In this document: piece after piece, positions 1-64,000 of the stretch | Numbering within the stretch: the stretch's first letter is position 1 | How the letters are laid out: each line of letters begins with the position of its first letter | IMG/VR virus record: IMGVR_UViG_2974630879_000001 | Coordinates: 12,336 to 76,335 of that record | Source of the DNA: a virus | Taxonomy: Duplodnaviria > Caudoviricetes | Length of the DNA stretch: 64,000 nt | Strand: one strand, 5' to 3' | Translations under genes and position numbers: made by a program | Notes under the pieces: generated by a model | Seen by the model: the letters and a program-made list of their open reading frames with translations, nothing else | Told to the model about the DNA's origin: nothing | Databases searched by the model: none

Positions 1-694
1 TGGAAATGGTTCATGGGGCAGCGGTGACGTTGACCTGGAAGAAGCATTCAATCTCCCCACGGAAGAACAAGCTCGTGCTGTCAACATCGTAGGAAGTGCC
101 GTAGCAGCTGCTAAAGCAGCAGGCGAAGGTATTCCAGGTGATGTAAGTAAGATCATGGATCAATTTTTGAATCCCGTGATTCAATGGCAAATCGTTCTGA
201 TGAAGTTTTTCACTGATCAGATCGATACTGAGTACAGCATGCGTCGTCCCAACCGTCGCTATTCAGACATCTATCTGCCATCGCTTTGCGATCAGGATGA
301 TGGTCGTCTGGAATCACTTCTGTATTTCCAAGACGTTTCTGGTTCCATCACTGATGCAGACTCACAACGCTTCAACTCGGAGTTGAAGTATGTCTGGGAA
401 GTACTCAAACCCAAGAAGGTAACCATCGCTCAATTCAGTACTGAAATCACTAAAGTTGATGTACTGGTTGAAGAGGATCGATTCGATTGGATCGAGACTT
501 ATGGCGGTGGTGGTACATCACTCGTTCCTGTGCGCGAGATGATTCTGAAAGAAAAACCTACCGCTGCAATCATCTTCAGTGATCTGGAGTGCGGCATTAT
601 GGATTGCACAGGCATTACATGCCCTCTCATCTGGGCCACGATTCGTAATCGTGGGGCCAAGGTGGAGAAGGGTCAAATCATTCACATCCGCTAA
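1..694 (+). CDS. 5'-partial metallopeptidase/vWA-like domain protein (DUF2201-like; N4 gp25 position)
   Basis: Frame is open from position 2 into the listed ORF 155..694. It has a MIDAS-like FQDVSGS motif and IIFSDLEC, and lies directly upstream of dCTP deaminase as in N4-like phages. Confidence 0.75.
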   Translation, partial: GNGSWGSGDVDLEEAFNLPTEEQARAVNIVGSAVAAAKAAGEGIPGDVSKIMDQFLNPVIQWQIVLMKFFTDQIDTEYSMRRPNRRYSDIYLPSLCDQDDGRLESLLYFQDVSGSITDADSQRFNSELKYVWEVLKPKKVTIAQFSTEITKVDVLVEEDRFDWIETYGGGGTSLVPVREMILKEKPTAAIIFSDLECGIMDCTGITCPLIWATIRNRGAKVEKGQIIHIR

Positions 695-706
695 AAGGAA
701 AATGCA

Positions 707-1075
707 ATGTCCATTCGTACTCGTATCGCTGGTATCGCCTCTGCTGTCGGTGCCACCAAGTTGGCAGCTAAGCTGTCCGAAGAAACCGGTCAGAAGATCG
801 TGGCTACTCCTGAGCCCGAAGGTATTCCATCTCAGCCTGAAGTGAAGCGTCTTCCGCGAACCAGGGAAACCTGGTATCAGCGCTGGCTGACTGAGCGTCC
901 CCAACGTCTGCGTGCCTACGCAAGCTACAAGGGCGGCAAGCATCATCGTGGCGTTCCTGCACATATCCAGCAGCAGTACCAGTTCGAAGCTGAAGTGAAG
1001 CGTCAGGGTAAGGATGCCAAGCGCGCTCGTGATCATTCCCTGGCCACCTACAACAACCCTTGCTTGAAAGGTTAA
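707..1075 (+). CDS. hypothetical basic protein, 122 aa
   Basis: AAGGA RBS before the ATG; fits tightly between neighbouring genes. Confidence 0.7.
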   Translation: MSIRTRIAGIASAVGATKLAAKLSEETGQKIVATPEPEGIPSQPEVKRLPRTRETWYQRWLTERPQRLRAYASYKGGKHHRGVPAHIQQQYQFEAEVKRQGKDAKRARDHSLATYNNPCLKG

Positions 1076-1082
1076 GTAAACC

Positions 1083-1574
1083 ATGATCATCAACAGCCAC
1101 GTCCTGCTGAGCAAGGCACCTATCAAGGACATGTTCGCTACGAAACAGTCCAATGGTGATGTCAGCTTCGGCATGTCCGAGGCTGGCTATGACATTCGAA
1201 TCAAGCAAGCTATCAAGTTTCATAGTGGTGGTGTGAGAATTCACTGCACAACAGGTTCTGATTGGCATGCAAATAAAAGATTCTGTCTGGCATCTGCAAT
1301 TGAAGAATTTCAGATGCCAGACGATCTGGTAGGCATTGTCCATGACAAGTCCACCTGGGCACGCCGTGGGCTATCTGTGTTTAATACTGTCATCGAACCA
1401 GGATGGCACGGCTTTTTGACTCTGGAGCTTGTCTACCATGGTCAAGAAGAACTCATCATTCCTGCTGGTTCAGGTATTGCACAAGTGGTATTCCACGAGA
1501 CTGCTGTAGCTTCCGCATACAATGGGAAGTACCAGAACCAAGAGGATATGCCCGTTGGACCAAGACAAGCCTGA
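1083..1574 (+). CDS. dcd: dCTP deaminase
   Basis: Motifs AGYDIR, HDKSTWARRG, TVIEPGWHGFLTLEL and C-terminal YNGKYQNQ, typical of the dCTP deaminase/dUTPase superfamily. Confidence 0.88.
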   Translation: MIINSHVLLSKAPIKDMFATKQSNGDVSFGMSEAGYDIRIKQAIKFHSGGVRIHCTTGSDWHANKRFCLASAIEEFQMPDDLVGIVHDKSTWARRGLSVFNTVIEPGWHGFLTLELVYHGQEELIIPAGSGIAQVVFHETAVASAYNGKYQNQEDMPVGPRQA

Positions 1575-1725
1575 GATCGATTACAGCAAGTACCCTGAGC
1601 CGCCTAGGCCAGCAAAGCCAACGCATCCGCTCAGGGTATTTATTGAACGACCTCCTCGTGAACATATACCTGAACCCGTCAATCGCTGGCACAAAAACAT
1701 TACCCGATCTAATCGAGCAAGGTGA
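1555..1725 (+). CDS. small Pro-rich hypothetical protein
   Basis: Fills the gap between dcd and the next gene. Probable TTG start after GAGGA; the start is uncertain. Confidence 0.4.
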   Translation: MDQDKPEIDYSKYPEPPRPAKPTHPLRVFIERPPREHIPEPVNRWHKNITRSNRAR

Positions 1726-1728
1726 TCT

Positions 1729-1977
1729 ATGTCAGCACCCATCTGTTCTGCCTGTGGCAAAGAAAACCCTTGGGTACTAATCAGTGACCACTACAAAGAA
1801 ATTTGTGGTCACTGTGTAGAGTCAGATCCGCGTGTTGATTTCGACAGAGCCGAAAATATGTATGCATTATTTGCGTACTGTAGAGGCGGATGTGGTGATC
1901 GTAATGCAGTCAACTATGGTAGACACGATCAAGAATTTACGTACTACTGTGGTGGATCTTTCCACTGTACACCTTAG
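1729..1977 (+). CDS. small Cys-rich, putative Zn-binding protein, 82 aa
   Basis: CSAC, CGHC, CRGGC and YCGGSFHC cysteine clusters; AAGGTG RBS. Confidence 0.65.
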   Translation: MSAPICSACGKENPWVLISDHYKEICGHCVESDPRVDFDRAENMYALFAYCRGGCGDRNAVNYGRHDQEFTYYCGGSFHCTP

Positions 1978-2021
1978 CTCTTTCCCTGGGTTCATCCCAT
2001 CAATCAAACACGGAGAATTAC

Positions 2022-2555
2022 ATGGCAACTGCCAAGAAAGTCGCATCGAAGAAGACCGTCAAGAAGGCTGTCAAAAAGACCGCTACCAAGCGTGCTTACA
2101 ATCGCAAGCCGAAGACCACTGTCGAAGATGCTCAGAATGAGCAGTCTGATGTGATGGCTGCAACTGATGTTGGATCTGAAACTTTTGTGCAGGAAACGCC
2201 TGCTCTGGTTCAGCTATCCGATTATGGTCTGTGGGATCTGCGTAATGTGCCAGTTCCGGTTCGTATGTTGTTCCTGCTGGAGCTGGAATCTCTGGGCTAC
2301 GTTCTCAAGACCGATCTGCGTGCCCCAAGTGAAGGCACTTCTGTTTTCACCAACGCTGATCTGATCCAAATCATTAGTCTGAACCATGTTAACAAGCTGA
2401 TTAGCTTCATGAATTTCGGTGAGCTGAATATGGCACAAGGCGTGATTGCTGAACCGCAATATCTGGAAAGCCGTCTGAATATCTTCAGCGTTCGCACCTC
2501 AATGGCTGCGCCGAATGAAGTTACCATTCAAGGCGAACGCTTCGTTCGTGTTTGA
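2022..2555 (+). CDS. hypothetical protein with Lys/Ala-rich histone-H1-like N-terminus
   Basis: Begins MATAKKVASKKTVKKAVKKTATKRAYNRKPK; GGAGA RBS. Confidence 0.8.
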   Translation: MATAKKVASKKTVKKAVKKTATKRAYNRKPKTTVEDAQNEQSDVMAATDVGSETFVQETPALVQLSDYGLWDLRNVPVPVRMLFLLELESLGYVLKTDLRAPSEGTSVFTNADLIQIISLNHVNKLISFMNFGELNMAQGVIAEPQYLESRLNIFSVRTSMAAPNEVTIQGERFVRV

Positions 2556-2564
2556 AGTTGAAAC

Positions 2565-2798
2565 GGTGCTCCGGACCCATGAATCTGGAGTATGTCTTCT
2601 GGGAAGACTGTATGAGGCCGTGAGGCTTTAAGACCATGCAGACAGGCTCCGTCCTGGCAGGGGGTGAAAACCCCCCACCTATAAAGAGCATTGAGAAGTC
2701 CACTTAGCGCACGTGCTCTTGAAGTAAAAGAGCTGAAGTTAAAACGTCCATAACGCATGTTGCCAACGGCTGATTGCGGTGGACTTCTGAGTGCTTTT
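2565..2798 (+). ncRNA. putative structured RNA / 5' leader
   Basis: ORF-free 270-nt gap with serial hairpins (two with GNRA loops, GTGA and GAAA) and a ~19-bp long-range stem 2684-2703/2779-2798. Confidence 0.5.
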
Positions 2799-2826
2799 AC
2801 CCCAACCAACAACTGTGGAGTTACCC

Positions 2827-4836
2827 ATGTCTGAATTTACCAAGTTCGGTGCAGCCGTTGCTGCACGCTTCGCCCTGATGTGCTCATTCGGTGAGCTGTA
2901 TCGCACGACTGCAAGTGCTGATGATCTGTGGAATCTGTATCTGGCTTCCTTCCCTGAAGGCACCAATCCGATCTTCCGTGAGCGTACTGAGCATGATGGT
3001 TCCTATGACAGGAACTTCATCAAGCGGCTTGGCAACGTTGTTGCTATCGATCCGAGCAACGATCAAGTTATTTCGCTGTGGAACAGTCTGGAAAACCTTC
3101 CATATCCCTACGATGTGGTAGCTCAAAAGATGGCTGATTATGTTGGTCGCCACGAGATTACAAATCTCTTCCGAACCAAGGAGCTGGATGCAGGCCATAA
3201 GCCGAACTTCGAGCTGATCAATGGTCGTCAGCATCAGTGGACGCACTTCTATGTTCGTCTGCCCAACTTCGTCATCACTCGTGATGCAGGTGCTGCTATC
3301 GGTCAACGTGCAACGAATGTCGCTGTGATGTTCCGTAGCCTGACTGAAATCAACCAGAGTGCTATCGTCGATGTTCTGGATCTGATCGAGCAGAATGCGT
3401 TGTATCGTGGTGAAGAGCATAAGCCTGCTCTGCTGGCATTTCAGAAAGCGCAGAATAACTTTCTGATGACTCTGGAAGGTAAGCACAATACGTGGCTGTG
3501 GAAAAACAGCACTAACAACGTGCTGATGATCAAGAACACCGCTATCGGCACTCTGCTGGTAGACCTGTCTGATGGCATGCCATTGGATCAGGCAGTGAAG
3601 TCGTTCGAGTCGAAGGTGGCTCCTGCCAACTACAAGCGTACGTCTGCACTGATCACCCCTGGGATGGTCAATAGTGCAATGCTGAAGATCAACGAGCTGG
3701 GCTATCAGAACAGCTTGTATCGTCGTCATGCTGTACTGGCTGATATCAATGTCAACGATATCGAGTGGGCCGATGCTTCTGCAAAGAATGTCATGGCCGG
3801 CTCCATTGGTGATGTCCTGATGCAGGCTGCTGTCAAAAAAGCTCCCAAGGCTGACAAGCTCGAAGAGATCAGCATTGAAGACTTCATGTCTACTGTGCTG
3901 CCGAAGGCTAGCAGCATGGAGCTGTTCGTCAGCAATAAGCTGACTCAGAATTTGGTCAACATCACTGCACCATTCGATGCAGATGCTCCGTCACTGTTCA
4001 AGTGGGACAATGCCTTTGGCTGGTCCTACAAGGGCAATGTGACTGACTCGATCAAGGAACGTGTCAAGGCAGCTGGTGGCAATATCAAGGCAGACCTTCG
4101 TGTCTCGTTGGCATGGCACAACAGTGACGATCTCGATTTGCACTGTGTGACTCCTGGTCGTGAACACATCAACTTCAGCCACAAGGCTGGCGTACTCGAT
4201 GTCGATATGAATGGTCCGTATCAAAAGGATGATCGTAATCCTGTTGAGAATATGGCCTTCATGCGTCCTCGTGACGGTGTTTACGCCTTCAGCGTCGATC
4301 AGTACTCAGCTCGTAGCAACAACCAAACCCGTCCGGGTTTCACGTTGCAAGTCGAGTGTGGTGGTGAACTCCATGAGTTGACCTATCAGCCTGCAATGCG
4401 TAGTCGTGCTATGGCTTGCATCTCGATTGAGATGAAGGGCGGTGTCATCAAGGAACTGAAGGTTCTGAATGACAAGCTGATTCACCAGGGTCGTTCGCAG
4501 AAGATCAATGGTGTCAACACTGAGTCCTTTGTCCGGGTCTCGACCATGATGTTCTCTCCGAACTACTGGGGCGATCAGCATATCGGCAACAAGCATTACA
4601 TCTTCCTGTTGGAAGGTGCACAGACTGATGAACCTGTTCGTGGTATCTACAATGAGTTCTTGAAGTCTGAGCTGGATGAACATCGTAAGGTGTTCGAAGT
4701 GCTGGGAGCCAAGACGGTTATTCAGCCGCAAGGTGAACAGCTAGCCGGTATCGGCTTCAGTTCTACTGTTCGTAATTCGGCACTGATCAAGGTGTCGGGT
4801 CCAACCATCAACAAGACCTACAAGGTCATGTTCTAA
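2827..4836 (+). CDS. conserved phage protein, ~669 aa, with YfaP/DUF2135-like segment
   Basis: ATG at 2827 after GGAG. Segment DLRVSLAWHNSDDLDLHCVTPG...LDVDMNG resembles the YfaP-like domain. Confidence 0.7.
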   Translation: MSEFTKFGAAVAARFALMCSFGELYRTTASADDLWNLYLASFPEGTNPIFRERTEHDGSYDRNFIKRLGNVVAIDPSNDQVISLWNSLENLPYPYDVVAQKMADYVGRHEITNLFRTKELDAGHKPNFELINGRQHQWTHFYVRLPNFVITRDAGAAIGQRATNVAVMFRSLTEINQSAIVDVLDLIEQNALYRGEEHKPALLAFQKAQNNFLMTLEGKHNTWLWKNSTNNVLMIKNTAIGTLLVDLSDGMPLDQAVKSFESKVAPANYKRTSALITPGMVNSAMLKINELGYQNSLYRRHAVLADINVNDIEWADASAKNVMAGSIGDVLMQAAVKKAPKADKLEEISIEDFMSTVLPKASSMELFVSNKLTQNLVNITAPFDADAPSLFKWDNAFGWSYKGNVTDSIKERVKAAGGNIKADLRVSLAWHNSDDLDLHCVTPGREHINFSHKAGVLDVDMNGPYQKDDRNPVENMAFMRPRDGVYAFSVDQYSARSNNQTRPGFTLQVECGGELHELTYQPAMRSRAMACISIEMKGGVIKELKVLNDKLIHQGRSQKINGVNTESFVRVSTMMFSPNYWGDQHIGNKHYIFLLEGAQTDEPVRGIYNEFLKSELDEHRKVFEVLGAKTVIQPQGEQLAGIGFSSTVRNSALIKVSGPTINKTYKVMF

Positions 4837-4845
4837 GGAATCAAC

Positions 4846-5256
4846 ATGTCTGAGAAGAACATTTTCGAGCAAGCCACTCGTGCTGCTGCTCGATTCCCTT
4901 CGCCGGTTGGTGATCTCTCAACTGAGCAACTGTGGTCGCTGCCCTTGACTTCGCTCAAGGGTGCTGACCTCAACGGCATTGCTGTGTCCGTCAACCGTGA
5001 GTTGAAGGCACAGGGCGAGGAGTCCTTCGTGGACACCAAGCCGAATGCCAAGTCTGCTCTCCTGGCTCTGAAGCTCGATGTGCTGAAACACATCATTGCC
5101 GTCAAGCAGGCTGAGAACGCCGAGAAGCTCGACGCTCAGCGTCGTGCAGCGGAGATCGCCAAGATCGAAGAGATCCTCGTGTCGAAGCAGACGGACGCCT
5201 TGGCGTCGAGTTCTGTCGAAGACCTGGAAAAGCGACTGGCAGAGCTGCGCAAGTAA
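4846..5256 (+). CDS. conserved phage coiled-coil protein, 136 aa
   Basis: AAGGA RBS, 9 nt after the previous stop; helical and charged C-terminus. Confidence 0.8.
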   Translation: MSEKNIFEQATRAAARFPSPVGDLSTEQLWSLPLTSLKGADLNGIAVSVNRELKAQGEESFVDTKPNAKSALLALKLDVLKHIIAVKQAENAEKLDAQRRAAEIAKIEEILVSKQTDALASSSVEDLEKRLAELRK

Positions 5257-5267
5257 TACCGTTTTAT

Positions 5268-5437
5268 GGATTACCTAGGTGTGCAACAGTGGAACGCTTG
5301 GACAATAGCTACGTCTGAGTTAGGTCATTCGAGCGGGATCGGCCCGTACCAAGAAGCTGCCAAGACACTTACCGCAACACCGTCCATGGGGGTGAGAATG
5401 TGAAGGATGAAAGCGGCTTTCACTAGGTAATCCGCCA
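5268..5437 (+). ncRNA. oversized tRNA-like RNA A (170 nt, G-CCA end)
   Basis: Perfect 11-bp terminal stem GGATTACCTAG (5268-5278)/CTAGGTAATCC (5423-5433) followed by G-CCA; internal hairpins; AT at -2/-1. Confidence 0.6.
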
Positions 5438-5445
5438 TATGTAAG

Positions 5446-5471
5446 GGGGCCACTCAATAGGGAGTGGCCCC
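5446..5471 (+). other. 10-bp perfect hairpin immediately 5' of the hammerhead
   Basis: GGGGCCACTC-AATAGG-GAGTGGCCCC; no U-tract follows. Confidence 0.7.
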
Positions 5472-5473
5472 AT

Positions 5474-5523
5474 GCCAATCTGATGAGTCCGTTAGGACGA
5501 AACACACTCTGTGTGTAATTGGC
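5474..5523 (+). ncRNA. type I hammerhead ribozyme
   Basis: GCCAAT-CTGATGA-GTCC(GTTA)GGAC-GAAA-CACAC(TCT)GTGTG-TA-ATTGGC: complete core with three paired stems; predicted cleavage after GTA at 5517. Confidence 0.95.
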
Positions 5524-5864
5524 TGTTTGAGATGAAAGGGTGCCACCCTGGAATCAATATTGTTCAGCCCGTCGCCAATGCGATCATTGGCTAATTCAGC
5601 ACTGAGGATGTGCTGCACCTGTTCAGTACCCTCGCAAGGTACGTTGAACCAGGGGACGCAAGTAACCCTTAGAGGCGTGTATAACCGGGAGTCTAAATCC
5701 GGTGCTGTGTCCTAATTCACAGTGAGTTGATACCAAATAGAGAAGATTAGGCTCGCTTGGTTAAGCACTCGTAGACTTGGCAACTACATACACGTCTCGC
5801 CTTCATATATTTGAGGTAGCAACCCACTTGTGCTCTTGTACAAGATAGTCTAAGGTTGCTGCCA
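5524..5864 (+). ncRNA. putative large structured RNA between the hammerhead and the first tRNA
   Basis: Many 5-11-bp helices, including 5672-5682/5788-5798 and 5815-5824/5854-5863; no credible ORF. Confidence 0.5.
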
Positions 5865-5873
5865 CAACGCTTT

Positions 5874-5949
5874 CGCGGGATAGTTCAGTTGGCAGAACAC
5901 CGGACTCATAATCCGGATGTCGTCGGTTCGAATCCGACTCCCGCAACCA
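5874..5949 (+). tRNA. tRNA-fMet: tRNA-fMet-like (CAT)
   Basis: 76-nt cloverleaf, C1:A72 mismatch, anticodon CAT at 5907-5909, T-loop TTCGAAT, encoded CCA. Confidence 0.93.
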
Positions 5950-5956
5950 GTTTCAT

Positions 5957-6042
5957 GAGGGTGAGTAGCTCTGGCGTGGCATCGGCCATCAACTAGCTGG
6001 AAGCTCATTAACGTCAGAGTTGAGTTCCTGAGACCTTCGCCA
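5957..6042 (+). pseudogene. degenerate tRNA-like element (86 nt, G-CCA end)
   Basis: Six-bp acceptor GAGGGT/ACCTTC, G-CCA, bulged T-arm with loop TTGAGTT; poor D and anticodon arms; same GTTTCAT leader as tRNA-Ser. Confidence 0.55.
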
Positions 6043-6046
6043 GTTT

Positions 6047-6128
6047 TGACCATCTCCCTGTAAATTTCAGTGGAGGCGTCCCTGCCAGCTCACGACCGTG
6101 AGTGGAATTCGCATCAGGGGGATGGTCA
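6047..6128 (+). ncRNA. putative 82-nt structured RNA closed by a 14-bp stem
   Basis: TGACCATCTCCCTG (6047-6060)/CAGGGGGATGGTCA (6115-6128), one G-U pair; inner hairpin CTCAC-GACC-GTGAG. Confidence 0.5.
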
Positions 6129-6131
6129 TCT

Positions 6132-6207
6132 TGTGGGATAGCTCAGTTGGTAGAGCATTGCCCTGATAAGGCAAGGGTCACTGGTTCGAGTCCAGTTCCT
6201 ACAACCA
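6132..6207 (+). tRNA. tRNA-Ile: tRNA-Ile (GAT)
   Basis: 76-nt cloverleaf; anticodon arm TTGCC-CTGATAA-GGCAA; T-loop TTCGAGT; CCA. Confidence 0.96.
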
Positions 6208-6215
6208 GTTTCAAT

Positions 6216-6266
6216 GGGCGGCGCAGATTTGCTCTTTGTGGGTTTAATTCCCATGGCTGTCCACCA
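6216..6266 (+). ncRNA. 51-nt acceptor/T-arm minihelix with alanine identity elements
   Basis: Acceptor GGGCGGC/GCTGTCC (G1-C72, G2-C71, G3-U70), A73, CCA; T-arm GTGGG-TTTAATT-CCCAT; only 14 nt in place of the D, anticodon and variable arms. Confidence 0.65.
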
Positions 6267-6279
6267 GCTCTTTGACAAT

Positions 6280-6365
6280 GGATCGGGTTATCAGATGGGC
6301 GCTGAGGCAGACTGTAAATCTGCCGTCTCAGGACTCGCTTGGTTCGACTCCAAGCTGATCCACCA
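6280..6365 (+). tRNA. tRNA-Tyr: tRNA-Tyr (GTA)
   Basis: 86 nt; GCAGA-CTGTAAA-TCTGC anticodon arm; long variable arm; T-loop TTCGACT; CCA. Confidence 0.93.
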
Positions 6366-6381
6366 GTCAAACACGTTTCAT

Positions 6382-6467
6382 GGGTTGTTCCGCCGTATGG
6401 ACGGCAAGCGGTCTTGAACACCGTGGCATCCGAAAGGTTGAGGGTTCGATTCCTTAACAACCCGCCA
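6382..6467 (+). tRNA. tRNA-Ser: tRNA-Ser (TGA)
   Basis: 86 nt; GCGGT-CTTGAAC-ACCGT; variable arm with GAAA loop; G73-CCA. Confidence 0.93.
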
Positions 6468-6474
6468 TAGCTTC

Positions 6475-6551
6475 ATGGGATTAGCACAGCTTGGTAGTGC
6501 GTCTGCTTTGGGAGCAGAAGGTCACAGGTTCGAATCCTGTATCCCGTACCA
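6475..6551 (+). tRNA. tRNA-Pro: tRNA-Pro (TGG)
   Basis: 77 nt; TCTGC-TTTGGGA-GCAGA; T-loop TTCGAAT; CCA. Confidence 0.95.
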
Positions 6552-6553
6552 AA

Positions 6554-6849
6554 TGAACTTGTAGGAGTAGGACGAGTACAGTCCTGAAGCCGTGCAGCGG
6601 TCTTACTACAGGCATAGCCAGATGGCTGCACTACATCTTGGCACTTGTTCAACTATTGCTGGTGGACCAGCGTAGGCACTCAGCGAACCTGTACTGCCGA
6701 GTTTTCATGGTATGGAGACATAGTTGTTCGAACTGCTACCACATGTACTTCCCCTCGCCGACAGGTCAGACACGGGGAGCTACCATCTCAGGGCAAATCC
6801 CTGAGGGTGAATGAAGATAGATGCCTTCAAGGCATGCGGATAGCAGTTC
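6554..6849 (+). ncRNA. putative structured RNA between tRNA-Pro and tRNA-Thr
   Basis: Perfect 9-bp 6730-6738/6841-6849 closes a three-hairpin junction; a second junction is closed by 6558-6564/6606-6612. Confidence 0.45.
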
Positions 6850-6860
6850 CTTTTCAATAT

Positions 6861-6936
6861 GCTGCCTTAGCTCAGCTGGGAGAGCACCTGCCTTGTAAGC
6901 AGGCGGTCCACAGTTCAATCCTGTGAGGCAGCACCA
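6861..6936 (+). tRNA. tRNA-Thr: tRNA-Thr (TGT)
   Basis: 76-nt cloverleaf; CCTGC-CTTGTAA-GCAGG; CCA. Confidence 0.96.
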
Positions 6937-7105
6937 AGCAGCGGTAGTTATGGGTAACTACCAGTGGTGCGACACTGTTACACAATCCAGATTCTAGATA
7001 CTGGCCGTGTCAAGCAAAAACACAAATGGGAACCCTTTGAGTAACGCCGAGTCCTCATCAGAGAATCAGGCCGTTGCGCTGATCAGCGTTAATCTTCAGC
7101 ACTAT

Positions 7106-7180
7106 AGGGGAATCGTACAGCGGTCAGTACCCCAACCTTTGACGTTGGTAACCTTGGTTCAAATCCAAGTTCCTCTTCCA
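7106..7180 (+). tRNA. tRNA-Gln: tRNA-Gln (TTG)
   Basis: 75 nt; CCAAC-CTTTGAC-GTTGG; T-loop TTCAAAT; CCA. Confidence 0.93.
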
Positions 7181-7191
7181 ATTCTTTTTAT

Positions 7192-7351
7192 GGTGTGGGT
7201 GCGATCAGAGACATCTGATAGCTTCCATAATGCAACTACGTCTGCTTGCAGGCTAGTGAGCTTCTGTACGACATTAGTAGTTGGCTGTTGCAGCCTCACC
7301 AACGTTGTCAAGTACAGCATGCAGGTAATCAATCCTGTGCCTACACCGCCA
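7192..7351 (+). ncRNA. oversized tRNA-like RNA B (160 nt, G-CCA end)
   Basis: 9-bp terminal stem GGTGTGGGT/GCCTACACC plus G-CCA; four arms in cloverleaf order; shares CTACGTCTG with RNA A at a similar offset. Confidence 0.62.
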
Positions 7352-7358
7352 TCTCAAT

Positions 7359-7408
7359 GTCGCCCTGGGAACTACCGGAAGGGTAGTCTTCCGCCTGGGG
7401 CGGCTCCA
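7359..7408 (+). ncRNA. 50-nt hairpin RNA ending in T-CCA
   Basis: 11-bp stem GTCGCCCTGGG/CCTGGGGCGGC followed by T-CCA; AT at -2/-1. Confidence 0.5.
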
Positions 7409-7411
7409 TAA

Positions 7412-7915
7412 AGACTGGATGACTTCATCCTTCAAGACGGTCTATAAATGTCCACGAAGGGTAGTTTGTCCCTACTAGAACGGGATAGTCAGTTGTGAGT
7501 CCGAATTCTTTAATACGAACTCTCCGTGCATACAGTTGCAGGATTTCAAACACGTAAACTACCAGAACCTGACAGATGTAGTCCTTGAGGCTGCATCTGG
7601 GAATTCTTCCGCAAGTTAGTGACTGACGGTGTAGCTATCGCGCTGCCGTAAAAACATTGTGAGACCTGAGAGGGAGGTGATATCACCCACGACGGTCGGC
7701 GAACACTAGCCTGATCAGCTAAAAAGCTAGGAGAATTTCCAGATGTTGCTTCAACAAGAAGAGCGCATGGCTTATCAACCATAACGCATAGATGCTTGGC
7801 TTACCTAAGCAACATCGTCTACAGACCCACTTTGCTGAGTGCTCAACAGAGAGCCGTAGCTTCCGAATGTGATCCCCTGTCACGGTAGAAGTTATGCGGA
7901 GTCATGATCCGGCTC
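7412..7915 (+). ncRNA. putative ~500-nt structured RNA
   Basis: Uninterrupted 17-bp helix 7593-7609/7730-7746, 8-bp 7460-7467/7556-7563, 6-bp 7851-7856/7910-7915; no credible ORF. Confidence 0.5.
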
Positions 7916-7925
7916 AGCTCCCCTT

Positions 7926-7960
7926 AAAAGCTCAGACATTCGTCTGGGCTTTTATTTTTT
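7926..7960 (+). terminator. intrinsic terminator closing the RNA island
   Basis: AAAAGCTCAGAC-ATTC-GTCTGGGCTTTT followed by ATTTTTT. Confidence 0.85.
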
Positions 7961-7970
7961 GGAGATCATC

Positions 7971-8303
7971 ATGAGCGATACCTTCGACCATGAAGCTGAA
8001 GCGTGGGATGATCGTGATCGACGAGAAGATGCCGATGATGATCTCCCAACATTCATGCGTCGCCGCAAGGAACCAAGACGGGAATATGTCCCGTATCAAA
8101 GACCCGAGCCGACCTATCAAGCCTTTCCTCTGATTCGTGAAGTACACGAGACTGAGAAGGCTCACCTCGTTGTATTCACTTTCGATGACGAGGACATCGA
8201 GAGGTGGCTTCCTAAATCACAATGCCGCATTCCCTACGCTGACTTGATCGAGATATCGACATGGCTGGTAGGCAGAATAAAGGATGAGATCAATGGCAGA
8301 TGA
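7971..8303 (+). CDS. hypothetical protein
   Basis: GGAG RBS before the ATG at 7971; acidic N-terminus. Confidence 0.75.
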   Translation: MSDTFDHEAEAWDDRDRREDADDDLPTFMRRRKEPRREYVPYQRPEPTYQAFPLIREVHETEKAHLVVFTFDDEDIERWLPKSQCRIPYADLIEISTWLVGRIKDEINGR

Positions 8304-8514
8304 CAAACAAGTAGCCATACCACTATCGGTAATAGCTGACGCTTTAGATTGCTTCTGGAATCCTGCCGTCAATGCAATTCGAGATGCTTCATATCATGGT
8401 CCAGCATCTGGTGCCGATGTTGTTAGTGCCATTGCAAATGGCCTTGCAGCTGTAGCTGCTCACTTACGCGAACATGCTAACGAGCAGCGACCAGACGCGA
8501 AGGAAAGCTCCTAA
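8293..8514 (+). CDS. hypothetical protein
   Basis: Overlaps the previous stop; part of an operon-like array of small genes. Confidence 0.65.
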   Translation: MADDKQVAIPLSVIADALDCFWNPAVNAIRDASYHGPASGADVVSAIANGLAAVAAHLREHANEQRPDAKESS

Positions 8515-8588
8515 TGATCCAAGAACTATTGCTTCTCCTGGGCATCATCAAACGTCGTAACGTAGACAGGTATTACAGAAATGGCTAG
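8514..8588 (+). CDS. 24-aa microprotein MIQELLLLLGIIKRRNVDRYYRNG
   Basis: TAATG stop/start overlap upstream, AAGGA RBS, stop overlaps the next gene's start; absent from the supplied ORF track. Confidence 0.55.
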   Translation: MIQELLLLLGIIKRRNVDRYYRNG

Positions 8589-8781
8589 ACCCAAACGCTC
8601 TGCATGGTCATCTGACATGACCAAAGCCCCTCACAATAAGTACATCGTAGTTGAGGGAAAGAATGACATCAACAAAAGCTCAAGTGACTTTGTTGCTATT
8701 TGGAGTGATGTGTATAACACATTCATATCCAAGACTGGCTGGGTCATTGTTGGAGTCACTCGCTGGGCTGAAATCCTATGA
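8581..8781 (+). CDS. hypothetical protein
   Basis: ATGA overlap with the next gene. Confidence 0.65.
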   Translation: MARPKRSAWSSDMTKAPHNKYIVVEGKNDINKSSSDFVAIWSDVYNTFISKTGWVIVGVTRWAEIL

Positions 8782-9008
8782 GCGAGGAGAACAACAAAGC
8801 GTTCAAAGAATGGCTTGCTGCTAAGCGAGCTGCCAATCCAACCTTTGCAAAGAATCCTGCACTGAACTCTGCTGGGAACCATGGCACTGAATATGTCATG
8901 CGCCTAGCATTCTACGCAGGAGTCGATGCAGCTATCGCATTACTCGGAGAAGAGTATGAGGACATTCACTCCACCACTGTATCAACCGAACAAAAGTCTC
9001 TTGAGTGA
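8778..9008 (+). CDS. hypothetical protein
   Basis: Coupled overlap with the preceding gene. Confidence 0.65.
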   Translation: MSEENNKAFKEWLAAKRAANPTFAKNPALNSAGNHGTEYVMRLAFYAGVDAAIALLGEEYEDIHSTTVSTEQKSLE

Positions 9009-9138
9009 TCCATCAATCAAAGATGAGCACCTAGGACAAGTACTTCGACAAATTCCTTTCACAGCTGATGTGGAAGAAATTTTCAAACGTGCATCCATCA
9101 TCGCAGCTGAGCAGGAGACTCAAAATGAGGTCCGTTGA
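8956..9138 (+). CDS. hypothetical protein
   Basis: GGAG RBS before the ATG at 8956; stop overlaps the thyX start. Confidence 0.5.
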   Translation: MRTFTPPLYQPNKSLLSDPSIKDEHLGQVLRQIPFTADVEEIFKRASIIAAEQETQNEVR

Positions 9139-10021
9139 TCAGCCGATCATCATCGCAGATTCAATCAGTCCTGAAGGCATTCGCCTGACGACATTCCAGC
9201 TTCGCTATTGGCGTCCAATTCATTCGGAGCTGATGACACATCGTGCCTTCAGTCGTAATGCTGGTAGCAGTCGTGCACGTCCGTCTAAGGCCATCATTGA
9301 ACAAGTAGCAAATGACCCTTGGGGACCATTGCACTGGGGCAAGAACGAACCAGGGATGCAAGCTAACGCAGAACTGGATGGCTGGGAATTGACTAACAGT
9401 CAGGGTGCCTGGAAGCAATCAGCAAAGTTTGCTGCTGAAATGGCTCATCACATGGTGCAAAACAATGCCCATAAGCAGATCGTCAATCGTCTGCTGGAAC
9501 CATTCACCTACATCGATGTCGTTGTGACAGCAACTGACTTTGCGAACTGGTACGCACTGCGTGATCACGAAGATGCACAGCCTGAGATTCGCAGACTTGC
9601 TGAATTGATGAAGCGAGCACATTTGGAAAGCATCCCAAAGTTGCTTCAGCCGGGTAGCTGGCATTTGCCATACATCACTGAGCAAGACTGGGCTGATGCA
9701 ACATACCGATCAATCAACATGATCGGAGCACTGTCTCTACTCAAAAAGGCATCTGCTGCTCGTTGTGCCCGTGTCAGCTACAAGCTGTTTAATGGTGACA
9801 CTGCCAACTTCGGTGCTGATCTCGAACTGTTCGATCGTTTGCTCGTGAGCCAACCGCTGCATGCTAGCCCTGCCGAGCATCAAGCAACGCCTGATGTTTA
9901 CAAGAAACACAACTGGCGTACTGGTGAATCACCTCATTGGGTGAATAAAAAGTTGCATGGCAACTTCCGTGGTTGGTGTCAGCATCGCAAGATGTTACCT
10001 AACGAATACGTCCCAGGCTAA
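9125..10021 (+). CDS. thyX: FAD-dependent thymidylate synthase
   Basis: ELMTHRAFSRNAGSSRA ThyX-type motif, HKQIVNRLLEPF, SAARCARVSY, LHASPAEHQATP; start at 9125 after GGAG. Confidence 0.88.
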   Translation: MRSVDQPIIIADSISPEGIRLTTFQLRYWRPIHSELMTHRAFSRNAGSSRARPSKAIIEQVANDPWGPLHWGKNEPGMQANAELDGWELTNSQGAWKQSAKFAAEMAHHMVQNNAHKQIVNRLLEPFTYIDVVVTATDFANWYALRDHEDAQPEIRRLAELMKRAHLESIPKLLQPGSWHLPYITEQDWADATYRSINMIGALSLLKKASAARCARVSYKLFNGDTANFGADLELFDRLLVSQPLHASPAEHQATPDVYKKHNWRTGESPHWVNKKLHGNFRGWCQHRKMLPNEYVPG

Positions 10022-10024
10022 GTC

Positions 10025-10348
10025 ATGAAGATCGACAACATTGATTTTTTGGAATTCTCAGTCAACGGTAGATCACACACCGAAGCTGTAGAGTCATATG
10101 CAGAAATGGTAGATCAGTACGTAAAAGACTGTAGGAGCGCATACCACTTTGCTATGAATCCTGATCCAGAAATTCAATGGGGCTTGATTCAAGTGGGATG
10201 TGCTCTTGTAAATCTCACATTGATACCTCCTGAACAAGTGAGCGATAAGCGTTCCTGGTTCATGCGTTATCGCATCAAGCGAAGTGACGATAGTCCTATT
10301 GAAGACTATTTGTTTCTGAGAGCTAATGACTACATGCGGTTCCTGTAA
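10025..10348 (+). CDS. hypothetical protein
   Basis: 107-aa ORF 3 nt after thyX, followed by a terminator. Confidence 0.7.
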   Translation: MKIDNIDFLEFSVNGRSHTEAVESYAEMVDQYVKDCRSAYHFAMNPDPEIQWGLIQVGCALVNLTLIPPEQVSDKRSWFMRYRIKRSDDSPIEDYLFLRANDYMRFL

Positions 10349-10365
10349 GCCCGTTGTTTGGGTTA

Positions 10366-10402
10366 AACCCCCTTCGCAGTAATGCGTTGGGGGTTCTTTT
10401 TT
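10366..10402 (+). terminator. intrinsic terminator
   Basis: AACCCCC...GGGGGTT stem followed by CTTTTTT. Confidence 0.7.
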
Positions 10403-10425
10403 ACATCACATTTTTGGAGGTTATA

Positions 10426-12843
10426 GTGGAAGTCGCTAACACTGACCGTAAGGTCAACGCTGCACTCATTGGTAGTGCCGGTGAATCTCATGCGGTACAG
10501 GTTGCGGGCACTCGTGAATTCATCGAGATGCTATCTTCGAATCTGTACTCTCGACCCAAGGAAGCCATGATCCGTGAGGTTCTCTGCAATGCAGATGACG
10601 CTCACAAGGATGCTGGTTATACCGGTCCAATCGAAATCGTCATTGAAGATGACAACACACTGATCATCCGTGATCGTGGTCTGGGTATACCGCACGACAA
10701 GATGCATCTGATCTACGGTACCTACGGTGGGTCAACCAAGAAGAAAGACAGTATGGCCACCGGTGGCTTCGGTCTGGGCTGTAAGTCCCCGTGGTCCTAC
10801 ACGGATGCATTCACCGTAGCCAACTGCCATGCCGGAACCAAGACGATCAATACGATGCTGCGAGTCAGCAACGATCATGGGGGCCTGCCTGCAATCATTC
10901 CGATTGCTAACTTCCCTACTGACGAAACCGGTCTTGAAGTTCGTATCGACATCAAGCCGAATGACATTCGAGAAATTCGTGGACTGATAATTAATGCAGT
11001 CCACCGTGGTGGCATGAATGCTACCCTCAATGGGGATGTGCTGGACAGGATCGACTATCCAAGTGACCAAAGCTATGTGTTCGTTGAGAACAGTCATCTG
11101 AATCAAAAGATCATGGTCAAGTACGGTGCCGTGCTTTACCCCGTCGATGATCAAGATGTCTATCGTGAATTCTACAGAATGATCACTGATTACTTGAATC
11201 ATGGACAGACACTGATCCTCTTGGCTCCAGCTGATAGTCTGATCATCTCACCCAATCGAGAAAATGTTTCGTATCTTGACAAGACTCGTAAGCAGTTGTA
11301 CTTGCTGTTGCGTGAATTCATGGAAGAGATCAACAAGCGTGCGGAGCCTTATGCACGTCAGCTGATTCGAGAGACTAATGCTCTTGAAATTAAGAGCACA
11401 AAGCTGGAGTGGCTCAATCAAGTTCATCTAGCTGCTTGGATCAGTCACACCTTTATCAACAGAGGCAAGAGTAAGCTTGACGTATTCGGTCGAGTGATTC
11501 ACTCAATGCTGTTGTTGAATTACCCCAAGCAATTTCATAAGGCGAGTCTGAAGCAACGATTCAAACTCAGTCAGGAATACGTAAATCCAGGCTGGGAACG
11601 TTCTATGCTTCAACAGCTGAAGTATGCAGCTTTGGGGGATCGTAGCCAGCGTAGCAACACTTTCTTCAAACAAGCTGTGTTTCGATTTATGAGTCTGTCA
11701 CGACGCATGGGTCTAAGTAATTCTCAGCTTCGCTTTGGCGAACGTGAGCAAATCTACATGCGTGGATCGAAGTACAACTTCGGTCGGCATACCAGCACAT
11801 CTGTGCCGATTGAAGATTTTGTCTACAGAAGTATGCAACAGTTGGATGACCAAATTCCTTGGCTTCAGCCTGCTGTAGTGCTTACGCATACCATCAAGGG
11901 AATTGATGACTCAACTGTTCGTAGTACGCATAGAGCATTCTTTGCTGTTGTCATTCCACGTAGTGGTCAAAGCCGGTTTAGTATTGCAGATATTAGTGCT
12001 TACTATAAAAAAGCTGGGCTATCGGTTCTAGATCTGACTCCCAGTCAGAAGCTACTTACAAAAGCTAAGGGTGAAACCAAAGCTGTTAAGTATCCGACAC
12101 TGGGTATGCTTCGAATGATCAAAGCAACTACCTACGGTGACAAGTATATTCTGGAAAAGGCACTGACACTTTCAGTAAAAGACAATGGCTGTGAAAAGCC
12201 GTTGGCTTATATGAAAATTGCAGCACGTTCTGGAACATACGTCACGTCACCTATTGGTATGCATGACGATCACTTCCAAAAGCTTGTGTCATTGATTCAT
12301 GATGACACTGCAATTGTCACGACAGAAGCTGAGGTCAAGAAGCTGAAGAAGTTAGGTGCAATTGACTATCGCCAGATGATCTACGATCAAATTGCAGCTA
12401 TCTGGGCAGATCCAAAGGTGCGACAGGCGTATGCTTGGAGGCCAAAGGAAGATGGTCATAACGCTCACGGGCGTAGCATCAGAACATTGACGTCCTACCT
12501 CAGCAGTCCTTGGTACCGTAAAACATTTCAGCTTCCTGAAGTTGATTTGAGCAGCAGCATGAAGAAGAAGTTGAACCTGCTTTACACTTTCGTGCTTGCC
12601 TCTCACTGGTTCCTTACTGTTGATGAAGTTGTTAAGGACATTCAGAACATCACGAAGATGATGGCAGCAATGCGTAACAACAACGAACCATGGAAAGTGA
12701 AGTACATGTTCCAGTTCATCGAAACAAACCCACTCTTCCAGGGTAGTGTTAATGTCGATGAAATTCTCAAACTGAAGTCAATCGCAACTGATCCTAAGCT
12801 CATCACTAAGCTGGATCAGATCCTCAAAATCGTCATGGAGTAA
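10426..12843 (+). CDS. rIIA: rIIA-like protein
   Basis: N-terminal GHKL ATPase motifs (REVLCNADDAH, IRDRGLGI, GGFGLGCKSP); GTG start after GGAGG; paired with rIIB. Confidence 0.85.
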   Translation: MEVANTDRKVNAALIGSAGESHAVQVAGTREFIEMLSSNLYSRPKEAMIREVLCNADDAHKDAGYTGPIEIVIEDDNTLIIRDRGLGIPHDKMHLIYGTYGGSTKKKDSMATGGFGLGCKSPWSYTDAFTVANCHAGTKTINTMLRVSNDHGGLPAIIPIANFPTDETGLEVRIDIKPNDIREIRGLIINAVHRGGMNATLNGDVLDRIDYPSDQSYVFVENSHLNQKIMVKYGAVLYPVDDQDVYREFYRMITDYLNHGQTLILLAPADSLIISPNRENVSYLDKTRKQLYLLLREFMEEINKRAEPYARQLIRETNALEIKSTKLEWLNQVHLAAWISHTFINRGKSKLDVFGRVIHSMLLLNYPKQFHKASLKQRFKLSQEYVNPGWERSMLQQLKYAALGDRSQRSNTFFKQAVFRFMSLSRRMGLSNSQLRFGEREQIYMRGSKYNFGRHTSTSVPIEDFVYRSMQQLDDQIPWLQPAVVLTHTIKGIDDSTVRSTHRAFFAVVIPRSGQSRFSIADISAYYKKAGLSVLDLTPSQKLLTKAKGETKAVKYPTLGMLRMIKATTYGDKYILEKALTLSVKDNGCEKPLAYMKIAARSGTYVTSPIGMHDDHFQKLVSLIHDDTAIVTTEAEVKKLKKLGAIDYRQMIYDQIAAIWADPKVRQAYAWRPKEDGHNAHGRSIRTLTSYLSSPWYRKTFQLPEVDLSSSMKKKLNLLYTFVLASHWFLTVDEVVKDIQNITKMMAAMRNNNEPWKVKYMFQFIETNPLFQGSVNVDEILKLKSIATDPKLITKLDQILKIVME

Positions 12844-12845
12844 TC

Positions 12846-14858
12846 ATGAAAATTACAGTCGTAGCAGCCATCCTCAAGGATGACAGCCTTACGCTTGTTA
12901 CCAATGAGGGCAAGTATCACAAGCTTGCTCAAGGTGACAATCGTCTCCGTCCCATTCTCGACTTGGTTCTGCCGGAAGTACAAGCCGGCCGTTCAATCGA
13001 AGTGGACCTGTCTGGCTCCGTTACCAACGTCTATGAAGACTTCGAAAAGAAGTCGAATGGAGTCGTCAAGTTCTTCCGCGTTGCTCGCAATGCACTCAAG
13101 AAGTGGTTTGGTGACAACAGCCTTGCTGTTTCGGATGGTACCTATGGAACCATTCCGGATACACCGAAGGAAGTTGATGAGATCGTACAGAAGCTGGAAG
13201 CTTCTCCGGAGACTCGTGAAGAGACTCTGGAAGAGATCATCGCCAATTCCAAGCCTGTGACTGGCCTGGTATTCAACACCGGCAATGCAGAAAAGGAATT
13301 GCAGAAAGATGAAACTCTGATTGCCGTTGTTGATGGCAAAGAGATCATCCCGAATGCACAGCATCTGCATGCTCAGGTAGCTCACGCCAGCAAGCTGGGT
13401 AGTCCTACTGCATTCGAAAACTTCGCCCGTCTGGTAACAGCGGTGAAGCGTCAACACTCGATGGATGATCTGGTTGCTTTCATTAGCAAACTCGATACGC
13501 CACTGACCGAAGACGGTTACGTTTTGGCTTACAAGAACCTGTCGGCAACTGCTGATATTGGTGTCTATGTCGATCCGTACACCAAGAAGGTCAAGCAGCG
13601 TGTAGGTACTCGTGTCTGCATGAGTGAATCACTGGTCGATCCGAATCGTGGTCAAGACTGTTCCAACGGTCTGCACGTGGCTAGCCGGTCATACCTGGGT
13701 AGCTATACCAGCAATGGTGGTACGTTCCTGATTCGTATCAAGCCCAGCGATGTCATTGCTGTGCCGAAGTACAACACGAACAAGATGCGCGTCTGTGCTT
13801 ACGAAATCCTGGGTCGTCTGAACACTGAAGATGCACGTGCTGTGTGCAGCAACCGTCCAATGCAAACTGATGAAGGCAAGCGTTTGCTGGCAGCAGCTGT
13901 GTCTGGTAAAACGGTAGCTATCACCAACCAAGTTGAGATCACTGCATCTCATGGTGGTGGCTGCATCTATACCGAGATCGGTGAAAGGGTTGAGTCTCGT
14001 GTATTCGAACGCGATACCCTGGAAGATCTGGGTATGGTCGATCCTATCGATCCGGATGCATCGTCAGACTGTTCGGCTCCAGCTGTTCCGGTCGAAGAAG
14101 TTGTTGAAGCACTGGAAGTCACCAACCTGACTCGTAAGGAAGCTGCTGCTGTACTGCATGCTGCCTGGGCTAAGTTGGTGAACGACAAGGCAGATGACAG
14201 CAAGGTCGAAGAAGCCTACAAGCAGCTGGTCGAATTCAAGCAGCGTGCCAAGGTCTCCTGGGCAAAGCTGGGTGTCCCATATCGTGGGAGCTACCCAGTT
14301 GCTGACTTCAATCCTGATGATGTCCCTGAAATCGAACCTGCCAAGGTTGCTGAGCAGTTCGATCAGGCAGCAGCCCCGGAAGAGCGTGACGAAGATGCTG
14401 ATGCAGAGGAATTGAATAATCTTCTGCAAGATTTCAATGATGCAGCTCCTCACAGCAAGGATGAGTACGAAGTTGGAACTAAGCTGATCAAGCTGTTTAA
14501 GGACTATGGCTTTGCCTGGGACGAAGACGGTGAAAACATGCTCCTGGACTTTGACGAAGCAGACTTGAGCAGCGTCAGCTTTACTGTAGCTAAGTATGAA
14601 CAAGCTCAGCTTCGTGAAAAGCTGGCACCCTCTGAAACGCCTTCTAAGGCCGACGAAGGTGCAGCTGCCACTACCGTACCGGCTGATGGTGGAACGCCTC
14701 GTCAGCGTATCCGGGCGCTGCTTGCCAAGGGTCCATTGACCGTAGGCACGGCCAAGGAAATCGTGGCTATCAAGAAGGCAGCAAAGAAGAGCTGGTCAGC
14801 CCTCGGCGTCAACGGCGATGAGTCGTACGACATCGAGCAGCAGGCCACTGGTCAGTAA
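12846..14858 (+). CDS. rIIB: rIIB-like protein
   Basis: PLTEDGYVLAYK, DCSNGLHVAS, DVIAVP and KMRVCAYE motifs; directly follows rIIA. Confidence 0.85.
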   Translation: MKITVVAAILKDDSLTLVTNEGKYHKLAQGDNRLRPILDLVLPEVQAGRSIEVDLSGSVTNVYEDFEKKSNGVVKFFRVARNALKKWFGDNSLAVSDGTYGTIPDTPKEVDEIVQKLEASPETREETLEEIIANSKPVTGLVFNTGNAEKELQKDETLIAVVDGKEIIPNAQHLHAQVAHASKLGSPTAFENFARLVTAVKRQHSMDDLVAFISKLDTPLTEDGYVLAYKNLSATADIGVYVDPYTKKVKQRVGTRVCMSESLVDPNRGQDCSNGLHVASRSYLGSYTSNGGTFLIRIKPSDVIAVPKYNTNKMRVCAYEILGRLNTEDARAVCSNRPMQTDEGKRLLAAAVSGKTVAITNQVEITASHGGGCIYTEIGERVESRVFERDTLEDLGMVDPIDPDASSDCSAPAVPVEEVVEALEVTNLTRKEAAAVLHAAWAKLVNDKADDSKVEEAYKQLVEFKQRAKVSWAKLGVPYRGSYPVADFNPDDVPEIEPAKVAEQFDQAAAPEERDEDADAEELNNLLQDFNDAAPHSKDEYEVGTKLIKLFKDYGFAWDEDGENMLLDFDEADLSSVSFTVAKYEQAQLREKLAPSETPSKADEGAAATTVPADGGTPRQRIRALLAKGPLTVGTAKEIVAIKKAAKKSWSALGVNGDESYDIEQQATGQ

Positions 14859-14869
14859 GGTTCCTACCA

Positions 14870-14904
14870 AGACACCCTCAGTTCAAGTTATACTGAGGGT
14901 GTCT
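14870..14904. promoter_or_regulatory. perfect 13-bp inverted repeat upstream of the HTH gene
   Basis: AGACACCCTCAGT-TCAAGTTAT-ACTGAGGGTGTCT with no U-tract on either strand. Confidence 0.5.
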
Positions 14905-14924
14905 CAATCACAGGAACCAAGGGG

Positions 14925-15284
14925 ATGAGTAACGTCCTTCGTGTCAACCGCAAGGCTACCGATGGCGATATCGTTCGCTTGAATGCCTGCGGATTCTCTC
15001 TCAAGACCATCGGTCAGATGCTCGGAATCCATCCGACCACTGTCACTATCCGGCTTCATGCTCTAGGAGTTCCCCCTGCGGATACTCGGCGATCCTTCAT
15101 GGAAGCCGTTTTCTCGGGGCTGGACGCCGCACAGCAGGAGTGGCTGGCCGATCAACTCAACGCTGGTGTATCCGTCAAGGACTACATCACCAAACTGGTT
15201 ATCAACGCACATGGACAACAGCAACAATCTGCTGGCAACACTCAACTGGTTTCGCATAGCGAAGCCGAGTCCGACGCAGCGTGA
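14925..15284 (+). CDS. helix-turn-helix DNA-binding protein (N4 gp35 position)
   Basis: FSLKTIGQMLGIHPTTVTIRL HTH-like segment. Confidence 0.75.
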   Translation: MSNVLRVNRKATDGDIVRLNACGFSLKTIGQMLGIHPTTVTIRLHALGVPPADTRRSFMEAVFSGLDAAQQEWLADQLNAGVSVKDYITKLVINAHGQQQQSAGNTQLVSHSEAESDAA

Positions 15285-15666
15285 CATCATTGTCCAGACT
15301 GGCGTGCACTTCGAAGAAGTGACCGAACATCTGGACACGGTGACAGGCAACGATGTGGAAACATCACTGCTGGTCATGGAAGCAAAGGATGCACTTAAGC
15401 GTCTGGCTGATCATATGAAGAGTGAACCAATTCGCTACTCATACCAGCCGGAAGATCATCTCGAACTACTGGACGCTTTGTGCGATCAGAACGTCACTGG
15501 TGTAGGCATTGCTTACATGCTGGGCTTCGAATTCAATGGTGCAATGACTGAAGTCAATGGCTCCAACTTCTCCAAGTTCGTCAACGGTGAAGCAATCTTT
15601 ACCGAGCAAGGCAAGATTGCCAAGGGGCCGGACTTCTTCCGCCCTGACCTCGGACCATATCTGTAA
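15211..15666 (+). CDS. MazG/PRA-PH-like NTP pyrophosphohydrolase (N4 gp36 position)
   Basis: HFEEVTE, ELLDALCDQNVTG, EVNGSNFSKF and GKIAKG motifs. Confidence 0.8.
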   Translation: MDNSNNLLATLNWFRIAKPSPTQRDIIVQTGVHFEEVTEHLDTVTGNDVETSLLVMEAKDALKRLADHMKSEPIRYSYQPEDHLELLDALCDQNVTGVGIAYMLGFEFNGAMTEVNGSNFSKFVNGEAIFTEQGKIAKGPDFFRPDLGPYL

Positions 15667-15682
15667 AGCAACTATAATACAT

Positions 15683-15710
15683 AGCCCCTCAATAGAGGGG
15701 CTTTCTATTT
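15683..15710 (+). terminator. intrinsic terminator
   Basis: AGCCCCTC-AATA-GAGGGGCT followed by TTCTATTT. Confidence 0.8.
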
Positions 15711-15723
15711 AACGGAGTGACCC

Positions 15724-17028
15724 ATGGAAACACCTCAGCGCCTACCCCTGAACCAGGGACAGCAAGCCGCTGCTGACGGCTTCTTCAGCTTTCTGCTGAA
15801 TGATCAGCACAAAGAATTGATCATCAGTGGTCCTGGTGGAGTCGGAAAGACGTTCACCATGGGTCACATGATCGATGAAGTGATGCCAACCTATTTCGAC
15901 GCATGTCAGTTGGCTAACATCAAGCCGAAGTACGACGAAGTTGTCATGACGGCAACTACCAACAAAGCTGCTGCCGTGCTGGCAGAAGCAACCGGTCGTC
16001 CTACTCAGACTGTCCATTCTTATTTTGACCTTACGGTCAAAGAGAATTTCCGTACAGGTGAGACTGATATCCAACGCAAACGCAATTGGTCGATGAAAGA
16101 ACGGACCATCATCTTCATTGACGAATGCTCAATGATTGATCGTGATTTGTATCGTGAGATCAAAGACGGTTCGCTTAACAGCAAGATCGTTTACGTTGGT
16201 GACCACAACCAGCTGGCTCCGATTAAGGAACCAATCTCTCCGATCTACAATCAGCGTCTTCCGTTCTATGAACTGACGCAGCCGATGCGTACTAACAATC
16301 CGGATCTGCAAGCATTAAACCAACAGCTGCGTGACACTGTTGAGACTGGAATCTTCAAGCCCATCAAGCTGATTCCTGGTGTGATTGATGAGTACAGTGG
16401 TAGCCAAATGGAACATGCATTCATTCAAGAGTTCAGTCATCAAACTCGTGATGCACGAGTCATGGCTTACACCAATGCACGAGTGAATCAGTACAACGAA
16501 TACATTCGTGGTCTTCGTGGAATCAGTGGTCCATACCAGCCGGGTGAACTACTGGTTTCTAACTCAGCTACTCAGCTGGGTGACGGTGTTGCACTGTCCG
16601 TTGAAGAAGAAGTTGAAGTAATCAATACTTCACTGAAGCCTAGCCCCTCATACATTGATGATGGTGTCTATCTCGATGTGTATCACGTCGATCTGGAATC
16701 GACCTACGGCTATTATGCCGGCGTTATGGTTCCAGCTGATCGTGATCATTGGGATCGACTGATCAAGTACTACGCCAAAGAAAAGAACTGGGTGAAGTAC
16801 TTCCACCTCAAGAACATGTATGCCGATCTGCGTCCACGTGATGCATGCACTGTGCACAAAGCACAGGGTGGTACATACAAGCATGCCTACGTTGATTTGG
16901 ATGACATCAGTCAATGTCGTGATCCAAAGGTAGTGGCACGCCTGCTGTACGTAGCTTTCAGCCGAGCCAAGGAACGAGTAATCGTATACGGAGATCTGTC
17001 TGAAAAGTTCGGTGGACTTGTGAGGTGA
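15724..17028 (+). CDS. SF1B (RecD/Dda-like) DNA helicase
   Basis: Walker A GPGGVGKT, IDECSM, VGDHNQL, TVHKAQG and LYVAFSRA motifs. Confidence 0.92.
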   Translation: METPQRLPLNQGQQAAADGFFSFLLNDQHKELIISGPGGVGKTFTMGHMIDEVMPTYFDACQLANIKPKYDEVVMTATTNKAAAVLAEATGRPTQTVHSYFDLTVKENFRTGETDIQRKRNWSMKERTIIFIDECSMIDRDLYREIKDGSLNSKIVYVGDHNQLAPIKEPISPIYNQRLPFYELTQPMRTNNPDLQALNQQLRDTVETGIFKPIKLIPGVIDEYSGSQMEHAFIQEFSHQTRDARVMAYTNARVNQYNEYIRGLRGISGPYQPGELLVSNSATQLGDGVALSVEEEVEVINTSLKPSPSYIDDGVYLDVYHVDLESTYGYYAGVMVPADRDHWDRLIKYYAKEKNWVKYFHLKNMYADLRPRDACTVHKAQGGTYKHAYVDLDDISQCRDPKVVARLLYVAFSRAKERVIVYGDLSEKFGGLVR

Positions 17029-17031
17029 TGT

Positions 17032-17559
17032 ATGGCTCAAACAGGAAAAGTAAATCCGAATGTAAAGATGATGTTTCAGATTGAAATTCTTGAAGCATTG
17101 AATGCACCAGAGGAACGTCGTATTGATCGTGAGATTTCTGAGATCAATCGACTCAATGGTGAAATCAAAAAGATACTTAACCCAACTGGCTATGCCTACT
17201 TGGGTCAAGTGTTTACAACACAAGAGTTCAAACGTGTTGCTGGTAAGAATGGCTGGCCACAGCTGGACATATCTCTCTGGGATCGTGCTCACGCTGTGCT
17301 CGAAGATCAGAAAGCTGTCATGGGTCGGCTGGCAGCTGTACGTCAATACATAGCACTTGTGCTGACTATAGACATGACTGGCGAAGATCGACGTAATCTG
17401 ATTCCTGACTACATTGCATCATTAGCTAACATCACAAAAAACATTCCTCGTACTGAAGATATCGAAGCAGTCTTGCTTCGGTTTCCTAAGATCGAAAAGC
17501 ATTACAAGCTTGTCGAACAAACGATGGCTGTCTTGGCAGCAGGGCAATTGATCTACTAG
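17032..17559 (+). CDS. hypothetical protein (N4 gp38 position)
   Basis: 175-aa ORF between the helicase and the polymerase. Confidence 0.75.
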   Translation: MAQTGKVNPNVKMMFQIEILEALNAPEERRIDREISEINRLNGEIKKILNPTGYAYLGQVFTTQEFKRVAGKNGWPQLDISLWDRAHAVLEDQKAVMGRLAAVRQYIALVLTIDMTGEDRRNLIPDYIASLANITKNIPRTEDIEAVLLRFPKIEKHYKLVEQTMAVLAAGQLIY

Positions 17560-17567
17560 GAGATGCC

Positions 17568-20204
17568 ATGCGTTATCTCACATTCCAGCAGCACACTTCG
17601 GGCTACCCAGTGTGCTTCCTGGTTCCTACGATTGACAAGGAAGCAATCAGGCGTGAGTACATCACGCCGTTCAATCTCAAGGAAGAAGAGGTACTGGTGT
17701 TGACTTCACACCACAGTACTGAAAAGAAAAAAACTCCTGCTGCTGAAATGAAAGAGTACATTCAGACGATGTTGGCTGAGGTACTCAATGACAACAATGT
17801 GCAATACATAGTTGTCAACGACAGCGAATACTTCAAGGTACTGACCAAGAGTCAGTCCTCTGAAGCAAGTCTAGGCTACGTCGTGGACTGCGTATTTGGT
17901 CCATGGAAAGTTGTATACGTGCCTAGCTTTAAAGCGGTGTTCTATGATCCTTCAAAGATCAGACACAAGATTGCCATGGGCATGAGAGCTTTGGTTGATC
18001 ATCGATCATCAGACTACATAGCTCCTGGCTCAGACATCATTGAGTTCGAACACTATCCAGAATCCTATGAAGACATCAAGTTCGCACTTGAGAAGCTCTT
18101 GGAGATGGACTGTGATCTCACTGCGGATATCGAAGCATTCGATCTCAAGCATGACAAGGCTGGTATCGGCACGATCTCGTTTGCCTGGAACCAACACGAA
18201 GGTATTGCCTTCTTGGTGGACTGGAAAGAACTTACTACGCAGGGACCAATCTTTGGTATCAATGCTAGGAATGATCCTGTTCGAAGACTACTGGCAGACT
18301 TCTTTAAGAAGTTCCAGAAGACCGGTCACAAGATGATCTGGCACAACATCGCTTTCGATGCCTACGTGCTGGTGTATCAGTTGTTTATGGAACATCTGAT
18401 CGACACAGCAGGTCTACTCGATGGCTTGGAAATCATGCTGACCAATTGGCATGACACTAAGCTGATCACCTACCTCGCAACAAATAGCTGTTCAGGAAAC
18501 AAACTTGGTCTGAAGGAACAAGCTCTGGAGTACTCTGGCAACTATGCTGTCGAGTCAATCAAAGATATCACTAGGATTCCTAAGCAGAAGCTGCTTCGTT
18601 ACAACCTAGTTGATAGTCTTTCCACTTGGTTCGTATTCAACAAGTGGTACCAGAAGATGATCGATGATGATCAACTGGATATCTACGAGAACCTGTTTCA
18701 ACCCAGCATTGTAGACATCGTTCAAATGCAGTTGACTGGCTTGCCTGTCAACATGAAGACAGTGCAGAAGGTCAAAGTGATATTGGAAGCTGATGAGCTG
18801 AAAGCTCGTGAGCAGATCAATAGCACTAAAGTGATTCAGCAATACAACTATCGTCGTCTCGAAGCTTACGTCGAACGTAAGAATAAAGAGTGGAAGAAAA
18901 AACGAACAACGATTGTTGAAACACTCGAAGAAAGCAAGACAAATGAAACGATCCGAGAAAAGATTACGTTTAATCCTGACTCTCCTAACCAGTTGCAAGA
19001 CTTGTTGTTCAATATGCTGGGCTTACCTGTCATTGAACTTACCAAGACTAAGCAACCGGCAACAGGAGCCAAGACAATCAAGGCACTCCTGAATCACACG
19101 AAAGATCCTGACGTGTTGGAGTTCCTAAGCGGATTGCTGGACTTCAGCTCCGTTAACAAAATCTTGACTAGCTTCATACCTGCACTTCTTAATGCATCAG
19201 AAGGTCCGGATGGTTGGCATTACCTGTTCGGTAATTTCAATCTAGGCGGCACTGTCTCTGGACGCTTGTCCAGTAGCAATCCGAACTTGCAGAACTTGCC
19301 TGCTAATTCCAAGTATGCGAAGTACATCAAGATGTGTATCGAAGCACCCCCAGGCTGGTTGTTCTGTGGGTTGGATTTCGCATCACTAGAAGATCGCATT
19401 AGCGCACTGACAACCAAAGATCCAGAGAAGCTGAAGGTCTATACCGATGGCTACGATGGACATGCAATGCGAGCATTCGCATATTGGGGTGATCAGATGC
19501 CCGGTGTAATCAATACCGTAGAGGGTATCAATGCACTGGCAGACAAGAAGCATCCGTACTTTTATCTCCGTCAAGCATCCAAGGCTCCGACCTTTGCACT
19601 GACCTATGCAGGGACTTTCAAGACCCTGATGAAGAACTGTGGTTTCAGCGAGGAGGAGGCCAAGAAAATCGAAGCCAACTTCAAGAAGCTGTACCAAGTT
19701 TCGATCCAGTGGGTCAGTCAAAAACTTGACGACGCTAGCCGCAATGGCTACATCACAGCAGCCTTCGGGCTGCGAGTACGTACACCCCTACTGGCTCAGG
19801 TCATCCGAGGCAACAGCAGGACGCCTCACGAGGCTGAGGCAGAGGGTCGGACAGCAGGCAATGCCCTTGGGCAAAGCTGGTGTCTACTGAACAGCCGAGC
19901 CTGGAAGGAATTCATGGGCAAGGTTCGTGAATCGCAGTACAGACTGGACATTCGTCCCTGTGCCCAGATTCACGATGCAGGCTATGCCCTGATCCGTGAG
20001 GATCTCGGGGCCGTGGCTTACGCCAACAAGCATCTTGTGAAGGCAGTACAATGGCAAGACCACCCAGACATCTGGCATGATCAGGTTAAGTTGGGTGGGG
20101 AACTCGGGATCTTCTACCCCAACTGGACGACCGAGATCACGATTGCCAATGGAGCCAATGAGGAGGAGATCTACTCCACCGTCAACAAGGCACTGGCGGC
20201 GTAA
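17568..20204 (+). CDS. family A DNA polymerase with 3'-5' exonuclease
   Basis: Exonuclease motifs ADIEAF, HNIAFD, YNLVDS; polymerase motifs GRLSSSNPNLQN, GLDFASLEDR, RQASKAPTFALTY, QIHDA. Confidence 0.96.
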   Translation: MRYLTFQQHTSGYPVCFLVPTIDKEAIRREYITPFNLKEEEVLVLTSHHSTEKKKTPAAEMKEYIQTMLAEVLNDNNVQYIVVNDSEYFKVLTKSQSSEASLGYVVDCVFGPWKVVYVPSFKAVFYDPSKIRHKIAMGMRALVDHRSSDYIAPGSDIIEFEHYPESYEDIKFALEKLLEMDCDLTADIEAFDLKHDKAGIGTISFAWNQHEGIAFLVDWKELTTQGPIFGINARNDPVRRLLADFFKKFQKTGHKMIWHNIAFDAYVLVYQLFMEHLIDTAGLLDGLEIMLTNWHDTKLITYLATNSCSGNKLGLKEQALEYSGNYAVESIKDITRIPKQKLLRYNLVDSLSTWFVFNKWYQKMIDDDQLDIYENLFQPSIVDIVQMQLTGLPVNMKTVQKVKVILEADELKAREQINSTKVIQQYNYRRLEAYVERKNKEWKKKRTTIVETLEESKTNETIREKITFNPDSPNQLQDLLFNMLGLPVIELTKTKQPATGAKTIKALLNHTKDPDVLEFLSGLLDFSSVNKILTSFIPALLNASEGPDGWHYLFGNFNLGGTVSGRLSSSNPNLQNLPANSKYAKYIKMCIEAPPGWLFCGLDFASLEDRISALTTKDPEKLKVYTDGYDGHAMRAFAYWGDQMPGVINTVEGINALADKKHPYFYLRQASKAPTFALTYAGTFKTLMKNCGFSEEEAKKIEANFKKLYQVSIQWVSQKLDDASRNGYITAAFGLRVRTPLLAQVIRGNSRTPHEAEAEGRTAGNALGQSWCLLNSRAWKEFMGKVRESQYRLDIRPCAQIHDAGYALIREDLGAVAYANKHLVKAVQWQDHPDIWHDQVKLGGELGIFYPNWTTEITIANGANEEEIYSTVNKALAA

Positions 20205-20224
20205 CCTTCTATCAGGGAAAAGCC

Positions 20225-20569
20225 ATGTGCAACTGCAATTCTCAGACTATCTGTTTCAAGCGAGGCTCTACCTTCGCTTTCATGTTTGAGGTTCCAGCAG
20301 AAGTACCAGACGGCTTTTTCCGCAATTGGCTTCCCAAAGCTCAGTTGCGGAAAAGCCGATCTGATTCGGAGCGAGGGTTGATTTCAAACCTCGCCTGCTA
20401 CTGGAACGACGAAGTAAAGGCACGACAGATTATTGTTCGTCAGCTCGACACAGAACACTTCCCGTTGGGAGAAGCTGAGTTGGATATCCGACTTGAATCT
20501 TCTAATGGCGAAGCGATTCACACCAGCACCATCATCATCAAAATTGAACGAGGCATCACCAATGGCTGA
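20225..20569 (+). CDS. small beta-rich protein, probable fibre adaptor (BppU-like N-domain)
   Basis: KRGSTF...LDIRLESS...TSTIIIKIERGIT pattern; overlaps the start of the collagen fibre gene. Confidence 0.55.
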   Translation: MCNCNSQTICFKRGSTFAFMFEVPAEVPDGFFRNWLPKAQLRKSRSDSERGLISNLACYWNDEVKARQIIVRQLDTEHFPLGEAELDIRLESSNGEAIHTSTIIIKIERGITNG

Positions 20570-22850
20570 CATCATTCCCAAGGCGTTTGACGGCATGACG
20601 TTGAGTCTTGCTGCTGTGCCTTTGAAGGGGAACCCAGGCGAGCAAGGTAAGGGTCTGCGTGGTGACCCTGGTGATAGCAATTATCAGCTGTGGCTCAAAG
20701 CTGGTAATACTGGAAGTCTTGAGGACTTCCTGATCGCTATGAAGGGCGAAAAAGGTGATGAAGGTAAGGGGCTTACCAATCGTGGAAACTGGCAAGTAGG
20801 TCCATACATGCCGGGTGACTACGTATTTGCTGATGGCACTCAGACCGTTACTTCAATGTGGATCTATCGTGGGAACGAAGAGTTCATCTCTACGATTCCA
20901 CCAAATACCGATCCTGACAACTGGATCGAGTTTGCTGCTGATACAGGCAAACCACTTGAGCTACGTAACACTGGTGAGAAAATTCAATGGCGCATTGAAG
21001 GCGACGTTGAATGGATCGATCTGATCTTTGTTGCTGACCTTCGTGGGCCTGCTGGCCAGAAGGGAGAAAAAGGCGACAAGGGTGATGCAGGTACTGGTCT
21101 GAACAATCGTGGCACCTGGGCTGCTGGTACTTACCAGCCTGGTGATTACGTATTCTCCGCAGGTACTACTGCTACCACTTCAATGTGGATTCTAAGCTCG
21201 ACTACGGCATATGTGTCGAACACTGCACCAATGAACGATACGTCTCATTGGATCGAATTTGCTGCACCGTCTGGTCCTAAGGGTGATGACGGTGATGATG
21301 GCTTGTCCGTCAATCTTCGTAAAACTGCAACTGCAATTCAGTATCAACAAACTGGTAGTCCCTGGACTGATCTGGTTCTCCTGTCTGAAATCAAAGGAGA
21401 TCAAGGCGTTAAGGGTGACCAAGGTATCCAGGGTATTCAAGGTGTCAAAGGTGATACTGGCCAAACTGGAGCCAAGGGCGATAAGGGTGATCCTGGTACC
21501 ACTGACTACACCAACCTTAGCAACAAGCCCAGTCTTGGTACTGCTGCTGCAAAAAATGTAGAAGATTTCACTACACCAAGTACTCCCTCTTTTTCAGAAA
21601 GTTTGCTTATCAACCGAGTGAACACAGCAGGCGTAGAAGCAACTTTGCGGACTACGGCGGCAAATGCTCCAGTGATTCATTACGAATATCGTAACGAATC
21701 AACTTCGGATGGGCGTCCTTTGGCTAATCAATTGATTGGTGCAGCAGGAGCACGTCCATGGGCAGGCTCTGATTGGACACCGCATAGTGCAGCTGCTTAC
21801 CACTTCGGTGCAGCAGAGGATCACACAGCAACATCGCAAGCCACATTTATTAATCTTTCGATTACACCTTATGGAGCTACTGTAGCATCACGTTATGCTG
21901 CGGCTACCTTTAATGCTGATGGCGATATCATCAACAGTAAAGGTCTCACGTTGCGTATGGTTAATTCCGTTGAACGTGGTCGAGGGATTCAAGTTCTACG
22001 TAATGGTGCTGCCGAAATTAGTATGGTTGGGTCTGATCCAAGCGGCTACAGCACACTGCTTCGTTCGTTTAGTTTTGGTGGCGGAAACATCAATTCTCCG
22101 CAAGCAACACCTGCATCCAATGGAACTGGCTTTGCATTTTGTGGGCATGATGGTGTTAGCTGGACAGGAGCCAAGGCAATTGTAAAATTGGGGTCCGGCC
22201 TTACTGCTTGGACTCAGACAAGTACACCAACCTTCATTGATGTTGAAACAACAGCTTCAGGTAGTACTACCAGGACTTTGCGTCTTCGTATTATGGACAC
22301 TGGTAGTGTGTATCTTGCTAACAGTGTTGAACGCACCGATACTCCATCTAGCGGTCTTTACATTTGGTCTGAAAATGGCGAATGTAAAATCAAAACTTCG
22401 TCGGGTGTAGTGAAGGAAGTTGCTCCATCCCGTACTTCAGTACAAGCAGTACGTGATGCTGCGGCAGTAAGTTTGACTACTGGTAGTTATGCCAGTGTAA
22501 TTTACACTTTGGAGAATGTGGATACATTGTCTGAGTACAATCCTTCTACTGGAGTTTTTACTCCCAAGACTGCTGGATTGTATTTGATTCAATGTTCTTG
22601 TCATTTGGGTGGTGTACCAGCAGGAGCAGAAATTGTATTGCGAGTGCGTGTTGGGGGCACAGAAATTGCCCGTGTATACAACAGTACTTATGCAGCAGGT
22701 GGAAACACTGTTGCTAACGGTACCGCTATGTTGCAGCTTGCTGTAAATGCTACAGTAGATTTTCAAATCTACGTAGGTGGGTCAGGTACTCCTTCAATTC
22801 TTGCTAACTCTGTTACAGGAACTAGGTTGGGTATCCAAAAGCTGGCTTGA
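20562..22850 (+). CDS. collagen-repeat fibre protein with C-terminal C1q-like domain
   Basis: Several Gly-X-Y runs, two tandem ~108-aa units, and C-terminal SEYNPSTGVFTPKTAGLYLIQ typical of C1q/BclA-type heads. Confidence 0.8.
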   Translation: MADIIPKAFDGMTLSLAAVPLKGNPGEQGKGLRGDPGDSNYQLWLKAGNTGSLEDFLIAMKGEKGDEGKGLTNRGNWQVGPYMPGDYVFADGTQTVTSMWIYRGNEEFISTIPPNTDPDNWIEFAADTGKPLELRNTGEKIQWRIEGDVEWIDLIFVADLRGPAGQKGEKGDKGDAGTGLNNRGTWAAGTYQPGDYVFSAGTTATTSMWILSSTTAYVSNTAPMNDTSHWIEFAAPSGPKGDDGDDGLSVNLRKTATAIQYQQTGSPWTDLVLLSEIKGDQGVKGDQGIQGIQGVKGDTGQTGAKGDKGDPGTTDYTNLSNKPSLGTAAAKNVEDFTTPSTPSFSESLLINRVNTAGVEATLRTTAANAPVIHYEYRNESTSDGRPLANQLIGAAGARPWAGSDWTPHSAAAYHFGAAEDHTATSQATFINLSITPYGATVASRYAAATFNADGDIINSKGLTLRMVNSVERGRGIQVLRNGAAEISMVGSDPSGYSTLLRSFSFGGGNINSPQATPASNGTGFAFCGHDGVSWTGAKAIVKLGSGLTAWTQTSTPTFIDVETTASGSTTRTLRLRIMDTGSVYLANSVERTDTPSSGLYIWSENGECKIKTSSGVVKEVAPSRTSVQAVRDAAAVSLTTGSYASVIYTLENVDTLSEYNPSTGVFTPKTAGLYLIQCSCHLGGVPAGAEIVLRVRVGGTEIARVYNSTYAAGGNTVANGTAMLQLAVNATVDFQIYVGGSGTPSILANSVTGTRLGIQKLA

Positions 22851-22886
22851 TCAATATTTTTTCTTGGTGCAGTAGCACCACTAACT

Positions 22887-22909
22887 GGGGAGCTTCGGCT
22901 CCCCTTTCT
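22887..22909 (+). terminator. intrinsic terminator
   Basis: GGGGAGC-TTCG-GCTCCCC followed by TTTCT. Confidence 0.75.
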
Positions 22910-22925
22910 ACCTCTGGAGAAATCG

Positions 22926-23273
22926 ATGGAAAAGAAATATTTTTACGTCTTGTGTGCTCAAGTTGCTTGGCGTACGAGTGAGGAATCTGAAGCACTGAGC
23001 GTGATGCCTGTGAACGTTGTTGCATCGTTCCCATCACCAATCATTCGTAAGTTCAATCTGGCTCAGATGAATGCCCAGGCAATCAACAACCTGAGCCAGA
23101 TGATCGGTGAACGTGTCAATCCGGATCTGGTAGCGAACGTGACCATCATGAGCATCTCTCCCCTCGGATTCATGACTGAAGATGAGTTCCACGCTCAGCC
23201 AAGCCAGACGCAAGTCGAGAAGGAAGTTCGCACTGTGGTCAGCGAAGCTGCTGATAAGAGCGAGCGTGCCTAA
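22926..23273 (+). CDS. hypothetical protein (N4 gp40 position)
   Basis: GGAG RBS; TAATG coupling to the next gene. Confidence 0.75.
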   Translation: MEKKYFYVLCAQVAWRTSEESEALSVMPVNVVASFPSPIIRKFNLAQMNAQAINNLSQMIGERVNPDLVANVTIMSISPLGFMTEDEFHAQPSQTQVEKEVRTVVSEAADKSERA

Positions 23274-23554
23274 TGGCTTATACCCATGCTTCAGAAATTC
23301 TGAAAGCTGGGATCGATATTCTTGGTCAGCGTGCTGCTGACCGAGATGTAGTGGAAGAACGTTCTATGGCCAAGGTCGTGGAATTGTTCAATCTCAAGCA
23401 TGGAACTGATCTGACCGAAGCTCAAGGTTGGAATTTCATGGCAACCTTGAAAGAAGTTCGATCACTCATCGGTGGCAAATTTCGTCCTGATGATTACATC
23501 GATCAAGTCAACTACACAGCTCTCGAAGCTGAGTGTCGATCTAAAGCGCTGTAA
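23273..23554 (+). CDS. DUF6378-like small protein
   Basis: RSMAKVVELFN...MATLKEVR...DDYIDQVNYTAL pattern. Confidence 0.65.
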   Translation: MAYTHASEILKAGIDILGQRAADRDVVEERSMAKVVELFNLKHGTDLTEAQGWNFMATLKEVRSLIGGKFRPDDYIDQVNYTALEAECRSKAL

Positions 23555-23559
23555 GCGAA

Positions 23560-23594
23560 GTCGCAGTCCTTTACCGGGGCTGCGGCTCTTTTTA
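23560..23594 (+). terminator. intrinsic terminator
   Basis: 10-bp GC-rich stem GTCGCAGTCC/GGGCTGCGGC followed by TCTTTTT. Confidence 0.75.
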
Positions 23595-23600
23595 TTTGAC

Positions 23601-24599
23601 ATGGAGCCAACAGTGAACATCACCAACAGAACAGGCATCCCATTGACTCTTGCAGTCTGGGCTGTGCATGACGATTACGATTTCATCTACGATGAAAACT
23701 ACATCAGTGTTACCACACTGATGAAACCAATTCGACAGACTGTACTCGGATTCCGAATCAGTCCTGAGGAAAGACAACAACTCGATGCTGCTGACTTAAT
23801 CAGCTCATCCTGGGGATCTGCCCTTCATGGTTCCGTAGAGAACGCATGGCGTAACTACAGAGTCAATCTGAAGAAGCTTGGCTATCCTCAGTCAGTGATT
23901 GATCGTGTACGTATCAATCCAACAGCAGAAGAAATTGCAGCCGATCCCGACATCATTGCTATCTACATGGAGCAACGTCGTAGTCGTGTTGTGGCTGGTT
24001 GGACTGTCGGTGGCAAGTTTGACTTCGTAGGCGAAGGCCAAGTTCAAGACAACAAGTCAACTACTGCCTATACGTGGTTCTATGGAACCAAGGATGAAGA
24101 CTACAAGCTCCAGCTGAGCATGTATCGATTCCTCAATCTGGACATCATCACCGAAGAGACTGGTCAAGTGAACTTCCTGTTCACTGACTGGAAGAAGGCT
24201 GATGCCCGGTCGAATCCGAAGTACCCACAGAGTCGGTTGGAATCAAAAACGATTCCGCTGCTCTCAGTCAGTGAGACTGAAAGCTGGATAATCAATCGTC
24301 TGGCTCAAATCGACAAGTACCGTGCAACACCTGAAAAGGAATTGCCACGTTGTACTGACGAAGAGTTGTGGCGTTCTGCTCCGCAATACAAGTACTACTC
24401 CGATCCGAATAAAACGGATGGGCGTTCTACCAAGAACTTCGATACGCTGCATGAAGCGAATCAGTTCTGGAAGGTAGACAAAGCTGGCAAGGGTATTGTC
24501 AAAACAATTCCTGGCCAAGTGAAGCGCTGTGAGTATTGTGGGGTCTTCAACCTCTGCTCACAGAAAGACGAATACTTCCCCGAAGGACTACCAACATGA
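23601..24599 (+). CDS. PD-(D/E)XK nuclease (N4 gp42 position)
   Basis: GKFDFV...QDNKST motif, QLSMY, and C-terminal RCEYC...C metal cluster. Confidence 0.8.
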   Translation: MEPTVNITNRTGIPLTLAVWAVHDDYDFIYDENYISVTTLMKPIRQTVLGFRISPEERQQLDAADLISSSWGSALHGSVENAWRNYRVNLKKLGYPQSVIDRVRINPTAEEIAADPDIIAIYMEQRRSRVVAGWTVGGKFDFVGEGQVQDNKSTTAYTWFYGTKDEDYKLQLSMYRFLNLDIITEETGQVNFLFTDWKKADARSNPKYPQSRLESKTIPLLSVSETESWIINRLAQIDKYRATPEKELPRCTDEELWRSAPQYKYYSDPNKTDGRSTKNFDTLHEANQFWKVDKAGKGIVKTIPGQVKRCEYCGVFNLCSQKDEYFPEGLPT

Positions 24600-26752
24600 T
24601 TGACTTGTCTGGAGTACAGCATCACGTCACAGTCGAAGAGATTGTTGACGTCCTGTGCAACAAGACTCAAAACACTGATCGTGGATTTTTCCGTGCAACC
24701 GTCGTGTTTTTCCTTGCGAAGATGGCAAGCTGTCAGCGTGCCACTGTCGTTACGAAGGATCGAGGTGCATTGCCTGTCAACATGTACACCCTTGCTCTTG
24801 CCACCTCTGGTTATGGTAAGGGGCACTCTGTAGGCATCATGGAAAATGAGTTGATGCAGCCGTTCAAAGAACGCTTCACACTCGACACCATGCCAGTGAT
24901 CTCTGAGCAGACTCACTGGGATCTCGCTAACAAGCGTGCACTGCGTAATGGCAGTGATCCCAATGATGAGTTCGAAAAGGTCGGCAGCGACGCTGTGCGT
25001 AGCGGCAAGATCCCTTTCACTTTCGATAGCGGTACCGTCCCAGCTGTGAAGCAGTTGCGTCATGCATTGCTGCTGGCAGGCTGTGGTGCCATCAATCTTC
25101 AGATCGATGAAATCGGATCGAACCTGATTGGCAATGTTGAATTGCTCAACCTGTTCTTGGAGCTATATGACCAAGGCATCGTCAAGGGCAAGCTCACCAA
25201 AAACACTGCTGAGAATACTCGTAGCGAAGAGATTGATGGCAAGACGCCAACCAATCTGCTGCTATTCGGTACGCAAAGCAAGTTGCTTGATGCTGGCCAG
25301 ACTGAGGAACAGTTCTATTCGTTCCTGGAAACTGGCTATGCACGTCGCTGTATCTTTGGTATCGGCTCCCAGGACCGTAAGGCTTTCCATAGCCAGAGTC
25401 CCGAAGAAATCTATCGCCGACTGATTCAGCCCAACAACAACGCAGCAGTCAAGAAGTGGTCTCAACACTTCCATGCACTGGCTGATCCAGCCATGTTCGG
25501 ATGGCAGATGAACGTCGATGATGACGTGTCCATCAAGTTGCTTGAGTACAAGATCGCTTGTGAGAAGGCAGCAGACTTGATGCCTGAACATGAAGAGATC
25601 AAGAAAGCTGAACTGTCCCACCGTTACTTCAAAGCTTTGAAGCTGGCTGGTACTTACGCTTTCATCGAACAATCTACGATGGTCGAGATGGATCATTTGC
25701 TATCAGCAATCTTGCTGGTTGAAGAATCAGGATTGGCTTTCCAATCTATCCTCAACCGCAAGAAGTCCTACATGAAGCTGGCAGAGTACATTGCCAGTGT
25801 TGATGGCGAAGTGACCCACGCAGATCTCAACGAACAACTTCCGTTCTACAAGACGGGTGTTGGCTTCCGTAACGAGATCATCTCGATGGCTACTGCCTGG
25901 GGCTACAAGCAGCACATCATCATCAAGAAGCGTTTTGAAAACAACATCGAATTCTTCAGCGGTGAAACTCTGAAGGAAACAGATCTTGATGAAATCATTC
26001 TGTCGTATAGCGATAGCTTCGCTTACAACTACAGCGCTGAACGTGTGCCGTTTGATCAGCTGCACTTGCTGACTCAGGAGAAAGGATTGCACTGGGCAAA
26101 TCATCACTTCCGTGGGAACCATCGAGCGGAAGAGAATGTGGTACCTGAGTTCAATTGCATCGTTATCGATGTGGACGAAGGCACTTCACTCATCTCAGCT
26201 CACGAGCTGATGAAGGAATATCGCTTCATGACCTACACCACCAAGCGACATCAGGTGGATGGACATGCAGATCGATTCCGTATGGTGATCCCGATCAACT
26301 ATCACCTGAAGCTGGAAGCTGATGACTACAAGGAATTCATGAATAACATCATGAAGTCTTTGCCATTCACTTCTGACGAGGCTGCGAATCAACGTGCTAA
26401 GAAGTGGGAGACCTTCGACGGTGGTGAGTACCACTACAACGATGGTGTCATCTTCGATGCACTGAAGTTCATTCCCAAGACTTCCAAGAACGAGCAGCAT
26501 CAAGCAGAGTTCAAGAAGATTGAGAACCTCGACAACCTTCAGCGTTGGTTCGCTGCACGGATCAATGAGACGGGCAACCGTAACAACAATCTGCTGCGCT
26601 ATGCCATGACTCTGGTGGATAATGGATTGCCTCTGATCGATGTGCAAAACTTGGTTCTGTCTTTCAATCAGATGCTCGAAGCACCATTGGATGATCCGGA
26701 AATCCGTTCCACGATTCTGGTATCAGTCGGTAAGAAGTACCAACGGAGCTAA
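24596..26752 (+). CDS. DNA primase (N4 gp43 type)
   Basis: ATSGYGKG P-loop-like segment, IVIDVD, YTTKRH, FRMVIP and C-terminal PriCT-like GNRNNNLLRYA. Confidence 0.85.
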   Translation: MIDLSGVQHHVTVEEIVDVLCNKTQNTDRGFFRATVVFFLAKMASCQRATVVTKDRGALPVNMYTLALATSGYGKGHSVGIMENELMQPFKERFTLDTMPVISEQTHWDLANKRALRNGSDPNDEFEKVGSDAVRSGKIPFTFDSGTVPAVKQLRHALLLAGCGAINLQIDEIGSNLIGNVELLNLFLELYDQGIVKGKLTKNTAENTRSEEIDGKTPTNLLLFGTQSKLLDAGQTEEQFYSFLETGYARRCIFGIGSQDRKAFHSQSPEEIYRRLIQPNNNAAVKKWSQHFHALADPAMFGWQMNVDDDVSIKLLEYKIACEKAADLMPEHEEIKKAELSHRYFKALKLAGTYAFIEQSTMVEMDHLLSAILLVEESGLAFQSILNRKKSYMKLAEYIASVDGEVTHADLNEQLPFYKTGVGFRNEIISMATAWGYKQHIIIKKRFENNIEFFSGETLKETDLDEIILSYSDSFAYNYSAERVPFDQLHLLTQEKGLHWANHHFRGNHRAEENVVPEFNCIVIDVDEGTSLISAHELMKEYRFMTYTTKRHQVDGHADRFRMVIPINYHLKLEADDYKEFMNNIMKSLPFTSDEAANQRAKKWETFDGGEYHYNDGVIFDALKFIPKTSKNEQHQAEFKKIENLDNLQRWFAARINETGNRNNNLLRYAMTLVDNGLPLIDVQNLVLSFNQMLEAPLDDPEIRSTILVSVGKKYQRS

Positions 26753-26754
26753 CT

Positions 26755-27066
26755 ATGAAATTGACTAAAGGAGAAATGAATTTAATTCAAATGCTCCGAG
26801 ATCAAACGAATGCATTACTTGATCATCGACGTATCGTGATTATGGATATGCAGTCCAGTAGTTCGTTCAATAGGGTTCCAGGTATTGGAGAAGTTGTTGT
26901 TGAATTTGATGATCTTACTGATTTCGAAAAAAATCAGTTTGCTTCCTCTACAGAAGAAGCAATGAATTTTATGGATCATCTTGCGAGTCTGTTTCTTAAA
27001 AAGGAACAAGACAGCAAAAACATCAATGAACACTCCGAGTACAAACTGTACCTATTCGGTAAATAA
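26755..27066 (+). CDS. hypothetical AT-rich gene, 103 aa
   Basis: 2 nt after the primase stop; visibly AT-richer than its flanks. Confidence 0.65.
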   Translation: MKLTKGEMNLIQMLRDQTNALLDHRRIVIMDMQSSSSFNRVPGIGEVVVEFDDLTDFEKNQFASSTEEAMNFMDHLASLFLKKEQDSKNINEHSEYKLYLFGK

Positions 27067-27137
27067 TTTAGTAGTGGATGACAGTTCTTTTGCTGGTTCC
27101 AGGACTGTCATCCAACTCTGAACCAAGGAGCAGAGTA

Positions 27138-27887
27138 GTGAGTGAAGAAGATCAAATCGAGGAAGTGATCAATGATCAGCTTGTACTGATCAGTGGTCAA
27201 TCCGCTACCGGTAAGTCCGCATCACTGCGGAATATCCGGAACCAAGAACGCTGGCTGTATCTCGGCACCGAAGCAGGTAAGCGTCTCCCATTCCGTAACA
27301 AGTTCTGGGCCGAACGGATCACTGATCCGATGGACGTGCTGAACTACATGGAACAGTGCATCGAGAATCGTGATCAGGTTGAAGGTATCATCCTGGATTC
27401 ACTGACATTCCTGATGGACATGTACGAAACCCAGTACGTCATCAATGCAGCCAATACAATGGCAGCATGGGGTGCCTATCAGCAATTCTTCAAGCAGCTG
27501 ATGAATGCTGTTGCTCGGTTTGGTAAGCCAGTAATCATCATCGCTCACACGCTCGACGTGTACGATGAAAGCGCAATGGCAACCAAGACCAGTGTACCTA
27601 TCAAGGGTGCTCTCAAGAACAATGGTATCGAGGCTTACTTCTCAACCGTGGTCAGCACCAAGAAGGTGACTGTCAAGGAAATCGAGAAGCTCAAGAGTAG
27701 CCTGCTGGAAATCACGGAAGAGGAACGCGAACTTGGATTCAAGTACGTGTTCCAGACTCGCATCACCGCGAAGACCACAGGCGAACGGATTCGTTCTCCG
27801 ATGGGGATGTTCGACAAGTCTCAGACCTACATCGACAACGATGCTCAGGCTTTGCTCGACTATCTCCACAAGTTCTACAACAGCTAA
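27138..27887 (+). CDS. AAA-family ATPase (Sak4-like; N4 gp44 position)
   Basis: Walker A GQSATGKS, IILDSLT, IIIAH; GTG start after AAGGAG. Confidence 0.82.
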   Translation: MSEEDQIEEVINDQLVLISGQSATGKSASLRNIRNQERWLYLGTEAGKRLPFRNKFWAERITDPMDVLNYMEQCIENRDQVEGIILDSLTFLMDMYETQYVINAANTMAAWGAYQQFFKQLMNAVARFGKPVIIIAHTLDVYDESAMATKTSVPIKGALKNNGIEAYFSTVVSTKKVTVKEIEKLKSSLLEITEEERELGFKYVFQTRITAKTTGERIRSPMGMFDKSQTYIDNDAQALLDYLHKFYNS

Positions 27888-27943
27888 GTCAGCGTTGTAG
27901 TTAGTTAGCAACACACATCACATCAACAAAGCAAGGAAAAATC

Positions 27944-28672
27944 ATGTTTCAGAATTTGAACAATGAAGGTTTGGAGCAGCAGGAAGATCGCCTGGGTGGT
28001 AGTGGCCCGCTGGATACCAACATCTACACCGGCACGATCAAGCAGTTCTATGGCATCAAGTCTGATGCTGGTGCCATGGGTGTCGTTTTCATCCTGGACG
28101 TTGATGGTCGTGAGTACCGCGAAAACATCTACGTCACCAACCGTAAGGGTGAAAACTTCTACACCAAGGACGGCAAGAAGTATCAGCTGCCCGGCTTCAT
28201 CACTGCGAACGACATCGCTCTCTGCGCCAACGGTCAGCAGCTCAATGAGCTGGAGTGGGAAGAGAAGCAGGTCAAGCAGTGGTCTGATGGTAAGGAAGTG
28301 CTGAAGTCTGCACAGGTTGCTGTTGATCTGCTGGGCAAGACGGTCACTGTCGCTATCGTCAACACCCTGAAGAACAAGCAGGAAAAGAACAACAAGGGCG
28401 ACTACGTTGACGTTGCCGGCGAGCGTGCCGAGAACAACATCGAAAAGGTGTTCGACTCCGAGTCGAAGCGTACCGTTCGTGAAGCAATCGACGGCAAGGA
28501 AGAAGCCGTATTCCACGATGAGTGGAAGAAGAAGAACGAAGGCGTACAGCGTGACAAGCGCAGCATCAAGGATGGTGGCGCAGCAGGTTCTGCTGGTGCA
28601 CCTCCGAAGGCTGGTGCTGCAACTTCTGCTCCGTCTTCGACCGGTGGCAAGTCACTGTTCAATAAGAAGTGA
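27944..28672 (+). CDS. single-stranded DNA-binding protein (N4 gp45 type)
   Basis: Begins MFQNLNNEGLEQQEDRLGG, contains LPGFITANDI, ends in a Gly/Ala tail and SLF motif; syntenic position. Confidence 0.82.
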   Translation: MFQNLNNEGLEQQEDRLGGSGPLDTNIYTGTIKQFYGIKSDAGAMGVVFILDVDGREYRENIYVTNRKGENFYTKDGKKYQLPGFITANDIALCANGQQLNELEWEEKQVKQWSDGKEVLKSAQVAVDLLGKTVTVAIVNTLKNKQEKNNKGDYVDVAGERAENNIEKVFDSESKRTVREAIDGKEEAVFHDEWKKKNEGVQRDKRSIKDGGAAGSAGAPPKAGAATSAPSSTGGKSLFNKK

Positions 28673-29223
28673 TGAAGATCCCAGTGCTAGGCATGGACCC
28701 CAGTTTACGTAACTGGGGATTGGCAGCAGCCGAATTGTGTCTGGACACTGGGAATCTTTCTACACCTGTCATCAGCTTGATTGCTACAAAACCTGATGAC
28801 AAGAAGCGAGTCCGCCAGAACTCTAAGGACTTGCAGACCGCTGAAGATCTCGCAGCAGGTATCTTGCCTGCTGCAAGGTTAGCTAAAGCGATCTTCGTAG
28901 AAGTTCCAGTGGGATCGCAATCCGCCAGAGCAATGGCTTCGTATGGAACGTGTGTAGGCATTCTTGGTTCCTTACGAGCACTTGGCATCGAGATCATCGA
29001 AGTGACGCCGACCGAAGTGAAGACCCACTTCACCGGTAACAAGAACGCTACCAAAGACGATATGATTCGCACGGCCATGGAGTACTACCCCGAAGCAGCA
29101 TGGCCGCTCCTGAAAGGCAAAGTGGTAGCGAAGGCTGAGCATATGGCTGATGCCATTGCAACAATTCACGCAGGCGTACACACACCTGTGTTTCAACAAT
29201 TGATGCGACTTCTCGCATCCTAA
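28669..29223 (+). CDS. RuvC-like Holliday junction resolvase
   Basis: LGMDPSLRNWG, IFVEVP and EHMADAIA acidic catalytic motifs. Confidence 0.82.
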   Translation: MMKIPVLGMDPSLRNWGLAAAELCLDTGNLSTPVISLIATKPDDKKRVRQNSKDLQTAEDLAAGILPAARLAKAIFVEVPVGSQSARAMASYGTCVGILGSLRALGIEIIEVTPTEVKTHFTGNKNATKDDMIRTAMEYYPEAAWPLLKGKVVAKAEHMADAIATIHAGVHTPVFQQLMRLLAS

Positions 29224-29238
29224 TCTCAAGGAAACAAA

Positions 29239-29718
29239 ATGGCACTGGAAATTACCATCGATCAGAATGAGATCGAAACCGCGATTCGCAACCACATCGG
29301 TACGCTGATCACTGTGGCTGAAGGTCAGAACATCGGTATCACCCTGAAGGCTGGCCGTGGCGAAAATGGCTATTCGGCCACCATCGAGATCGGCGGCCAG
29401 AATGCTTCGCAAGTCGAAGGTCTGCCGAAGCAGCCTGCTGCTCCATCTGTCTCGGGTCCGTTCAAGCGTGGAGCCAAGCCGGCTCAGGCTGACACCAGCG
29501 CTCCTGTCGGCGAGACTCCGATCTCGGAGCTGGACCAGACCCAGAAGGAAACCGCTCTGGCTGATACTCAAGCTCCCAGCAGCACTGGTGGCGAAGTGGA
29601 AGCCCAGAGTCCGCAGGACACTGCCGAAGCCGAAGCTCCTGCTGAGCAGACCAAGCCGAAGGGCGGCCTGTTCCAGCATCTGCCGAAGCGCACTGGTACG
29701 GACGCTGAAGCCAAGTAA
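29239..29718 (+). CDS. hypothetical protein with low-complexity C-terminus
   Basis: AAGGA RBS; last gene of the + strand block. Confidence 0.75.
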   Translation: MALEITIDQNEIETAIRNHIGTLITVAEGQNIGITLKAGRGENGYSATIEIGGQNASQVEGLPKQPAAPSVSGPFKRGAKPAQADTSAPVGETPISELDQTQKETALADTQAPSSTGGEVEAQSPQDTAEAEAPAEQTKPKGGLFQHLPKRTGTDAEAK

Positions 29719-29737
29719 GCGGCCTCAAGCGTAAAGT

Positions 29738-29769
29738 AGAAAGCCCCTCGTTGAGGGGCTTTCTTTTTG
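29738..29769. terminator. bidirectional intrinsic terminator between convergent blocks
   Basis: AAAGCCCCTC-GTT-GAGGGGCTTT with A-rich left flank and T-rich right flank. Confidence 0.85.
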
Positions 29770-29770
29770 G

Positions 29771-32700
29771 TCAGTTGACCAGATTGATCCAAGGATTCAA
29801 GAGTGGTGCCCGGAAGGCTTGGCCTACCCCGACAGAGTAGTCCAGGGAGCCGTCTGCGAGCTTCGCAAAGAGGTTGTCCTCGATAGGCAACCCAACACTA
29901 CCGAACATCGTCGGAGCCGGTGCAGCGACAGCCAGGAGCGAATGCAGGGGGTTATTCCTGATCATGCTCAGACCCACCTTGGCCGAACGAATCTTGAAGT
30001 TCCAGAACCAGAGAAGCCCAATGGATTCCAGGTAGCCACGGAACCGACCCGGCAGACGGTCGTAGTTAACGAACTCTTCCGTAATACGGCTCAGGGCGTA
30101 CTCAGGCGACTTCTTCTGACGACGGGTGATGTCGTCATACAAGATCGCCTTAGCCACGAAGTCACCGTACTGGATGGCTTTCTGCAAGCCCTGGTACAGA
30201 GCCGTGTCCTTGGTGATCAAGGCATAGCGACCAGCGGTGCGAACACTCTCAGGCAGACGATCAACCATCTTCTCGATGTAGGCATTGAGCTTGCCCGAAG
30301 TCAGTTCGATATCGTCAGTGGTCATACCCACATCAGAGATCGCAGTGAACTCGCCTGCTTCGATCAATGGCCAGATCGACAAACGACGGTGAGCATCTCG
30401 AATTGAACGCAACTCAGCATTCAACTTACGAGTACCCACGATATCGTTGTTGGCTTCAGCCACACGCAACTCACCTTCAGCTTCATCCATACGAACACGA
30501 GACTTGACGTAGCTGTCAATCTCAGCTGCCTTCTGAGGATAGCCACGAGCAACACTCAGCAATGGCACACCACGACCAACCAACTGATACACGTTAGCAA
30601 TCGAGTTAGAGATCGGAACAACAACCGACTTCACCACGATGATCGTACGAGCATCCTGCACAAAGTTCTGAAGGACACGTTCTGCATTGGTCACATAGCT
30701 ATAGGCTTTGTTACCGAACAGACCAAGTGCAACTTTCTTTGCAGTCTCAGTCGCTTCACGAGACCAGCGAGTATTGCCAGTGAACACGTCACCAGTCGAT
30801 GCCGAACGATAGCCAATAGCATCGTTGAGCATGTCCTTACGAACGTAGAACTCCTCACCAAATTTCGACTTGATGTACTTACGAGTCTCAGCACTGAACA
30901 GGCTTGCTGCATCAGCAATTACCTTGTCAGTCTTCTTGTCGAACAGATCCACATACATCTCTTGTGCAGTGCTCGACGCCTTAGTGTCGGACTCGTACAT
31001 GTCATGCAATGCATCAACCAGACGCTCATTGAAGAACTGAGCCTTCGCCTCTTCAACCTGGCGACCACGCCAGACACCAATCATCTTGGCAAAGTGATCG
31101 TCTTTGTTGAGACGCTGCATCTGCTGTGGATCGACAGCACGCTCGTACGCCACAGCGTTACCCTTCTCATCCCAGATTGGCATGAGAGGCTCAGCCTGAT
31201 TGGCAGTATTGGTTCGGCTGTAGGCAGCAGCTGCACGACTGATCAGTGCAACCTCTGCACGCTCAGTGATACGACCAGCAACCATCGTGTCGTGAGTGAA
31301 GCCGGTCACAGCATCCACACCGTTAGAGGTGTGACGAACATTCTGGAAGATGCCCTGATTGTAAGCAGCACGCCCAGATACAGGTGCATAGTAGTAGCCC
31401 TTCTTGGTTCGGCTACGCTCAAGGTAATCACCCTTGTAGTCAGCAACACGAACGTAGCTACGCTCAGCCAACTTGGAAAATTCCTTGTCCTCAGCAACCA
31501 ATAGACTAACACCCGGCTGATCAAGCGTAGGGATATAGCCCTTGAATTGGTTGTACTGAGCACGGTTTGTCTGTGCCTTCGTGTACTCATCCTTACGCTG
31601 GCCACGCAGATAAGACACAGCAAACTCCATACCCTCAGCTTCGTTGGTGATCAGGTTAGCCAGATCACTGCGAACCATGGGGGTAAGTGATTCCACTGCA
31701 TACAGAGAAGTCAGCTGATCGATTGCGTCAATGACATCTTGACCAGGAGCCTTCCAGCTACCGCGACGACTCTCATTGAACAGACGTGAGATAGCCAATG
31801 CATTGCGAAGCAGGTTGTTACCGGCTTCACCAGTCATCATGTAGTTGGCCAGTTGCTGCATCTTCTTCTGATACGTATCGAAGTTGATCGGCGAATGATT
31901 ACGCACAGTGTCTTCCAACGCAGTGATACGTTGTGCACGGTAATTGTCATCAGCCACTGCTTGCAGTGCATCTGAATCCAATGCAGCCAAGTCCGTCTTA
32001 CCGAGCCCACGATGCAACATGGACCACTGATCCTTAGTCAGCTCACGCTTGAACTTGCCGGCAATGATGCCCGGCAGATGTTCGCGGAACTGCTGACGAT
32101 CTTGTTGAACCATGGCACGAACAGTCTTGATCATGTCGTAGATGGTCGAGTTATTGTCAGTACGACCAACCAGATCATTGAACAGATCTTGCAGTGGCTT
32201 CCAGAGATTTGAACGATTCGACATCTCCATAAAGCCCATAGCCACTTGAGCACCATTCTTCTCAGTCGCCATCTTGGCCATGATCTGTGCTGCATTCGCC
32301 AGCATACGACCAGCCTTGGTGGTAGCTCGCTGTTCAGCCTCAGTGGCCTTGACGATTGCAGCTTCGCTCAACTTCTCAACACCATCGACAATGTACTGAT
32401 TGGCACGATCAAACACGCCACCAGTCTTGGAAGCGTATTGATCCATGGCACTTTGAGTGTCCTGCATTGTGTCGTACATGTGGCTCATCAGAGCATCCAT
32501 GGCAGAACCAATGTCACGAGACTTACTGGTACCAGACAGATATCCGCTCAGCTTATCCATCGCAGTCTGCCCAGCATTTTCCAACATGCCATCCAGAGTA
32601 CGACCATCAGCACGGTCAGCCTTTGGCAATGCCATACGGCTCAGTGCACGACGCAAAGTGTCATTGGTCATCGACAATGCAACGAACACAGGCAGCAATG

Positions 32701-35700
32701 AACTACGACCCTTAACATCAGTCGTGGTCAAGTAGTTGCCCATGATTACATTGTACTGCTCTTGCGCATAGTAACGAGCAGCCTGTGGATCGACAGGATT
32801 CTCAGGCATCAAATCATCGACCGTCATGTTCTTGGTGACGTGAGTAAATAGTTCTTGAGCCTTAGCCAAAGCATTGGCATCAAGATCGATACTCATCGTC
32901 ATAGCCGTCGTCAGATGACGGAACAATGCAGCTTCCTGCATGGTCATGGGGAAGCCATGAGCATTGACCATTGCAGTTAGAGCACTGGAATTACGCAGTG
33001 CATCTTGCAATTCCTTACGACGACTCTGGCCACTATGCGGATCAACACGAACACGCACATAGTCAGCAACCTTACGCATGAAGGTCTGTTGCAAAGCAAT
33101 CAACCGATCATTGTTACCAAACAGTGGATTCTGGAACAGAGCCGTATCACGGACACCATCAGCAATAGTCGGTGACGAACGAATGATCACTCCAGTGTTG
33201 AACTGAAGAGTGCTCAACGCATCGTCAGCAATTGCTGGTGCTTTCTTCTTGCCCCAGAACAATTGCTTCAGGAATTTCACAACATCCTTAGCCATTTGAA
33301 CCAAGGAGGGTGATTGCTTCGTCTTGAGGTTTTCAGTCAACTGCTCATTGGTCAATGCCCAAGCCATGAATTCATTGAGTGCCTTGGCCTTAGCCACAGC
33401 ATCAGTGACATCAAGATCAGATTGAGCTTCAGTGATGACAGCCTGTGCAGTAGTCACAGCAACTTCGTTGCTCGTGTCCTGCATGAACTGATCCATCAAA
33501 CCTTCAATACGAACAATGGCATCAGCCACTTCAGGAGAAGAGTTACCCTCGTAGTGAGCAAGTACCTTTTCGAAAGTAGTGGCATGCACCTGCTCATGGA
33601 TCAATGTTTCAACTGAAGCGTTGTAGAGGTAGATGGTCTTATCAGCAACGACAGTTGCACCCAGCTTGTCTCGCGGAGTGATGATCTTGCCAGTTGCATT
33701 CTGGTAAGCAGCAATCTGCTCAGCATTACCAAACACAACTTGCCAATCCTTCATAGACTGAGAACGCTGGATCTCTCCGAAGATGACCTTCTGAGCATCC
33801 GTCATCTCAACCATACGGCCAAGATTCTGTAGAGCCGTGTACGACAGCACACGTGCACCAGACTTGTGAGCACGACCCACTTGATCCAAGGGGGCTGATA
33901 CAGCAGCCACAGGTTTTGGGGTGACAGTAACGACACCACGCTTATCTCGTGCAGCCTTATACGCTGCCTGCAATGCAGCCAGTGGATCATCAACCGGAGC
34001 AACACCATTGCTATAGGGGGCACCCGCAGCAGCCATCTGGTCAACTGAGTTGGCTACAGCTTGTCGTGCAGTGATTCGATCAGCAGCAGATTCGGCAGAC
34101 CATTTGAGATTCAGGCCCAGCTCTTCCATTGCAGCTTGGACGGCAGAGACGGTGTGTACTTCGTTCCTTTCCAGACGAATGCCCAGAGCGCGGTATAGCT
34201 CAACCAGCATCTCCTGTGAAACATCATCGAACGAAACATTCTTGCTGAACTTGACCCAAGAGTCATTGACAGCAGCCAAAGGATTACCCTGCCAGCTCTG
34301 GTAAACAGCCTCATTGGCTCGACGGCTATAGTCCATCAGACGATTGTCCAATGCGATGTTCATACCATCGAACACTTTCAGAGTGCCCTTGAGCTTTGCA
34401 TTCGCAAGGTACTGCATCATCCGACCATCGCCAGAACCAATGGTCATGAAGGCAGCACCAGCAACACCAGCATTCGCTGGGCCATAGATGTAGGCATCAG
34501 TGCTCATGCGGCTGGCCTTAATCAGACCACGACCAAACTCTGACGCACCAACGTCAGTCTTTGTAGAACCAGCAATGTAGAAACGCTGTGCACCGGTATC
34601 AATCAGAGGAGCCAGAGTCTCCAACTTCTTGTAGATACCACGCAGCTCAGCCTGACTGAGGAACTCAGTCTTCTTCCAGTTCGGATCAGCAGCAGCCTTG
34701 GTTTCCAGAGCAGCAGCAACTTCACGCTTAAATGCATCTTCCAGGAAAATCGATTGGACTTGCGTTGCACGACGAAGGACTTCAACAGCCTTCATCATCG
34801 GCGCACCGACACTTGCAGTAATACCTTCCCGCATAGGTGCAACGAACAGATGCAGCATGTTCTGCTGAATGTTCTTGATCTGATCCGAGTTGAATTGGAA
34901 CTCGACAGGATCAGCCATGTCCACACGCTTGGTCGGAGCATCATCCCACTTGATTCCGTTCTTGGTTCGAACAGGAACCACAGAAGTCAGCTCATCCATA
35001 GCAGCATAGAAAGTATCGAGCTTCTGCTGTGCATTGACATCGTTCACACCGAACATGGCCTGAGCCATGGAGATGGAACTATCAGCCTTCTGCATCGTGG
35101 CGACAGTAGACAGTCGCTCGTAGATCTTCTTGATCAGTGACTGAGTGACATTGCCTGCAATACCATTCGCACCAGAACCATAGATGGTAATGGTGAGCGG
35201 ATTCTTCAGTGCACCACGACCAAGAGTCAGTACACCAGTCTCATTGTCGAAAGTGATGTCGTTACCAAAGAACGCATCCAGCACAGTAAACAGTCGGTTG
35301 ATCTGATCAGTACCGTACTGATCATCAGCCAGTTCCTTACGCAGTGAGTCCACAGCCTTGGCTGTCTCATCCGTAGACGCTTGATAGAGATCCTTCGAAT
35401 CAATGCTAGAACGGATCTCGTTAGCAGTCGTTGGTGCACCAAAGGTGACACCACCCTTACGCATGTTGTTGACCCACTGCTCACTGAAGTCACCAATCGT
35501 CATCAAGCCCATGGCATTGATTGGACCATTGGTCATACCGTCTGCTTCGAGATACAGGGAAGTGGTGAACTCACCACGATTACTGTCATCGAGACGAGCG
35601 TACTCACTCAGCGAATGCAGAGCAGCCGGAGTCATATCTGCACCAACAGCCTTGAAGGTGTTGAGCAAAGTATCGACATCGGTCTCATTGAGAATGTGGC

Positions 35701-38700
35701 TACCAGAGTTCAACGACTGAAGCAGACTGATTGCATCACCCATCGAAGCAAGCATGCCCTCGATCTTTGCAATAGCAGCAGGCCGCTCCATGTTGTGGAC
35801 CTTGACACCAAAGTGCTGACCAACAGCAATGATGAAATTACCGTACTGATCAGGATCAGTCAGGTTCAATGTTGCACGAGTAGGCAGGATCGCCTCACGA
35901 ACAACCTTGCTCGACTGAGGGCTGTACTTACCCAGCATCTGCATACGACCAACACGGGACATGTTGTAGCGGTAACGCACAGGCATGTCAGTGACATCTC
36001 GCCCAGCAGCCTGAGCAAGGTTGTTCACTTCGCCATACACACGAGCCAGTGAGTTCATGGCCGCAGTGATCGTACGGTTCTTACCTTCAAGGCTAGCTTC
36101 GTGTGCCTTGTTGAGTACTTGACCGCCCACATTACCTGCACCGAACAAACGTTGCAGAGCACCCATACCCAGACCGGTATAGACATTGATCATCGTCTGG
36201 TTGACGTAGAACGGAGTCTTTTGTTCCTCACGCAAAGCTGACTGCTGATCCTCTGTGTTCTCAACCAAAGGATTGTTCATCTGACGCTTGGCGACTTCCA
36301 TCTTTACATCGTCGCCAATGAAGTTGACTTCCTCAGGCTCAAGCATAACCGCATGCTCAATTGCATTCGGGTAATCATTGATGCCAGCAGGAATAGCGTC
36401 TTCAGCCACAACATAACGATTGAAGGTCTGACGATGATCCAAGCCGTGACGCTCATCCAAAGTCACGTTGACAACATTCAACAGCTTGTTGTCCACCATG
36501 GCTTGAATGATCTCAGCAGCCATGGACTCAGGAATGCCCTCCACATAACCAAGTGGTGCATTGCTGTTAGCAGTCAGTCCCCAATAGGACTTGATCTTCT
36601 GAGCAAGCGTACGCTTAGCCTCAGCAGTACTCATGCCCTGGTTCAATTCTTCAATCAGATCACTATCACCAATAGTGTCCATATTGAGACCGGTGTAAGC
36701 CTGAAAGTCTTCAGCCGTCATGTCTTGCGTATAGACATCACCATTGATCAGCCAATGCAGACCAGCAAGCACTGCGTTCTCAACCAGGTTCTGGTTGTAC
36801 GTCAGCTTGCCATCTACGTTGTCAGTTATGTTGATCAGCTTACCGTCCAGCCAAGTGTTGACATCAGCCTGTCCACTCAGGAAACGACCACCAACATTCT
36901 TCTCAGACAGGAATGTTTGCAGCTGCTTGTCCAGACTTTTCTTGATCCACTTGGCTTCTGAAAACAGTGAACTGTATCCACTAATGACATCTACAGTCAC
37001 ATCGTGACGCACAGCGTCACCCACATGACGAATGAAGTTCTGCCCAGAGGACAGTGCTTCTTGAACCATGGCAAGAGGAGACTCACTACCTAGGGTGTGA
37101 GTGCGAGCCTCATCAGGCAGCGAGTAGGCTTCCTTGAACCGATTCGGATACTTGTCGGTTTGCACCAAGCTGGGGAAGACAGCTTCCATACCTTGCGGCA
37201 AAGGCTCATCTTCAACAGTGCTCTGAGCTGGCTCGACAGTATCAACAACAGCATCTTCAGCTACGGTTTCGTTAGCTGGCTGGGGAGCAGAAGTAGGCTC
37301 CTCAATGACTTCCGGTTGGTTGCTAACGACCTCTTCACCGGACCTTGATTCTTCTATGACAGGTTCAGTTTCAGCTGAGGTATTATCCTCACGAGCCTGC
37401 ACAGTAGGTTCCTCGGTAGGGGCCGAGTCCACAACGCGAGAGTTACGTCGGAACGAGTCCGCTACTTCTTGGATCGGACCATCCAGACGCGAATCCAAGG
37501 AGACCGCACCGATATGTCCACCATTCAAGTCCGGGAACGAGTCGCTCAGGCCGTTGTAAACATTGGCCAATACTTGGGCTTCAAGCGCAATCTGGTGCGC
37601 TTGCTCAAGGGATTTCGTGGAGCGAGTGTTAACGTACAGCCCTTTTGCGGACTGCTTCCACGTCCGGTCAGGTTGAAGTGCCATGTAGGTGACACCATCA
37701 GCGTTCGGATTCCCCGCAGCAAAGTGAGCGTTGAGCGCCCCGACCTTGTTCTGCATATGTTGCACGAACTCGCTAAAGTCGGTCAGAAGGGCACCAGCGA
37801 GGTTGAGGTTACCCGCAGCCACGGCCGAACGGATGCCCTTGTAGTGCACCAAGGCTGACTTCTCACCATCACCCGTACGCATCGTATCGGTAGTGATCTG
37901 CTTCGCAACAAGATCCTGACGACGCTTCAGACCCAGACGATCTACAGCTTCATTGTATGCACGCTGTTCTTGCAGAATCGTCTTACTGAAAGTCAACGCA
38001 GCACGCTGATCAGGAGTCAAAACCAAACGTCCTTGGGACTCTTGGTAAAGAATCTGATCAGCAGTTGTTGGATCAAGCTTCTGGGGTGCAGTCTCTGCAA
38101 CTACCAGGGCTTCATTGACCGCCTGCTTGCCAGCAGGAGTTTCCACATTCTCATCGGTCACTTGTGGAGCAATAGAGCCATCTTCAGCTGCCTGCATCTT
38201 CTGCATGACAGTCGTCAAGGCACGATTGATCTTCGGCGTATCCAGATTAGCCAACAGTCCTGCGTACTGATTCAACAGTTGAGCTGGACGACTTTCCGGA
38301 TCAAGACCATCCAAGCCAGCAGACTCACGCATCTTGAAGTCCTGTACGGACTGAGCCATGCGCAGTAGTGCGTAACCAGCTTCGATAGAATCCGGCGTAT
38401 CTTCCTTCACTCGGTTGACAAACTCAGCCAAGTTCTGCATTGCCTCAACACGATTCCCAGCATTGAGAATCAGTGGGCGAATGTTCTCACCATAGCCAAC
38501 TTCTTCGACTTCAGCCGGGTTAACCGTCAGCTGATTCATCAGAGTGTCTACGTAAGAGACAGCATTAGCTTTCTCTTCTGGTGCAATGTCCTGTGCATCG
38601 ATAGCTGCACGGATCTCTTCAGCAGCCATAGGCGCTTGAGCCACAGCTTCAGCAGCAGCATTGCCAACAACGGAGTCAGCCAATGGGCTACTCTTTTCAT

Positions 38701-40099
38701 TTTCAGCAATGATGCGATTGCCACGCTCAACAAGACCATTGAAGACTGGAGACACAACAGACTTCAGACCTTGCATCGTGCCATTTGCTGCCTTTAGTGC
38801 AACACGACCACTTGCACCTGGAAGCTGGACAGTACCAGCAGCACTGAAGCCATACAGTGCACCTTGGCCCACTTGCTCACCAACACCTTCAGAGAGTTGT
38901 TGAGTTGGGTTGACGTTCTGTTGAATGGCATAGTTCTGGGCCAGACCACCAGTACCAGACTGGATACCTTCTTCCAGTGGTTCACGTACCAAAGCGTTAG
39001 CCAAGGCAGTACGCAGATTCGGCACATGGAATGGGCTTGCTTCAAAGCGAGCAACCAGGGCACCGGTAGCAGCAGCGATAGGAGCCTGGATGAGAGCAGC
39101 CTGACGACCAGCACTACTTGCCAGCTGTGTACGTGCATCCTCTTGGCTCACGCCAGAGGCGACCAGCTCACGGAACTGAGGACTCGTGCGGTTGAGTTCG
39201 TCAAACGACTGTTCCATGACGGCATTCGTCGTCTGCTGGTAAGCACCGCCAGCTTCCATAGCTGCAATGGCCGCAGGCGTCGATACAGCAGCACCCACAC
39301 GCTCAGCAGCGATAGCAGCTGCCAGTGGAGCACCAGAGGCTCGACCAATCGCCTGGGCGATGGGAGCGCCGATAGCCCTCAAACCCTTGGTGATCGGACC
39401 AGCACCCAGCAGGGAACCGACAGCATCCGAGGTGCCCTGGATGAAAGTGGTTTCATCAGACACACTATTGACGACCGTGTTGACCGTATCCCGACCAATC
39501 TGTCGGAGTGCCGCTGGGAACTCCCCCATGGACTCACGTTCGCTTTCGAACTGTGCCTGGGAGTCTCGGTTGTCCAGAGCCGTGACGGCCTGTGTGGAAC
39601 GCCTACGAGCGTTCAGGACATCGGTTTGAGTACCTTGGACGAATTCGTTCGCATCTTGAATTTTTTCAGATGCCCAGGAACCGGCCTCATCACTGACAGC
39701 ACCCAGAGCCAGGGCACCAATACCAGCGAATGCATTGCCCAAGCCGGAACCAACACCAGAGATGATGTCAGCCGAAGCCTGTGACAGATTCCGGTTGTTC
39801 AGTGATTGGTCTCGTTGGAAGGCAGCATTGCCTGCCCCCTGAGCCAAGATGAGATTGGTAGCGTTGCTGCCGTACTTCGCATAGATATCCGAAGGCAGCA
39901 TGGTGCGAAGATCTGCTTCCAGTTCACTCATCGTAGCTGCACCAGACTGGTTGCCCTGTCCAGCAGCTACTTGGTAGAAATCGACGCTGTTCATATCAGG
40001 CGTCGCAGGAGCAGCGACTTGCGCCGGGGCTGGCAGCACAGGGTCAGGAGTAACGACCGGGGTGCTCAGAGCCGAACGCAGAATGTCGGTGATCGCCAT
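29771..40099 (-). CDS. virion-encapsidated RNA polymerase (vRNAP, N4 gp50 type), 3442 aa
   Basis: Size; motif A EADGMTNGP, motif B KNPLTITIYGSG, motif C KVFDG; no Cys seen on reading the translation. Confidence 0.96.
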   Translation of the reverse strand: MAITDILRSALSTPVVTPDPVLPAPAQVAAPATPDMNSVDFYQVAAGQGNQSGAATMSELEADLRTMLPSDIYAKYGSNATNLILAQGAGNAAFQRDQSLNNRNLSQASADIISGVGSGLGNAFAGIGALALGAVSDEAGSWASEKIQDANEFVQGTQTDVLNARRRSTQAVTALDNRDSQAQFESERESMGEFPAALRQIGRDTVNTVVNSVSDETTFIQGTSDAVGSLLGAGPITKGLRAIGAPIAQAIGRASGAPLAAAIAAERVGAAVSTPAAIAAMEAGGAYQQTTNAVMEQSFDELNRTSPQFRELVASGVSQEDARTQLASSAGRQAALIQAPIAAATGALVARFEASPFHVPNLRTALANALVREPLEEGIQSGTGGLAQNYAIQQNVNPTQQLSEGVGEQVGQGALYGFSAAGTVQLPGASGRVALKAANGTMQGLKSVVSPVFNGLVERGNRIIAENEKSSPLADSVVGNAAAEAVAQAPMAAEEIRAAIDAQDIAPEEKANAVSYVDTLMNQLTVNPAEVEEVGYGENIRPLILNAGNRVEAMQNLAEFVNRVKEDTPDSIEAGYALLRMAQSVQDFKMRESAGLDGLDPESRPAQLLNQYAGLLANLDTPKINRALTTVMQKMQAAEDGSIAPQVTDENVETPAGKQAVNEALVVAETAPQKLDPTTADQILYQESQGRLVLTPDQRAALTFSKTILQEQRAYNEAVDRLGLKRRQDLVAKQITTDTMRTGDGEKSALVHYKGIRSAVAAGNLNLAGALLTDFSEFVQHMQNKVGALNAHFAAGNPNADGVTYMALQPDRTWKQSAKGLYVNTRSTKSLEQAHQIALEAQVLANVYNGLSDSFPDLNGGHIGAVSLDSRLDGPIQEVADSFRRNSRVVDSAPTEEPTVQAREDNTSAETEPVIEESRSGEEVVSNQPEVIEEPTSAPQPANETVAEDAVVDTVEPAQSTVEDEPLPQGMEAVFPSLVQTDKYPNRFKEAYSLPDEARTHTLGSESPLAMVQEALSSGQNFIRHVGDAVRHDVTVDVISGYSSLFSEAKWIKKSLDKQLQTFLSEKNVGGRFLSGQADVNTWLDGKLINITDNVDGKLTYNQNLVENAVLAGLHWLINGDVYTQDMTAEDFQAYTGLNMDTIGDSDLIEELNQGMSTAEAKRTLAQKIKSYWGLTANSNAPLGYVEGIPESMAAEIIQAMVDNKLLNVVNVTLDERHGLDHRQTFNRYVVAEDAIPAGINDYPNAIEHAVMLEPEEVNFIGDDVKMEVAKRQMNNPLVENTEDQQSALREEQKTPFYVNQTMINVYTGLGMGALQRLFGAGNVGGQVLNKAHEASLEGKNRTITAAMNSLARVYGEVNNLAQAAGRDVTDMPVRYRYNMSRVGRMQMLGKYSPQSSKVVREAILPTRATLNLTDPDQYGNFIIAVGQHFGVKVHNMERPAAIAKIEGMLASMGDAISLLQSLNSGSHILNETDVDTLLNTFKAVGADMTPAALHSLSEYARLDDSNRGEFTTSLYLEADGMTNGPINAMGLMTIGDFSEQWVNNMRKGGVTFGAPTTANEIRSSIDSKDLYQASTDETAKAVDSLRKELADDQYGTDQINRLFTVLDAFFGNDITFDNETGVLTLGRGALKNPLTITIYGSGANGIAGNVTQSLIKKIYERLSTVATMQKADSSISMAQAMFGVNDVNAQQKLDTFYAAMDELTSVVPVRTKNGIKWDDAPTKRVDMADPVEFQFNSDQIKNIQQNMLHLFVAPMREGITASVGAPMMKAVEVLRRATQVQSIFLEDAFKREVAAALETKAAADPNWKKTEFLSQAELRGIYKKLETLAPLIDTGAQRFYIAGSTKTDVGASEFGRGLIKASRMSTDAYIYGPANAGVAGAAFMTIGSGDGRMMQYLANAKLKGTLKVFDGMNIALDNRLMDYSRRANEAVYQSWQGNPLAAVNDSWVKFSKNVSFDDVSQEMLVELYRALGIRLERNEVHTVSAVQAAMEELGLNLKWSAESAADRITARQAVANSVDQMAAAGAPYSNGVAPVDDPLAALQAAYKAARDKRGVVTVTPKPVAAVSAPLDQVGRAHKSGARVLSYTALQNLGRMVEMTDAQKVIFGEIQRSQSMKDWQVVFGNAEQIAAYQNATGKIITPRDKLGATVVADKTIYLYNASVETLIHEQVHATTFEKVLAHYEGNSSPEVADAIVRIEGLMDQFMQDTSNEVAVTTAQAVITEAQSDLDVTDAVAKAKALNEFMAWALTNEQLTENLKTKQSPSLVQMAKDVVKFLKQLFWGKKKAPAIADDALSTLQFNTGVIIRSSPTIADGVRDTALFQNPLFGNNDRLIALQQTFMRKVADYVRVRVDPHSGQSRRKELQDALRNSSALTAMVNAHGFPMTMQEAALFRHLTTAMTMSIDLDANALAKAQELFTHVTKNMTVDDLMPENPVDPQAARYYAQEQYNVIMGNYLTTTDVKGRSSLLPVFVALSMTNDTLRRALSRMALPKADRADGRTLDGMLENAGQTAMDKLSGYLSGTSKSRDIGSAMDALMSHMYDTMQDTQSAMDQYASKTGGVFDRANQYIVDGVEKLSEAAIVKATEAEQRATTKAGRMLANAAQIMAKMATEKNGAQVAMGFMEMSNRSNLWKPLQDLFNDLVGRTDNNSTIYDMIKTVRAMVQQDRQQFREHLPGIIAGKFKRELTKDQWSMLHRGLGKTDLAALDSDALQAVADDNYRAQRITALEDTVRNHSPINFDTYQKKMQQLANYMMTGEAGNNLLRNALAISRLFNESRRGSWKAPGQDVIDAIDQLTSLYAVESLTPMVRSDLANLITNEAEGMEFAVSYLRGQRKDEYTKAQTNRAQYNQFKGYIPTLDQPGVSLLVAEDKEFSKLAERSYVRVADYKGDYLERSRTKKGYYYAPVSGRAAYNQGIFQNVRHTSNGVDAVTGFTHDTMVAGRITERAEVALISRAAAAYSRTNTANQAEPLMPIWDEKGNAVAYERAVDPQQMQRLNKDDHFAKMIGVWRGRQVEEAKAQFFNERLVDALHDMYESDTKASSTAQEMYVDLFDKKTDKVIADAASLFSAETRKYIKSKFGEEFYVRKDMLNDAIGYRSASTGDVFTGNTRWSREATETAKKVALGLFGNKAYSYVTNAERVLQNFVQDARTIIVVKSVVVPISNSIANVYQLVGRGVPLLSVARGYPQKAAEIDSYVKSRVRMDEAEGELRVAEANNDIVGTRKLNAELRSIRDAHRRLSIWPLIEAGEFTAISDVGMTTDDIELTSGKLNAYIEKMVDRLPESVRTAGRYALITKDTALYQGLQKAIQYGDFVAKAILYDDITRRQKKSPEYALSRITEEFVNYDRLPGRFRGYLESIGLLWFWNFKIRSAKVGLSMIRNNPLHSLLAVAAPAPTMFGSVGLPIEDNLFAKLADGSLDYSVGVGQAFRAPLLNPWINLVN

Positions 40100-40144
40100 C
40101 TTGGTTGGAGTCCTTGTTAGAGGTAAGTTGGTAGAGACTACAAT

Positions 40145-40170
40145 AACAGAAAACCCCGCCGGAGCGGGGT
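40145..40170 (-). terminator. intrinsic terminator upstream of vRNAP
   Basis: ACCCCGC-CGGA-GCGGGGT with TTTCTGTT on the minus strand. Confidence 0.7.
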
Positions 40171-40185
40171 CTTCCTTGTTGCAGT

Positions 40186-42225
40186 TTACGGTGCACCGAC
40201 CGGAATGAACATGTCTTGATTCGCCTGGGCTTGTCGGAGAATCTCCGTTGCCCGGTTGAATGAACCACCTCGACTCTCAGCCACCGGTTCCGGCGTTGTA
40301 CGCTGGAAGTCAGGACGCAACTGTGGCAGTGCCCGCTGCGCTTCCTGGATGGAGTCAAGTTGCTGACGTGCAGCTTGAACCCTGGCTTGGTAGCGAGGCA
40401 ACTGAGCACGCAAGCCCGGTTGAGTTGCAGCACGTTGAGTCATTGCAGCCAACTGGGACACAGCATCGTTGTATGCAACTTGAGCAGTCTGCAAGCGAGC
40501 AGCCACCGCTCCCGTTTCCTGATTAGAAACAAAGTTGGTGAACTGACTGCCATTACGCAGACTTTCAATAGCAGCATCGATCCCATCATCGTTCAGGCGT
40601 ACACCGTTACCGAGATTTGGGCTGGACCGAATTGGTGATAGCAAACGGTTAATTCCGTATTGCAAGTACTCTGATGCAGACCCAGGAGCGTTGGTAATGT
40701 TTCGACGAAGTACAGCAGCAGCAGTTGCAGCATTGACGTTACCTTGAGACATCACACGCTGAATTTCTCGCATGATGTCACCACGGTTCGACCCAGAGAA
40801 CGAACCATTCTCACCCGTCAATTCATCAACCACCTGACCGGCATCGCGGTTATCTGCAACAGTTGTGCCAAAGTCGTTGCTGATACCAGTAGCATTGTTC
40901 TGCATTGCTCGCGTCAAAACTTCGGCAGTACCGGAATTCGTCTGCATCACTTCATTGGCAACACTGCCAACTGCTTGACCAACTTCTGCTTGTGAGATGC
41001 GTTGACGCATTTCATCCCAAGACAGATCTTTATAAGCACCCGGCTTGGAGTCAGGCAATGCAGCCCAAGTATCCTTGAGGTTGCCATTCTTACGTGCATC
41101 GAAGATTGCCTTGCCGATCTTGTCCTGATTCTCAGGCGTGAACGGTTGACTCTTCCAATCAGCACCAAGCACCTTAGGACCGAAGTCTTCAAGAGTGCCC
41201 TTGTTGATTTGAAATGCACCGAGGGGGCTGTGACCCTGACTGCTGATCATCCCAGCTTGATGATTGATGACATCACCGATCGCCATCTGCGTAATAGGAC
41301 GTGGCGTAGCCTGGAACTGGAACGTGGTGTCGTAAGGGCTACCTTGACGAGTACCAGCAGTACCCGGAGCAGAAGTAATGCCACCGGCAGAAGCGCCAGC
41401 ACTTGCACCACCTGAACCAAGGGGACCGTAAGTACCTGGGAATGCAGCCTGTACGAGACGAGTTGCTTGAGCACGAATATTCGGATCAAGGTTGGTCATG
41501 CTTTCCAAAGACGCACGAGCATCTTCTGCACCCGCAGACATTCGCAGAACATCATTAGCAATGGTCTGTGCCTTGCGTGATTCGGTATCATTACGCTGAT
41601 CAATACTGAGGTTGTACTTATCCTTAGCGAGACCAAACTCACCAGTGCGTTGACCGAGTTCACCTCGGGTAAGACCTTGCGTATTCTGCGCCAATGCCAT
41701 TGACTGATCGGCATTGAGTTGCTGAAGCACTGGAGCATACTGCTGTTGCAACTGAGCAACTTCAGCTTGATTGCCTCGACGTGCTGCATCAGTAATACGA
41801 TTCACTGCTTCACGAGCAGCATCAGTACGGGTATTCGAATCCACAGTACGGTTGAAACCATACTGGTCTTGTTCCAGATTGAATGCACCTTGTTGCAATT
41901 GCTGACGAGTACGGTCTTGGTTCAAACGAGAACCAACTTGATCTTGCAATCCAGTCAAGACACTTGCAGACAAGCGATTCGGGTTGATGCCTTGAAGCAA
42001 TGAACCATCAGCCAGTGCACCACTAAGACCAGCAGCATCTTGCTGACGCAATGCACGCATCAATACTTCTTGATCAGCAGCTTGCGTCTGTTGACCGCGC
42101 AGCATATTAATGGTGCTGTTGGCTGCGCCAAATGCGTTGTTCAACTGATCATTGAACAACTGTAGTCCACGCATGGAACTACTGAAGTCCGGTGCATCAA
42201 TAGGACGATATTGAAGAGTGGCCAT
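40186..42225 (-). CDS. virion/ejection protein with lysozyme-like domain (N4 gp51 position)
   Basis: SPLGAFQINKGTL...FTPENQDKIG lysozyme-like segment; Gln/Ala-rich helical N-terminus. Confidence 0.75.
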   Translation of the reverse strand: MATLQYRPIDAPDFSSSMRGLQLFNDQLNNAFGAANSTINMLRGQQTQAADQEVLMRALRQQDAAGLSGALADGSLLQGINPNRLSASVLTGLQDQVGSRLNQDRTRQQLQQGAFNLEQDQYGFNRTVDSNTRTDAAREAVNRITDAARRGNQAEVAQLQQQYAPVLQQLNADQSMALAQNTQGLTRGELGQRTGEFGLAKDKYNLSIDQRNDTESRKAQTIANDVLRMSAGAEDARASLESMTNLDPNIRAQATRLVQAAFPGTYGPLGSGGASAGASAGGITSAPGTAGTRQGSPYDTTFQFQATPRPITQMAIGDVINHQAGMISSQGHSPLGAFQINKGTLEDFGPKVLGADWKSQPFTPENQDKIGKAIFDARKNGNLKDTWAALPDSKPGAYKDLSWDEMRQRISQAEVGQAVGSVANEVMQTNSGTAEVLTRAMQNNATGISNDFGTTVADNRDAGQVVDELTGENGSFSGSNRGDIMREIQRVMSQGNVNAATAAAVLRRNITNAPGSASEYLQYGINRLLSPIRSSPNLGNGVRLNDDGIDAAIESLRNGSQFTNFVSNQETGAVAARLQTAQVAYNDAVSQLAAMTQRAATQPGLRAQLPRYQARVQAARQQLDSIQEAQRALPQLRPDFQRTTPEPVAESRGGSFNRATEILRQAQANQDMFIPVGAP

Positions 42226-42234
42226 CTGTATTCC

Positions 42235-42738
42235 TTACGAACGAGTCAGACGATTTTGATCAACATACTGATCACGTTCTGCATCAGACTGACCTTCAAC
42301 AACAGCACGAGAACGTGCACGATCAGCAAGTGCCGTGTTGTAGGTTTGCATTGAGTTGTTGAGATTCGTGTTAGCGAAGCTCTTGCTGAAATTGAACTGA
42401 TCACGTGCCAGCTTGTTGGCCTGGAATGCACCATACAAGCCACCCAGAGTTTGAAGACCACCCAGACCAAGCTGGAGGGTATTCATGTTCCAACCAAGAC
42501 CTGAACCGCCTGCACCCATACCACCAATGCCAGCTACCCCTGCACCACCTTGAGCAGGAACGAAGCCAGCACCGTTGGCTCCGTAGTTGGTTGCTGGCAA
42601 ATCCGCCATGCCAGTTGGACGACCCAGACCGTACGAGCCTGAGAAGATGTCCGTACCACCTGTGATGGAGTTGGTACCAAAGTTGAGATTGGCTAGTGCC
42701 GGGTAGCTGGACTGCCAATCTTGAAGAGTCGTTGCCAT
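42235..42738 (-). CDS. small virion protein (N4 gp52 position)
   Basis: Gly-rich; GGLYGAFQANKLARDQFNF...YNTALADRARSR pattern; synteny. Confidence 0.75.
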   Translation of the reverse strand: MATTLQDWQSSYPALANLNFGTNSITGGTDIFSGSYGLGRPTGMADLPATNYGANGAGFVPAQGGAGVAGIGGMGAGGSGLGWNMNTLQLGLGGLQTLGGLYGAFQANKLARDQFNFSKSFANTNLNNSMQTYNTALADRARSRAVVEGQSDAERDQYVDQNRLTRS

Positions 42739-42749
42739 TGGCGTTGCCT

Positions 42750-45428
42750 TTACGTTTGAAGATTTGTCGAAAGAGTCAGGTCAGAGAAGTTGCCGAGCAT
42801 GTCCAGACTCAGACCTGCAATATCACTTCCTACCATTAGAGTCCGCTCAAGGAACGATGCCGGACTTTCCGGGATATAGCTCCGTGCTGCCTCAGTCAAG
42901 GAGAGGGGGTCAATGACGCCCTTGTTCACCCCGAATGCTTCGGCGTATGCCTGAGCAATCGCCTCAGATTCTACCTTATAACCCTCGATGATCTTCTGGG
43001 TCTCTAGCAAGATATCTTGGGTAGAAGCGTTCACATAGTTCGTGTAGGCGTTCAGGCCGGTATTGGTCAGAGCTAGCAGGTTGTCAGCCCGCATCATATT
43101 GGCAAAACCGCTAGCCATAGACTGACCAGTAGCCATTGCTGTGCCTACATTCAAGACAACGAAGGCAGCAATTACAGCAACGATAGCACCAATCTTTTCA
43201 CCAAACAGAGCAACCGCAGCTCTTTGAATAATAGATACCAGGATCATTGCAGCAATGGCATTAGCAATAGCACCCACAACAATGGCTGCTACACCTGTCA
43301 AACCAATCGCTGCACCTACCGCAGCACTTGAACCAAGGATGCCAGCAGAAGCAGCGGCGCCAGCACCAGCGGTATAGATACTGATGATGATGATTACAAT
43401 AATCAGAACTACCTTGAACAAGCCAGTCTGGTACCACTTCTTCTTCACTACCTGATAGCAGTTGAAGACGATGAAGCTACATGCAGTAGCCATCTGAGTG
43501 GACCTCGTTAGAGGCATTGATTGGTAAATACCCTCATGCAGTGGAATGATGAAACCTGATTCATCTGTATCGACAAGAGCATCAGCAGCATCAATCTCAA
43601 CTGCTTTGCCTTTGTAGATTTCATTACGATGAAGCAAGCCACGGACATTCATGATTCGGTACGAATCATTTTCATCCTGCCAATAGAGGTTGATGTCGTT
43701 GACTGAGATGTTATCCAACACTCCCCAGATACCACCGACGTAACCTAGCTCAGCAAAGATCTCGTTCACTCCACGACTGAACCATAGATCACCCTTCTTG
43801 GCTCCAGGGCGACCATGCCCAGTATGCTCAGTTTCAGTGATCCCATTCCAACTGATCGTGATGTTGTAATTCATCACGTTGTTTTTGTCCGAACGAATCT
43901 TGATTTCGTTCGTAGGCATTGGAGGATACGGTTGTTGTACCGGCTCCGGAGTGCCATAGAGTGGATTGGTAGAATCAGCCTGAGCTGCTTTCCAAGTAGA
44001 CCATTGCTTCAGAGATGCATCTGCTGCATCCCAAGCAAGCTTCCATGCAGTGTACTCACCGTCAGTACCGACACTGGCAACTTCCAAAATTGACTTGAAG
44101 AACCTGTAGACATACTCACGGCATGCAACTTCCTTGACATTGAGGGAAACGCCAAACACGCTGTAAGCGTAGTCAATGTCTTTCAGACTTTCATTGTCTT
44201 TAATCTTTTCGATGATGTCATCGTACTTACCAGTCGTGCTCTTTTTCAGAGCCTTCTTGGAAGCTTCGTAAACATCAGGCAAATTCGTTGGAGAAATGAA
44301 TTCGTTGTTGATCCGGTAAGGAATGAAAGGAAAAAATTGTTGCTCACCTGTGCGTGGGTTGAACATTGCATCAAGCACTGCATTACCAGAGCCACGACGG
44401 TAGATGAAAACTTGTGCATCACTCCAACTAGACTCAATCGTTTCTTGCGTATCGATACGATAAGACCGCTGAACACTTAGGTTCTGAGTAGTGGTTGTCG
44501 TCTTAGTGGTCTTGGTTACTCCACCACCGATATCCTCATCAGCAGATACCACAGTCACAGCTTCCGTTACATCACGGACCTGATCTTGATACATAGTCGA
44601 TTCGACAGAGTAGGTCGAATCACTATCAGGCTTGTTGCCTTTGAACTCATCCTTCATATAGACACGATGAATTTCCTGATAGGTTTCGGTTCGAGTCGTA
44701 CTCGATTTCGAATGCTCAGCAGGACGACCATCAGAATAGGTCACATCTTTTTCAATATCAGTCACCAGATCAACGTCAGTATTCACTACTGAATTGTTGA
44801 TCTCTTCCCAACCATCGGTGGATGGATATGGCTCACCTTGAGCCAAGACGACAATATCACCAGGAACGGTAGGTTGCTGTTCTGGATCATTTGCAAGCAG
44901 ATACGTTGCGTAGAGATATCGACTTGTGTCGATGAAGTCAGCAGCAACGAAACTGTAGGTAACAACATCATTGAACAGAATGCGGATCGTCTGACCTTCA
45001 ATGTCAGCAGTCCAATCTTCATTGATTTGATCAGGATGGTTTTCAAGCATCCAACGATCAGCCCAGTAGGTGTAATCAGCATCGCCAATTTTCACCGACT
45101 GAACTTGTACTTGTTGGTTTGCTGCATGTGGAATTTGTTCTTTCAGAACATTGATATCCACAGAGTTACCCACGGAAATACTGCCGGTCACTAGACCGAC
45201 AGTATCCGTATAACCAGTACGGCGAGACCAACGAGCAAAGCTTCGGAAACGAATTGCAGGACCATTGAGATAGCTGTTCGTAATCGTTTGTCCGAGGCTA
45301 GGAACATTGTTCAGTACACCGCCTAGGACAGTTGTCTTCAAGTACGACGGGCGCTCATTCTCATCGCCAGCCATGTTGTAGACGACTGAACTAACGTAGG
45401 TCTTCTTTCGACTTCCGAAGATACCCAT
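42750..45428 (-). CDS. structural protein, 892 aa (N4 gp53 position)
   Basis: Begins MGIFGSRKKTYVSSVVYN; has a C-terminal hydrophobic block; synteny. Confidence 0.78.
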   Translation of the reverse strand: MGIFGSRKKTYVSSVVYNMAGDENERPSYLKTTVLGGVLNNVPSLGQTITNSYLNGPAIRFRSFARWSRRTGYTDTVGLVTGSISVGNSVDINVLKEQIPHAANQQVQVQSVKIGDADYTYWADRWMLENHPDQINEDWTADIEGQTIRILFNDVVTYSFVAADFIDTSRYLYATYLLANDPEQQPTVPGDIVVLAQGEPYPSTDGWEEINNSVVNTDVDLVTDIEKDVTYSDGRPAEHSKSSTTRTETYQEIHRVYMKDEFKGNKPDSDSTYSVESTMYQDQVRDVTEAVTVVSADEDIGGGVTKTTKTTTTTQNLSVQRSYRIDTQETIESSWSDAQVFIYRRGSGNAVLDAMFNPRTGEQQFFPFIPYRINNEFISPTNLPDVYEASKKALKKSTTGKYDDIIEKIKDNESLKDIDYAYSVFGVSLNVKEVACREYVYRFFKSILEVASVGTDGEYTAWKLAWDAADASLKQWSTWKAAQADSTNPLYGTPEPVQQPYPPMPTNEIKIRSDKNNVMNYNITISWNGITETEHTGHGRPGAKKGDLWFSRGVNEIFAELGYVGGIWGVLDNISVNDINLYWQDENDSYRIMNVRGLLHRNEIYKGKAVEIDAADALVDTDESGFIIPLHEGIYQSMPLTRSTQMATACSFIVFNCYQVVKKKWYQTGLFKVVLIIVIIIISIYTAGAGAAASAGILGSSAAVGAAIGLTGVAAIVVGAIANAIAAMILVSIIQRAAVALFGEKIGAIVAVIAAFVVLNVGTAMATGQSMASGFANMMRADNLLALTNTGLNAYTNYVNASTQDILLETQKIIEGYKVESEAIAQAYAEAFGVNKGVIDPLSLTEAARSYIPESPASFLERTLMVGSDIAGLSLDMLGNFSDLTLSTNLQT

Positions 45429-46267
45429 TACTCAAATCCATTCTTGGTCATGATGGTGCTCAACACCTTATCCAGATTGGCATTGGTAAAGCCATCCGGA
45501 GGAGTCAGACCTTCATCAATGGTCTTCATAGCAATCCATGCATCAATGAATGGACGACCGGCCTTGATTTCAGCATCACGCTGGTAGCTCGTAATCTGTT
45601 GTGAGTACAGCTCACGTTGCTTACCAACAGAACCAGCAACCGCAGAACCATCGGTGCGAGTATCCAAAGTCTGTGCACGCTGCACCTCAGCCTGTTCTTT
45701 CACCAGTGCCCACTGAGCCGGCAGGATATTGCCGAGGTTGTAAGTAGCAGTACCGAAAGCCTGATCTTCAGTAGCCAGCTTCATCGTAGTCAGTGCATAC
45801 GTTGCACCAGAAGTCTGGGCATCCAGAACAACCTTGGCGTACTCAGCCTTTGCAGTCTGGGTCTGGATCAATGCAGAGAATGCCTGCAGCTGTGCAACCT
45901 GTGCTTGCCAGAACGCTTGATCTTTCTGAAGCAAGAACTGTGTTGCATTCTGCATGACACTCTCAACCAGAGAGATGTATGCCTTGGTGTAATCACCAGC
46001 GGTAATACGACCCGCTTGATATTCCATCAGCAGATGCTGCTTGGCACTCGACATCAGCTTGTCGAATACACCATCACCAGTTGGGCAACCATCACTCAGA
46101 TCCTTCAGGTTGACTGAAGGGATGCTTTTAAACAGAGCACTGTTTGCATCAATCGGCAACTTCCAGATCGGGTCATCCCAATCAATATCCGGAAGTTGAA
46201 TGTTCAGATCTTCAATCAAATACGTGAGGATGCTCTTTGCATCCTGTTCGCCATGTTGACGTGCCAT
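45428..46267 (-). CDS. structural protein (N4 gp54 position)
   Basis: GDGVFDKLM...GRITAGDYTKAY pattern; synteny. Confidence 0.75.
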   Translation of the reverse strand: MARQHGEQDAKSILTYLIEDLNIQLPDIDWDDPIWKLPIDANSALFKSIPSVNLKDLSDGCPTGDGVFDKLMSSAKQHLLMEYQAGRITAGDYTKAYISLVESVMQNATQFLLQKDQAFWQAQVAQLQAFSALIQTQTAKAEYAKVVLDAQTSGATYALTTMKLATEDQAFGTATYNLGNILPAQWALVKEQAEVQRAQTLDTRTDGSAVAGSVGKQRELYSQQITSYQRDAEIKAGRPFIDAWIAMKTIDEGLTPPDGFTNANLDKVLSTIMTKNGFE

Positions 46268-46283
46268 GTCTTGATCCGTGTAG

Positions 46284-46321
46284 AAAGAAAAAAGCCCACT
46301 GAACCAAGAAGGTCAGTGGGC
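46284..46321 (-). terminator. intrinsic terminator
   Basis: GCCCACTGA/TCAGTGGGC stem with a T-run on the minus strand. Confidence 0.8.
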
Positions 46322-46345
46322 CTAGTTTACTGCCTTCAGGTCAGC

Positions 46346-46972
46346 TTAGCCGACTTCCGAAGTACCAGCTGCAAGCTGAGCAGTGGCCAGCTGCTTGAGT
46401 TCTGCTGGGGTCAGATCGGGCAGATCTTCGATACCAAATTCAGCAGCAAGACGAGTGGTCACCAGAACCTGACCAGTACCCTTCACAGTCTTGGTTCGAA
46501 TGTCCACATACTTGCGGGACTTCATCAGATCATAGATGGCTTGCTCAATATGCCAGCCATTGTCGGTGGTCTCACCGAAGGGAACGAATCGCTTGATCGT
46601 GCCCATGTAGTTATTGCCTACGGTGAAAAACTCACCGGGCAAATCACGCTTATTCGGGTTGTGACAGGTAATACGTACACGACGAAGTTTGCTCGCCTTG
46701 CTACGCAGCAGCGTATGCAGCGACACAGGCTTCGCAGGTGCATCTGGTGTAGAAGTACCGGGCATAGGCTGAGCAGCCCGCTCCTGCGTTAGTGCCTTGC
46801 CTGACATAGCGGCTTCCAACTGAGCACGCAAAGTTTCCAGGCTGGCATTGTTTGACGGGGTTTGACCCATCGTCTTCAGGCGTGCACGAAGCACTGCCTT
46901 CTCTTCATTATCACGCTGTTCCGGAGTCATATCCTGCGGGTCCAGCGATTCGGTGTTCTGTTGTTCGCTCAT
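46346..46972 (-). CDS. conserved protein (N4 gp55 position)
   Basis: RVRITCHNPNKRDLPGEFFTVGN; lies downstream of the major capsid gene. Confidence 0.78.
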   Translation of the reverse strand: MSEQQNTESLDPQDMTPEQRDNEEKAVLRARLKTMGQTPSNNASLETLRAQLEAAMSGKALTQERAAQPMPGTSTPDAPAKPVSLHTLLRSKASKLRRVRITCHNPNKRDLPGEFFTVGNNYMGTIKRFVPFGETTDNGWHIEQAIYDLMKSRKYVDIRTKTVKGTGQVLVTTRLAAEFGIEDLPDLTPAELKQLATAQLAAGTSEVG

Positions 46973-47000
46973 GGCTGCTGCTTTCTCTATATGAAATTGA

Positions 47001-47026
47001 AGATGGGGAGATCACTCTCCCCATCT
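47001..47026 (-). terminator. 11-bp hairpin after the major capsid gene (terminator or stabiliser)
   Basis: AGATGGGGAGA-TCAC-TCTCCCCATCT; the U-tract is weak. Confidence 0.6.
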
Positions 47027-47041
47027 TGGTTCCGCTGCCGA

Positions 47042-48277
47042 TTAGATCGGAGCAACGGTCTTGATCAAACCCAGACGTTCCGGGCGCTTGATCAGGATAC
47101 CGTAGTACCACTTGATCGAGCTGAAACCAGTCTCACCATACGGGTCATTACGATCCGCAGTGTCCTTACCAGGAACCTTGGTGATGACCGAGAACTTCAC
47201 GGTCTTGCCATCGGTCTGGAAGCCAATGGTGGTGAATGCATCGTCGCCGACAACCAGCATCGGGAAGATGTCATAACGTTCTTCACCAGCACTGTTGGTG
47301 CTCGAACGGTAGCCAGGGTTGTTACCAACTTCGGCACCCTTCGCAGCCCAGTGCAGCATTTCCGGAACCTGGATGATACGGAACGAGTCGATGGTACCGA
47401 TCTCGCCGTTCATGATGGTGCCGGCATTACCGTAGTGCTGGATCTCGACGAACGCCTTGTTACCAAACAGGTCCGTCATGCCCTTCAGCAGCGGAGCCAG
47501 CTCAGAACCCACGTAGATCACGCGAGTAGCACCGATCACCTTGGTATCGATCAAACGCGAACCAGTGATGATGGTGGTCTGCGTCGGAGTACGCAGATCG
47601 GTCAGGGTCTGATCCAGACGCATCAGCAGACGGTAGTCCACCAACGAAGCCGGAATCTCCGGGTTGCCGTTGGCAGCAGGAGTCACTTCACCAGTGACTT
47701 CGCCATCATTGGTCGCAGCACCAGCATAAAACACGGTACCAGCCATCGACAGCAGGTCGGCTTGCAGCACAGCTTCAGTCAGCTGCACAGCACCGTTCAT
47801 CAGCTCACGGCTCAGGTGATCCTTCAGCTCATCGTCCGAGTCGAAGTCCACAGATTCCTGGGTCCACTCGTAGAAGAAGCCGAACTTGTGCAGGCTACCT
47901 TCGCGTTCCAGACGGGTGAAGCCAACTCGGTTCACACGACCACCGTTCTCGGTCAGAGTCGGCAGCTTCGAGGTGATCACACCGATGTCCTTCGACGAAC
48001 CGTACAGATTGCCATTGGCAATGCTGACACCGTTTGCGTCGATGCCTTGATCGTTGATGTTGCGATCATCCAGCAGCGGAACGTAGTAATAGACCTTGAT
48101 CTTCTTGCCGTAGTTCTTCGGCATGTTGGTGACGTTGGCCAGCGGCATGAAGTACTGATCACGACGTGACTCGATGATCGACTTCTTGAGCCACATGAAG
48201 GTGTTCATCTGGTCGGAACCAGCACCGTCGATGCTCGACTTGTCGCCCTCGGCGGGGGCATTGTAATTCAGAGGCAT
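47042..48277 (-). CDS. major capsid protein (N4 gp56 type)
   Basis: [45 protein letters not shown] and [16 protein letters not shown]. Confidence 0.93.
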
Positions 48278-48292
48278 GATCTTCAGATCTCG

Positions 48293-49480
48293 TTACACGC
48301 GGCCTGCCATCTGACGTAGAAAGTCGTCGTCGGACATGGCCAGAGGATTGATGGGAGGAGCAGCAGCTTTTGCTGGCGTGCTACGGGTTACAGCCGCAGC
48401 TTGAGCCTTTTCCGATACTGCTTGCTTTGCAGGTTGAGCAACGGTCTTGGCGACAGGTGCCGGTGCTTGCTTGACCGGTTGGTGGGCAACCGTATTCTTC
48501 GCAGCTTCGGCCTGAGCCAATTCGTTACCCACTTCCCGGTAAGCAAGCAAGAACGGAGTAGACACAGGGATGACACCCAGAGTACGACGACGATTCACTT
48601 CATTGGCAATAACGTCATAGACGCCACTGACACGATGTTCATGGATGGTACGCAATACAGCAGGTTCATTCCCAACCGCATCGATACTGGCTTGATCCCA
48701 CTTCAGAGCCTCTGCGATGGTTTCCTTTCCTCGATCCATTGATTGAAGTTCATCAACCGTGGATTGGAAATCTACCTGCCGATCACTGACGCGATGATTG
48801 CCACCTTGATACGTCGATTCTGCATCAACATCGATGTCTCGCGGATCGATGCCAGAATCCTTTAACAGCTTCTGGATTGCTGCCTTGTCACCTTTACTGA
48901 GGTCAATCAGAAAGGACAACTGGCTTTCATCCGTCAGCTTGTTGTTTTGCAGCATGGTCAGAACGCGACGATGCGGAGCGAGTTCCTGCATCTTCCGGGT
49001 GTAGTTAGCACCCATCTGCATCAGCTGCTTTACTTCTTCAGGACTTTTCAGTTCGACTTTGCGCCCATTCGCAGTGAATGGCGCCATAAGCTTTTCGTAC
49101 TCAGCCTTGTAATCCGGGGGAGTCTCGGTAGTACCAGCTCCCTCAACAACCTCACCAGTACCGGAACTACCGGTAGCGTCAGGATTGCTGTTGTCCTGAG
49201 TGCCCGCTTCCTTGACCGGAGGGGTAGTCTCAGAACCAGGGGCAGGAACAGTGCCGTCTCCCGTATCGGACGGCGTGACAGTAGCATTTTCTGCTACTTG
49301 CTCGCCAGTGTTTTCAACTTCGGTAACTTGTTGAACTTCTTCAACAACTTCCGGGTTAACAACTTCTTCGGTGGTCTGGGCACCAGGATCTTCCTGCTGG
49401 GTAGCAGCCTGCTCATCCATGAGAGCAGGCACACCCTTATTCAGGAACTCTTCGTCAGACAGTTCCAAAATACTCGGCAT
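48293..49480 (-). CDS. putative scaffolding protein (N4 gp57 position)
   Basis: Acidic N-terminus, LMQMGANYTRKMQ, ends MSDDDFL; immediately upstream of the major capsid gene. Confidence 0.75.
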   Translation of the reverse strand: MPSILELSDEEFLNKGVPALMDEQAATQQEDPGAQTTEEVVNPEVVEEVQQVTEVENTGEQVAENATVTPSDTGDGTVPAPGSETTPPVKEAGTQDNSNPDATGSSGTGEVVEGAGTTETPPDYKAEYEKLMAPFTANGRKVELKSPEEVKQLMQMGANYTRKMQELAPHRRVLTMLQNNKLTDESQLSFLIDLSKGDKAAIQKLLKDSGIDPRDIDVDAESTYQGGNHRVSDRQVDFQSTVDELQSMDRGKETIAEALKWDQASIDAVGNEPAVLRTIHEHRVSGVYDVIANEVNRRRTLGVIPVSTPFLLAYREVGNELAQAEAAKNTVAHQPVKQAPAPVAKTVAQPAKQAVSEKAQAAAVTRSTPAKAAAPPINPLAMSDDDFLRQMAGRV

Positions 49481-49485
49481 GAGGA

Positions 49486-49842
49486 TTAAGCCTCGTCACT
49501 CTGAGTATCGTCTTCCTGGCGAGACAGCTCGATTTCTTCTTCCAGCTGGGCGATGTTGTTGATCTCATTCGTGAGCATGCGCTCCTGAGCGAGAATATAC
49601 ATCTCGATACCACCAGTTGCTTGTGCCATCTTCAGGTACTTGGCTTGATCATCCAGACTCTGACCAGGATGGATACTCATCTGAACCAGACGAGCACACT
49701 CGTTCTTGGCATAGTCCGTGAGAATCAGTTCCTTAAAGTCCCGGTTCTGACACAGGCGTTGGAGCTTTTCCAGCTTGAGCTTGGCTTCTTTAGCCGAATT
49801 GAGCTGGCGGACAAGAGCTTCAGTTGTGACTTCAGTCTGCAT
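49486..49842 (-). CDS. conserved protein (N4 gp58 position)
   Basis: LERL-like coiled coil, NRDFKELILTDY; synteny between portal and gp57. Confidence 0.75.
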   Translation of the reverse strand: MQTEVTTEALVRQLNSAKEAKLKLEKLQRLCQNRDFKELILTDYAKNECARLVQMSIHPGQSLDDQAKYLKMAQATGGIEMYILAQERMLTNEINNIAQLEEEIELSRQEDDTQSDEA

Positions 49843-49925
49843 GACTAATTGGTCTCGTTGGTGGTTTTGTAATGGATCGATGAGCCGAGGGCCGGCTCAC
49901 CTTCCACAATAATAGATCTATGTTG

Positions 49926-52070
49926 TTATACCTGTCCACTACGGGATAGGGCATTGAACCCAATCGCCGCTTCCACATCACCCTCTGTCTCTCCCTCCTT
50001 CCTTTTTTCGAGGAGAGCCTTGGTGATTTGTAGATCTTGGTTCCCTTCAGCCTGACTCTGCTGACTCTGCATTTTCTCGACATGCTTGGTACCGTTGGCT
50101 TCCTTAACCGTATCCACAGTCGTAGCCTGGGCATCAGCAGCAGCTTTCTGGGTCTGAGCCTTGACCAGATCAATTCGGGCCTGGATCTCCTGAATCTCCA
50201 TCTGAGCCTTCTGCTGTTCCAGTTCCTGCATCGGGTTCGGCTGTGGCTGGTAATCCTCAATGGCCTTGGCCAAATCCGGCATACGCTTCAGCAGAGCAAT
50301 CTTGCGGAGGATGATCTTGGTCATGTTGAAGTCCATGTTCGGACCAATGGTCTGAAGCATGAATCCCAGATCCTGCGCTTGAGTATTGTCTTGCTCAGGA
50401 GTTGAGACATCAACAATGCAGTCGAAGTTACCCTTGAGATCTTCTCGATTAACTTTGACGAATTCTTTATTGGTGATTCGGATGACTTCGAATTCACTCA
50501 AAAACTCTGAGTTCATCGCAATCATCTTGGCACCAATCTCTTGCATCAGCTTGGACAGGCGACGAACGATACTTAGTTCACGCTTGCTCGATGCATCCAA
50601 TACACCTCGGATACCGGCAGCCACATCACCCAAGGCACCAGAATTCAAACCATCGCCGAAGCCCTTAACACCGGACATCGACTCAGCTTCTTGGCTCTGC
50701 AATTGCAACATCACCATTGCCGACTGAGGAATCTCAGGGAAAGTGTGCTGAATCAATGCATTCGCAGGATTGTTGTTTGGGTTGTACTCATAGTCCAAAC
50801 CATTGTCATAACGACGACGGTTCAATGGATCAAGCATGCCCTTAGCAATACCCTGCTGACCATTGGCACTGCGACCCATGATATCAATCATGCCTCGCAT
50901 GATTGCACCCATGATCCGCTGATTATCACCTAGCAGTTCGGCATCAGGCTCACCGTATAGTTCACGCTTCTTGGGAGAGTAGCGAACCATGACGAATGGC
51001 AGCTTGCCGTCCGGGAATGGATTCACTTCCATTCGAACGAGAATGTTACCGATCCAAGTAGCAACAATTGGCGTTAGATTGCCATCGCCGTCAATGTCAT
51101 AGAAGCCCCAGTACTCAAACGCCACGACTTTCTTACGAGCCTTGTCGTTGAACTGGAACGTATCCGGAGTGACGGTTTCATGTTCTGGATGAGTGGCGGG
51201 ACTGTTGTTGTCCCAGATCACTTTTTCCAAATTCTTGTAACGCTTGCCTTCTTTCTTTAGCTCGCTGAAGCTTGTCTCGAAAGAGACAATGACAAACATT
51301 GCCTTATCAAGATCACCATTACACGATGGATCAATGATCACATTGTGTGGATTAAGCACTTCAAGAATTGGTCGATTCTCGATCAGCTTGTCAACCTTGG
51401 TGGTGACAACTCCGGTCTGTACTGCGTACGTAGCTTGTCCGCTTTCGTTGTACAGATCCACAGCAGCACGTGTAGCAGGATCGATAGATTCATTGTAACC
51501 ACGTGGATTGCTTTCCTTCAGCTCAAGAGCTTGCTGCAAAGCTTGTGCTTGCTCAGCAGATTCGATCTCAAAGTGATCGAACTCTGGAACATCTTCATTC
51601 ACTTTGATGCTGTGTTGCTTCCAGCCAACACGAACAATTGCAGTGCCTTCATCAACATCGGATCGAACCAAGTCATCAAGGAACTGGACCTTGTTGATTT
51701 GGTTGTCGAACTGATAATTCAAGAGAAGCTGATTCTGCTCAGCAGCAGAGACATCTTCAGCTGTACGAGGCTTCACTTCGAACAATCGATGATTCGAAAG
51801 GAACGGCTCAGACAGCGCTGCATAGCGCCATTCGGCTTGACGACGAATCAGCTTAGGCTGTACAGCTGAACGTCCACGAAGCTTCTGTGGGCGCTCTTTG
51901 CCAGTCACATTACGCAGGTTGTCCCACTCGATGATACGAGTCATCTGCGATTGGTGTGACGGCTTAGCCGCTTCCAGATCACGCTTCAGACTCAGAAGGG
52001 TTGGCTCCTTCTTCCAGTCAGTCAAACGTTGCGGTAGAGCTTCATGCTGCTCTTTGTAAATCTGGTCCAT
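49926..52070 (-). CDS. portal protein (N4 gp59 type)
   Basis: 714 aa; GRSAVQPKLIRRQAEWRYAALSEPFL and NPHNVIIDPSC. Confidence 0.92.
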   Translation of the reverse strand: MDQIYKEQHEALPQRLTDWKKEPTLLSLKRDLEAAKPSHQSQMTRIIEWDNLRNVTGKERPQKLRGRSAVQPKLIRRQAEWRYAALSEPFLSNHRLFEVKPRTAEDVSAAEQNQLLLNYQFDNQINKVQFLDDLVRSDVDEGTAIVRVGWKQHSIKVNEDVPEFDHFEIESAEQAQALQQALELKESNPRGYNESIDPATRAAVDLYNESGQATYAVQTGVVTTKVDKLIENRPILEVLNPHNVIIDPSCNGDLDKAMFVIVSFETSFSELKKEGKRYKNLEKVIWDNNSPATHPEHETVTPDTFQFNDKARKKVVAFEYWGFYDIDGDGNLTPIVATWIGNILVRMEVNPFPDGKLPFVMVRYSPKKRELYGEPDAELLGDNQRIMGAIMRGMIDIMGRSANGQQGIAKGMLDPLNRRRYDNGLDYEYNPNNNPANALIQHTFPEIPQSAMVMLQLQSQEAESMSGVKGFGDGLNSGALGDVAAGIRGVLDASSKRELSIVRRLSKLMQEIGAKMIAMNSEFLSEFEVIRITNKEFVKVNREDLKGNFDCIVDVSTPEQDNTQAQDLGFMLQTIGPNMDFNMTKIILRKIALLKRMPDLAKAIEDYQPQPNPMQELEQQKAQMEIQEIQARIDLVKAQTQKAAADAQATTVDTVKEANGTKHVEKMQSQQSQAEGNQDLQITKALLEKRKEGETEGDVEAAIGFNALSRSGQV

Positions 52071-52071
52071 A

Positions 52072-52617
52072 TCAGTTTTCCATCAGGCTACGGTCGTTAC
52101 GAATCTGACTACTCAGGGCTTGGATTTGTCGATCACGGAGTCCAAGAGTTGACCGGTACTCTCGTTCCAAGCTGCGCCCTTCTTCAAGAGCGGCGTCGAG
52201 TCGGCCTGCATGGCTTGCGAGATCTCGACACTCAGCGGCTCCAGCTTCGGCCTGACGTTGGTATATGGCCGTGCGTTGGGTGTTGAGCTGCATGCGCTTA
52301 GCAAGATCAGACTGCAAGGAAGCAATTTCAACAGCATGCTTTTGGTTCGCTTGGGAAAGCTCATGAGTAATCCTCTGGTTCTCTGCACGGTGCTCTGCTT
52401 CTTTCTCTGCATAGCTGTTCTTGAGTCGTTCGATCTCTGCAAGGTACTTGGCTGTGTCCTCATCCCATTGCAGTTGAACAGAAGCGGCTCCCTCACGGAA
52501 GCCGCTTTGTTTGATTGAATGGTAGCCCCATGTACCCAAGGCTACCAAAGCAACGAGAACCAAGAAGTGAGGCAGATACTTAATGAGTGTCTTTTGCCAC
52601 ATCGAAGGTATCTCCAA
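52072..52617 (-). CDS. inner-membrane spanin (Rz-like)
   Basis: N-terminal transmembrane helix followed by coiled coil; downstream of the endolysin. Confidence 0.85.
   Translation of the reverse strand: MEIPSMWQKTLIKYLPHFLVLVALVALGTWGYHSIKQSGFREGAASVQLQWDEDTAKYLAEIERLKNSYAEKEAEHRAENQRITHELSQANQKHAVEIASLQSDLAKRMQLNTQRTAIYQRQAEAGAAECRDLASHAGRLDAALEEGRSLEREYRSTLGLRDRQIQALSSQIRNDRSLMEN
52113..52337 (-). CDS. outer-membrane lipoprotein spanin (Rz1-like), embedded in the i-spanin
   Basis: MLLKLLPCSLILLSAC lipobox in an alternative frame, entirely inside the i-spanin gene. Confidence 0.8.
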   Translation of the reverse strand: MLLKLLPCSLILLSACSSTPNARPYTNVRPKLEPLSVEISQAMQADSTPLLKKGAAWNESTGQLLDSVIDKSKP

Positions 52618-53215
52618 AATTGGTGCACTTGGTCAAAGGGACATTACCGATGCGATGATCAACCCAACCGACTGTGAAAGTCTTGAGATTGGTCAGACTG
52701 ACATAGTGCTGTGCCTGATAACTGTCCAGCAATTTAATCGTCAGCTCGCATGCTTTGATCTTGCCACGAACACGCTCAAGACTCTGATATGCACGAATGG
52801 AAGCTGGGCCTACCTTACCATCCACGGTAAGTTGTGGGTAGTCTTTTCCGTCTCGGTTGAGTGCGTTGAGGCTTGACTGAAGCCATTTCGAACCACGAGC
52901 TGGACCGGTGTTAACACCGATATCCGTAAGCTTCCATGCCACAGCAGGGCTGATTTCAATCAGTGGAGCGTAGCCCGGCTTGACGATGTAGTCGTTGTAG
53001 TAGATCGATTTTGCTGCTTCAACCGACAGGTCTCGCATATCACCTGTATAACCATTGGCACGAGCTACCTGCTCAGTAACGCCATGATTGGTTGCACCAC
53101 CTGGGTCAGCTGGGTTGTTGACATATCCACCTTCAACAGCAACCACAGCACCAATGATCAATGCAGCAATACCTGCAATGCCGGTCTTCTTTCCGTTACT
53201 CAGTTTCTGAGCCAT
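52580..53215 (-). CDS. SAR endolysin, GH108-type muramidase
   Basis: N-terminal KKTGIAGIAALIIGAVVA anchor, then EGGYVNNPADPGGATNHGVT and a peptidoglycan-binding DGKVGP segment. Confidence 0.9.
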   Translation of the reverse strand: MAQKLSNGKKTGIAGIAALIIGAVVAVEGGYVNNPADPGGATNHGVTEQVARANGYTGDMRDLSVEAAKSIYYNDYIVKPGYAPLIEISPAVAWKLTDIGVNTGPARGSKWLQSSLNALNRDGKDYPQLTVDGKVGPASIRAYQSLERVRGKIKACELTIKLLDSYQAQHYVSLTNLKTFTVGWVDHRIGNVPLTKCTNFGDTFDVAKDTH

Positions 53216-53426
53216 CTGATGATCCTTTGAACTTGAGGACACGAGCAATCATTGCCATACCAAGAAGAACAATGGTGATGCTCTTTCCGTGAGGAATTTT
53301 ATTGATTGAGCCAAGGGGAACATTGGAAACAATGAAGTCAGCAATGTTCAGTACAAAGGCACCACCCATGTACCAGATACTGCTGAACTTCCAACTCTTC
53401 TTCCAGTTTGGAATCAGTTTAATCAT
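53196..53426 (-). CDS. putative holin (two hydrophobic segments)
   Basis: MIKLIPNWKKSWKFSSIW N-terminus, two TM-like stretches; overlaps the endolysin start. Confidence 0.7.
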   Translation of the reverse strand: MIKLIPNWKKSWKFSSIWYMGGAFVLNIADFIVSNVPLGSINKIPHGKSITIVLLGMAMIARVLKFKGSSDGSETE

Positions 53427-53737
53427 GAGCCACCTGCCAACCATGCAGCAATCTTTTCACGACCGGTCAGCAATGCAGTGACCAGTGCTGTAGCTACAAC
53501 CCATACCCATTTGCCGAACTGACCTGCACCAACGACCTTATGCTTGATGGTAATGAAGTCATCAATCACAGGCTTCTGAGTAGTAAGACTTGTCTCTACG
53601 TTTTGCATCCGTTGGCTCATTGCGATGAGCTGCTCGTTCTGCGCTTTCAACTGCTGAAGAATATCCTTATTGGATTCAGCGTGAGTCTTTAGGCGCTCAT
53701 CCATGCGAGCCAAGAGAACATCAGTAGATTCAGCCAT
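53423..53737 (-). CDS. coiled-coil protein with C-terminal TM helix (holin/antiholin candidate)
   Basis: LLARMDERL coiled coil, then GKWVWVVATALVTALLTG; lysis cassette position. Confidence 0.65.
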   Translation of the reverse strand: MAESTDVLLARMDERLKTHAESNKDILQQLKAQNEQLIAMSQRMQNVETSLTTQKPVIDDFITIKHKVVGAGQFGKWVWVVATALVTALLTGREKIAAWLAGGS

Positions 53738-53777
53738 TGCCCCTGTACCTTTGTAAGTGTTGCCCGCAGTTTAGGGC

Positions 53778-53814
53778 AAGATAAAGGCCGGGGGAACTAC
53801 AAGTTCACCCGGCC
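53778..53814 (-). terminator. intrinsic terminator after the tail module
   Basis: GGCCGGG...CCCGGCC stem followed by TTTATCTT on the minus strand. Confidence 0.6.
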
Positions 53815-53835
53815 CAGTAGACAGCAACGTCTATC

Positions 53836-54420
53836 TCAACTGCGCCTCAGATTCCACTGAAGCCTATTGACTGAGTTCAGTCCAACAGACAACAGGTCAC
53901 CTGGGAGATTTGACGCCAGGACGTATTCTACGCCATAGCGTTCACGCTGCACCCTAACCACAAGATCTGTACCTTTCTTGTAGGAAAGAAGGATATCAGC
54001 TCTACCAGAGAAAGGGGAACGCTTTTCGTCCAAGCAGAGTCGTGGGTTAGTAGCACCTGGGATTTCCATGGTACGCATACCATTTTCCAGAGTGCTGTAG
54101 TAGTAGAACTTACACACATTGCCAACCATATAGGCAATGTGTGCTTGCATTGATTGGTCGAACGCCAGAGCAATCTGTGTAATCCCAGGCTCCGTCAAAA
54201 TAATGACAGGAGGCACATTGTCTCGAAAGACTACAACACTTCCGTCAATGTACTGGGCTGTCCACAAAGCTTCTGTCAGATTCGAGGTGGCTTGCCCTAG
54301 AGCAAGACCACCACGTTCGTAGTCAATCAACGGTTGTCCTGAGCGGTTCTGTTGCTCAACGTAAGAACCCTTCAGAACCTTCGCTGAGGCTACAGGAATC
54401 ATGGGGTGTATCGCCCCCAT
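53836..54420 (-). CDS. tail module protein, 194 aa
   Basis: Beta-rich; overlapping, coupled with the other tail genes. Confidence 0.65.
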   Translation of the reverse strand: MGAIHPMIPVASAKVLKGSYVEQQNRSGQPLIDYERGGLALGQATSNLTEALWTAQYIDGSVVVFRDNVPPVIILTEPGITQIALAFDQSMQAHIAYMVGNVCKFYYYSTLENGMRTMEIPGATNPRLCLDEKRSPFSGRADILLSYKKGTDLVVRVQRERYGVEYVLASNLPGDLLSVGLNSVNRLQWNLRRS

Positions 54421-55382
54421 GACATACGTAGAGTCAGATTCACAATCTCGTCAGCGGTCTTAGGAACGCCAGGAGTGATGCCAAGCTGATACTGCACTGC
54501 TGCACTCAAGGAACGGAAGCCAGTGATAGTTGCATCAATAGCGTCATTGATGCCTAGACGAACTACAACATCACGATACTTACTGTTCGGAGTATAGGCT
54601 TGAGTCACCAGTTGGTAAGAGGTGTACATGGACTCAGCGCCTGAGGGCTTGCCTGTAGAAGGACCAACACCTTGACCATTGAGATACCAGTACCCACCCC
54701 ACGGATATGAACTCCACAGAATCGTTGCGCTGGCTTCTCCTGCTTCAGACGTACCCAGCATTGAAGGACGAATCGTAAAAGTTTGTTCGACGCCCTTAAT
54801 CGTCTGAGTCTTTACAACATCCGTAGTGCGAGCATAGCAACGGATCTCATACGTCAGAACTAGAATATCACCAGTTAGCAATGTAACAGTTGTGGGATTG
54901 CCTTGAGCATCTTTAATCAAAGCATGCGTGATCAACTTACGAGTCTGGATTTGATTATTGAACAAACCAAGCTCGGCAAGGTTTACTTCAGCAGCTGCGG
55001 GTGAAAATTGGAACTCACTGCGATACCAAGCATAGAAAGGCGCCACAGTTGTAAAGCCACGTGCAGTCGAATTCGTTGTAGCAGTTTCCGCATTGAATGC
55101 ACCAAACGTCACATCAGTAACCGCAGGCGGTACAGCGGAAGTACCGACACCAACTGCACGAAGCCAGCTAGAGAGGTACTGAAGATCAATACCTTCATTC
55201 GGAATTCCACCGATAGCTTCCAATGCATAATCAGTGATGAGGTTGTCTTGCCAGTCGGTAAGATCTTCCCGCTTCCCGGTAGCAGCACGAATCACTTCCA
55301 TTTTGTAATGACCAGAGTACTCCTGATGAATCTCAAGTACTCCAGCGCTATTGTCTTGCATGTTCATTACCCATAGCTCCAA
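54399..55382 (-). CDS. tail fibre/tip-associated protein, 327 aa
   Basis: DWQDNLITD, VGVGTSAVPP, NLAELG and RALI-like HALIKDAQGNPTTVT segments seen in tail-fibre proteins. Confidence 0.65.
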   Translation of the reverse strand: MELWVMNMQDNSAGVLEIHQEYSGHYKMEVIRAATGKREDLTDWQDNLITDYALEAIGGIPNEGIDLQYLSSWLRAVGVGTSAVPPAVTDVTFGAFNAETATTNSTARGFTTVAPFYAWYRSEFQFSPAAAEVNLAELGLFNNQIQTRKLITHALIKDAQGNPTTVTLLTGDILVLTYEIRCYARTTDVVKTQTIKGVEQTFTIRPSMLGTSEAGEASATILWSSYPWGGYWYLNGQGVGPSTGKPSGAESMYTSYQLVTQAYTPNSKYRDVVVRLGINDAIDATITGFRSLSAAVQYQLGITPGVPKTADEIVNLTLRMSWGRYTP

Positions 55383-56566
55383 GTGACTGACGGGATAGTG
55401 GTGATCGAATCTGTAGTGAGATTGATGCGAGGTGTTTTCTTGATTTCGAAGCTAGCCATCGCTGGTGTATTCGTGATAGATGCAGAATCTGATGTAGATT
55501 TCTTAACAGTCCTAATATCAAAGTTGGCTACAGAAGGATCATGAGTTATTTCTTCATATCCTGCATCAAGCTTCTTCCTGACATTATTGATCTCAAACAT
55601 CAATGAAGGATTCTGCTGAAATGCTTCAGTGTTTTTGAAGTTACCTGGTTGAGAACGAAGATTTGCAACAGCAGGGATATTTTGAAAATCTTCCCATTGG
55701 TAGAACGGATACAACTGGCTGGTGACTGAAACGCCATCTTCAGAAATCATACCTTGCCAGATGGCAGTACGACCAGTGGAGTCAGTTACTTCCAAGATCA
55801 GATCCAGATCACCTTCCGGTGGCAGCTCATTGATCTCGGGATACACCAGATGATCCCAGACAAAATTATCCAACCAGACATTCTTATTCTCACGTACACG
55901 AGAACCAACTGCACCGATTGCAACTTCGACAGCGCCTTCAGGTGGAACAGCTGTAACCCGTGAGGGATACACCTTATTCTTACTGGCAGACATAACAGCA
56001 TTGCCTTGGCTCAGGCTCAGCTCATTACCGTCAGCGTCATACCACTGAAGAATGACAGCAGCACCAGCGTTACCTGCTGCACTGGCACCCTGCCTGACAT
56101 CACAGCTTGCATTGATCGCTTTGCCTTGCTTCACTCGAAAGCGACTCGTCGAGATGATCTTCGACGTACCACGCTCAGTAGAGAAGCGACCACTATACGA
56201 ACCCGTCAGTGCATTCTCAGTAGAACGATCCCACCCAAGCCCATACTGCCAAAACTTGGAACTCTCTTCGAATCCTGCGTTACGAATAACAGCAGGAGGA
56301 GTCTCGTACTCGCCAGCAGTACGAACTCGTTTCCAAGTAACAACAACCTCTTGAGTCTCCTCATCGACAATGAAGCGAGTGGTGCTAGGCAATACGCTGC
56401 CACCAATCTGACGTGCCTTCGAAGGACCGATGGCATTGATCAATTGCAGACGCCCTTCGTAATCCTTATTGGACTCGTAGTCAGGCAACTTACCCACCAC
56501 GTAAAGTGGTAGGTAGGTTTTGACTTTCTGGGTACCAACAGGACGTTGATAGATCCAAGTCGTCAT
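55367..56566 (-). CDS. tail protein with carbohydrate-binding-like domain and C-terminal repeats
   Basis: IRNAGFEE...W...WLDNFVW jelly-roll signature; ~24-aa C-terminal repeats. Confidence 0.65.
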   Translation of the reverse strand: MTTWIYQRPVGTQKVKTYLPLYVVGKLPDYESNKDYEGRLQLINAIGPSKARQIGGSVLPSTTRFIVDEETQEVVVTWKRVRTAGEYETPPAVIRNAGFEESSKFWQYGLGWDRSTENALTGSYSGRFSTERGTSKIISTSRFRVKQGKAINASCDVRQGASAAGNAGAAVILQWYDADGNELSLSQGNAVMSASKNKVYPSRVTAVPPEGAVEVAIGAVGSRVRENKNVWLDNFVWDHLVYPEINELPPEGDLDLILEVTDSTGRTAIWQGMISEDGVSVTSQLYPFYQWEDFQNIPAVANLRSQPGNFKNTEAFQQNPSLMFEINNVRKKLDAGYEEITHDPSVANFDIRTVKKSTSDSASITNTPAMASFEIKKTPRINLTTDSITTIPSVTWSYG

Positions 56567-58014
56567 TCAACAAGCCTCTGGCCTAGCAGGTACGCACGTA
56601 GGGCACGTCCAGTGCCATTACCTACCTGAGTCACACTGAGAGAGATGACATCTCCCTTGTTCAATACATCGCCTCCTGCGGCGTATGACACGGGAGTAGT
56701 TGCAGTAGTCGAAGTCGTCTCGTTGTTATCAATGGTGAGCTTGTTGGTCAAGATCGACACACCATTGCGCAGAATATCCATCGTCAAAATTGTGCCATCA
56801 GTCTGGGGATCAGACAGCGAACCAGTCAGGCCAGCATTGACCACAGCGTCAAGTTTCATGCTGTAGGGCAAGGTATAGCTATCCTTCTTGGTTCCGACTG
56901 TGATGCCGGCAGTGCTGGCCACAGAACGATCGATCAGCTCAATCTGCATCACATCAGCAGAAGCCACTTCACGATACATGTCACCACTGATGACCCACTG
57001 GTTGCCATCAGCATTGAAGCAAGTGGCAGACATAACGCAGTCTTGCCCACGAGTCGTTGCGATGAATCCCTCGGCTGGGTACAGCTGGCCTTGTCCAGGA
57101 TTTTCCATTGCCAACGTCACAGCACCGGGACCACGCTGCAATACGCTAAAGAACTCACCGTTCTTCCAATCCTTCGTATCGTCACCCGTCTTGTTACGAA
57201 TACGCACAGTGATCGGACCGAACGAATTGATTACCAAAATGGTGTTCTGCTTAGTCCGATCAATAATTGTGTTGTTCTCGGTAACCGTCGTATCGATACC
57301 CGGTGCTACGGTCTCAATTGGCTTTGGGGTTTCGTACACCTTGGCGTAACCACGCAGAATGGTGTAACCAGCTGCATTGTCTTCGACTGGAACCAAGAAG
57401 CGAATCATAGGAGACGCACCATCGATAGGAGGATCGATAGTGAAGTCAACAGGATTCACACCTACGTAGTCTTTTTGCCCAGGCGTATTCTCAATGTACG
57501 TGTCATACAGCAACTTGTCGTACGCATCGGCACCATCGATAGGAAAGCCAGTGGTCTCACCATCGCCAAGGAATGCCCAATAACGAGGCAGCACACTACC
57601 ACCGCCAGGATTACCACCTTCACCACCGCCAGGGTCAGTACCTTCGACATAACCGTAACCCATCAACGAAGTGTACTCAGTACCTTGAGCACCATTCGTA
57701 TTGACGTATAGACCACCGACTGAAATGCCTTCATTCCTAGGACGGAAGACAAGATCAATCAAGAAGTGTTGGCCTGGGTTGAGATATGCGGGTGCATCAC
57801 TGGTTGCAGTGAAGGAACCGGAGGCAACGATCTCACCGATTCGAACAGGGTTCGTACCAACGTTGGTGACAACAATGGTACGAGGCACTGACGAACGAGT
57901 AAGGATCACATTGCCAAACACCATCTTGGCAGGAGCAACGGACACCTGAAATGGATAAGGAAATCCCAATTCCGAGCAGATGATCCGGCTTGAGTGATCA
58001 GGCAACTGGGACAT
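56563..58014 (-). CDS. tail/appendage protein with N-terminal Ig-like (ASH-type) domain
   Basis: FGNV...RTIVVTNVGTNPVRI...LNPGQHFLIDLVFRP Ig-like pattern followed by a Gly linker. Confidence 0.65.
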   Translation of the reverse strand: MSQLPDHSSRIICSELGFPYPFQVSVAPAKMVFGNVILTRSSVPRTIVVTNVGTNPVRIGEIVASGSFTATSDAPAYLNPGQHFLIDLVFRPRNEGISVGGLYVNTNGAQGTEYTSLMGYGYVEGTDPGGGEGGNPGGGSVLPRYWAFLGDGETTGFPIDGADAYDKLLYDTYIENTPGQKDYVGVNPVDFTIDPPIDGASPMIRFLVPVEDNAAGYTILRGYAKVYETPKPIETVAPGIDTTVTENNTIIDRTKQNTILVINSFGPITVRIRNKTGDDTKDWKNGEFFSVLQRGPGAVTLAMENPGQGQLYPAEGFIATTRGQDCVMSATCFNADGNQWVISGDMYREVASADVMQIELIDRSVASTAGITVGTKKDSYTLPYSMKLDAVVNAGLTGSLSDPQTDGTILTMDILRNGVSILTNKLTIDNNETTSTTATTPVSYAAGGDVLNKGDVISLSVTQVGNGTGRALRAYLLGQRLVE

Positions 58015-58408
58015 TGATGACCTCGACAGCAGTCAGGAACCACAGGATATCTGCCGTTTGCAGCGAGACCGGTGCATTGTTGTTCAAAACAATACGAGCA
58101 CCTTGAGCCATGTAGGTCACAGTGAAGTAACCAGACTCGCTATTGCAGCGATTACCAGTGACAGGATCTTTCAACCAGATCGTTGATTCAACGATACCGT
58201 CAAGCTGAACCAAGGGGGGGAATAGCAACTGGGTAGCCGTGCCAGACATCTTCCCAACGAGAGGGATACGACGCCACGAATCAGCTGCGACTTTCTCAAT
58301 GAAGCCCATTCGAGATGCAACAAAGCGAACGACTTCATACGCCTTTGGTCCGAGCAGACGATCCACCAACGGATTCAATCCACCATATGGATCAAGATGA
58401 TTACGCAT
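57998..58408 (-). CDS. structural/hypothetical protein, 136 aa
   Basis: NPLVDRLLG...EVVRFVA pattern; coupled overlaps on both sides. Confidence 0.65.
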   Translation of the reverse strand: MRNHLDPYGGLNPLVDRLLGPKAYEVVRFVASRMGFIEKVAADSWRRIPLVGKMSGTATQLLFPPLVQLDGIVESTIWLKDPVTGNRCNSESGYFTVTYMAQGARIVLNNNAPVSLQTADILWFLTAVEVINVPVA

Positions 58409-59115
58409 TAGACAAAGCCTCCCTTCTGAAAGCGGGTGTTGGTGGTTGAAGTTGAAATGCTGACAGCATCAGACATCAATGCCTCATCGCACAGCTGGGT
58501 GAACATTGCCAAATGTTCTTGAGCTTTTGCTGAGGATTCAGCAGTAGCCATGTTGGTGTACTTCTTGTAGGCGATGTAGGAAACCAACGCTTCAATTAGT
58601 ACATCAGGAAGCATGATCTCTTGTTCCAGATCATCAACCAGCTTGGGATGCTTTGCTTGGTAAGTGATTGAGAGAATCTGCCCAGGAATCGGACGTGGAA
58701 CTTGAAGCACATTGCCTTGGGGCGTAAACAGAGAATTCGGATTTCCATCATCGTTCAATGGATACGAATAACCGAAGCTGTTGTATACCTGCAAGATCCG
58801 AATGACATCATCAGTGAAGCGCTCATCAGGTAGATCCAGAATGTAACGCCAACGCTCGGTACTGCTGTTGTCATGCGGAGAGAACTTACTGCGAAGATGA
58901 TAGTTGGTCGTCAACTCATTCATCTCGATCATCACATCTTTCTCGATCAAATTGAATCGAGTGTAGATGCGAAGCAATGCATCATTGGCATGGCTCAGTA
59001 CTTGAGCCTGACTTTGCTCATCGATATAGCCCGCACCACTGACTCCTGAGAAGAGTGCCGAGTACGGACCATACGATAGCTTCTCGAATAGATCTTCGAC
59101 GTTCATCGAGGTCAC
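58408..59115 (-). CDS. head-tail adaptor-like virion protein (N4 gp67 position)
   Basis: Adjacent to terminase; EALVSYIAYKKY and TNTRFQKGGFV C-terminus. Confidence 0.75.
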   Translation of the reverse strand: MTSMNVEDLFEKLSYGPYSALFSGVSGAGYIDEQSQAQVLSHANDALLRIYTRFNLIEKDVMIEMNELTTNYHLRSKFSPHDNSSTERWRYILDLPDERFTDDVIRILQVYNSFGYSYPLNDDGNPNSLFTPQGNVLQVPRPIPGQILSITYQAKHPKLVDDLEQEIMLPDVLIEALVSYIAYKKYTNMATAESSAKAQEHLAMFTQLCDEALMSDAVSISTSTTNTRFQKGGFV

Positions 59116-60710
59116 ACGATATAGGAGTTAATGGCAAGTACCTGATCAGATACTTGGTCGTGTTCCCACCGATCCACTTCATCAGGGGTTGCCGGTGCGG
59201 TTTCAGAGGGGAGCCAAGGCTTCAAGTATCCAAGCTGACTGATCGTGTCAAGACAGTCGTCCTTGCCCTTGATGCCAGACTGAGTGACCAGTCGAATCTG
59301 CCCCATGAACATGCCCATGATAACACTCCCCTTCATCTCTTCAGGGAAATACATCTTGCCTGCCTTGAACCACGGCACCACGAGATTGAAGCGGACCAGC
59401 TTGTCAGTGCTTGGGCGGATACCTGGATCACCTGACTTGCTGTTACTAGCGAAGTTGAACCAGATCTTGCGAACCAGCATCTCGCGCTGAAGCCAAGTGA
59501 TGAATGCATTCTGTTGACCGCTGACTTCGACACCAACTTGCTGCGGGCTGTACTTCTGTACGAAGTAGAACAACTTATCGATAGACTCATCCATCGTTGT
59601 TCGTTTCGCAAAGCCATCTACCCAGAACCAGTCACCATTGGAATTGATCGCCCAAACCGAGATGACACTGTAGTCAGCCGTTGTTTTCTTGCTCGTTGCA
59701 AAGTCAGTCGTGATGTAGAAGTTGAAACTTCCCATCCCTTCCATCAACTTAGCACGAGAGTACCAACGGATCTCAGCATCCTGCACCAAGCGTTCTTCTT
59801 CAGAGGTAACGCGAAGCATCAGCTCTTGCATGAAGCCTGCGACCTTGCCTGTACCGATGGCTAGATCGTATTGACCTTGAATGAAGTCAAAGGTAAAGCG
59901 GTCATCCCATGCACCACGAAATTCTTCGCGCGTACATGGAAAGCGTTCGCAAACTGGGTAGACATTGACATCCCACTCTCCAGACTCGACTGCTTCAACA
60001 ATCACATCTTCTTTGTTAAAGGGAGTACCGTTGAATACGATCTTGCGTCGTGTCGGATCAAGTGCATGGTTCACACCGTTATACACAGTGTTCTTGATTG
60101 CATCCATTGCAGCTTTGGAGTTGGCATCACCATCACCAATCAAGTCGTCAAGGATGCATAGCGTAGGACGCTTACCAAAGATCTTGGAACCACGGATGCC
60201 AGTCTGTGCACCAAACATTTTGATGCCAAGCTTGCCTCCATCAACAGATTCAAACTCCAAGTAGGGGTCAGTGAAGGTAGCCTTCTTGATCCAACGCTGA
60301 AGGAAAGGACTGTTGTTATATCGGAACTCAATGTTCTTACGTGCGTTCTTGACGCCATTCTCCATAGAGTCCGACACATAGATCATTGCTTCGACTTTGC
60401 CATGTCCTGGCAGGTAGCCGAATACTGCGAGGTACAGTGTCATGTATTCCATGAACACTGTGGTCTTAGCCGCACCACGAAACAGCAGATTGACTAGATA
60501 GTCACTCGTGCTTTGAGCAAGCTTATCAAGCATTGCCAAGTGAACGGGGGGAGTCTTGTTCGACTCACCCTGCTCGCCATTAACTAGCTTGATGAAGTTC
60601 ATGAACTCCATTGCAAAGGTGGTTGGAATGTAGTCCGTACTATTCAAGAACGAATAGTCAACATCATCCAACCACTCTTCCAATGACTGTTTAATCTTGG
60701 CCATGTTCAA
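59112..60710 (-). CDS. terL: terminase large subunit
   Basis: LFRGAAKTT Walker A-like motif, LCILDDL, VFNGTP, nuclease TTDFATS and KDDCLDT. Confidence 0.93.
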   Translation of the reverse strand: MNMAKIKQSLEEWLDDVDYSFLNSTDYIPTTFAMEFMNFIKLVNGEQGESNKTPPVHLAMLDKLAQSTSDYLVNLLFRGAAKTTVFMEYMTLYLAVFGYLPGHGKVEAMIYVSDSMENGVKNARKNIEFRYNNSPFLQRWIKKATFTDPYLEFESVDGGKLGIKMFGAQTGIRGSKIFGKRPTLCILDDLIGDGDANSKAAMDAIKNTVYNGVNHALDPTRRKIVFNGTPFNKEDVIVEAVESGEWDVNVYPVCERFPCTREEFRGAWDDRFTFDFIQGQYDLAIGTGKVAGFMQELMLRVTSEEERLVQDAEIRWYSRAKLMEGMGSFNFYITTDFATSKKTTADYSVISVWAINSNGDWFWVDGFAKRTTMDESIDKLFYFVQKYSPQQVGVEVSGQQNAFITWLQREMLVRKIWFNFASNSKSGDPGIRPSTDKLVRFNLVVPWFKAGKMYFPEEMKGSVIMGMFMGQIRLVTQSGIKGKDDCLDTISQLGYLKPWLPSETAPATPDEVDRWEHDQVSDQVLAINSYIV

Positions 60711-61380
60711 TCACTCGACCAAGCTTCTGCTCAGCGATCTGACGGATAGGTACACCTTGCGAAACTTGAGAGATCTGTGCTTCAGCCAGTTCTCGCAGTG
60801 CACCCTTCAAAGATTCCATACCTGTATCCGTGACATTGATGTTCACCAATGGTGCCATGTCCTTCGGCTTCTCGGTATGAGCAAGCACCGAGTTTGCAGC
60901 CGTGGTTCGTACCATCTCACTCTGAGCGTTCTGCATCAAATCAACCTGCACGTTCAATGCTCTCTGCCGTGCTTCCTGATTGATGAGCCAGAAGGGAATC
61001 ATCGCTTGCTCAAGAATTGCTTGAACCAGCTTGCCCTTGTGGTACATCGCTACATAAGCAGAGATTGTCTTAGCATCCAGTCCGCGTGCGAGCTGATCCG
61101 CGTTACGTTGCGGGAACGTACGCGCGTAAGACTCACCATTACTCAGGCCCATCATCTTGTAGGTGCAGTAAGCAATAGCGTTGAGATAGTCCTCAGTCTT
61201 GAACTTACCTTCTTGCAGCACCTTCGTATAGGTGATGAAGTTATCGCGCACAACAGCAGCGATCTCAGGATCAGTCACGATCCCGTTGATCTTGTCGGTG
61301 AACTCTTGGGTCGCCAGACTCCGCATGCCAGCGGGTAATGCTTGACTCACCTGTGTAACAGTCAGTAGATCGTTGCTCAT
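60691..61380 (-). CDS. putative terminase small subunit (N4 gp69 position)
   Basis: Immediately upstream of and overlapping terL; helical, SEMVRTTAANSVLAH. Confidence 0.72.
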   Translation of the reverse strand: MSNDLLTVTQVSQALPAGMRSLATQEFTDKINGIVTDPEIAAVVRDNFITYTKVLQEGKFKTEDYLNAIAYCTYKMMGLSNGESYARTFPQRNADQLARGLDAKTISAYVAMYHKGKLVQAILEQAMIPFWLINQEARQRALNVQVDLMQNAQSEMVRTTAANSVLAHTEKPKDMAPLVNINVTDTGMESLKGALRELAEAQISQVSQGVPIRQIAEQKLGRVIEHGQD

Positions 61381-61381
61381 C

Positions 61382-61621
61382 TTATTCCCGGTTTGCTTCT
61401 ATTACAGAGATCTTGCCAGCTTCGAGAATGCCAAGTGCATGAATGCCATTGAAGTCTTCGCCATAGCCACGATACAGATGACTGCCATCTCGTAGCTCAA
61501 CAACAACGACAACATGCTTAGCATCGTAATGCCCAGACTCTATAGCATCTGCCAGATTTCGTAGTGCCCCAGGTGCATCAGTACCAAAGGGCTTCTTCTT
61601 GATGGGTATCACCTTATCCAT
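61382..61621 (-). CDS. hypothetical protein, 79 aa
   Basis: GGAG RBS; tight spacing with neighbours. Confidence 0.7.
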   Translation of the reverse strand: MDKVIPIKKKPFGTDAPGALRNLADAIESGHYDAKHVVVVVELRDGSHLYRGYGEDFNGIHALGILEAGKISVIEANRE

Positions 61622-61624
61622 GTC

Positions 61625-62086
61625 TTACTCCAGCTCACCAATCAGTTCAAGACGCTTATCCAAGATAGCGAGGTAAGACTTCATGACACTGGCTTGAGCG
61701 TTCAGAAGCATCTGCTGATCAGTATTGAGTTGCTTGAACAAAGGACTTTGAAAGAACAACGATAGGTTGTGGAAACGCCCCGCCAGTCCATTCCTTTCAT
61801 GGGTCAGACGGGTCAGGAAACTACCCTGTTCCAACTTGAGCTTATCGGCCAGGCGCCACCCGAGGAATTGCCAGCAGTTGTTGATGGCTCGCTCCTTCGC
61901 GTACTTCTCGCCCTTGGCTTGGTCGTAGTTCTTAATGCTCACGCAAGCCGAGGAACCCTCAATGGTGAAGTCGTTGTCCATCGTCAGCTGACAGATGGTC
62001 GTCTTGCCGTCAGGCAGTAGCGTGTACGACTCCTTCTTAATAGAGGCGTGGATTTCTTCGATGGTCACTTTCGGGGCGTTGCTCAT
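61625..62086 (-). CDS. phage gp49/Sf6 gp66-family domain fused to a helical crAss001_48-like domain
   Basis: N-half KTTICQLTMDNDFTIEGSSACVS...GEKYAKERAINNCWQFLGW; C-half RL..E...L......L..F..S..F..L...QQ.LL..Q...M..Y..IL..R. Confidence 0.75.
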   Translation of the reverse strand: MSNAPKVTIEEIHASIKKESYTLLPDGKTTICQLTMDNDFTIEGSSACVSIKNYDQAKGEKYAKERAINNCWQFLGWRLADKLKLEQGSFLTRLTHERNGLAGRFHNLSLFFQSPLFKQLNTDQQMLLNAQASVMKSYLAILDKRLELIGELE

Positions 62087-62103
62087 AGTTATCTCTATCC
62101 TAT

Positions 62104-62412
62104 TTAGATTTGTTTAACGAACCAATCAGCAGCAAGAAGATCTCCTGTGCTTGGAACCCAGACTGAGACAACACCAATCGTTGTCTTGATAGCAAAGTAA
62201 CCAGCATAAGGAACCAAAGAGTCCTGACCAAAGACGGTCTTAGCTATCCCGGTCTGTGCCTTGTACTGGTTAGGTGGAACCAAGTAAACGAATTGATCCG
62301 GGCCATTCCAGGTTTGACGACTGAGAGCAAGACCACTCTTCAGCTTCGAGAGTGCCCACTCAAACGTCCCTTCTTTCACTGCCGTCTTATTGATGGCGAT
62401 GTCCTGTTCCAT
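62104..62412 (-). CDS. tad2: DUF2829 / Tad2-family nucleotide-signal sponge
   Basis: FEWALSKLKSG...RQTWNG..QFVYL and WVPSTGDLLAADW match the DUF2829 signature. Confidence 0.85.
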   Translation of the reverse strand: MEQDIAINKTAVKEGTFEWALSKLKSGLALSRQTWNGPDQFVYLVPPNQYKAQTGIAKTVFGQDSLVPYAGYFAIKTTIGVVSVWVPSTGDLLAADWFVKQI

Positions 62413-62422
62413 AGTTTTTCTC

Positions 62423-62611
62423 CTATTTAGTCTGGGGTATTGCAGCCATCTTCAGATCTCGAAGTGCTTCATCGACTCGGACCTTTGCATCAGCAAGAGC
62501 CTCATCTGCATGTTGCTTCTTCTCTTGAAGGTCTTCGACATCAGCAGTTGCCTGTCGAACATTTCGTACAGCCTGAGCGTAGTCGTGTGCTGCTTGCTCA
62601 AGAGACTTCAT
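62423..62611 (-). CDS. small coiled-coil protein, 62 aa
   Basis: GGAGAGAG RBS; heptad pattern. Confidence 0.7.
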   Translation of the reverse strand: MKSLEQAAHDYAQAVRNVRQATADVEDLQEKKQHADEALADAKVRVDEALRDLKMAAIPQTK

Positions 62612-62624
62612 ATCTCTCTCCTAT

Positions 62625-62780
62625 TTACACTTGGGTAAAGAGAGCAATCGAGATCAGGATACTCGCCAATCCAAGGCATCCCCACATGATTGACTTGGCT
62701 GTCAGCTCCATGACCTGATGCTTGGTCAGGGCCATATCAGCCTCGTGCTTTTCCTCGATCATTTCAAATTCGGTCTTCAT
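62625..62780 (-). CDS. 51-aa protein with C-terminal TM helix
   Basis: MKTEFEMIEEKHEADMALTKHQVMELTAKSIMWGCLGLASILISIALFTQV; AAGGGG RBS; absent from the ORF track. Confidence 0.6.
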   Translation of the reverse strand: MKTEFEMIEEKHEADMALTKHQVMELTAKSIMWGCLGLASILISIALFTQV

Positions 62781-62893
62781 CTGTCCTGCCCCTTGCGTTG
62801 GTGTGAGGCTAGACTATAGACTGTCTATAGATAGCTGACAAGACTATCCCCAATACTGAGAAGGATGGGGGTACGGGCATCCTATGATTAGTC

Positions 62894-62910
62894 CTTATGC
62901 TTCGCATAAG
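62894..62910 (+). promoter_or_regulatory. possible second vRNAP-type hairpin
   Basis: CTTATGC-TTC-GCATAAG gives GC-GAA-GC on the template strand, but lacks the template CC at +1/+2. Confidence 0.3.
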
Positions 62911-63200
62911 TGCCTAAAAAATAAGGGCAAAAGGGCTACACAACTGGAACCAAGGAGGCTATAGTCCACCCATGCCAGGGTGTGTCTGCTGTCCTCCTGG
63001 ATGCCGGTGAAGCTGTCGATGGGTTCTTAGTCGCGGACTTTCTCTACCCTACTGGTGTGTGGGGATATAACTACCAGAGCTGTTGTCTTGTTGCGTACCT
63101 CCGACCACAGACCACCGTGGATCTAACGGGAAGCTAGCCGCTCCCTAGTAGCAAGGGCTTCAGTAGCTGCCGATCAGCTAGAGTCGTTATGACAATCGAG

Positions 63201-63228
63201 GCCCCTCATTGCAGTGAGGGGCTTTTTT
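63201..63228 (+). terminator. intrinsic terminator
   Basis: GCCCCTCA...TGAGGGGC followed by TTTTTT. Confidence 0.85.
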
Positions 63229-63336
63229 ATTGCCTACAGTTTTACATCCTATTTATCTCGCATATAGAGAATTCTCCCACTATTATTTTTAGGAGGGAGT
63301 TACTCCTATTTATCACGGGGATAGTTGAGCATATGG

Positions 63337-63422
63337 AATATTTTTTATTGACAGCTCAATACTCTACCTACTTAGTGTGGTAGTAGAGAACCTTCTGCAA
63401 TATTTTTTGCAGACAGCTCATT
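63337..63422 (+). repeat. imperfect 24-nt direct repeat in the AT-rich presumed terminal region
   Basis: AATATTTTTTATTGACAGCTCAAT (63337) and AATATTTTTTGCAGACAGCTCATT (63399). Confidence 0.6.
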
Positions 63423-63511
63423 GCACTTTTGTGGGCACACGTCACACACCACACAAACTACCCCCCCGGTATGTTCACACTGGTGTACTGACCCTACCCC
63501 ACACAACTACT

Positions 63512-63530
63512 GATGCTCCGCATCTTATGG
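63512..63530 (+). promoter_or_regulatory. N4-type vRNAP early hairpin promoter
   Basis: Template strand 5'-CCATAAGATGC-GGA-GCATC-3' has the N4 early promoter geometry (CC, 4 nt, 5-bp stem, GGA loop); predicted +1 at 63529. Confidence 0.88.
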
Positions 63531-63564
63531 ATTCATTCCTTATATCTAACCTGGAGACATATAC

Positions 63565-63885
63565 ATGGCTACTCAAGCTAATACTCGCGTCACTCTCGCT
63601 GCCATCCTTGGCACTGTGACAACGGCTACCTCTACCGTTACCAATACTTTCGATGCCCTCAACAAGGGTATCGGTATGCTCAATACCACTGTCAATGATG
63701 CTGCCTTCCGTCAGGAAAAGCGCTCCAAGATTGATCGTCATCTCTACGTCAATAACCTCATCCGTGATACTGCTCAACAGGAAGCTGAAGCTACTCTCCG
63801 TAGTGAAGAATTCCTCAAGTCCAATCCTGCTGCTGCACCTCACTTCAAGGCTTCGTTCGACGAACTGTCCGAACTCCTGAAGTAA
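63565..63885 (+). CDS. early protein, N4 gp1-like
   Basis: First gene after the hairpin promoter; LGTVTTATSTVTNTFDALNKGIGML helical pattern; GGAG RBS. Confidence 0.78.
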   Translation: MATQANTRVTLAAILGTVTTATSTVTNTFDALNKGIGMLNTTVNDAAFRQEKRSKIDRHLYVNNLIRDTAQQEAEATLRSEEFLKSNPAAAPHFKASFDELSELLK

Positions 63886-63891
63886 TCCACT

Positions 63892-63919
63892 GATCCACCC
63901 TTCGGGGTGGATCTTTTTG
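63892..63919 (+). terminator. intrinsic terminator
   Basis: GATCCACCC-TTCG-GGGTGGATC followed by TTTTTG. Confidence 0.9.
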
Positions 63920-64000
63920 TTACTGATAGACCAATCAGTAGATAGACCACCGTCTATCGATAGTCCTATAGAGATTGGATGAGTGGAGAAGTGACTAGTC

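Follow-up and report, generated by a model that had tools for sequence, protein, structure and literature searches.

A protein-free island of tRNAs, CCA-ended RNA elements and a covarying large RNA in an N4-like phage

In phage T4, the small non-tRNA RNAs RNAC and RNAD (species 1 and 2), whose roles are unknown, are transcribed from the tRNA cluster (PMC3014915), and maturation of the tRNA precursors by host RNase P depends on the 3′ CCA (PMC11143913). Host RNase P also makes the ends of the C4 antisense RNA of P1/P7 and of M3 RNA by way of an acceptor-like helix; these phage RNAs and hairpin models are among its non-tRNA substrates, the substrate rules include pairing of the 3′ RCCA with the P15 loop and a 12-bp ruler, and the handling of multimeric precursors is an open question (PMC11143913). 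Hammerhead ribozymes are known in phages and prophages within long phage transcripts (PMC3088659), and theta (HDV-like) ribozymes lie physically linked to tRNA genes of phages, where they serve to form ends (PMC10879173). In mitochondrial tRNA punctuation, non-tRNA structures that resemble tRNAs (t-elements) steer tRNA-processing enzymes in cutting a long transcript (PMC1920247).

Here we analysed a 64,000-nt window of an N4-like phage genome (IMG/VR record of 76,335 bp with terminal repeats) that resembles Pokkenvirus (Schitoviridae) and belongs to a phage of Xanthomonadales. The window holds a protein-free, hammerhead-carrying island of 2.7 kb (5257–7960). A preliminary description had held that no described system combines such features, overlooking the closest precedents, T4 RNAC/RNAD (PMC3014915) and the RNase P-matured C4 and M3 RNAs (PMC11143913). 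Likened by position, the predicted non-tRNA small RNA genes of the island lie, as in T4, within a phage tRNA cluster; unlike in T4, they are far more numerous and are accompanied by a predicted hammerhead and a 500-nt RNA, and blastn against 50,697 phage records gave no similarity to rnaC/rnaD. C4 and M3 are each a lone regulatory RNA encoded in a different kind of genomic context, whereas here several units, putatively cleaved, stand among tRNAs. With the phage hammerheads and theta ribozymes the island shares a predicted self-cleaving ribozyme in a long phage transcript; theta ribozymes, however, are HDV-like, lie directly 3′ of a tRNA and belong to gut phages of Bacteroidota and Bacillota, whereas the candidate here is a type I hammerhead at the island head. 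Mitochondrial t-elements are organellar and define mRNA ends, whereas no mRNAs lie between the units of the island.

Island layout and the predicted hammerhead

The reported absence of credible ORFs from 5257–7960 was upheld: no island ORF matches Pfam or PHROGs, whereas the flanking genes do match PHROGs. The count of seven tRNAs was also correct, as ARAGORN called exactly tRNA-Met (CAU; 5874–5949, with a C1×A72 mismatch), tRNA-Ile (GAU; 6132–6207), tRNA-Tyr (6280–6365), tRNA-Ser (6382–6467), tRNA-Pro (6475–6551), tRNA-Thr (UGU; 6861–6936) and tRNA-Gln (UUG; 7106–7180); five of the seven scored above the Rfam cut-off. All features described here lie on the plus strand. ARAGORN found no tmRNA, and this candidate was rejected. 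An intrinsic terminator (7925–7960), comprising a 13-pair stem at 7925–7954 followed by a T run, closes the 3′ end of the island as had been described. No sigma-70-like promoter was detected in 4500–8500, a range that includes the whole island and that sigma-70 may not serve. Because there is no internal promoter of this type and one terminator at the island end, a single transcript is plausible; the island is probably copied as one long untranslated RNA, which may run on from the upstream genes. We treat it as a putative stable-RNA operon.

At the head of the island, the ribozyme claimed earlier is confirmed as a sequence, with every hammerhead core position present at 5474–5523: CUGAUGA (5480–5486), GAA (5499–5501), the A5502–U5516 pair (A15.1–U16.1) and A5517, with a GUA triplet. 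This predicted type I hammerhead would cut between A5517 and A5518. The minimum-energy fold gives a capped stem II of 4 bp and a capped stem III of 6 bp; stem I, read from the sequence as GCCAAU/AUUGGC, is open and short, and no stem I–loop II tertiary contact was identified. The cmscan score (25 bits, E 0.029) is below the gathering score of 48.5, and the best clan model is type III, whose layout is a circular permutation of that of the 5474–5523 RNA. Among the differences listed in relatives, loop II alone is altered (GUUA to GUGA), and Philippe carries a second type I hammerhead in the matching place at the head of its own island.

Comparison with four close relatives (contigs X1, X2, X4 and X5, ~90–97% identical) bears on the surroundings of the ribozyme. 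Two bases 5′ of hammerhead stem I lies a GC-rich hairpin of 10 bp (5446–5471); it folds together with the hammerhead at a z-score of −4.9 and carries a compensatory change in X2 (5453 C>U with 5464 G>A), and an analogous hairpin abuts the hammerhead of Philippe. From the predicted cut to tRNA-Met extends a multi-hairpin RNA of ~355 nt (5518–5873), in which 5677–5793 is exchanged for 120 other bases in X4. It holds a hairpin at 5574–5591, where A-U becomes G-C at 5577/5588 in X2, and a 47-nt minihelix at 5818–5864 that is a sixth candidate for a CCA-ended unit, with A at +1, no AT leader and a fold z of −2.45. Covariation in the hairpins flanking the hammerhead is established.

Anatomy, enrichment and turnover of the CCA-ended elements

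Besides the tRNAs, five elements had been reported to have paired ends followed by one free base and CCA, and on reading the sequence all five do. Element 1 (5268–5437) is a multi-arm RNA of 170 nt in which an 11-bp helix, a bulge and 2 bp precede G-CCA, and element 4 (7192–7351) is a multi-arm RNA of 160 nt with an 11-bp closing helix before G-CCA; both have leaders ending in TTTTAT. Element 5 (7359–7408; 50 nt) is hairpin-like, its 11-bp terminal helix running into U-CCA. Element 3 (6216–6266) is a 51-nt minihelix composed of a 7-bp acceptor and a T-arm-like hairpin, then A-CCA. Element 2 (5957–6042; 86 nt) is the weakest of the five, having only 6 terminal pairs, one of them G-U, before G-CCA. 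Fold z-scores were −2.86 for element 4, −3.1 for element 5 and a non-distinctive −1.07 for element 2, and elements 1 and 2 folded no better than shuffles. Assignment to tRNAs (RF00005) was rejected, none of the five being called by ARAGORN or by cmscan at E ≤ 10. Element 3 is the sole element with G3-U70 and A73, but its 51 nt leave no space for a tag and it was rejected as a tmRNA.

This anatomy is established, and it largely follows the substrate rules of RNase P. The AT at −2/−1 noted earlier is present in all five elements and in four of the seven tRNAs (Tyr, Ser, Thr and Gln), and each element has U at −1 and a G+1/C+72 pair. The base before CCA is a purine in four of five, as the RCCA rule asks (G in elements 1, 2 and 4, A in element 3), and U in element 5. 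Measured against ~12 bp, the acceptor/T-like stack spans 11–13 bp in elements 1, 4 and 5, 7 plus 5–6 bp in element 3, and 6 bp plus an uncertain arm in element 2. Elements 2–5 occupy short spacers like those of the adjacent tRNAs. The earlier proposal that RNase P cuts one transcript into small RNAs is thus partly supported: it largely fits the substrate rules, the spacing and the promoter and terminator layout, and the cleavage itself is a prediction.

To judge enrichment, we counted 7-bp stem+N+CCA units in the non-tRNA spacers against dinucleotide shuffles. Ten were observed versus 2.9 ± 1.8 in the shuffles; with T at −1 the count was 7 versus 0.63, and none of 100 shuffles reached as high. 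The control tails CAC, ACC, CCT and GGA gave no excess in the same test. Enrichment over chance is therefore established for the window; it recurs in PB119 and is absent in Pokken, Paxi, Piffle and Philippe. Long-helix CCA units adjoin tRNAs in every relative examined (PB119, Pokken, Piffle and Philippe), the PB119 element having a 13-bp helix and a z of −3.7. To call the island CCA-punctuated, as had been done, nevertheless overstates the case: the CCA units are enriched, but at least six other structured modules have no CCA, and most of the genus-conserved modules do without it, so that CCA does not govern the island as a whole.

The close relatives reveal an established turnover of units. 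Element 1 is ~97% identical in X2, where 5418 U>C turns a G-U into a G-C pair in the arm adjoining the 3′ strand, and the X4 contig diverges upstream of 5446. Element 4 is ~90% identical in X2 and X4, with the changes lying in a hairpin loop (7211/7212), and its hairpin at 7240–7253 is longer through matched insertions in X1 and X2. Such micro-variation is the sole support for the hairpins inside elements 1 and 4. Element 2 was found in all four relatives and element 3 in none; the joint 6203→6263 of X1 and X4 falls within a shared ACCAG, so that exactly one unit is missing. In place of element 5, X4 and X5 have 30 other bases. Similarly, X1 lacks exactly segment 6047–6128, an 82-nt module with a 14-bp closing helix, no CCA and a fold z of −4.87. 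Contig joints coincide with unit borders at 6046/7, 6203/6263, 6551/2, 7106, 7352 and 7415. Conservation in related Schitoviridae, which had been set beforehand as a test, was not found for the five elements, as none has a homologue in GenBank phages (blastn, 50,697 phage records). Because all four relatives do without element 3 and two without element 5, we regard the elements as dispensable cassettes, none of them essential. Their pattern suggests that units are gained, lost and swapped through recombination at unit borders.

Conserved modules and the large 3′ RNA

The preliminary description did not include several conserved parts of the island, namely the modules at 6552–6732, 6733–6852 and 6937–7105 and the large RNA at 7413–7924. 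Module 6552–6732 is a homologue (blastn, 81–84% identity) of the 5′ half of CCA-ended elements of 199/200 nt in Pokken and Paxi, and in the window it lacks, by alignment and folds, both the closing stem and CCA. Next to it, 6733–6852 is a genus-conserved RNA of ~120 nt with a closing helix of ~16 bp and a fold z of −3.5; the last three bases at its 3′ end read CCU here and in PB119, CCA in the versions of Pokken, Paxi and Piffle, and RNAalifold on the alignment gave 34 pairs, 8 with compensatory changes. The 169-nt structured module at 6937–7105 has no CCA, shares 85% identity with Xanthomonas phage PB119 and, when the two sequences are aligned, shows four compensatory pairs. Covariation is established for these three modules, as it is for the large RNA and its pseudoknot.

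The firmest new result is the 3′ third of the island (7413–7924), a strongly covarying, pseudoknot-headed RNA of ~500 nt that alignment shows to be conserved in Pokkenvirus and Philippevirus. Its core has a consensus energy of −41.6 versus −5.5 ± 2.8 for column shuffles, and 23 compensatory pairs versus 5.2. An inner domain (7600–7739) is swapped in X1, X2 and X4. At the head lies an H-type pseudoknot (7413–7462) with stems S1 (7413–7417/7438–7442) and S2 (7427–7433/7456–7462) and invariant loops, represented by 26 distinct phage sequences, temperate phages included. In this alignment 98.7% of cells are paired, one pair occurs as GC in 12 sequences, AU in 9 and UA in 5, and none of 500 shuffles scored as high for covariation. 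The pseudoknot matched no Rfam family in the window or the relatives. An HDV-like or theta ribozyme, a nested double pseudoknot in which P3/L3 and P1.1 fall between the strands of P2 and P1, was rejected because only AAGA separates the S2 5′ strand from the S1 3′ strand, and these 4 nt leave no space for P3. ROOL, GOLLD, a group I intron and RNase P RNA were likewise rejected for 7413–7924, their covariance models finding nothing at E ≤ 10 in the window, nor in the relatives at E ≤ 1 and E ≤ 0.5. Like ROOL and GOLLD, which are discussed alongside tRNAs, this phage RNA runs to several hundred nucleotides, is conserved in structure and has no assigned function; however, neither of their Rfam models matches it even at E ≤ 10, and it is defined by a pseudoknot of 50 nt at its 5′ end, with lineage-specific domains after it. 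Separately, T-arm-like fragments that lack acceptor ends occur in relatives immediately 5′ of the large RNA.

Processing model and competing readings

In the explanation that we favour, the hammerhead would cut itself after A5517 and thereby split the upstream mRNA and element 1 from the RNA array. Host RNase P would cut the 5′ end of each tRNA and also the non-tRNA units that offer U(−1), G(+1), an 11–13-bp acceptor-like stack and N-CCA, and host 3′ trimming would halt at the encoded CCA. The products would be discrete small RNAs that, having no anticodon arm, could not decode, and the last third would form a separate folded RNA of ~500 nt with the conserved pseudoknot at its head. From the sequence we infer co-transcription, an active ribozyme, cleavage by RNase P and any function of the small RNAs. 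Taken whole, as a stable-RNA operon with hammerhead and RNase P processing, a separate 500-nt RNA and cassette-like units, this explanation is in our view moderately probable.

The elements could instead be debris of a fast-turning tRNA array, that is, truncated, fused or decayed tRNAs and duplicated spacer-plus-CCA junctions, whose acceptor ends are kept by descent, whose processing is incidental or nil and which have no function of their own. Element 3 looks as a tRNA would after an internal deletion, element 2, at 86 nt, is as long as the class II tRNAs nearby, and module 6552–6732 is related to a CCA-ended element and has lost closing stem and CCA. The loss of element 3, the replacement of element 5, the orphan status of the elements among GenBank phages and the T-arm-like fragments of relatives point the same way. 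However, terminal helices are perfect and 11–13 bp long in elements 1, 4 and 5 and in the PB119 element, which measure 50–170 nt, and decay of a 7-bp acceptor stem does not yield such helices. Nor does any element score as a tRNA even at the permissive threshold, the micro-variation keeps or improves hairpins within elements 1 and 4, and it is CCA with T(−1) that is specifically enriched. We consider this origin rather unlikely.

If the non-tRNA units were instead processing scaffolds, they would space or fold the precursor for cutting of the tRNAs and the large RNA and then be degraded. Leaders and trailers common to units and tRNAs, the closed hairpin modules without CCA (6047–6128 and 6937–7105) and the open question of how RNase P handles multimeric precursors (PMC11143913) would suit such a role, but tRNAs Tyr, Ser and Pro stand 7–16 nt apart without spacers of this kind, close relatives shed single units yet keep the flanking tRNAs, and a mere spacer needs neither an encoded CCA nor a 12-bp ruler; we judge it very improbable. 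We give equally little credence to a purely circumstantial reading in which the CCA helices, having no anticodon, would lure away host enzymes that act on tRNA acceptor ends, such as defence nucleases and CCA-modifying toxins, and so spare the real tRNAs. Retron Eco2 protects against Schitoviridae and nicks double-stranded tRNA acceptor stems 6–7 nt upstream of CCA, and HEPN-MNT clips CCA tails (PMC12916289); the elements offer exactly that part of the substrate, a long acceptor-like helix with CCA and no anticodon, and they come and go among close relatives as counter-defence cargo typically does.

A bolder combination may also be imagined, although we think it improbable. The anticodon-less helix and CCA RNAs would be decoys for host defence enzymes of the retron Eco2 type, HEPN-MNT or CCA-modifying toxins, and would be linked with a large phage RNA of a new class, in which the invariant 50-nt pseudoknot would act as a ribozyme or bind a conserved host machine, for example as a put-like antiterminator for untranslated transcripts. 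Returning to the favoured explanation of a processed stable-RNA operon, the island extends an old and unexplained observation in T4, that of non-tRNA RNAs in the tRNA region.

The RNA island and its hammerhead ribozyme

The phage record behind the window is 76,335 bp long with direct terminal repeats, and its nearest named relatives are Schitoviridae, namely Pokkenvirus (Xanthomonas phage PB119 and Stenotrophomonas phages Pokken, Paxi and Piffle) and Philippevirus (Philippe). All five carry a tRNA island of 2–3 kb at the equivalent place, behind homologues of the window's 681-aa and 136-aa proteins. When these two upstream proteins were searched against viral and metagenome contigs, the only relatives recovered were at most 52% identical, and all were without the island. 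The preliminary description of an ORF-free island (5257–7960, plus strand) with seven tRNAs, a ribozyme and a terminator was borne out. The ORFs inside it, most of which overlap tRNA genes, all lack matches in Pfam and PHROGs; the genes on either side do match PHROGs. ARAGORN called seven plus-strand tRNAs (5874–7180), five of them above the Rfam threshold, and two class II tRNAs match the tRNA-Sec model weakly. The terminator (7925–7960) has a 13-pair stem and a T run, and no sigma-70-like promoter was predicted in 4500–8500. Rfam searches of the window and 11 related loci at permissive thresholds yielded only tRNAs and weak hammerhead matches.

Reading of the sequence, cmscan and folding together identified a complete type I hammerhead at 5474–5523. 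It comprises stem I (GCCAAU/AUUGGC), the CUGAUGA core, a 4-bp stem II with a GUUA loop, GAA followed by a 6-bp stem III with A15.1–U16.1 as its first pair, and a GUA triplet with the predicted cut after A5517. Because the best model in the clan is the permuted type III, the score falls short of the Rfam cut-off. A 10-bp hairpin sits two bases upstream, and in Philippe, from another genus, the island likewise opens with a hairpin directly next to a type I hammerhead. In close relatives the paired changes 5453 C>U and 5464 G>A leave the upstream hairpin intact, and the sole change listed in the hammerhead interior falls in loop II. Hairpin 5574–5591 repeats both stem I strands (GCCAAU/AUUGGC), making an alternative pairing possible; in the close relative from sequencing run X2, a compensatory change in this hairpin stops the strands from matching stem I.

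Several tRNAs have unusual features. The tRNA-Met (CAU) at 5874–5949 has the C1×A72 mismatch that characterises initiator tRNAs of bacteria, without the three G–C pairs in the anticodon stem, and may be an initiator, an elongator or Ile2. For the ACCA end of tRNA-Thr, pairing with a UGGU that lies 30 nt further downstream is predicted, with a covarying hairpin in between (6933–6968); both segments are identical in PB119, hence the predicted pairing shows no covariation. Among related loci, ARAGORN called four-base anticodons (gcaa, accg) in two tRNAs (L005, 3255–3327; L028, minus strand, 7273–7342 after turning), which implies 8-nt anticodon loops; Philippe's four-base-anticodon tRNA is annotated as tRNA-Cys. 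In PB119 (L001, 5651–5750), a 100-nt Rfam tRNA match of 49 bits, annotated as tRNA-His and not called by ARAGORN, possibly represents a tRNA that carries an insertion.

A large structured RNA headed by a widespread pseudoknot

The most solid new result is a large RNA of ~500 nt (7413–7924) together with the widespread pseudoknot at its 5′ end. The large RNA can be aligned in all six phages (that of the window and the five named relatives) as conserved blocks with variable inserts between them. Of the 85 pairs in the RNAalifold consensus of the six, 25 show compensatory changes. The core had a consensus energy of −41.6 versus −5.5 ± 2.8 in column shuffles, and compensatory pairs there numbered 23 versus 5.2. 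A long-range GGGU/ACCC pairing from RNAalifold was dropped, as GGGU is part of pseudoknot stem S2, and a resemblance to RNase P RNA or a group I intron received no support from covariance models. In the alignment, CAGAUGU occurs twice, with the partners CAUCUG and ACAUC, making alternative helices possible in all six sequences. The region 7573–7746 thereby holds a conserved set of mutually exclusive helices: in each phage CAUCUG can pair either within hairpin 7573–7599 or with CAGAUG at 7742–7747, extending a long helix, and CAGAUGU can alternatively pair with ACAUC at 7815–7821.

The first ~50 nt of the large RNA are almost invariant. Pattern scans located this motif in 8, then 15 further IMG/VR contigs and in a prophage of Ottowia that has genes resembling Erf and RecE; the surroundings in these contigs and the prophage are otherwise unrelated. 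Carriers comprise N4-like phages, phage contigs of ~37–53 kb and the Ottowia prophage (window 7413–7462; loci L021–L028 and L055–L070). The variants show that the motif is an H-type pseudoknot, with stems S1 (7413–7417 with 7438–7442; GNCUG/CGGN′C) and S2 (7427–7433 with 7456–7462; NNCCUUC/GAAGGNN) and the invariant loops GAUGACUU, AAGA and UAAAUGUCYAN. Across 26 distinct sequences, 98.7% of the pseudoknot cells pair, one S1 pair is GC in 12, AU in 9 and UA in 5, and the covariation score was reached by none of 500 shuffles. Without exception, the pseudoknot opens a long stretch poor in ORFs, with a tRNA 0.1–1 kb after it in several lineages and a CCA 6–15 nt upstream in about 9 of the 26 sequences. 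One carrier, the IMG/VR contig L061, has a CUA-anticodon tRNA (called as tRNA-Pyl, that is, an amber suppressor; 1043–1119 after turning) ~830 nt upstream. The pseudoknot matches no Rfam family, and a literature search returned no paper containing the motif, its word matches being to the fungal NL4 primer.

Other readings of the motif were rejected. As a DNA promoter or simple hairpin, the element at 7415 would form GGAUGA/UCAUCC, a hairpin that the variants do not retain while both pseudoknot stems covary, and it occurs once in the window. It can also be translated as a small ORF (MTSSFKT...); indels of 2 nt and 1 nt in loop 3 break that frame and leave the nucleotides conserved. A −1 frameshift signal would draw on the upstream A-run, which is slippery in just one or two sequences and is accompanied by no ORF, and an HDV-like fold leaves no room for P3. 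Three invariant blocks of the motif match E. coli 23S rRNA at 759, 2050 and 2283; as no more 8-mers are shared with it than in shuffles (P about 0.14), mimicry of 23S rRNA was treated as chance. The motif may be a self-cleaving ribozyme or a binder of some conserved machinery of the host, either of which would account for its invariance.

CCA-ended units and cassette exchange

Five non-tRNA elements, described earlier as having paired ends followed by one base and CCA, with AT directly before, were all confirmed on the sequence: elements 1 (5268–5437), 2 (5957–6042), 3 (6216–6266), 4 (7192–7351) and 5 (7359–7408). Each begins with G, and elements 2–5 start just 7–11 bases past the preceding CCA, with tRNA-like spacers (gtttcat, gtttcaat). 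Terminal helices read from the sequence reach at least 11 bp in elements 1, 4 and 5; element 3 combines a T-arm-like hairpin with a 7-bp stem, and element 2 has only six terminal pairs. In the non-tRNA spacers, a 7-bp stem followed by N and CCA was observed 10 times versus 2.9 ± 1.8 in shuffles, and 7 times versus 0.63 with T at −1. Four control trinucleotides in place of CCA gave no excess over shuffles, and the pattern is therefore real. A paralogous relationship of elements 1 and 4 was rejected, as their alignment contains only a common 9-mer, CUACGUCUG, and no wider similarity. Element 3 has G1–C72, G2–C71, G3–U70 and A73, acceptor features used by AlaRS.

Contigs 90–97% identical to parts of the island, from four DNA sequencing runs, allowed comparison with close relatives; a search for RNA runs returned none. 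Element 3 is missing from all four, and in two the joint lies within a shared ACCAG, so that exactly one unit is absent. Element 5 is swapped for 30 other bases in two relatives, and three carry an exchanged inner domain in the large RNA. Single relatives lack the hairpin module 6047–6128, have segment 5677–5793 exchanged, or carry 153 bases in place of 6553–7105. The joints coincide with unit borders, and the comparison shows that the island units are exchangeable cassettes. Smaller changes keep structure: hairpin 5574–5591 is retained through 5577 A>G together with 5588 U>C, 5418 U>C converts a G–U pair of element 1 to G–C, and element 4 has two changes within a hairpin loop and matched insertions that lengthen hairpin 7240–7253.

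At greater distance, conservation of elements 1–5 in related Schitoviridae, to which the preliminary description had looked, was not found: no homologue of them was detected in any of the five named relatives or in GenBank phages, and within the island they are conserved least. Module 6733–6852 is common to five phages; an invariant helix of ~16 bp closes it, the hairpins inside covary, and it ends in CCA in three and in CCU in the window and PB119. Segment 6552–6650 is homologous to the 5′ half of CCA-ended elements of 199/200 nt in Pokken and Paxi, relative to which it has lost the closing stem and CCA, and 6937–7105 matches a segment of PB119 at 85% identity, with compensatory changes in four pairs. 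Next to its tRNAs, every relative carries one or more long-helix, N and CCA units of its own, such as a 115-nt RNA with a 13-bp terminal helix in PB119. The statistical excess of CCA units is confined to the window and PB119; "CCA-punctuated" therefore fits part of the island and is not its rule.

Processing and possible roles

The best reading is a stable-RNA operon whose transcript would be processed by the hammerhead and the host tRNA machinery. RNase P recognizes U(−1), a G+1/C+72 pair, a 12-bp acceptor/T stack and an RCCA end, and also cleaves the non-tRNA phage RNAs C4 and M3 and hairpin models (PMC11143913). Elements 1, 3, 4 and 5 broadly follow these substrate rules, element 2 less clearly. 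The earlier proposal that host tRNA maturation releases discrete small RNAs is partly supported, on the side of the RNase P substrate rules; the low conservation of the five elements speaks against it. The T4 tRNA region transcribes two small non-tRNA RNAs of unknown role, RNAC and RNAD (PMC3014915); hammerheads are known from phage transcripts (PMC3088659), and HDV-like theta ribozymes adjoin phage tRNAs (PMC10879173). The island is therefore not a new kind, and represents a very dense case, with about a dozen folded non-tRNA units per 2.7 kb. One speculative possibility is that anticodon-less acceptor helices would serve as decoys against acceptor-end defences. Retron Eco2, a defence against Schitoviridae that nicks the acceptor stems of tRNAs (PMC12916289), makes this role testable.

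For RNA biology, the new objects are a 500-nt RNA with covariation support and a 50-nt pseudoknot with invariant loops, which occurs in both N4-like and temperate phages and is not represented in Rfam. That tRNA clusters of phages contain extra small RNAs has been clear since T4, and their purpose was never found; the cultivable relatives PB119, Pokken, Paxi, Piffle and Philippe allow it to be tested. Should the CCA-ended helices prove to be processed and to have a function, they would represent a further, non-decoding use that phages make of the host tRNA maturation pathway.

Follow-up and report, generated by a model that had tools for sequence, protein, structure and literature searches.

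A compact type I hammerhead motif at the head of an RNA island in a Pokkenvirus-like phage

What hammerhead ribozymes do for the phages that carry them has been an open question since their discovery there in 2011. Perreault et al. 2011 (PMC3088659) described hundreds of bacterial hammerheads, many of them near prophage integrase genes, named PaP3, Bcep176 and HF1/HF2 as phage examples, and proposed that the ribozymes cut long phage transcripts into units. Self-cleavage was reported in the same work in vitro for the multi-hammerhead arrangements that were tested and in vivo for a trio from A. tumefaciens, and cleavage was slower for a core variant from phage Bcep176. A 2019 review (PMC6765202) still called the function of hammerheads open. 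The locus studied here poses the question for a single 50-nt sequence within a stretch of phage DNA of 64,000 nucleotides (hereafter the window), where a first-pass annotation had read a textbook type I hammerhead ahead of a group of tRNA genes. Is this a genuine ribozyme, what would it do to the transcript that contains it, and is its setting peculiar to this phage?

All of the elements claimed for the motif are present in the sequence, on the plus strand, at the positions collected in Table 1. The topology is that of type I, with stems II and III capped and stem I open. Helices I, II and III have 6, 4 and 6 bp, respectively, and there is no mispair beside the core: the core-adjacent pairs are all standard (G5487-C5498 at 10.1-11.1, A5518-U5479 at 1.1-2.1 and A5502-U5516 at 15.1-16.1). 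The nucleotide at the cleavage site, A5517, satisfies H17 (not G) after U16.1, and the bond between 5517 and 5518 is the one that we take to be scissile, having placed the established hammerhead consensus on this sequence. G5482 and G5499, which had been proposed earlier as positions for core mutants, correspond to core G5 and core G12. As an isolated 50-mer the sequence adopts the three-way junction as its minimum free energy (MFE) fold (-16.3 kcal/mol, z -3.25). We rejected a type III reading in which the upstream hairpin serves as stem I, as this hairpin does not abut the core.

Table 1. Features of the hammerhead locus and its surroundings, in positions of the window.
Feature	Position	Strand	Basis and remarks
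681-aa gene	2791-4836		Conserved; no Pfam family
136-aa gene	4846-5256		Conserved; no Pfam family; ORF-free island begins after its stop
RNA A, structured, 170 nt	5268-5437	+	Perfect 11-bp terminal stem, then G and CCA; fold and sequence
GC-rich hairpin, 10 pairs in predicted folds	5445-5471	+	Two bases upstream of the hammerhead; without U-tract
Hammerhead motif, whole, 50 nt	5474-5523	+	Read from sequence
Stem I, 5' strand GCCAAU	5474-5479	+	Sequence; paired with 5518-5523 in MFE fold
Catalytic core C3-A9, CUGAUGA	5480-5486	+	Sequence; aligns to invariant core of model R1
Stem II hairpin, 4 bp GUCC/GGAC, loop GUUA	5487-5490 with 5495-5498	+	Starts with G10.1-C11.1; sequence, MFE fold, model R1
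Core G12 A13 A14 (GAA)	5499-5501	+	Sequence; model R1 alignment
Stem III hairpin, 6 bp including A15.1-U16.1, loop UCU	5502-5507 with 5511-5516	+	Sequence, MFE fold
Predicted scissile bond, A17/A1.1; triplet GUA	5517/5518; triplet 5515-5517	+	Hammerhead consensus applied to sequence
Stem I, 3' strand AUUGGC	5518-5523	+	Sequence, MFE fold; would form the start of the downstream RNA, with a 5'-OH
Structured RNA between predicted cut and tRNA-Met, 356 nt	5518-5873	+	Fold z -2.68
Predicted competing helix	5521-5525 with 5566-5570	+	Predicted folds; displaces stem I at equilibrium
7-bp hairpin repeating both stem I hexamers (GCCAAU, AUUGGC)	5575-5592	+	52 nt 3' of the ribozyme
Seven tRNAs: Met, Ile, Tyr, Ser, Pro, Thr, Gln	5874-7180	+	ARAGORN; Rfam
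Intrinsic-terminator-like hairpin with T-run, end of RNA island	7925-7954	+	Terminator scan

A descriptor scan for the core and the three helices, run over both strands of the 76,335-bp genome, found this motif and no other. In 300 dinucleotide-preserving shuffles a loose form of the descriptor gave 0.04 matches per genome, and stems as long as 6/4/6 bp occurred in none of the 300 shuffled genomes. We also used a covariance model, R1, which was made from 17 type I hammerheads of other phage contigs with the window's motif excluded. With R1 the motif scores 31.8 bits (E 1.4e-8), a value in the lower part of the score range of the class under this model, and the next best site in the 64-kb window scores 11.7 bits. 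The class itself covaries: in 132 R1 matches, 96% of the helix cells are paired, and changes on both sides are seen at 13 of 15 pairs. The motif is non-random and is a member of this covarying phage class, and its identification as a complete type I hammerhead is borne out by sequence, fold, shuffles and an independent covariance model.

Rfam, used with its gathering thresholds, does not report a hammerhead family at this locus. RF00163 gives no match at the motif site, and RF00008, at a permissive threshold, gives 25 bits against a gathering cut-off of 48.5; we discarded the type III reading that it implies, which is a mis-threaded partial match. The best members of the phage class (L043, L053, L117 and others) reach 67-72 bits with R1, yet they too lie below the Rfam cut-offs. 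When eight loci (L043, L053, L086, L090, L117, L135, L089 and L104) were annotated at gathering thresholds, the 119 matches were 118 tRNAs and one COG2908 RNA, and none of the clear hammerheads of these loci (39-72 bits with R1) was among them. Because clear members of the class also fail the cut-offs, the negative Rfam result reflects a gap in the models and is not counter-evidence. The Rfam models miss the compact phage type I class at their cut-offs, with the consequence that routine annotation under-counts such ribozymes.

The window comprises bases 12336-76335 of a complete IMG/VR phage record of 76,335 bp with direct terminal repeats. The product of the 681-aa gene is 62-68% identical to those of genes in PB119, a Xanthomonas virus, and in the Stenotrophomonas phages Paxi, Piffle and Pokken, all of them Schitoviridae of the genus Pokkenvirus. 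On the strength of this similarity we regard the phage as N4-like and Pokkenvirus-like, and its host is probably a relative of Xanthomonas or Stenotrophomonas. Most homologues of the 681-aa product carry no annotation, and the names given to the others disagree: "RNA polymerase" in some records, "structural protein" or "ABC protein" in single ones. From position 1 to about 12.8 kb of the window, the long ORFs, with few exceptions, and all seven tRNAs lie on the plus strand, and the hammerhead is co-oriented with all nearby genes and tRNAs.

The description of the motif as standing at the head of the tRNA cluster holds in part. It does head an ORF-free RNA island, but the first tRNA (at 5874) begins 356 nt past the predicted cut. 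Neither ARAGORN nor Rfam calls a tRNA at 5518, and the cut does not coincide with position +1 of a tRNA. The intervening 5518-5873 contains no credible ORF and no Rfam family, and has no similarity in the relatives or in GenBank phages. On the other side of the motif, the end of RNA A resembles a tRNA acceptor end, with no tRNA called there by ARAGORN or Rfam, and the GC-rich hairpin at 5445-5471 is not listed by the terminator scan. No match to the HDV family was found in 5200-7400 at E up to 10, and no sigma-70 promoter was found in 4000-8500, a result that is uninformative for N4-type polymerases. A 13-nt direct repeat (5515-5527 and 7277-7289) was judged to be due to chance.

How unusual is this setting? 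A pattern consisting of the fixed core and the GUCC/GGAC stem II only was matched in IMG/VR by at least 119 contigs. Although the pattern had required none of this, 118 of the 128 matches listed also have a U-H cleavage site and properly formed stems I and III; of these 118, 88 are type I, with stem I usually close to 6 bp long, and the other 30 are type III. The window's hammerhead is a further case of a compact class that occurs abundantly in phages. A co-oriented tRNA lies within 300 nt in 13 of the 128 matches listed, whereas positions chosen at random in these loci would give 5.2, an enrichment that may come in part from both features living in non-coding DNA. Among the matches listed, all 18 hammerheads situated 1 kb or less from a tRNA are co-oriented with it. 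The first-pass annotation had seen the novelty of the motif in its context, and this is weaker than was claimed: IMG/VR contains further cases of hammerheads lying within or next to the tRNA arrays of phages.

L086 and L090, both phage contigs with a large tRNA array, have between them three hammerhead-tRNA-Tyr junctions (L086:8394-8525, L090:6478-6600 and L090:6628-6756) at which the predicted cut lies immediately 5' of the first tRNA base. The tRNAs have a 7-bp acceptor stem, discriminator A and CCA, and the 3' strand of stem I is the start of the acceptor stem. Cleavage at these junctions would yield a mature tRNA 5' end without RNase P, albeit one carrying a 5'-OH. A further subclass, with a CUGUCU/AGACAG stem I (L053:622-740, L117:2220-2338, L135:5394-5583, L043 on the minus strand, L089 and L115), is followed directly by a conserved ncRNA. 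This ncRNA has no Rfam family and sits between tRNAs in arrays of 9-32 tRNAs; the loop GUGGUGU of its hairpin can pair with a downstream ACCACA, past which L053, L089 and L025 have a T-run. A 12-nt signature of this ncRNA is absent from the genome studied here at up to one mismatch. Taken together, the tRNA-Tyr junctions and the CUGUCU subclass make a type I hammerhead directly 5' of a stable RNA a recurring phage habit.

Other contigs of the survey show different arrangements. Four to seven hammerheads lie within a few kb in L081:1887-6201, L110:1042-3366, L120:7385-12067 and L029:2403-3881, which is the arrangement described by Perreault et al. 2011 (PMC3088659); the window's phage has one only. 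A short pseudoknot-like motif, CCUUGCGGUGUA followed by UAGGUAACCGC, was seen at L028:11470, 13095, 13364, 13723 and 13937 and at L066:10854. It repeats just upstream of the start codons of successive small genes, and one copy stands directly after a hammerhead.

For the window's own motif, we think it probable, though well short of certain, that it is a genuine compact type I hammerhead which cuts its own transcript and thereby separates the upstream RNA from the 356-nt RNA and the seven tRNAs. Hammerhead cleavage leaves a 2',3'-cyclic phosphate and a 5'-OH end. Once the polymerase had moved past 5523, the 50-nt motif would fold into its three-way junction and cleave itself between A5517 and A5518, in the infected cell as well, we infer. 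The upstream piece would end in the 2',3'-cyclic phosphate after the body of the ribozyme, with the GC-rich hairpin and RNA A 5' of that, and would include the 681-aa and 136-aa genes if these are co-transcribed, as we assume. The downstream RNA would start at 5518 (AUUGGC) with a 5'-OH and would consist of the 356-nt structured ncRNA and then the seven tRNAs; a cut by RNase P at tRNA-Met would set the 3' end of the 356-nt RNA. After cleavage the first bases of the product may re-pair with 5566-5570, so placing the 5' end three bases from a helix, with release of the product and burial of its 5' end as the expected outcome.

The most likely role of the ribozyme would accordingly lie in cutting the transcript and in giving the downstream RNA a 5'-OH, which may in turn affect RNA stability. 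This role fits because the strand, the layout and the other phage hammerheads directly 5' of stable RNAs all agree with it; it is weakened because the ribozyme is missing in all available relatives and because a competing helix is predicted to beat stem I once 5570 has been transcribed, and both of these points are taken up below. In gamma-proteobacterial RNA decay a 5'-OH evades the RNase E activity that is stimulated by a 5'-monophosphate. RNase P, for its part, removes the 5' leaders of tRNAs, and since it would trim them in any case, a 5'-OH leader would be of little benefit to the tRNAs. On such general grounds, any gain from evading RNase E would fall to the 356-nt RNA and not to the tRNAs. 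RtcB, an Rnl2-type ligase and an AAA_33-type kinase were all looked for in the phage and not found, so that any healing or sealing of the ends would be left to the host.

The history of the locus bears on whether this role is an evolved one. At the syntenic position, the intergenic regions of PB119, Paxi, Piffle and Pokken, the nearest four relatives in GenBank, have no hammerhead; a search of these four genomes in full, and of that of Zuri, gave no score above 14.4 bits with R1, and nine more distant IMG/VR loci that have the 136-aa gene lack a hammerhead as well. The ribozyme is therefore absent from all available relatives, and there is no within-lineage conservation or compensatory change to draw upon. 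In a sensitive BLAST comparison the tRNA part of the island is homologous to the four Pokkenvirus relatives; the island head of about 600 nt, from 5257 to about 5855, has no counterpart in them. These relatives share a head of their own (L009-L012, about 6456-6884; about 240-420 nt), which is unrelated to that of the window and contains no other ribozyme class in Rfam at E up to 0.5. Comparison of the sequences thus indicates a replacement of the island head between this phage and its Pokkenvirus relatives, and given the absence in relatives and the unmatched head, the hammerhead came in with a head module specific to this lineage. Neither the 50-mer nor the 617-nt head module had a relevant BLAST match among GenBank phages. 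The exact core-plus-loop pattern has no match in IMG/VR and matches three unrelated hammerheads, with no tRNAs nearby, in metagenome contigs; no close relative with this hammerhead was found by pattern search of the two collections.

From this history one could also conclude that the ribozyme is active but a recent arrival, brought in with the swapped, lineage-specific 600-nt module and playing no role that is tuned to the tRNA array. It would then cleave simply since such cassettes carry hammerheads, much like the sporadic ones across phage genomes. The absence from every available relative, in which unrelated heads adjoin a homologous tRNA part, is in keeping with such an origin, as are the lack of a match for the 617-nt module in GenBank phages and the sporadic and multi-copy occurrence of hammerheads in many unrelated phage contigs. 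We nonetheless consider it rather unlikely. Neither the core nor any of the 16 stem pairs is disrupted, which points either to current selection or to a very recent arrival, the motif is placed precisely between two structured RNAs and, the 12-nt signature of the CUGUCU-subclass ncRNA being absent, no known cassette is recognised.

A second complication for a role in constitutive transcript cutting comes from the predicted folds of longer transcripts. In predicted transcripts that start at 5440 and end at 5523 or 5560, stem I has a pair probability of 0.92-0.93, which falls to 0.55-0.57 once sequence upstream of 5440 is included; stem III stays at 0.94-0.95 in all contexts tested. When 5566-5600 is included, stem I is all but lost, its probability going from 0.93 to 0.0-0.08, and the predicted stability of the hammerhead fold is 3.5 kcal/mol below that of the fold with the competing helix. 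According to these models the hammerhead fold would dominate the nascent transcript up to 5560, and the simplest reading of the competing helix is that it represents the fold of the cleaved product. As for the hairpin at 5575-5592 with its second copy of the stem I hexamers, it may have been left behind by a duplication or may offer an alternative partner for pairing.

The same predictions could be read to mean that the competing helix and the hexamer-repeat hairpin make cleavage partial and dependent on the speed of transcription or on a factor, with the site setting the ratio of read-through to cut RNA instead of cutting constitutively. The collapse of stem I, the difference in stability and the recurrence of the hexamers would all suit such a device, but its basis is thermodynamic prediction, the hammerhead folds first and may stay kinetically trapped, and the alternative fold is explained equally well as that of the product after cleavage. 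Nor is reuse of the 5' strand of stem I by downstream sequence a general property: a "strand-swap" of this kind, which we had entertained for phage hammerheads at large, was seen in 12 of 102 of them compared with 18-21 in controls and was rejected. We regard conditional cleavage as improbable and continue to favour straightforward cutting of the nascent transcript.

Minimal hammerheads are slow at physiological Mg2+, and a tertiary contact between stem I and loop II is needed for fast cleavage under these conditions. No complementary partner for the loop GUUA was found in the flanks, and no stem I-loop II contact was identified; the geometry, with a 4-bp stem II and a 6-bp stem I followed by unpaired flanks, is compatible with one. 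That the motif merely matches the consensus and, for want of tertiary stabilisation, would give no useful cleavage in vivo is very improbable: stem I is indeed short and open, loop II has no recognisable partner, the Rfam cut-offs are not reached and PMC3088659 includes some inactive hammerhead-like sequences, one of them from a Xanthomonas phage, but those were mostly deviants from the core consensus to which the window's motif conforms, over 100 phage contigs have this compact architecture too, with covariation, and the chance expectation from the shuffles is essentially zero.

Set beside known systems, the motif shares with the phage and prophage type I hammerheads (PMC3088659; Rfam clan CL00010, RF00163) the same core, the three-helix junction and the open stem I, and with those of PMC3088659 also a phage intergenic site and the proposed cutting of long phage transcripts into units. 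Unlike them, it lies below the Rfam cut-offs, is present in a single copy rather than as one of several that flank genes, and heads an RNA-only island in an N4-like phage. Its closest likeness is in the compact IMG/VR class (at least 119 contigs), with which it has in common the GUCC/GGAC stem II with a 4-nt loop, the 6-bp stem I, a capped stem III of 5-6 bp and a total length of about 50 nt; about one in ten members of that class, among the matches listed, lie beside co-oriented tRNAs. The cleavage triplet is GUA here and GUC in most of the class, and the flanks are GC-rich here and A/U-rich there. As in the tRNA-Tyr fusions of L086 and L090, the 3' strand of stem I provides the first bases of the downstream RNA; in those fusions, however, the cut falls at tRNA position +1, whereas here 356 nt of non-tRNA sequence come first and the tRNA after.

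A further parallel is offered by the HDV-like theta ribozymes, which Kienbeck et al. 2024 (PMC10879173) tied to the processing of phage tRNA 3' trailers and proposed to spare host RNases in end formation; hammerheads are not mentioned there. In both cases a small self-cleaving ribozyme is found in cis among phage tRNA genes. The fold here is, however, that of a hammerhead and not an HDV-like nested double pseudoknot, and the window's hammerhead, with the predicted cut at its own 3' end, would generate a 5' end, in contrast to the 3' trailers served by theta ribozymes. A 2026 paper (PMC13481778) cites PMC10879173 for "hammerhead ... adjacent to tRNAs in bacteriophages", a statement for which the cited text gives no support. 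In the literature that we searched, the coverage of which is incomplete, no paper dealing with hammerheads in N4-like phages came to light, nor one for phage tRNA arrays.

A broader interpretation is possible, and we offer it tentatively. The hammerhead may be the dedicated former of the 5' end of a new 356-nt RNA, with RNase P at tRNA-Met forming its 3' end, in what would be a self-processing island. It might then be one instance of a general phage strategy in which compact type I hammerheads give stable RNAs, even mature tRNA-Tyr, their 5'-OH ends without recourse to host RNase E or RNase P. We found no description of such a strategy in the literature searched. In this respect, the hammerheads inside phage tRNA arrays, some of which would cut at the first base of a tRNA, an arrangement that the window's own ribozyme does not show, are maybe the more valuable lead.

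For the question of what hammerheads do in phages, the ribozyme described here provides a clean test case: the genome, N4-like and 76 kb long, is complete and has one textbook ribozyme, which lies between two structured RNAs and ahead of seven tRNAs, and relatives that have no hammerhead are possible comparators.

Follow-up and report, generated by a model that had tools for sequence, protein, structure and literature searches.

The 51-nt element at positions 6216-6266 (+ strand) of the window, the whole 64,000-nt stretch of phage DNA analysed here, is real and tRNA-derived. Our preferred reading, which we hold with a probability of about 0.45, is that it represents a lineage-specific gene cassette for the top half of an alanine-type tRNA within a recurrent class of phage mini-tRNAs, and that it would specify an accessory RNA that is released by RNase P, can be charged by alanyl-tRNA synthetase (AlaRS) and is unable to decode. 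The phage record is complete at 76,335 bp and has direct terminal repeats; the window spans its bases 12336-76335. The closest named relatives of the phage are Pokkenvirus members (Schitoviridae, N4-like) of Stenotrophomonas and Xanthomonas. The mini-tRNA is placed between tRNA-Ile and tRNA-Tyr in a 2.7-kb RNA island that runs from the stop codon at 5256 to a strong intrinsic terminator (7925-7954). The island, the neighbouring tRNAs and the parts of the element are as follows, L031 being the closest relative of the window phage:

5257-7960, + strand: RNA island without a credible ORF, containing seven tRNAs, a hammerhead, other CCA-ended RNAs and the terminator
6132-6207, + strand: tRNA-Ile(GAU), the upstream neighbour (ARAGORN; 71.7 bits with the Rfam tRNA model)
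6208-6266, + strand: cassette of 59 nt, comprising leader and mini-tRNA, exactly absent from L031
6208-6215, + strand: leader of 8 nt, ending in AT before G+1, with the presumed RNase P cut at 6215/6216
6216-6222, + strand: 5' strand of the acceptor stem (positions 1-7), 7/7 pairs with 6256-6262
6223-6237, + strand: connector of 15 nt, in place of the D arm, anticodon arm and variable loop
6238-6254, + strand: T arm, with a 5-bp stem (G:U, U-A, G-C, G-C, G-C) and a 7-nt loop
6255, + strand: extra G between the T stem and the acceptor 3' strand, either a 1-nt bulge or paired with U6237
6256-6262, + strand: 3' strand of the acceptor stem (positions 66-72), where U70 is 6260 and U68 is 6258
6263-6266, + strand: discriminator A73 (6263) and encoded CCA (6264-6266)
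6267-6279, + strand: trailer and spacer of 13 nt reaching to tRNA-Tyr, still present in L031
6280-6365, + strand: tRNA-Tyr(GUA), the downstream neighbour (ARAGORN)

In the element, a short connector joins an acceptor stem to a T arm. Specifically, the acceptor stem is formed by the pairs G1-C72, G2-C71, G3:U70, C4-G69, G5:U68, G6-C67 and C7-G66, with G3:U70 contributed by G6218 and U6260, and the T stem pairs 6238-6242 with 6250-6254, its five pairs including G53-C61. The T loop (6243-6249) keeps U54, U55, R57 and A58, and position 56 is U, not C. Of the features of a canonical tRNA (Rfam RF00005), the 7-bp acceptor, the discriminator, CCA, a T stem with G53-C61, U54, U55 and A58 are in place, the D arm and anticodon arm of the cloverleaf are absent, and the departures within the top half are U56 and a 1-nt bulge at 65/66. 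If G6255, which has no counterpart in the allele of the relative L021 or in any other mini-tRNA compared, pairs with U6237, the element has a 6-bp T arm, a 13-bp stack and a 14-nt connector; otherwise, it has a 5-bp arm and a 15-nt connector. In the minimum free energy (MFE) fold, the connector may form a 3-bp stub hairpin (6223-6225 with 6230-6232). The preliminary description of this DNA had listed the 7-bp acceptor with G1-C72, G2-C71, G3-U70, A73 and CCA, all of which direct parsing of the pairs confirms, and its 5-6-bp T-like arm with a 14-nt connector agrees with the 6-bp form of the arm, the 5-bp form leaving 15 nt.

PMC9976931 gives the bacterial tRNA-Ala identity set as A73, G2-C71, G3:U70, G4-C69 and G20, and states that G3:U70 with A73 directs AlaRS, minihelices included; to this extent, the earlier statement that G3-U70 and A73 are the AlaRS identity set and that minihelices are charged is established knowledge. 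In the window element, G3:U70, A73, G2-C71 and G1-C72 are present, and all four are kept in the L021 allele; position 4:69 is C-G and not G-C, and there is no D loop and hence no G20. A true phage tRNA-Ala(UGC), found in contig L026, has an acceptor stem identical to that of the window element, including C4-G69 and G5:U68. By analogy with minihelices, an RNA made from the 51-nt element is predicted to be chargeable by AlaRS and incapable of decoding.

The surroundings of the element are those of a tRNA operon. ARAGORN places the seven tRNA genes of the island (Met, Ile, Tyr, Ser, Pro, Thr and Gln) all on the + strand, every one of them encoding its CCA, and besides these tRNAs the island has a hammerhead motif and several structured, CCA-ended RNAs. 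No sigma-70-like promoter is found within the island, and the mini-tRNA is therefore probably co-transcribed with it. In addition, a U-rich leader ending in AT immediately before the first G is common to the mini-tRNA, tRNA-Tyr, tRNA-Ser, tRNA-Thr and other CCA-ended RNAs of the island. The element shares its strand, this leader signature and an encoded CCA with the seven true tRNAs, and one terminator stands at the island end, all of which speaks for the preferred reading. The content of the island turns over as cassettes: tRNA-Ile, tRNA-Ser, tRNA-Pro, tRNA-Thr and the RNA termed RNA A are each absent from some relative. Specifically, L021 is devoid of tRNA-Ile, Ser, Pro and Thr and has an HNH gene in their place, L031 is devoid of tRNA-Thr, and L020 is devoid of a 170-nt RNA (window 5268-5437).

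The three closer relatives, L020, L021 and L031, are Logan contigs found via the flanking proteins. L021, the neighbour protein of which is 93% identical to that of the window, carries a 50-nt allele of the element (L021:4125-4174), likewise before tRNA-Tyr and with a leader and trailer identical to those of the window. The two elements are identical in 35 of 51 columns, while tRNA-Met is identical between the two genomes and tRNA-Tyr shows two changes. Change is concentrated in three places, namely the connector, where 8 of 15 positions differ, residues 56, 57 and 59 of the T loop, and the outer two pairs of the T stem; only a 5-nt connector core (6231-6235) is common to both alleles. The outer T-stem pairs are altered on both strands with pairing kept, the window having G:U and U-A where L021 has U:G and G:U. 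The acceptor differs only at 5:68 (G:U to G-C) and at 7:66 (C-G to AxG, so that the L021 allele carries an A7xG66 mismatch), which makes 2 changes in the 18 positions of acceptor and ACCA versus 8 in the 15 of the connector. Positions 1-6 and 69-76, with G3:U70, A73 and CCA among them, are the same in both alleles.

The compensatory T-stem pattern, drawn from two sequences, is statistically not strong and could equally be produced by patch-wise exchange, and the retention of G3:U70 in L021 could reflect shared ancestry alone. In line with exchange, the diverged patch has sharp edges, which suggests that it may have been acquired from a more distant short-form allele. A search for a donor of the diverged L021 interior gave no convincing source; the interior has a string of 10 nt in common with the 86-nt RNA close by and, in the T loop, one of 11 nt in common with tRNA-Tyr, both of which fit the generic tRNA consensus. 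Because the truncated architecture is common to the window and L021, the short form predates both alleles.

L031, which comes from the same run as L020, shows the same locus without the element. Its neighbour proteins are close to those of the window (97% identity for the upstream 136-aa protein and at least 90% for the downstream protein of the same cluster). The 13-nt trailer and tRNA-Tyr begin straight after the CCA of its tRNA-Ile, the 59-nt block 6208-6266 missing exactly. A 5-nt repeat bounds this block in the window, with the left copy at 6204-6208 (the ACCA of tRNA-Ile plus G) and the right copy at 6263-6267. In the phages Pokken, Paxi and PB119, the gap between tRNA-Ile and tRNA-Tyr is 10-11 nt and empty (the tRNA-Tyr of PB119 is present but unannotated), Piffle carries 98 nt of unrelated inserted sequence there, and more distant relatives have different neighbours after tRNA-Ile. 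Because L031 keeps the trailer of the mini-tRNA and not a Pokken-type spacer, the cassette appears to have been gained in the ancestor of the subgroup and lost secondarily in L031 between the 5-nt repeats, which is the simplest history of the cassette. The clean loss in L031 also implies that the element is dispensable.

The family to which the 51-nt element itself belongs is found in two genomes only, the window phage and L021, and searches of IMG/VR gave no member. Blastn with the element and the L021 allele against 50,697 phage records returned no significant match. A search of IMG/VR with a conserved 20-mer of tRNA-Tyr found only phage Pokken, the corresponding metagenome search found only two bacterial tRNA-Tyr genes, and an IMG/VR search with the upstream 136-aa protein reached only distant phages (42-52% identity).

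The architecture, as distinct from the sequence, recurs elsewhere. We scanned IMG/VR with a pattern in which the 5' acceptor hexamer is followed after 10-32 nt, less than a real tRNA would need, by a T loop and then the 3' acceptor strand, and in which positions 68 and 70 may be C or T; the acceptor is otherwise fixed by the pattern, and U70 is not. The scan yields eight anticodon-less mini-tRNAs in five sequence families (48, 48-variant, 58, 62 and 62 nt), all eight of which have G3:U70, A73 and an encoded CCA. The six remaining matches are parts of true tRNA-Tyr genes, each with C70. A second IMG/VR scan with a GGGGC-type acceptor gave U70 in 14 of 14 matches, its pattern being biased to the 3' ends of tRNA-Ala and tmRNA and some of the matches being possibly att-site fragments; it is given no statistical weight here. 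The window element fits the class in its defining features, namely a length of 45-65 nt, an acceptor and T arm, a short connector, G3:U70, A73, CCA and location in a phage genome.

The members of the class occupy varied settings. The tRNA array of a 463-kb phage holds one of them next to four full-length tRNA-Ala genes, with a second such element 38 nt further downstream (L036:5676-5737 and 5776-5830). The 48-nt family (L035 and L041) has a terminase gene on one side and a metallophosphoesterase gene on the other, and since no integrase is nearby, its members are not att fragments; the variants of this family differ by a compensatory T-stem change. The window's genome encodes no metallophosphoesterase detectable by Pfam PF00149 or by the neighbour protein of the 48-nt family. 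The element in L043 keeps its D arm, and only the anticodon arm is absent. A scan of bacterial genomes gave a single match, the 57-nt top-half element of L032, which adjoins tRNAs, an HNH gene and RtcB and has G3-C70, so that not every top-half element is of the alanine type. The connectors of the class members are unrelated and their T arms differ, with no homology to the window element beyond the parts fixed by the pattern, and the members may thus be convergent rather than homologous. Among the eight mini-tRNAs parsed side by side, the window copy is the most eroded, with U56 in place of the near-universal C56, no connector GG and a bulged G.

Among the rival explanations, chance resemblance in a spacer or part of a small protein gene can appeal to a 67-aa ATG frame (ORF 6214-6417) that spans the element and to the fact that short stems are common by chance. 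When the whole 64 kb is searched for a 7-bp acceptor, one base and CCA with an abutting 5-bp stem containing G53-C61 and a TTnnAnn loop, six matches appear, all on the + strand and in the island, five of them tRNAs and the sixth the 51-nt element, and none appear in 40 Markov shuffles on both strands. Together with the homologous allele in L021, the shuffles effectively refute this explanation; the coding frame was rejected also in its own right, as the 1-nt length difference between the alleles would shift it and the ORF overlaps tRNA-Tyr. A decaying relic is the main rival, and we regard it as a serious possibility, somewhat less probable than the preferred reading: a cassette that was once functional, or was already truncated when captured, and that is still processed by tRNA enzymes, has no selected role and is heading to loss. 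The clean loss in L031, the confinement to two genomes with empty blastn and IMG/VR searches, the rapid turnover of cassettes across the island and an interior that evolves far faster than the adjacent tRNAs would all fit such decay, as would U56, the bulged G6255 and two G:U pairs in the window copy and A7xG66 in L021. Folding energies are likewise unremarkable, and the thermodynamic support for the mini-tRNA is weak. The MFE fold of the 51 nt reproduces the mini-tRNA structure exactly at -18.7 kcal/mol with a z of only -1.7, and the L021 allele has z = +0.5 and an MFE that gives a different fold. Against decay, both alleles retain all processing and alanine-identity features despite a third of the columns differing, T-stem pairing is restored on both strands, and acceptor and ACCA are far less changed than the connector (2/18 versus 8/15); moreover, an anticodon-less G3:U70 design recurs in unrelated phages, and repeated accidents of this kind are hard to credit. 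The preliminary description had offered a tRNA-Ala deletion remnant as its own alternative, and this survives in part: the relic is the serious rival just described, and a simple private deletion of a resident tRNA-Ala is not what the relatives show, no full tRNA-Ala standing at the site in any relative examined and the short form being present in L021 as well. The conservation of the shortened form in related phages, put forward there as a check, is likewise found in one relative, L021, and lost in the closest, L031.

Two further rivals are a tag-less tmRNA and a pure processing signal. A tag-less tmRNA, consisting of the tRNA-like domain (TLD) only, that binds host SmpB and blocks or diverts trans-translation would share with the element G3:U70 and A73, as the preliminary description said of the tRNA-like domain, and also CCA, the T arm and the missing anticodon arm. 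There is precedent in the 'TLD only' molecule of mycobacteriophage DS6A, listed in PMC4131195 with evidence that a molecule of this kind inhibits tmRNA, perhaps via SmpB titration, and in jakobid mitochondria, which retain TLD-only forms with the alanine identity set (PMC3590771). The 15-nt connectors of the window and L021, however, have neither a D-loop analogue nor a P2a helix, there is no Rfam tmRNA-family match, including with the isolated 72 nt, and no ARAGORN tmRNA, and the phage has no SmpB; with the tmRNA model RF00023, only a 13-nt T hairpin of L021 matches, at 6.8 bits versus a gathering score of 47. We consider this mimicry, and with it the SmpB decoy proposed earlier, very improbable. 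The idea that the RNA serves as an alanine donor is likewise not supported, as no aminoacyl-tRNA-dependent transferase is found in the phage. The genome was searched for SmpB, AlaRS, FemAB, FemX-type, Acetyltransf_6 and aaPG-synthase-type (LPG_synthase_C) proteins, and for a CCA-adding enzyme, RtcB and metallophosphoesterase, and has none of them. Nor does the window offer an antisense partner RNA, with two complementary matches of at least 9 nt versus about 10 expected, which is below chance. Bacterial RNase P reads the top-half shape with U at -1 and RCCA, as model hairpin substrates demonstrate. A pure processing signal, comparable to the plant mitochondrial t-element and recruiting RNase P for the maturation of its neighbours, would therefore find in the element the top-half tRNA shape, U at -1 and RCCA, and the element is co-transcribed within a densely processed island. 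Such punctuation is nevertheless very improbable: each of the flanking true tRNAs already provides an RNase P site, four relatives as well as L031 have tRNA-Ile directly next to tRNA-Tyr with nothing to punctuate, and the alanine identity set and the encoded CCA are left unexplained.

Standard annotation is silent on the element. ARAGORN calls the seven tRNAs and does not call the 51-nt element as a tRNA or tmRNA, Rfam searches of 4 kb and of the isolated 72 nt at gathering and permissive thresholds assign it to no family, and RF00005 gives no match with the isolated 72 nt at E up to 10. It follows for annotation that tRNA finders and Rfam miss such mini-tRNA genes entirely.

Returning to the preferred reading of a chargeable, non-decoding accessory RNA, we propose the following course of events. 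The polycistronic transcript of the tRNA island would include the mini-tRNA, and host RNase P may cut it after U6215, cued by U at -1, G+1-C72, RCCA and the acceptor/T stack. The RNase P cut at the tRNA-Tyr 5' end would leave the 13-nt trailer, which host 3' exonucleases are expected to trim to the encoded CCA. Host AlaRS would then charge the acceptor end, which bears tRNA-Ala identity, and the product, having no anticodon, could not decode. More speculatively, as a mimic of acceptor ends it might occupy a host factor, be it EF-Tu, AlaRS or a defence enzyme that targets acceptor stems or CCA ends, and as an accessory module it would be gained and lost like the neighbouring tRNA cassettes. Enzymes that act on acceptor stems or CCA ends include the MenT toxins (PMC10435456) and the toxSAS FaRel2 (PMC11559606), and viral tRNAs neutralise PARIS, Septu or retron defences (PMC11464382, PMC13096335). 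A bolder version, in which phages use alanine-charged minihelix RNAs as an effector class, either as decoys against acceptor- or CCA-directed defence or for the tuning of AlaRS or EF-Tu, and in which the window RNA is a working member, seems to us unlikely.

Each known system resembles the window element in part. The TLD-only tmRNA of DS6A (PMC4131195) and the jakobid forms (PMC3590771) occur naturally, that of DS6A on a phage genome, and combine the alanine identity set with a T arm, having no decoding or message part. We located the DS6A element at L033:28478-28557, where it has a 48-nt connector with a D-loop analogue and a P2a helix and no encoded CCA; unlike it, the window element is 51 nt long, has neither motif, encodes its CCA and lies inside a tRNA operon. 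The mascRNA (RF01684) and the plant mitochondrial t-elements are likewise tRNA-shaped but reduced, and tRNA-processing enzymes recognise them. Over its whole length, the RF01684 model can be aligned to the L021 allele, covering the acceptor, a 3-bp stub hairpin and the T arm, at an insignificant score (12.3 bits, E = 2.5); it gives 29.2 bits with L032 and has no match to the window copy, the gathering threshold being 42.5 bits. Since mascRNA and t-elements are eukaryotic or organellar and occur in another context, their likeness to the mini-tRNA is one of shape analogy only.

RNAC and RNAD of phage T4 have tRNA-like ends that are processed by RNase P. Like the window element, they are small non-tRNA RNAs co-transcribed in a phage tRNA cluster; they are much larger, no sequence relation was found, and they are not reported to have the alanine identity set. 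Of these small stable RNAs of the T4 tRNA region it is written that 'biological roles are unknown' (PMC3014915). If the preferred reading is true, mini-tRNAs would add a new kind of small RNA to the lengthening list of tRNA-based tricks of phages. For the window copy, the claim is a modest one: it is real, tRNA-derived, optional and somewhat eroded, and thereby one data point for the class.

A further parallel is synthetic. For over 30 years, laboratories have used minihelix-Ala as a model of tRNA identity and in thinking about how tRNA arose, and minihelix-Ala RNAs inhibit by competing for the synthetase. A natural minihelix gene that recurs in unrelated phages would, if true, be a case of the acceptor-end 'second genetic code' used alone, without decoding. 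In the work of Francklyn and Schimmel (1989), cited in PMC9976931, the synthetic minihelix-Ala likewise has an acceptor and T arm, G3:U70, A73, CCA and no anticodon, and it is charged by AlaRS. Compared with it, the window element has a 15-nt connector at 7/49, a bulge at 65/66, U56, C4-G69 and G5:U68. Minihelix-Ala RNAs are laboratory constructs that form a continuous 12-bp hairpin, whereas the window element is a natural gene and a predicted substrate only.

Other RNAs besides the anticodon-less alanine-type mini-tRNA populate the ORF-free RNA island of the window, namely:

Window 5474-5523: complete hammerhead core, with stems II and III closed and stem I open
Window 5957-6042: CCA-ended RNA of 86 nt, between tRNA-Met and tRNA-Ile
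Window 6937-7101: non-tRNA stretch of 165 nt, between tRNA-Thr and tRNA-Gln

The hammerhead matches Rfam Hammerhead_3 with 25 bits (E = 0.04), which is under the gathering score, and it is kept in L020 and L021, two contigs of close phage relatives, where substitutions are confined to the stem II and stem III loops. The 86-nt CCA-ended RNA is also conserved in both contigs. Specifically, its terminal stem of 6 bp carries a G:U pair at 3:70, yet it has A2-U71 and G73, and a 10-nt string is common to this RNA and to the connector of the L021 mini-tRNA. In the neighbouring phage tRNA-Met (window 5874-5949), C1 faces A72, and this unpaired first position is typical of bacterial initiator tRNA. The 165-nt stretch is 85% identical to a counterpart in the related phage PB119 that sits elsewhere, between tRNA-Met and tRNA-Ile; it is a conserved, mobile RNA module. 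Additionally, ARAGORN calls a tRNA-Tyr in PB119 (L003:3263-3347) that is absent from the deposited annotation.

Alanine-type mini-tRNAs are present in other phage sequences as well:

L036:5676-5830: tandem alanine-type mini-tRNAs (62 nt, then 55 nt) from a 463-kb phage, inside its tRNA array
Within L035:3208-4106 and L041:3742-5153: alanine-type mini-tRNA of 48 nt

The 463-kb phage additionally has four full tRNA-Ala genes, and the T loop of its second, 55-nt mini-tRNA is 8 nt long. The 48-nt mini-tRNA sits between the gene of the terminase large subunit and that of a calcineurin-like metallophosphoesterase of 258 aa, an interval that in L041 also contains an HNH gene and tRNA-Gln. A bacterial MAG contig, L024, L025 and L022 provide the following tRNA-like elements:

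L032:3010-3150 region, minus strand: anticodon-less tRNA-like RNA of 57 nt with G3-C70, on the bacterial MAG contig
L024:10715-10798 and L025:333-415: 83-84-nt RNAs resembling tRNAs, within large tRNA arrays of phages
L022:7782-7890: tRNA-shaped sequence whose anticodon region is enlarged by ~35 bases

The bacterial 57-nt RNA is followed after 8 nt by an acceptor-less tRNA, which scores 35.9 bits against positions 5-66 of the Rfam tRNA model. This pair is bordered on one side by an HNH gene with five tRNAs and on the opposite side by an SPFH protein and an RtcB ligase, and HipA is encoded nearby. Neither ARAGORN nor Rfam calls the 83-84-nt RNAs, in which the acceptor stem and T arm are normal, an anticodon-arm-like hairpin is present and the D region is aberrant. 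The L022 sequence is likewise not called by ARAGORN, and its extra bases are possibly an intron or insert.

Returning to L021, the region L021:4190-4700 fuses the 3' part of tRNA-Tyr to a tRNA-Gln-like 3' end and holds a 128-aa ORF in place of tRNA-Ser, tRNA-Pro and tRNA-Thr. This ORF occupies a site where a homing-endonuclease gene could be expected in a tRNA island (cf. PMC13096335).

Follow-up and report, generated by a model that had tools for sequence, protein, structure and literature searches.

What does an N4-like phage encode in the 160 nt that follow its last tRNA gene (RNA B; positions 7192–7351, + strand), a segment predicted to close on itself, to carry arms in tRNA order and to end in G-CCA? 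The original prediction saw in it a tRNA-shaped scaffold that may be serylated or may act as a decoy for tRNA-targeting defence nucleases. The window, the whole 64,000-nt stretch that was analyzed, corresponds to bases 12336–76335 of an IMG/VR virus record of 76,335 bp that carries direct terminal repeats, and covers most of the ~76-kb genome of an N4-like, Pokkenvirus-related phage (Schitoviridae). The closest isolates belong to the genus Pokkenvirus (Xanthomonas virus PB119 and the Stenotrophomonas phages Pokken, Paxi, and Piffle), none of them a close relative: the 136-aa protein whose gene immediately precedes the tRNA region shares 67% identity with its PB119 counterpart and 54–55% with those of Pokken, Paxi, and Piffle.

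RNA B lies in an RNA island on the + strand (5257–7960), bounded by a stop codon at 5256 and by its single intrinsic terminator (7925–7960), described as strong, with no credible ORF in between and no sigma-70 promoter found within it. In the island, ARAGORN identifies seven tRNAs of one orientation (Met, Ile, Tyr, Ser, Pro, Thr, and Gln), all with an encoded CCA and including a normal tRNA-Ser (6382–6467); several helix-closed modules lie alongside them, and RNA-coding sequence other than the tRNAs accounts for ~1.9 kb of the ~2.7 kb. RNA B is the unit directly after the last tRNA, tRNA-Gln, on the same strand and upstream of the terminator. The 11-nt spacer that separates RNA B from the CCA end of tRNA-Gln (7181–7191) ends in AT, placing a U at −1, and this junction (AT at −2/−1, then G at +1) is the same as in tRNA-Tyr, tRNA-Ser, tRNA-Thr, and tRNA-Gln and is also common to the other CCA-ended modules of the island. 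Four ORFs overlap RNA B, the longest of which extends through tRNA-Gln, and none had a match in Pfam or PHROG.

Four further modules in the island (5268–5437, 5957–6042, 6216–6266, and 7359–7408) have paired ends followed by a single unpaired base and CCA, with AT in front of each and modest fold z-scores (−1.1 to −3.1). In the 51-nt module at 6216–6266, the stem comprises 7 bp and includes G3-U70, position 73 is an A, and a UUUAAUU loop caps a T-like arm. At the head of the island (5474–5523) there is a hammerhead-ribozyme core, consisting of stem I (GCCAAU/AUUGGC), CUGAUGA, stem II (GUCC-GUUA-GGAC), GAAA, and stem III (CACAC-UCU-GUGUG), with GUA before a predicted cut after 5517; in Rfam it received only a sub-threshold Hammerhead_3 hit (5459–5508, 25 bits, E = 0.026, gathering score 48.5).

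Folded with ViennaRNA, the 160 nt of RNA B adopt a five-helix MFE structure at −58.8 kcal/mol. Its ends are joined by a 9-bp acceptor-like terminal helix, GGTGTGGGT (7192–7200) × GCCTACACC (7339–7347), 2 of the 9 pairs being G-U, with pair probabilities of 0.92–1.0 in the isolated 160-mer; the 5′ strand (GGUGUGGGU) begins with the first base of the unit, and the 3′ strand (GCCUACACC) is followed by a discriminator-like G7348 and the encoded CCA (7349–7351). At the D-arm position, arm 1 (7201–7222; GC / AUCAGA-GACA-UCUGAU / GC, p = 0.77–1.0) has 8 bp, a G-A mismatch, and a 4-nt loop that lacks the GG of a D-loop. A 9-nt single-stranded junction (UUCCAUAAU, 7223–7231), unpaired in both the MFE and centroid structures and with no antisense target in the window, leads to arm 2 at the anticodon-arm position (7232–7261), where GUCUG-CUUG-CAGGC is extended by ACUA/UAGU (p = 0.96) and by GC/GC and is capped by a G-C-closed CUUG tetraloop (7245–7248). 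Arm 3, at the variable-arm position (7264–7317), is a 54-nt irregular hairpin with a base of CUGUAC/GUACAG (p = 0.93–0.98) and an apex of GGCUG-UUG-CAGCC. Arm 4, at the T-arm position (7321–7338; GCAGG-UAAUCAAU-CCUGU, p = 0.9–1.0), has 5 bp and an 8-nt loop without the UUCRA consensus, and adjoins the 3′ strand of the terminal helix directly, such that the two are predicted to stack into 14 bp (9 + 5).

Every motif that the original prediction named for RNA B is present in the sequence at exactly the position given, and the proposed terminal stem with G-CCA, the arm 1 hairpin ATCAGA-GACA-TCTGAT (7204–7219), the CTGTAC/GTACAG closure of arm 3, and arm 4 (GCAGG-TAATCAAT-CCTGT) abutting the 3′ strand all recur in the MFE fold with pair probabilities of 0.9–1.0, the value for arm 1 being ~1.0. 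Four of the five proposed helices have probabilities >0.9; the fifth, an arm 2 formed by TGCAA/TTGCA around a 10-nt loop, exists as a motif, but its pairing has a probability of ~0.01 and the CUUG hairpin forms in its place. The statement that no canonical anticodon loop or TTCRA occurs was borne out as well: all three body hairpins are capped by loops of 3–4 nt (GACA, CUUG, and UUG), the fourth loop is UAAUCAAU, and a 7-nt anticodon-like loop, the D-loop GG, and a UUCRA T-loop are all absent from RNA B.

The reading that competes most seriously with a tRNA-like RNA is that no discrete RNA exists and that the structure is a chance fold in a 780-nt 3′ trailer (7181–7960), which would either take up a different overall fold or be degraded. 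The MFE z-score of RNA B against dinucleotide shuffles is −2.86 (4 of 200 shuffles were as good), and when the same measure was calibrated on 110 arbitrarily chosen coding windows of 160 nt from this genome (mean z = −1.27), 11.8% reached z ≤ −2.86. The stability of the fold is therefore unremarkable, within the background of the genome, and on its own says nothing, as the chance-fold reading would have it. Chance was also gauged by counting, in shuffled 2.7-kb islands, helices of ≥9 bp (≤2 G-U) followed by NCCA; these are common (0.64 expected per shuffled island), a further point for a chance fold. Adding an abutting 5-bp hairpin with a 6–9-nt loop lowers the expectation to 0.036 per shuffled island, and additionally requiring a 5′ end 5–20 nt after one of the seven tRNAs lowers it to ~0.0015, a post hoc figure obtained by arithmetic from these counts. 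Against a chance fold, then, finding the helix together with NCCA, the abutting hairpin, the 11-nt register, and the AT|G junction is expected only ~0.0015–0.036 times, and it is unlikely that the design features and array register of RNA B are an accident. Flanking sequence cuts both ways: the probability of the terminal helix falls to 0.83 in 370 nt of context and to 0.04 in 850 nt, the latter as expected were the trailer to fold as a whole, but co-transcriptional folding would favor the local helix at the 370-nt scale. Taken together, the case for more than chance is supported only in part, the internal arms being without independent support, and a chance fold is retained as a possible, if on balance doubtful, explanation.

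Searches for relatives of RNA B returned nothing. Assignment to a known Rfam family had been named in the original prediction as grounds for giving it up, and Rfam 15 yielded no match on the + strand of 7192–7351 even at E ≤ 10, including tRNA (RF00005) and tRNA-Sec. ARAGORN was silent on RNA B under default settings, with introns of up to 150 nt, and at score thresholds of 70–80%, and an intron-bearing tRNA was accordingly rejected, as ARAGORN made no call with introns allowed. A tmRNA was likewise set aside, with no ARAGORN call or Rfam match on RNA B and a U-A rather than G3-U70 at pair 3-70, as were YrlA/bacterial Y RNA, skipping-rope, and the other tRNA mimics of Rfam, none of whose covariance models matched RNA B. 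A blastn search (‘distant’) of 50,697 phage records detected no homologue, and exact-word scans were equally empty, whether run on IMG/VR with words from the T-arm/3′ end and the arm 3 apex or on GTDB genome contigs with a word from the 5′ end. Synteny searches of IMG/VR with the two upstream proteins recovered only relatives of ≤52% identity with no matching tRNA island; among the loci recovered through a conserved 26-mer located 64 nt downstream of RNA B (8 from IMG/VR and 11 from metagenomes), 0 of 19 contained RNA B; and it is absent from the tRNA islands of all four Pokkenviruses. A covariance model (R1) built from the single sequence of RNA B and run on all of these loci, the whole window, the full PB119, Pokken, Paxi, and Piffle records, and the T4 and T5 tRNA regions identified only RNA B itself. 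By these sequence searches RNA B is an orphan known from one sequence, and its fold consequently stands without covariation support; the absence of a homologue and of covariation, together with the non-canonical loops, is compatible with a chance fold.

Two proposed relationships within the island were also rejected. RNA A (5268–5437), which had been proposed as a paralogue of RNA B, has a 9-mer in common with it (CTACGTCTG, at offsets 41 and 44), but the global alignment scored below the shuffle mean, the local alignment reached only z = 1.1 (85 of 500 shuffles were as good), and the RNA B covariance model misses RNA A. A potential pairing of ACCAACGUUG in arm 3 with the anticodon arm of tRNA-Gln (10 bp, 2 G-U) was judged to be at chance level (estimated expectation, ~0.3).

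The relatives are more informative about the slot that RNA B occupies than about RNA B itself. Downstream lies a conserved element of ~53 nt (7410–7462) whose core (7415–7440) is the invariant 26-mer CTGGATGACTTCATCCTTCAAGACGG; it had no match to an Rfam family. Each of the four Pokkenviruses carries it, as do 19 contigs of N4-like size from IMG/VR and metagenomes, and in every case a stable structure, be it a tRNA, a tRNA-like RNA, or a terminator-like hairpin, comes before it along with an A-rich run. In some of the contigs (L022–L026 and L034), a short hairpin, C-N-CGGA(A/G)AGACG-N-G, often after TGACA, was noted by eye upstream of the conserved element, a candidate for a phage promoter or a processing signal. 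Measured from tRNA-Gln to the conserved element, the length of the slot is 234 nt in the present phage and ranges in the relatives from 85 nt (Paxi) through 344 nt (Piffle) and 366 nt (Pokken) to 425 nt (PB119). In a metagenomic N4-like contig (L029), tRNA-Gln directly precedes the element.

In PB119, the slot is filled by three modules: an RNA of ~200 nt with a long closing helix, a 100-nt expanded tRNA, and a 104-nt helix-closed module, the last with a 10-bp terminal helix followed at once by a 5-bp/tetraloop hairpin (GCUGA-UGCA-UCAGC) and, on its 3′ side, a small hairpin and an ACCA/TCTC end. The expanded tRNA (L001:4651–4750) has 45 nt in place of the 17-nt anticodon arm and scores 49.4 bits with the Rfam tRNA model; it is annotated as tRNA-His in GenBank and receives no ARAGORN call. 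A second expanded tRNA of 98 nt (L036:1470–1567), from a metagenomic N4-like contig, has its anticodon arm replaced by a ~38-nt insert (Rfam tRNA, 41.5 bits). Both keep canonical acceptor, D, and T arms, and both resemble RNA B in strand, in position relative to the 26-mer, and in being non-decoding, tRNA-shaped, and equipped with long inserts; the PB119 example further resembles it in having a G at the discriminator position. The difference is that these RNAs pass the Rfam tRNA model with only the anticodon arm replaced, whereas RNA B fails the model entirely. Non-decoding tRNA-derived RNAs thus recur in the slot, with RNA B the most derived example, and their presence in the slot of relatives speaks against a chance fold. 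In Pokken, the place of RNA B right after tRNA-Gln is taken by a ~200-nt RNA (L010:3431–3648; z = −5.4) with a closing helix of 11+11 bp; Piffle and PB119 share this RNA (related stretches L012:3192–3361 and L001:4452–4645).

The neighboring spacer RNA between tRNA-Thr and tRNA-Gln (6937–7105), which matches no known family, is 85% identical to PB119 L001:3005–3176, where the counterpart sits between tRNA-Met and tRNA-Ile, and 4 of its 37 predicted pairs are changed on both sides with pairing kept. These four compensatory changes indicate that at least one island spacer is a structured RNA under selection. Because this neighbor remains 85% identical in PB119, the absence of RNA B from that phage marks a gain or loss rather than divergence beyond recognition, and it shows that RNA B is dispensable for the group.

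In a third reading, RNA B is the decayed remnant of an expanded tRNA or tRNA-like cassette of the PB119/L036 type that has lost its D- and T-loops and persists as a neutral passenger still cut by RNase P. The expanded tRNAs in the same slot of relatives, the lineage-specific occurrence of RNA B (absent from PB119), and its lack of consensus loops would all fit such a history. Yet no residual tRNA similarity is left (Rfam tRNA, E > 10; ARAGORN silent with relaxed settings), and all five helices are intact with compact, stable loops, including the CUUG tetraloop, where decay predicts otherwise; this origin is considered improbable.

Outside this group, the nearest analogues are the stable tRNA-like RNAs of phage tRNA regions, T4 RNAC and RNAD and the T5 RNAs, known since the 1970s; to our knowledge, none of them has an assigned function. 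In T4, rnaC (species 1 RNA, NC_000866 70908–71046, 139 nt) and rnaD are annotated at the end of the tRNA row, and when folded rnaC possesses an acceptor-like stem, a canonical T arm adjoining the 3′ strand, and two long closed hairpins. RNAC and RNA B are alike in their place at the end of the tRNA row, in their orientation, which is that of the tRNAs, in combining an acceptor-like stem with a hairpin at the T position, and in having long closed hairpins in place of D and anticodon arms and no anticodon. They differ in that RNAC has a T arm of CCGGG-UUCGAAU-CCCGG, a 7-position stem with U-U mismatches, and no encoded CCA, whereas in RNA B the stem has 9 bp, G-CCA is encoded, the 8-nt loop is non-canonical, and the body consists of three arms. 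Reviews and a transcriptome study describe both T4 RNAs as made during infection (validated by Northern blot) and as being of unknown role (PMC3014915, PMC9697503). In T5, RNA1 (NC_005859 30501–30644, 144 nt) and RNA2 (32959–33083, 125 nt) are annotated as ‘tRNA-like stable RNA with unknown functions’; when folded, both give an enlarged cloverleaf of four arms, the T arm being canonical. Like RNA B they are oversized, lie in the tRNA region, and carry their arms in tRNA order, the arm at the anticodon position being enlarged; they keep recognizable D-type arms and canonical T arms (GGUUCAACUCC, GGUUCGAAUCC), neither of which RNA B has.

Measured against this T4/T5 class, RNA B is at the end of a phage tRNA cluster on the same strand and has an acceptor-like terminal helix with enlarged closed arms, at 160 nt against a class size of 120–150 nt, and it lacks the canonical T arm GGUUCRAnYCC (T4/T5 loops, UUCGAAU or UUCAACU). 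No similarity of RNA B to the T4 or T5 stable RNAs was found by sequence or with the R1 model at E ≤ 10, T4 RNAC and T5 RNA1 and RNA2 are not in Rfam, and the T4/T5 stable-RNA ‘family’ is a functional class and not a homology family. A 9-bp acceptor stem also recalls the allo-tRNAs (Mukai et al. 2017, PMC5389517), whose acceptor/T branches are of the 8/4 or 9/3 type and which are likewise connected with seryl identity; the allo-tRNA branch still totals 12 bp, the anticodon loop is retained, and the size is normal, compared to 9 + 5 = 14 bp, no such loop, and 160 nt in RNA B. RNA B is of a kind already known from phages and is itself an unusually derived variant. The original notion of a tRNA-shaped scaffold within the array is upheld by position, register, the U−1/G+1/R-CCA signals, the T4/T5 analogues, and the slot of the relatives, and it falls short in that every test for a tRNA proper failed.

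From these comparisons the preferred reading is that RNA B is a non-decoding tRNA-like RNA, matured by tRNA-processing enzymes and carried as a lineage-specific cassette of the tRNA operon, a proposal that, judged from sequence, stands evenly poised between right and wrong. RNA B would be transcribed within the ~2.7-kb polycistronic RNA island as part of a tRNA precursor and excised by the tRNA-maturation enzymes of the host. For bacterial RNase P, a coaxial helix of acceptor/T type is nearly sufficient as a substrate; the enzyme prefers U at −1, and the P15 loop of its RNA pairs with R-CCA. In RNA B, the cut would fall between U7191 and G7192, guided by the 9-bp helix stacked on arm 4, and the G-CCA tail would be able to pair with the P15 loop. 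Bacterial tRNA 3′ exonucleases stop at a helix-protected CCA, and trimming would accordingly end at the CCA at 7351. As features for both RNase P and the exonucleases are present, RNA B should be excised with tRNA-like ends, and the product would be a stable 160-nt RNA whose ends resist nucleases as those of tRNAs do. A signal defining the 3′ end suffices to explain the CCA without aminoacylation. The three closed hairpins in the D, anticodon, and variable positions would then form the functional body, with no codons read, and could conceivably serve as a protein-binding scaffold for a tRNA-handling factor of the host or as a sponge for it, which is a guess.

What favors a processed tRNA-like RNA is the ORF-free tRNA island with its 11-nt register, terminator, and lack of overlapping coding signal, the combination of helix, G-CCA, and abutting hairpin with the AT|G junction, the tRNA-derived units in the slot of relatives, the T4 and T5 analogues, and the selected spacer RNA at 6937–7105. 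It is weakened by the single sequence without a homologue, the background-level stability, the ease with which helix and NCCA arise by chance, and an 850-nt context that outcompetes the terminal helix. RNase P and other tRNA enzymes contact the tRNA elbow, which is built by the consensus of T-loop and D-loop, and the UAAUCAAU loop and arm 1 lack this elbow-forming consensus; the stack of 14 bp is also 2 bp longer than that of a tRNA. It is in this long stack and in the non-canonical loops that the processing model is vulnerable.

A more specific role, in which RNA B is a working mimic of a tRNA end acting in trans, either charged by a synthetase (e.g., SerRS) for a use outside decoding or serving as an acceptor/CCA-end decoy or sponge against a host enzyme or toxin, is considered very unlikely. 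An anti-defence decoy would soak up a host tRNA-targeting nuclease or a toxin that modifies tRNA ends; the lineage-specific turnover of cassettes in the slot resembles accessory, arms-race content, and the acceptor-like CCA end could mimic the substrate of tRNA 3′-end enzymes. The anticodon nucleases that the original prediction had in mind would find no binding target, as RNA B offers no 7-nt anticodon-like loop anywhere for recognition, and no linked protein accompanies it, which leaves little likelihood for a decoy. SerRS is independent of the anticodon, and G73 and a long variable arm are compatible with its identity rules. The least probable reading is that SerRS charges RNA B through G73, G1-C72, G2-C71, U3-A70, and the long arm, with the seryl-RNA acting outside decoding: G7348 before CCA and the 54-nt hairpin between the arm 2 and arm 4 positions do supply two identity features, but the D-arm consensus is missing and a tertiary core that would orient the long arm is not apparent, that arm is far longer than the variable arms of tRNA-Ser, the stack is 9+5 as opposed to 7+5 in tRNA, the phage already carries a normal tRNA-Ser, and no sequence feature demands charging, the CCA after a helix being otherwise explained, such that the proposed serylation is reduced to a highly unlikely guess.

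As a single orphan sequence from an uncultured virus, RNA B is of limited value in itself. It presents the design of a stable tRNA-like RNA in an N4-like (Schitoviridae) phage, and the related phages exchange different tRNA-derived or helix-closed cassettes in one slot. Were a trans-acting mimic of the tRNA end to prove correct, the turnover of this slot in N4-like phages would mark an arms-race locus of RNA-based counter-defence. If the cassettes are functional, they would constitute phage RNA genes of a class that evolves rapidly and escapes annotation pipelines.
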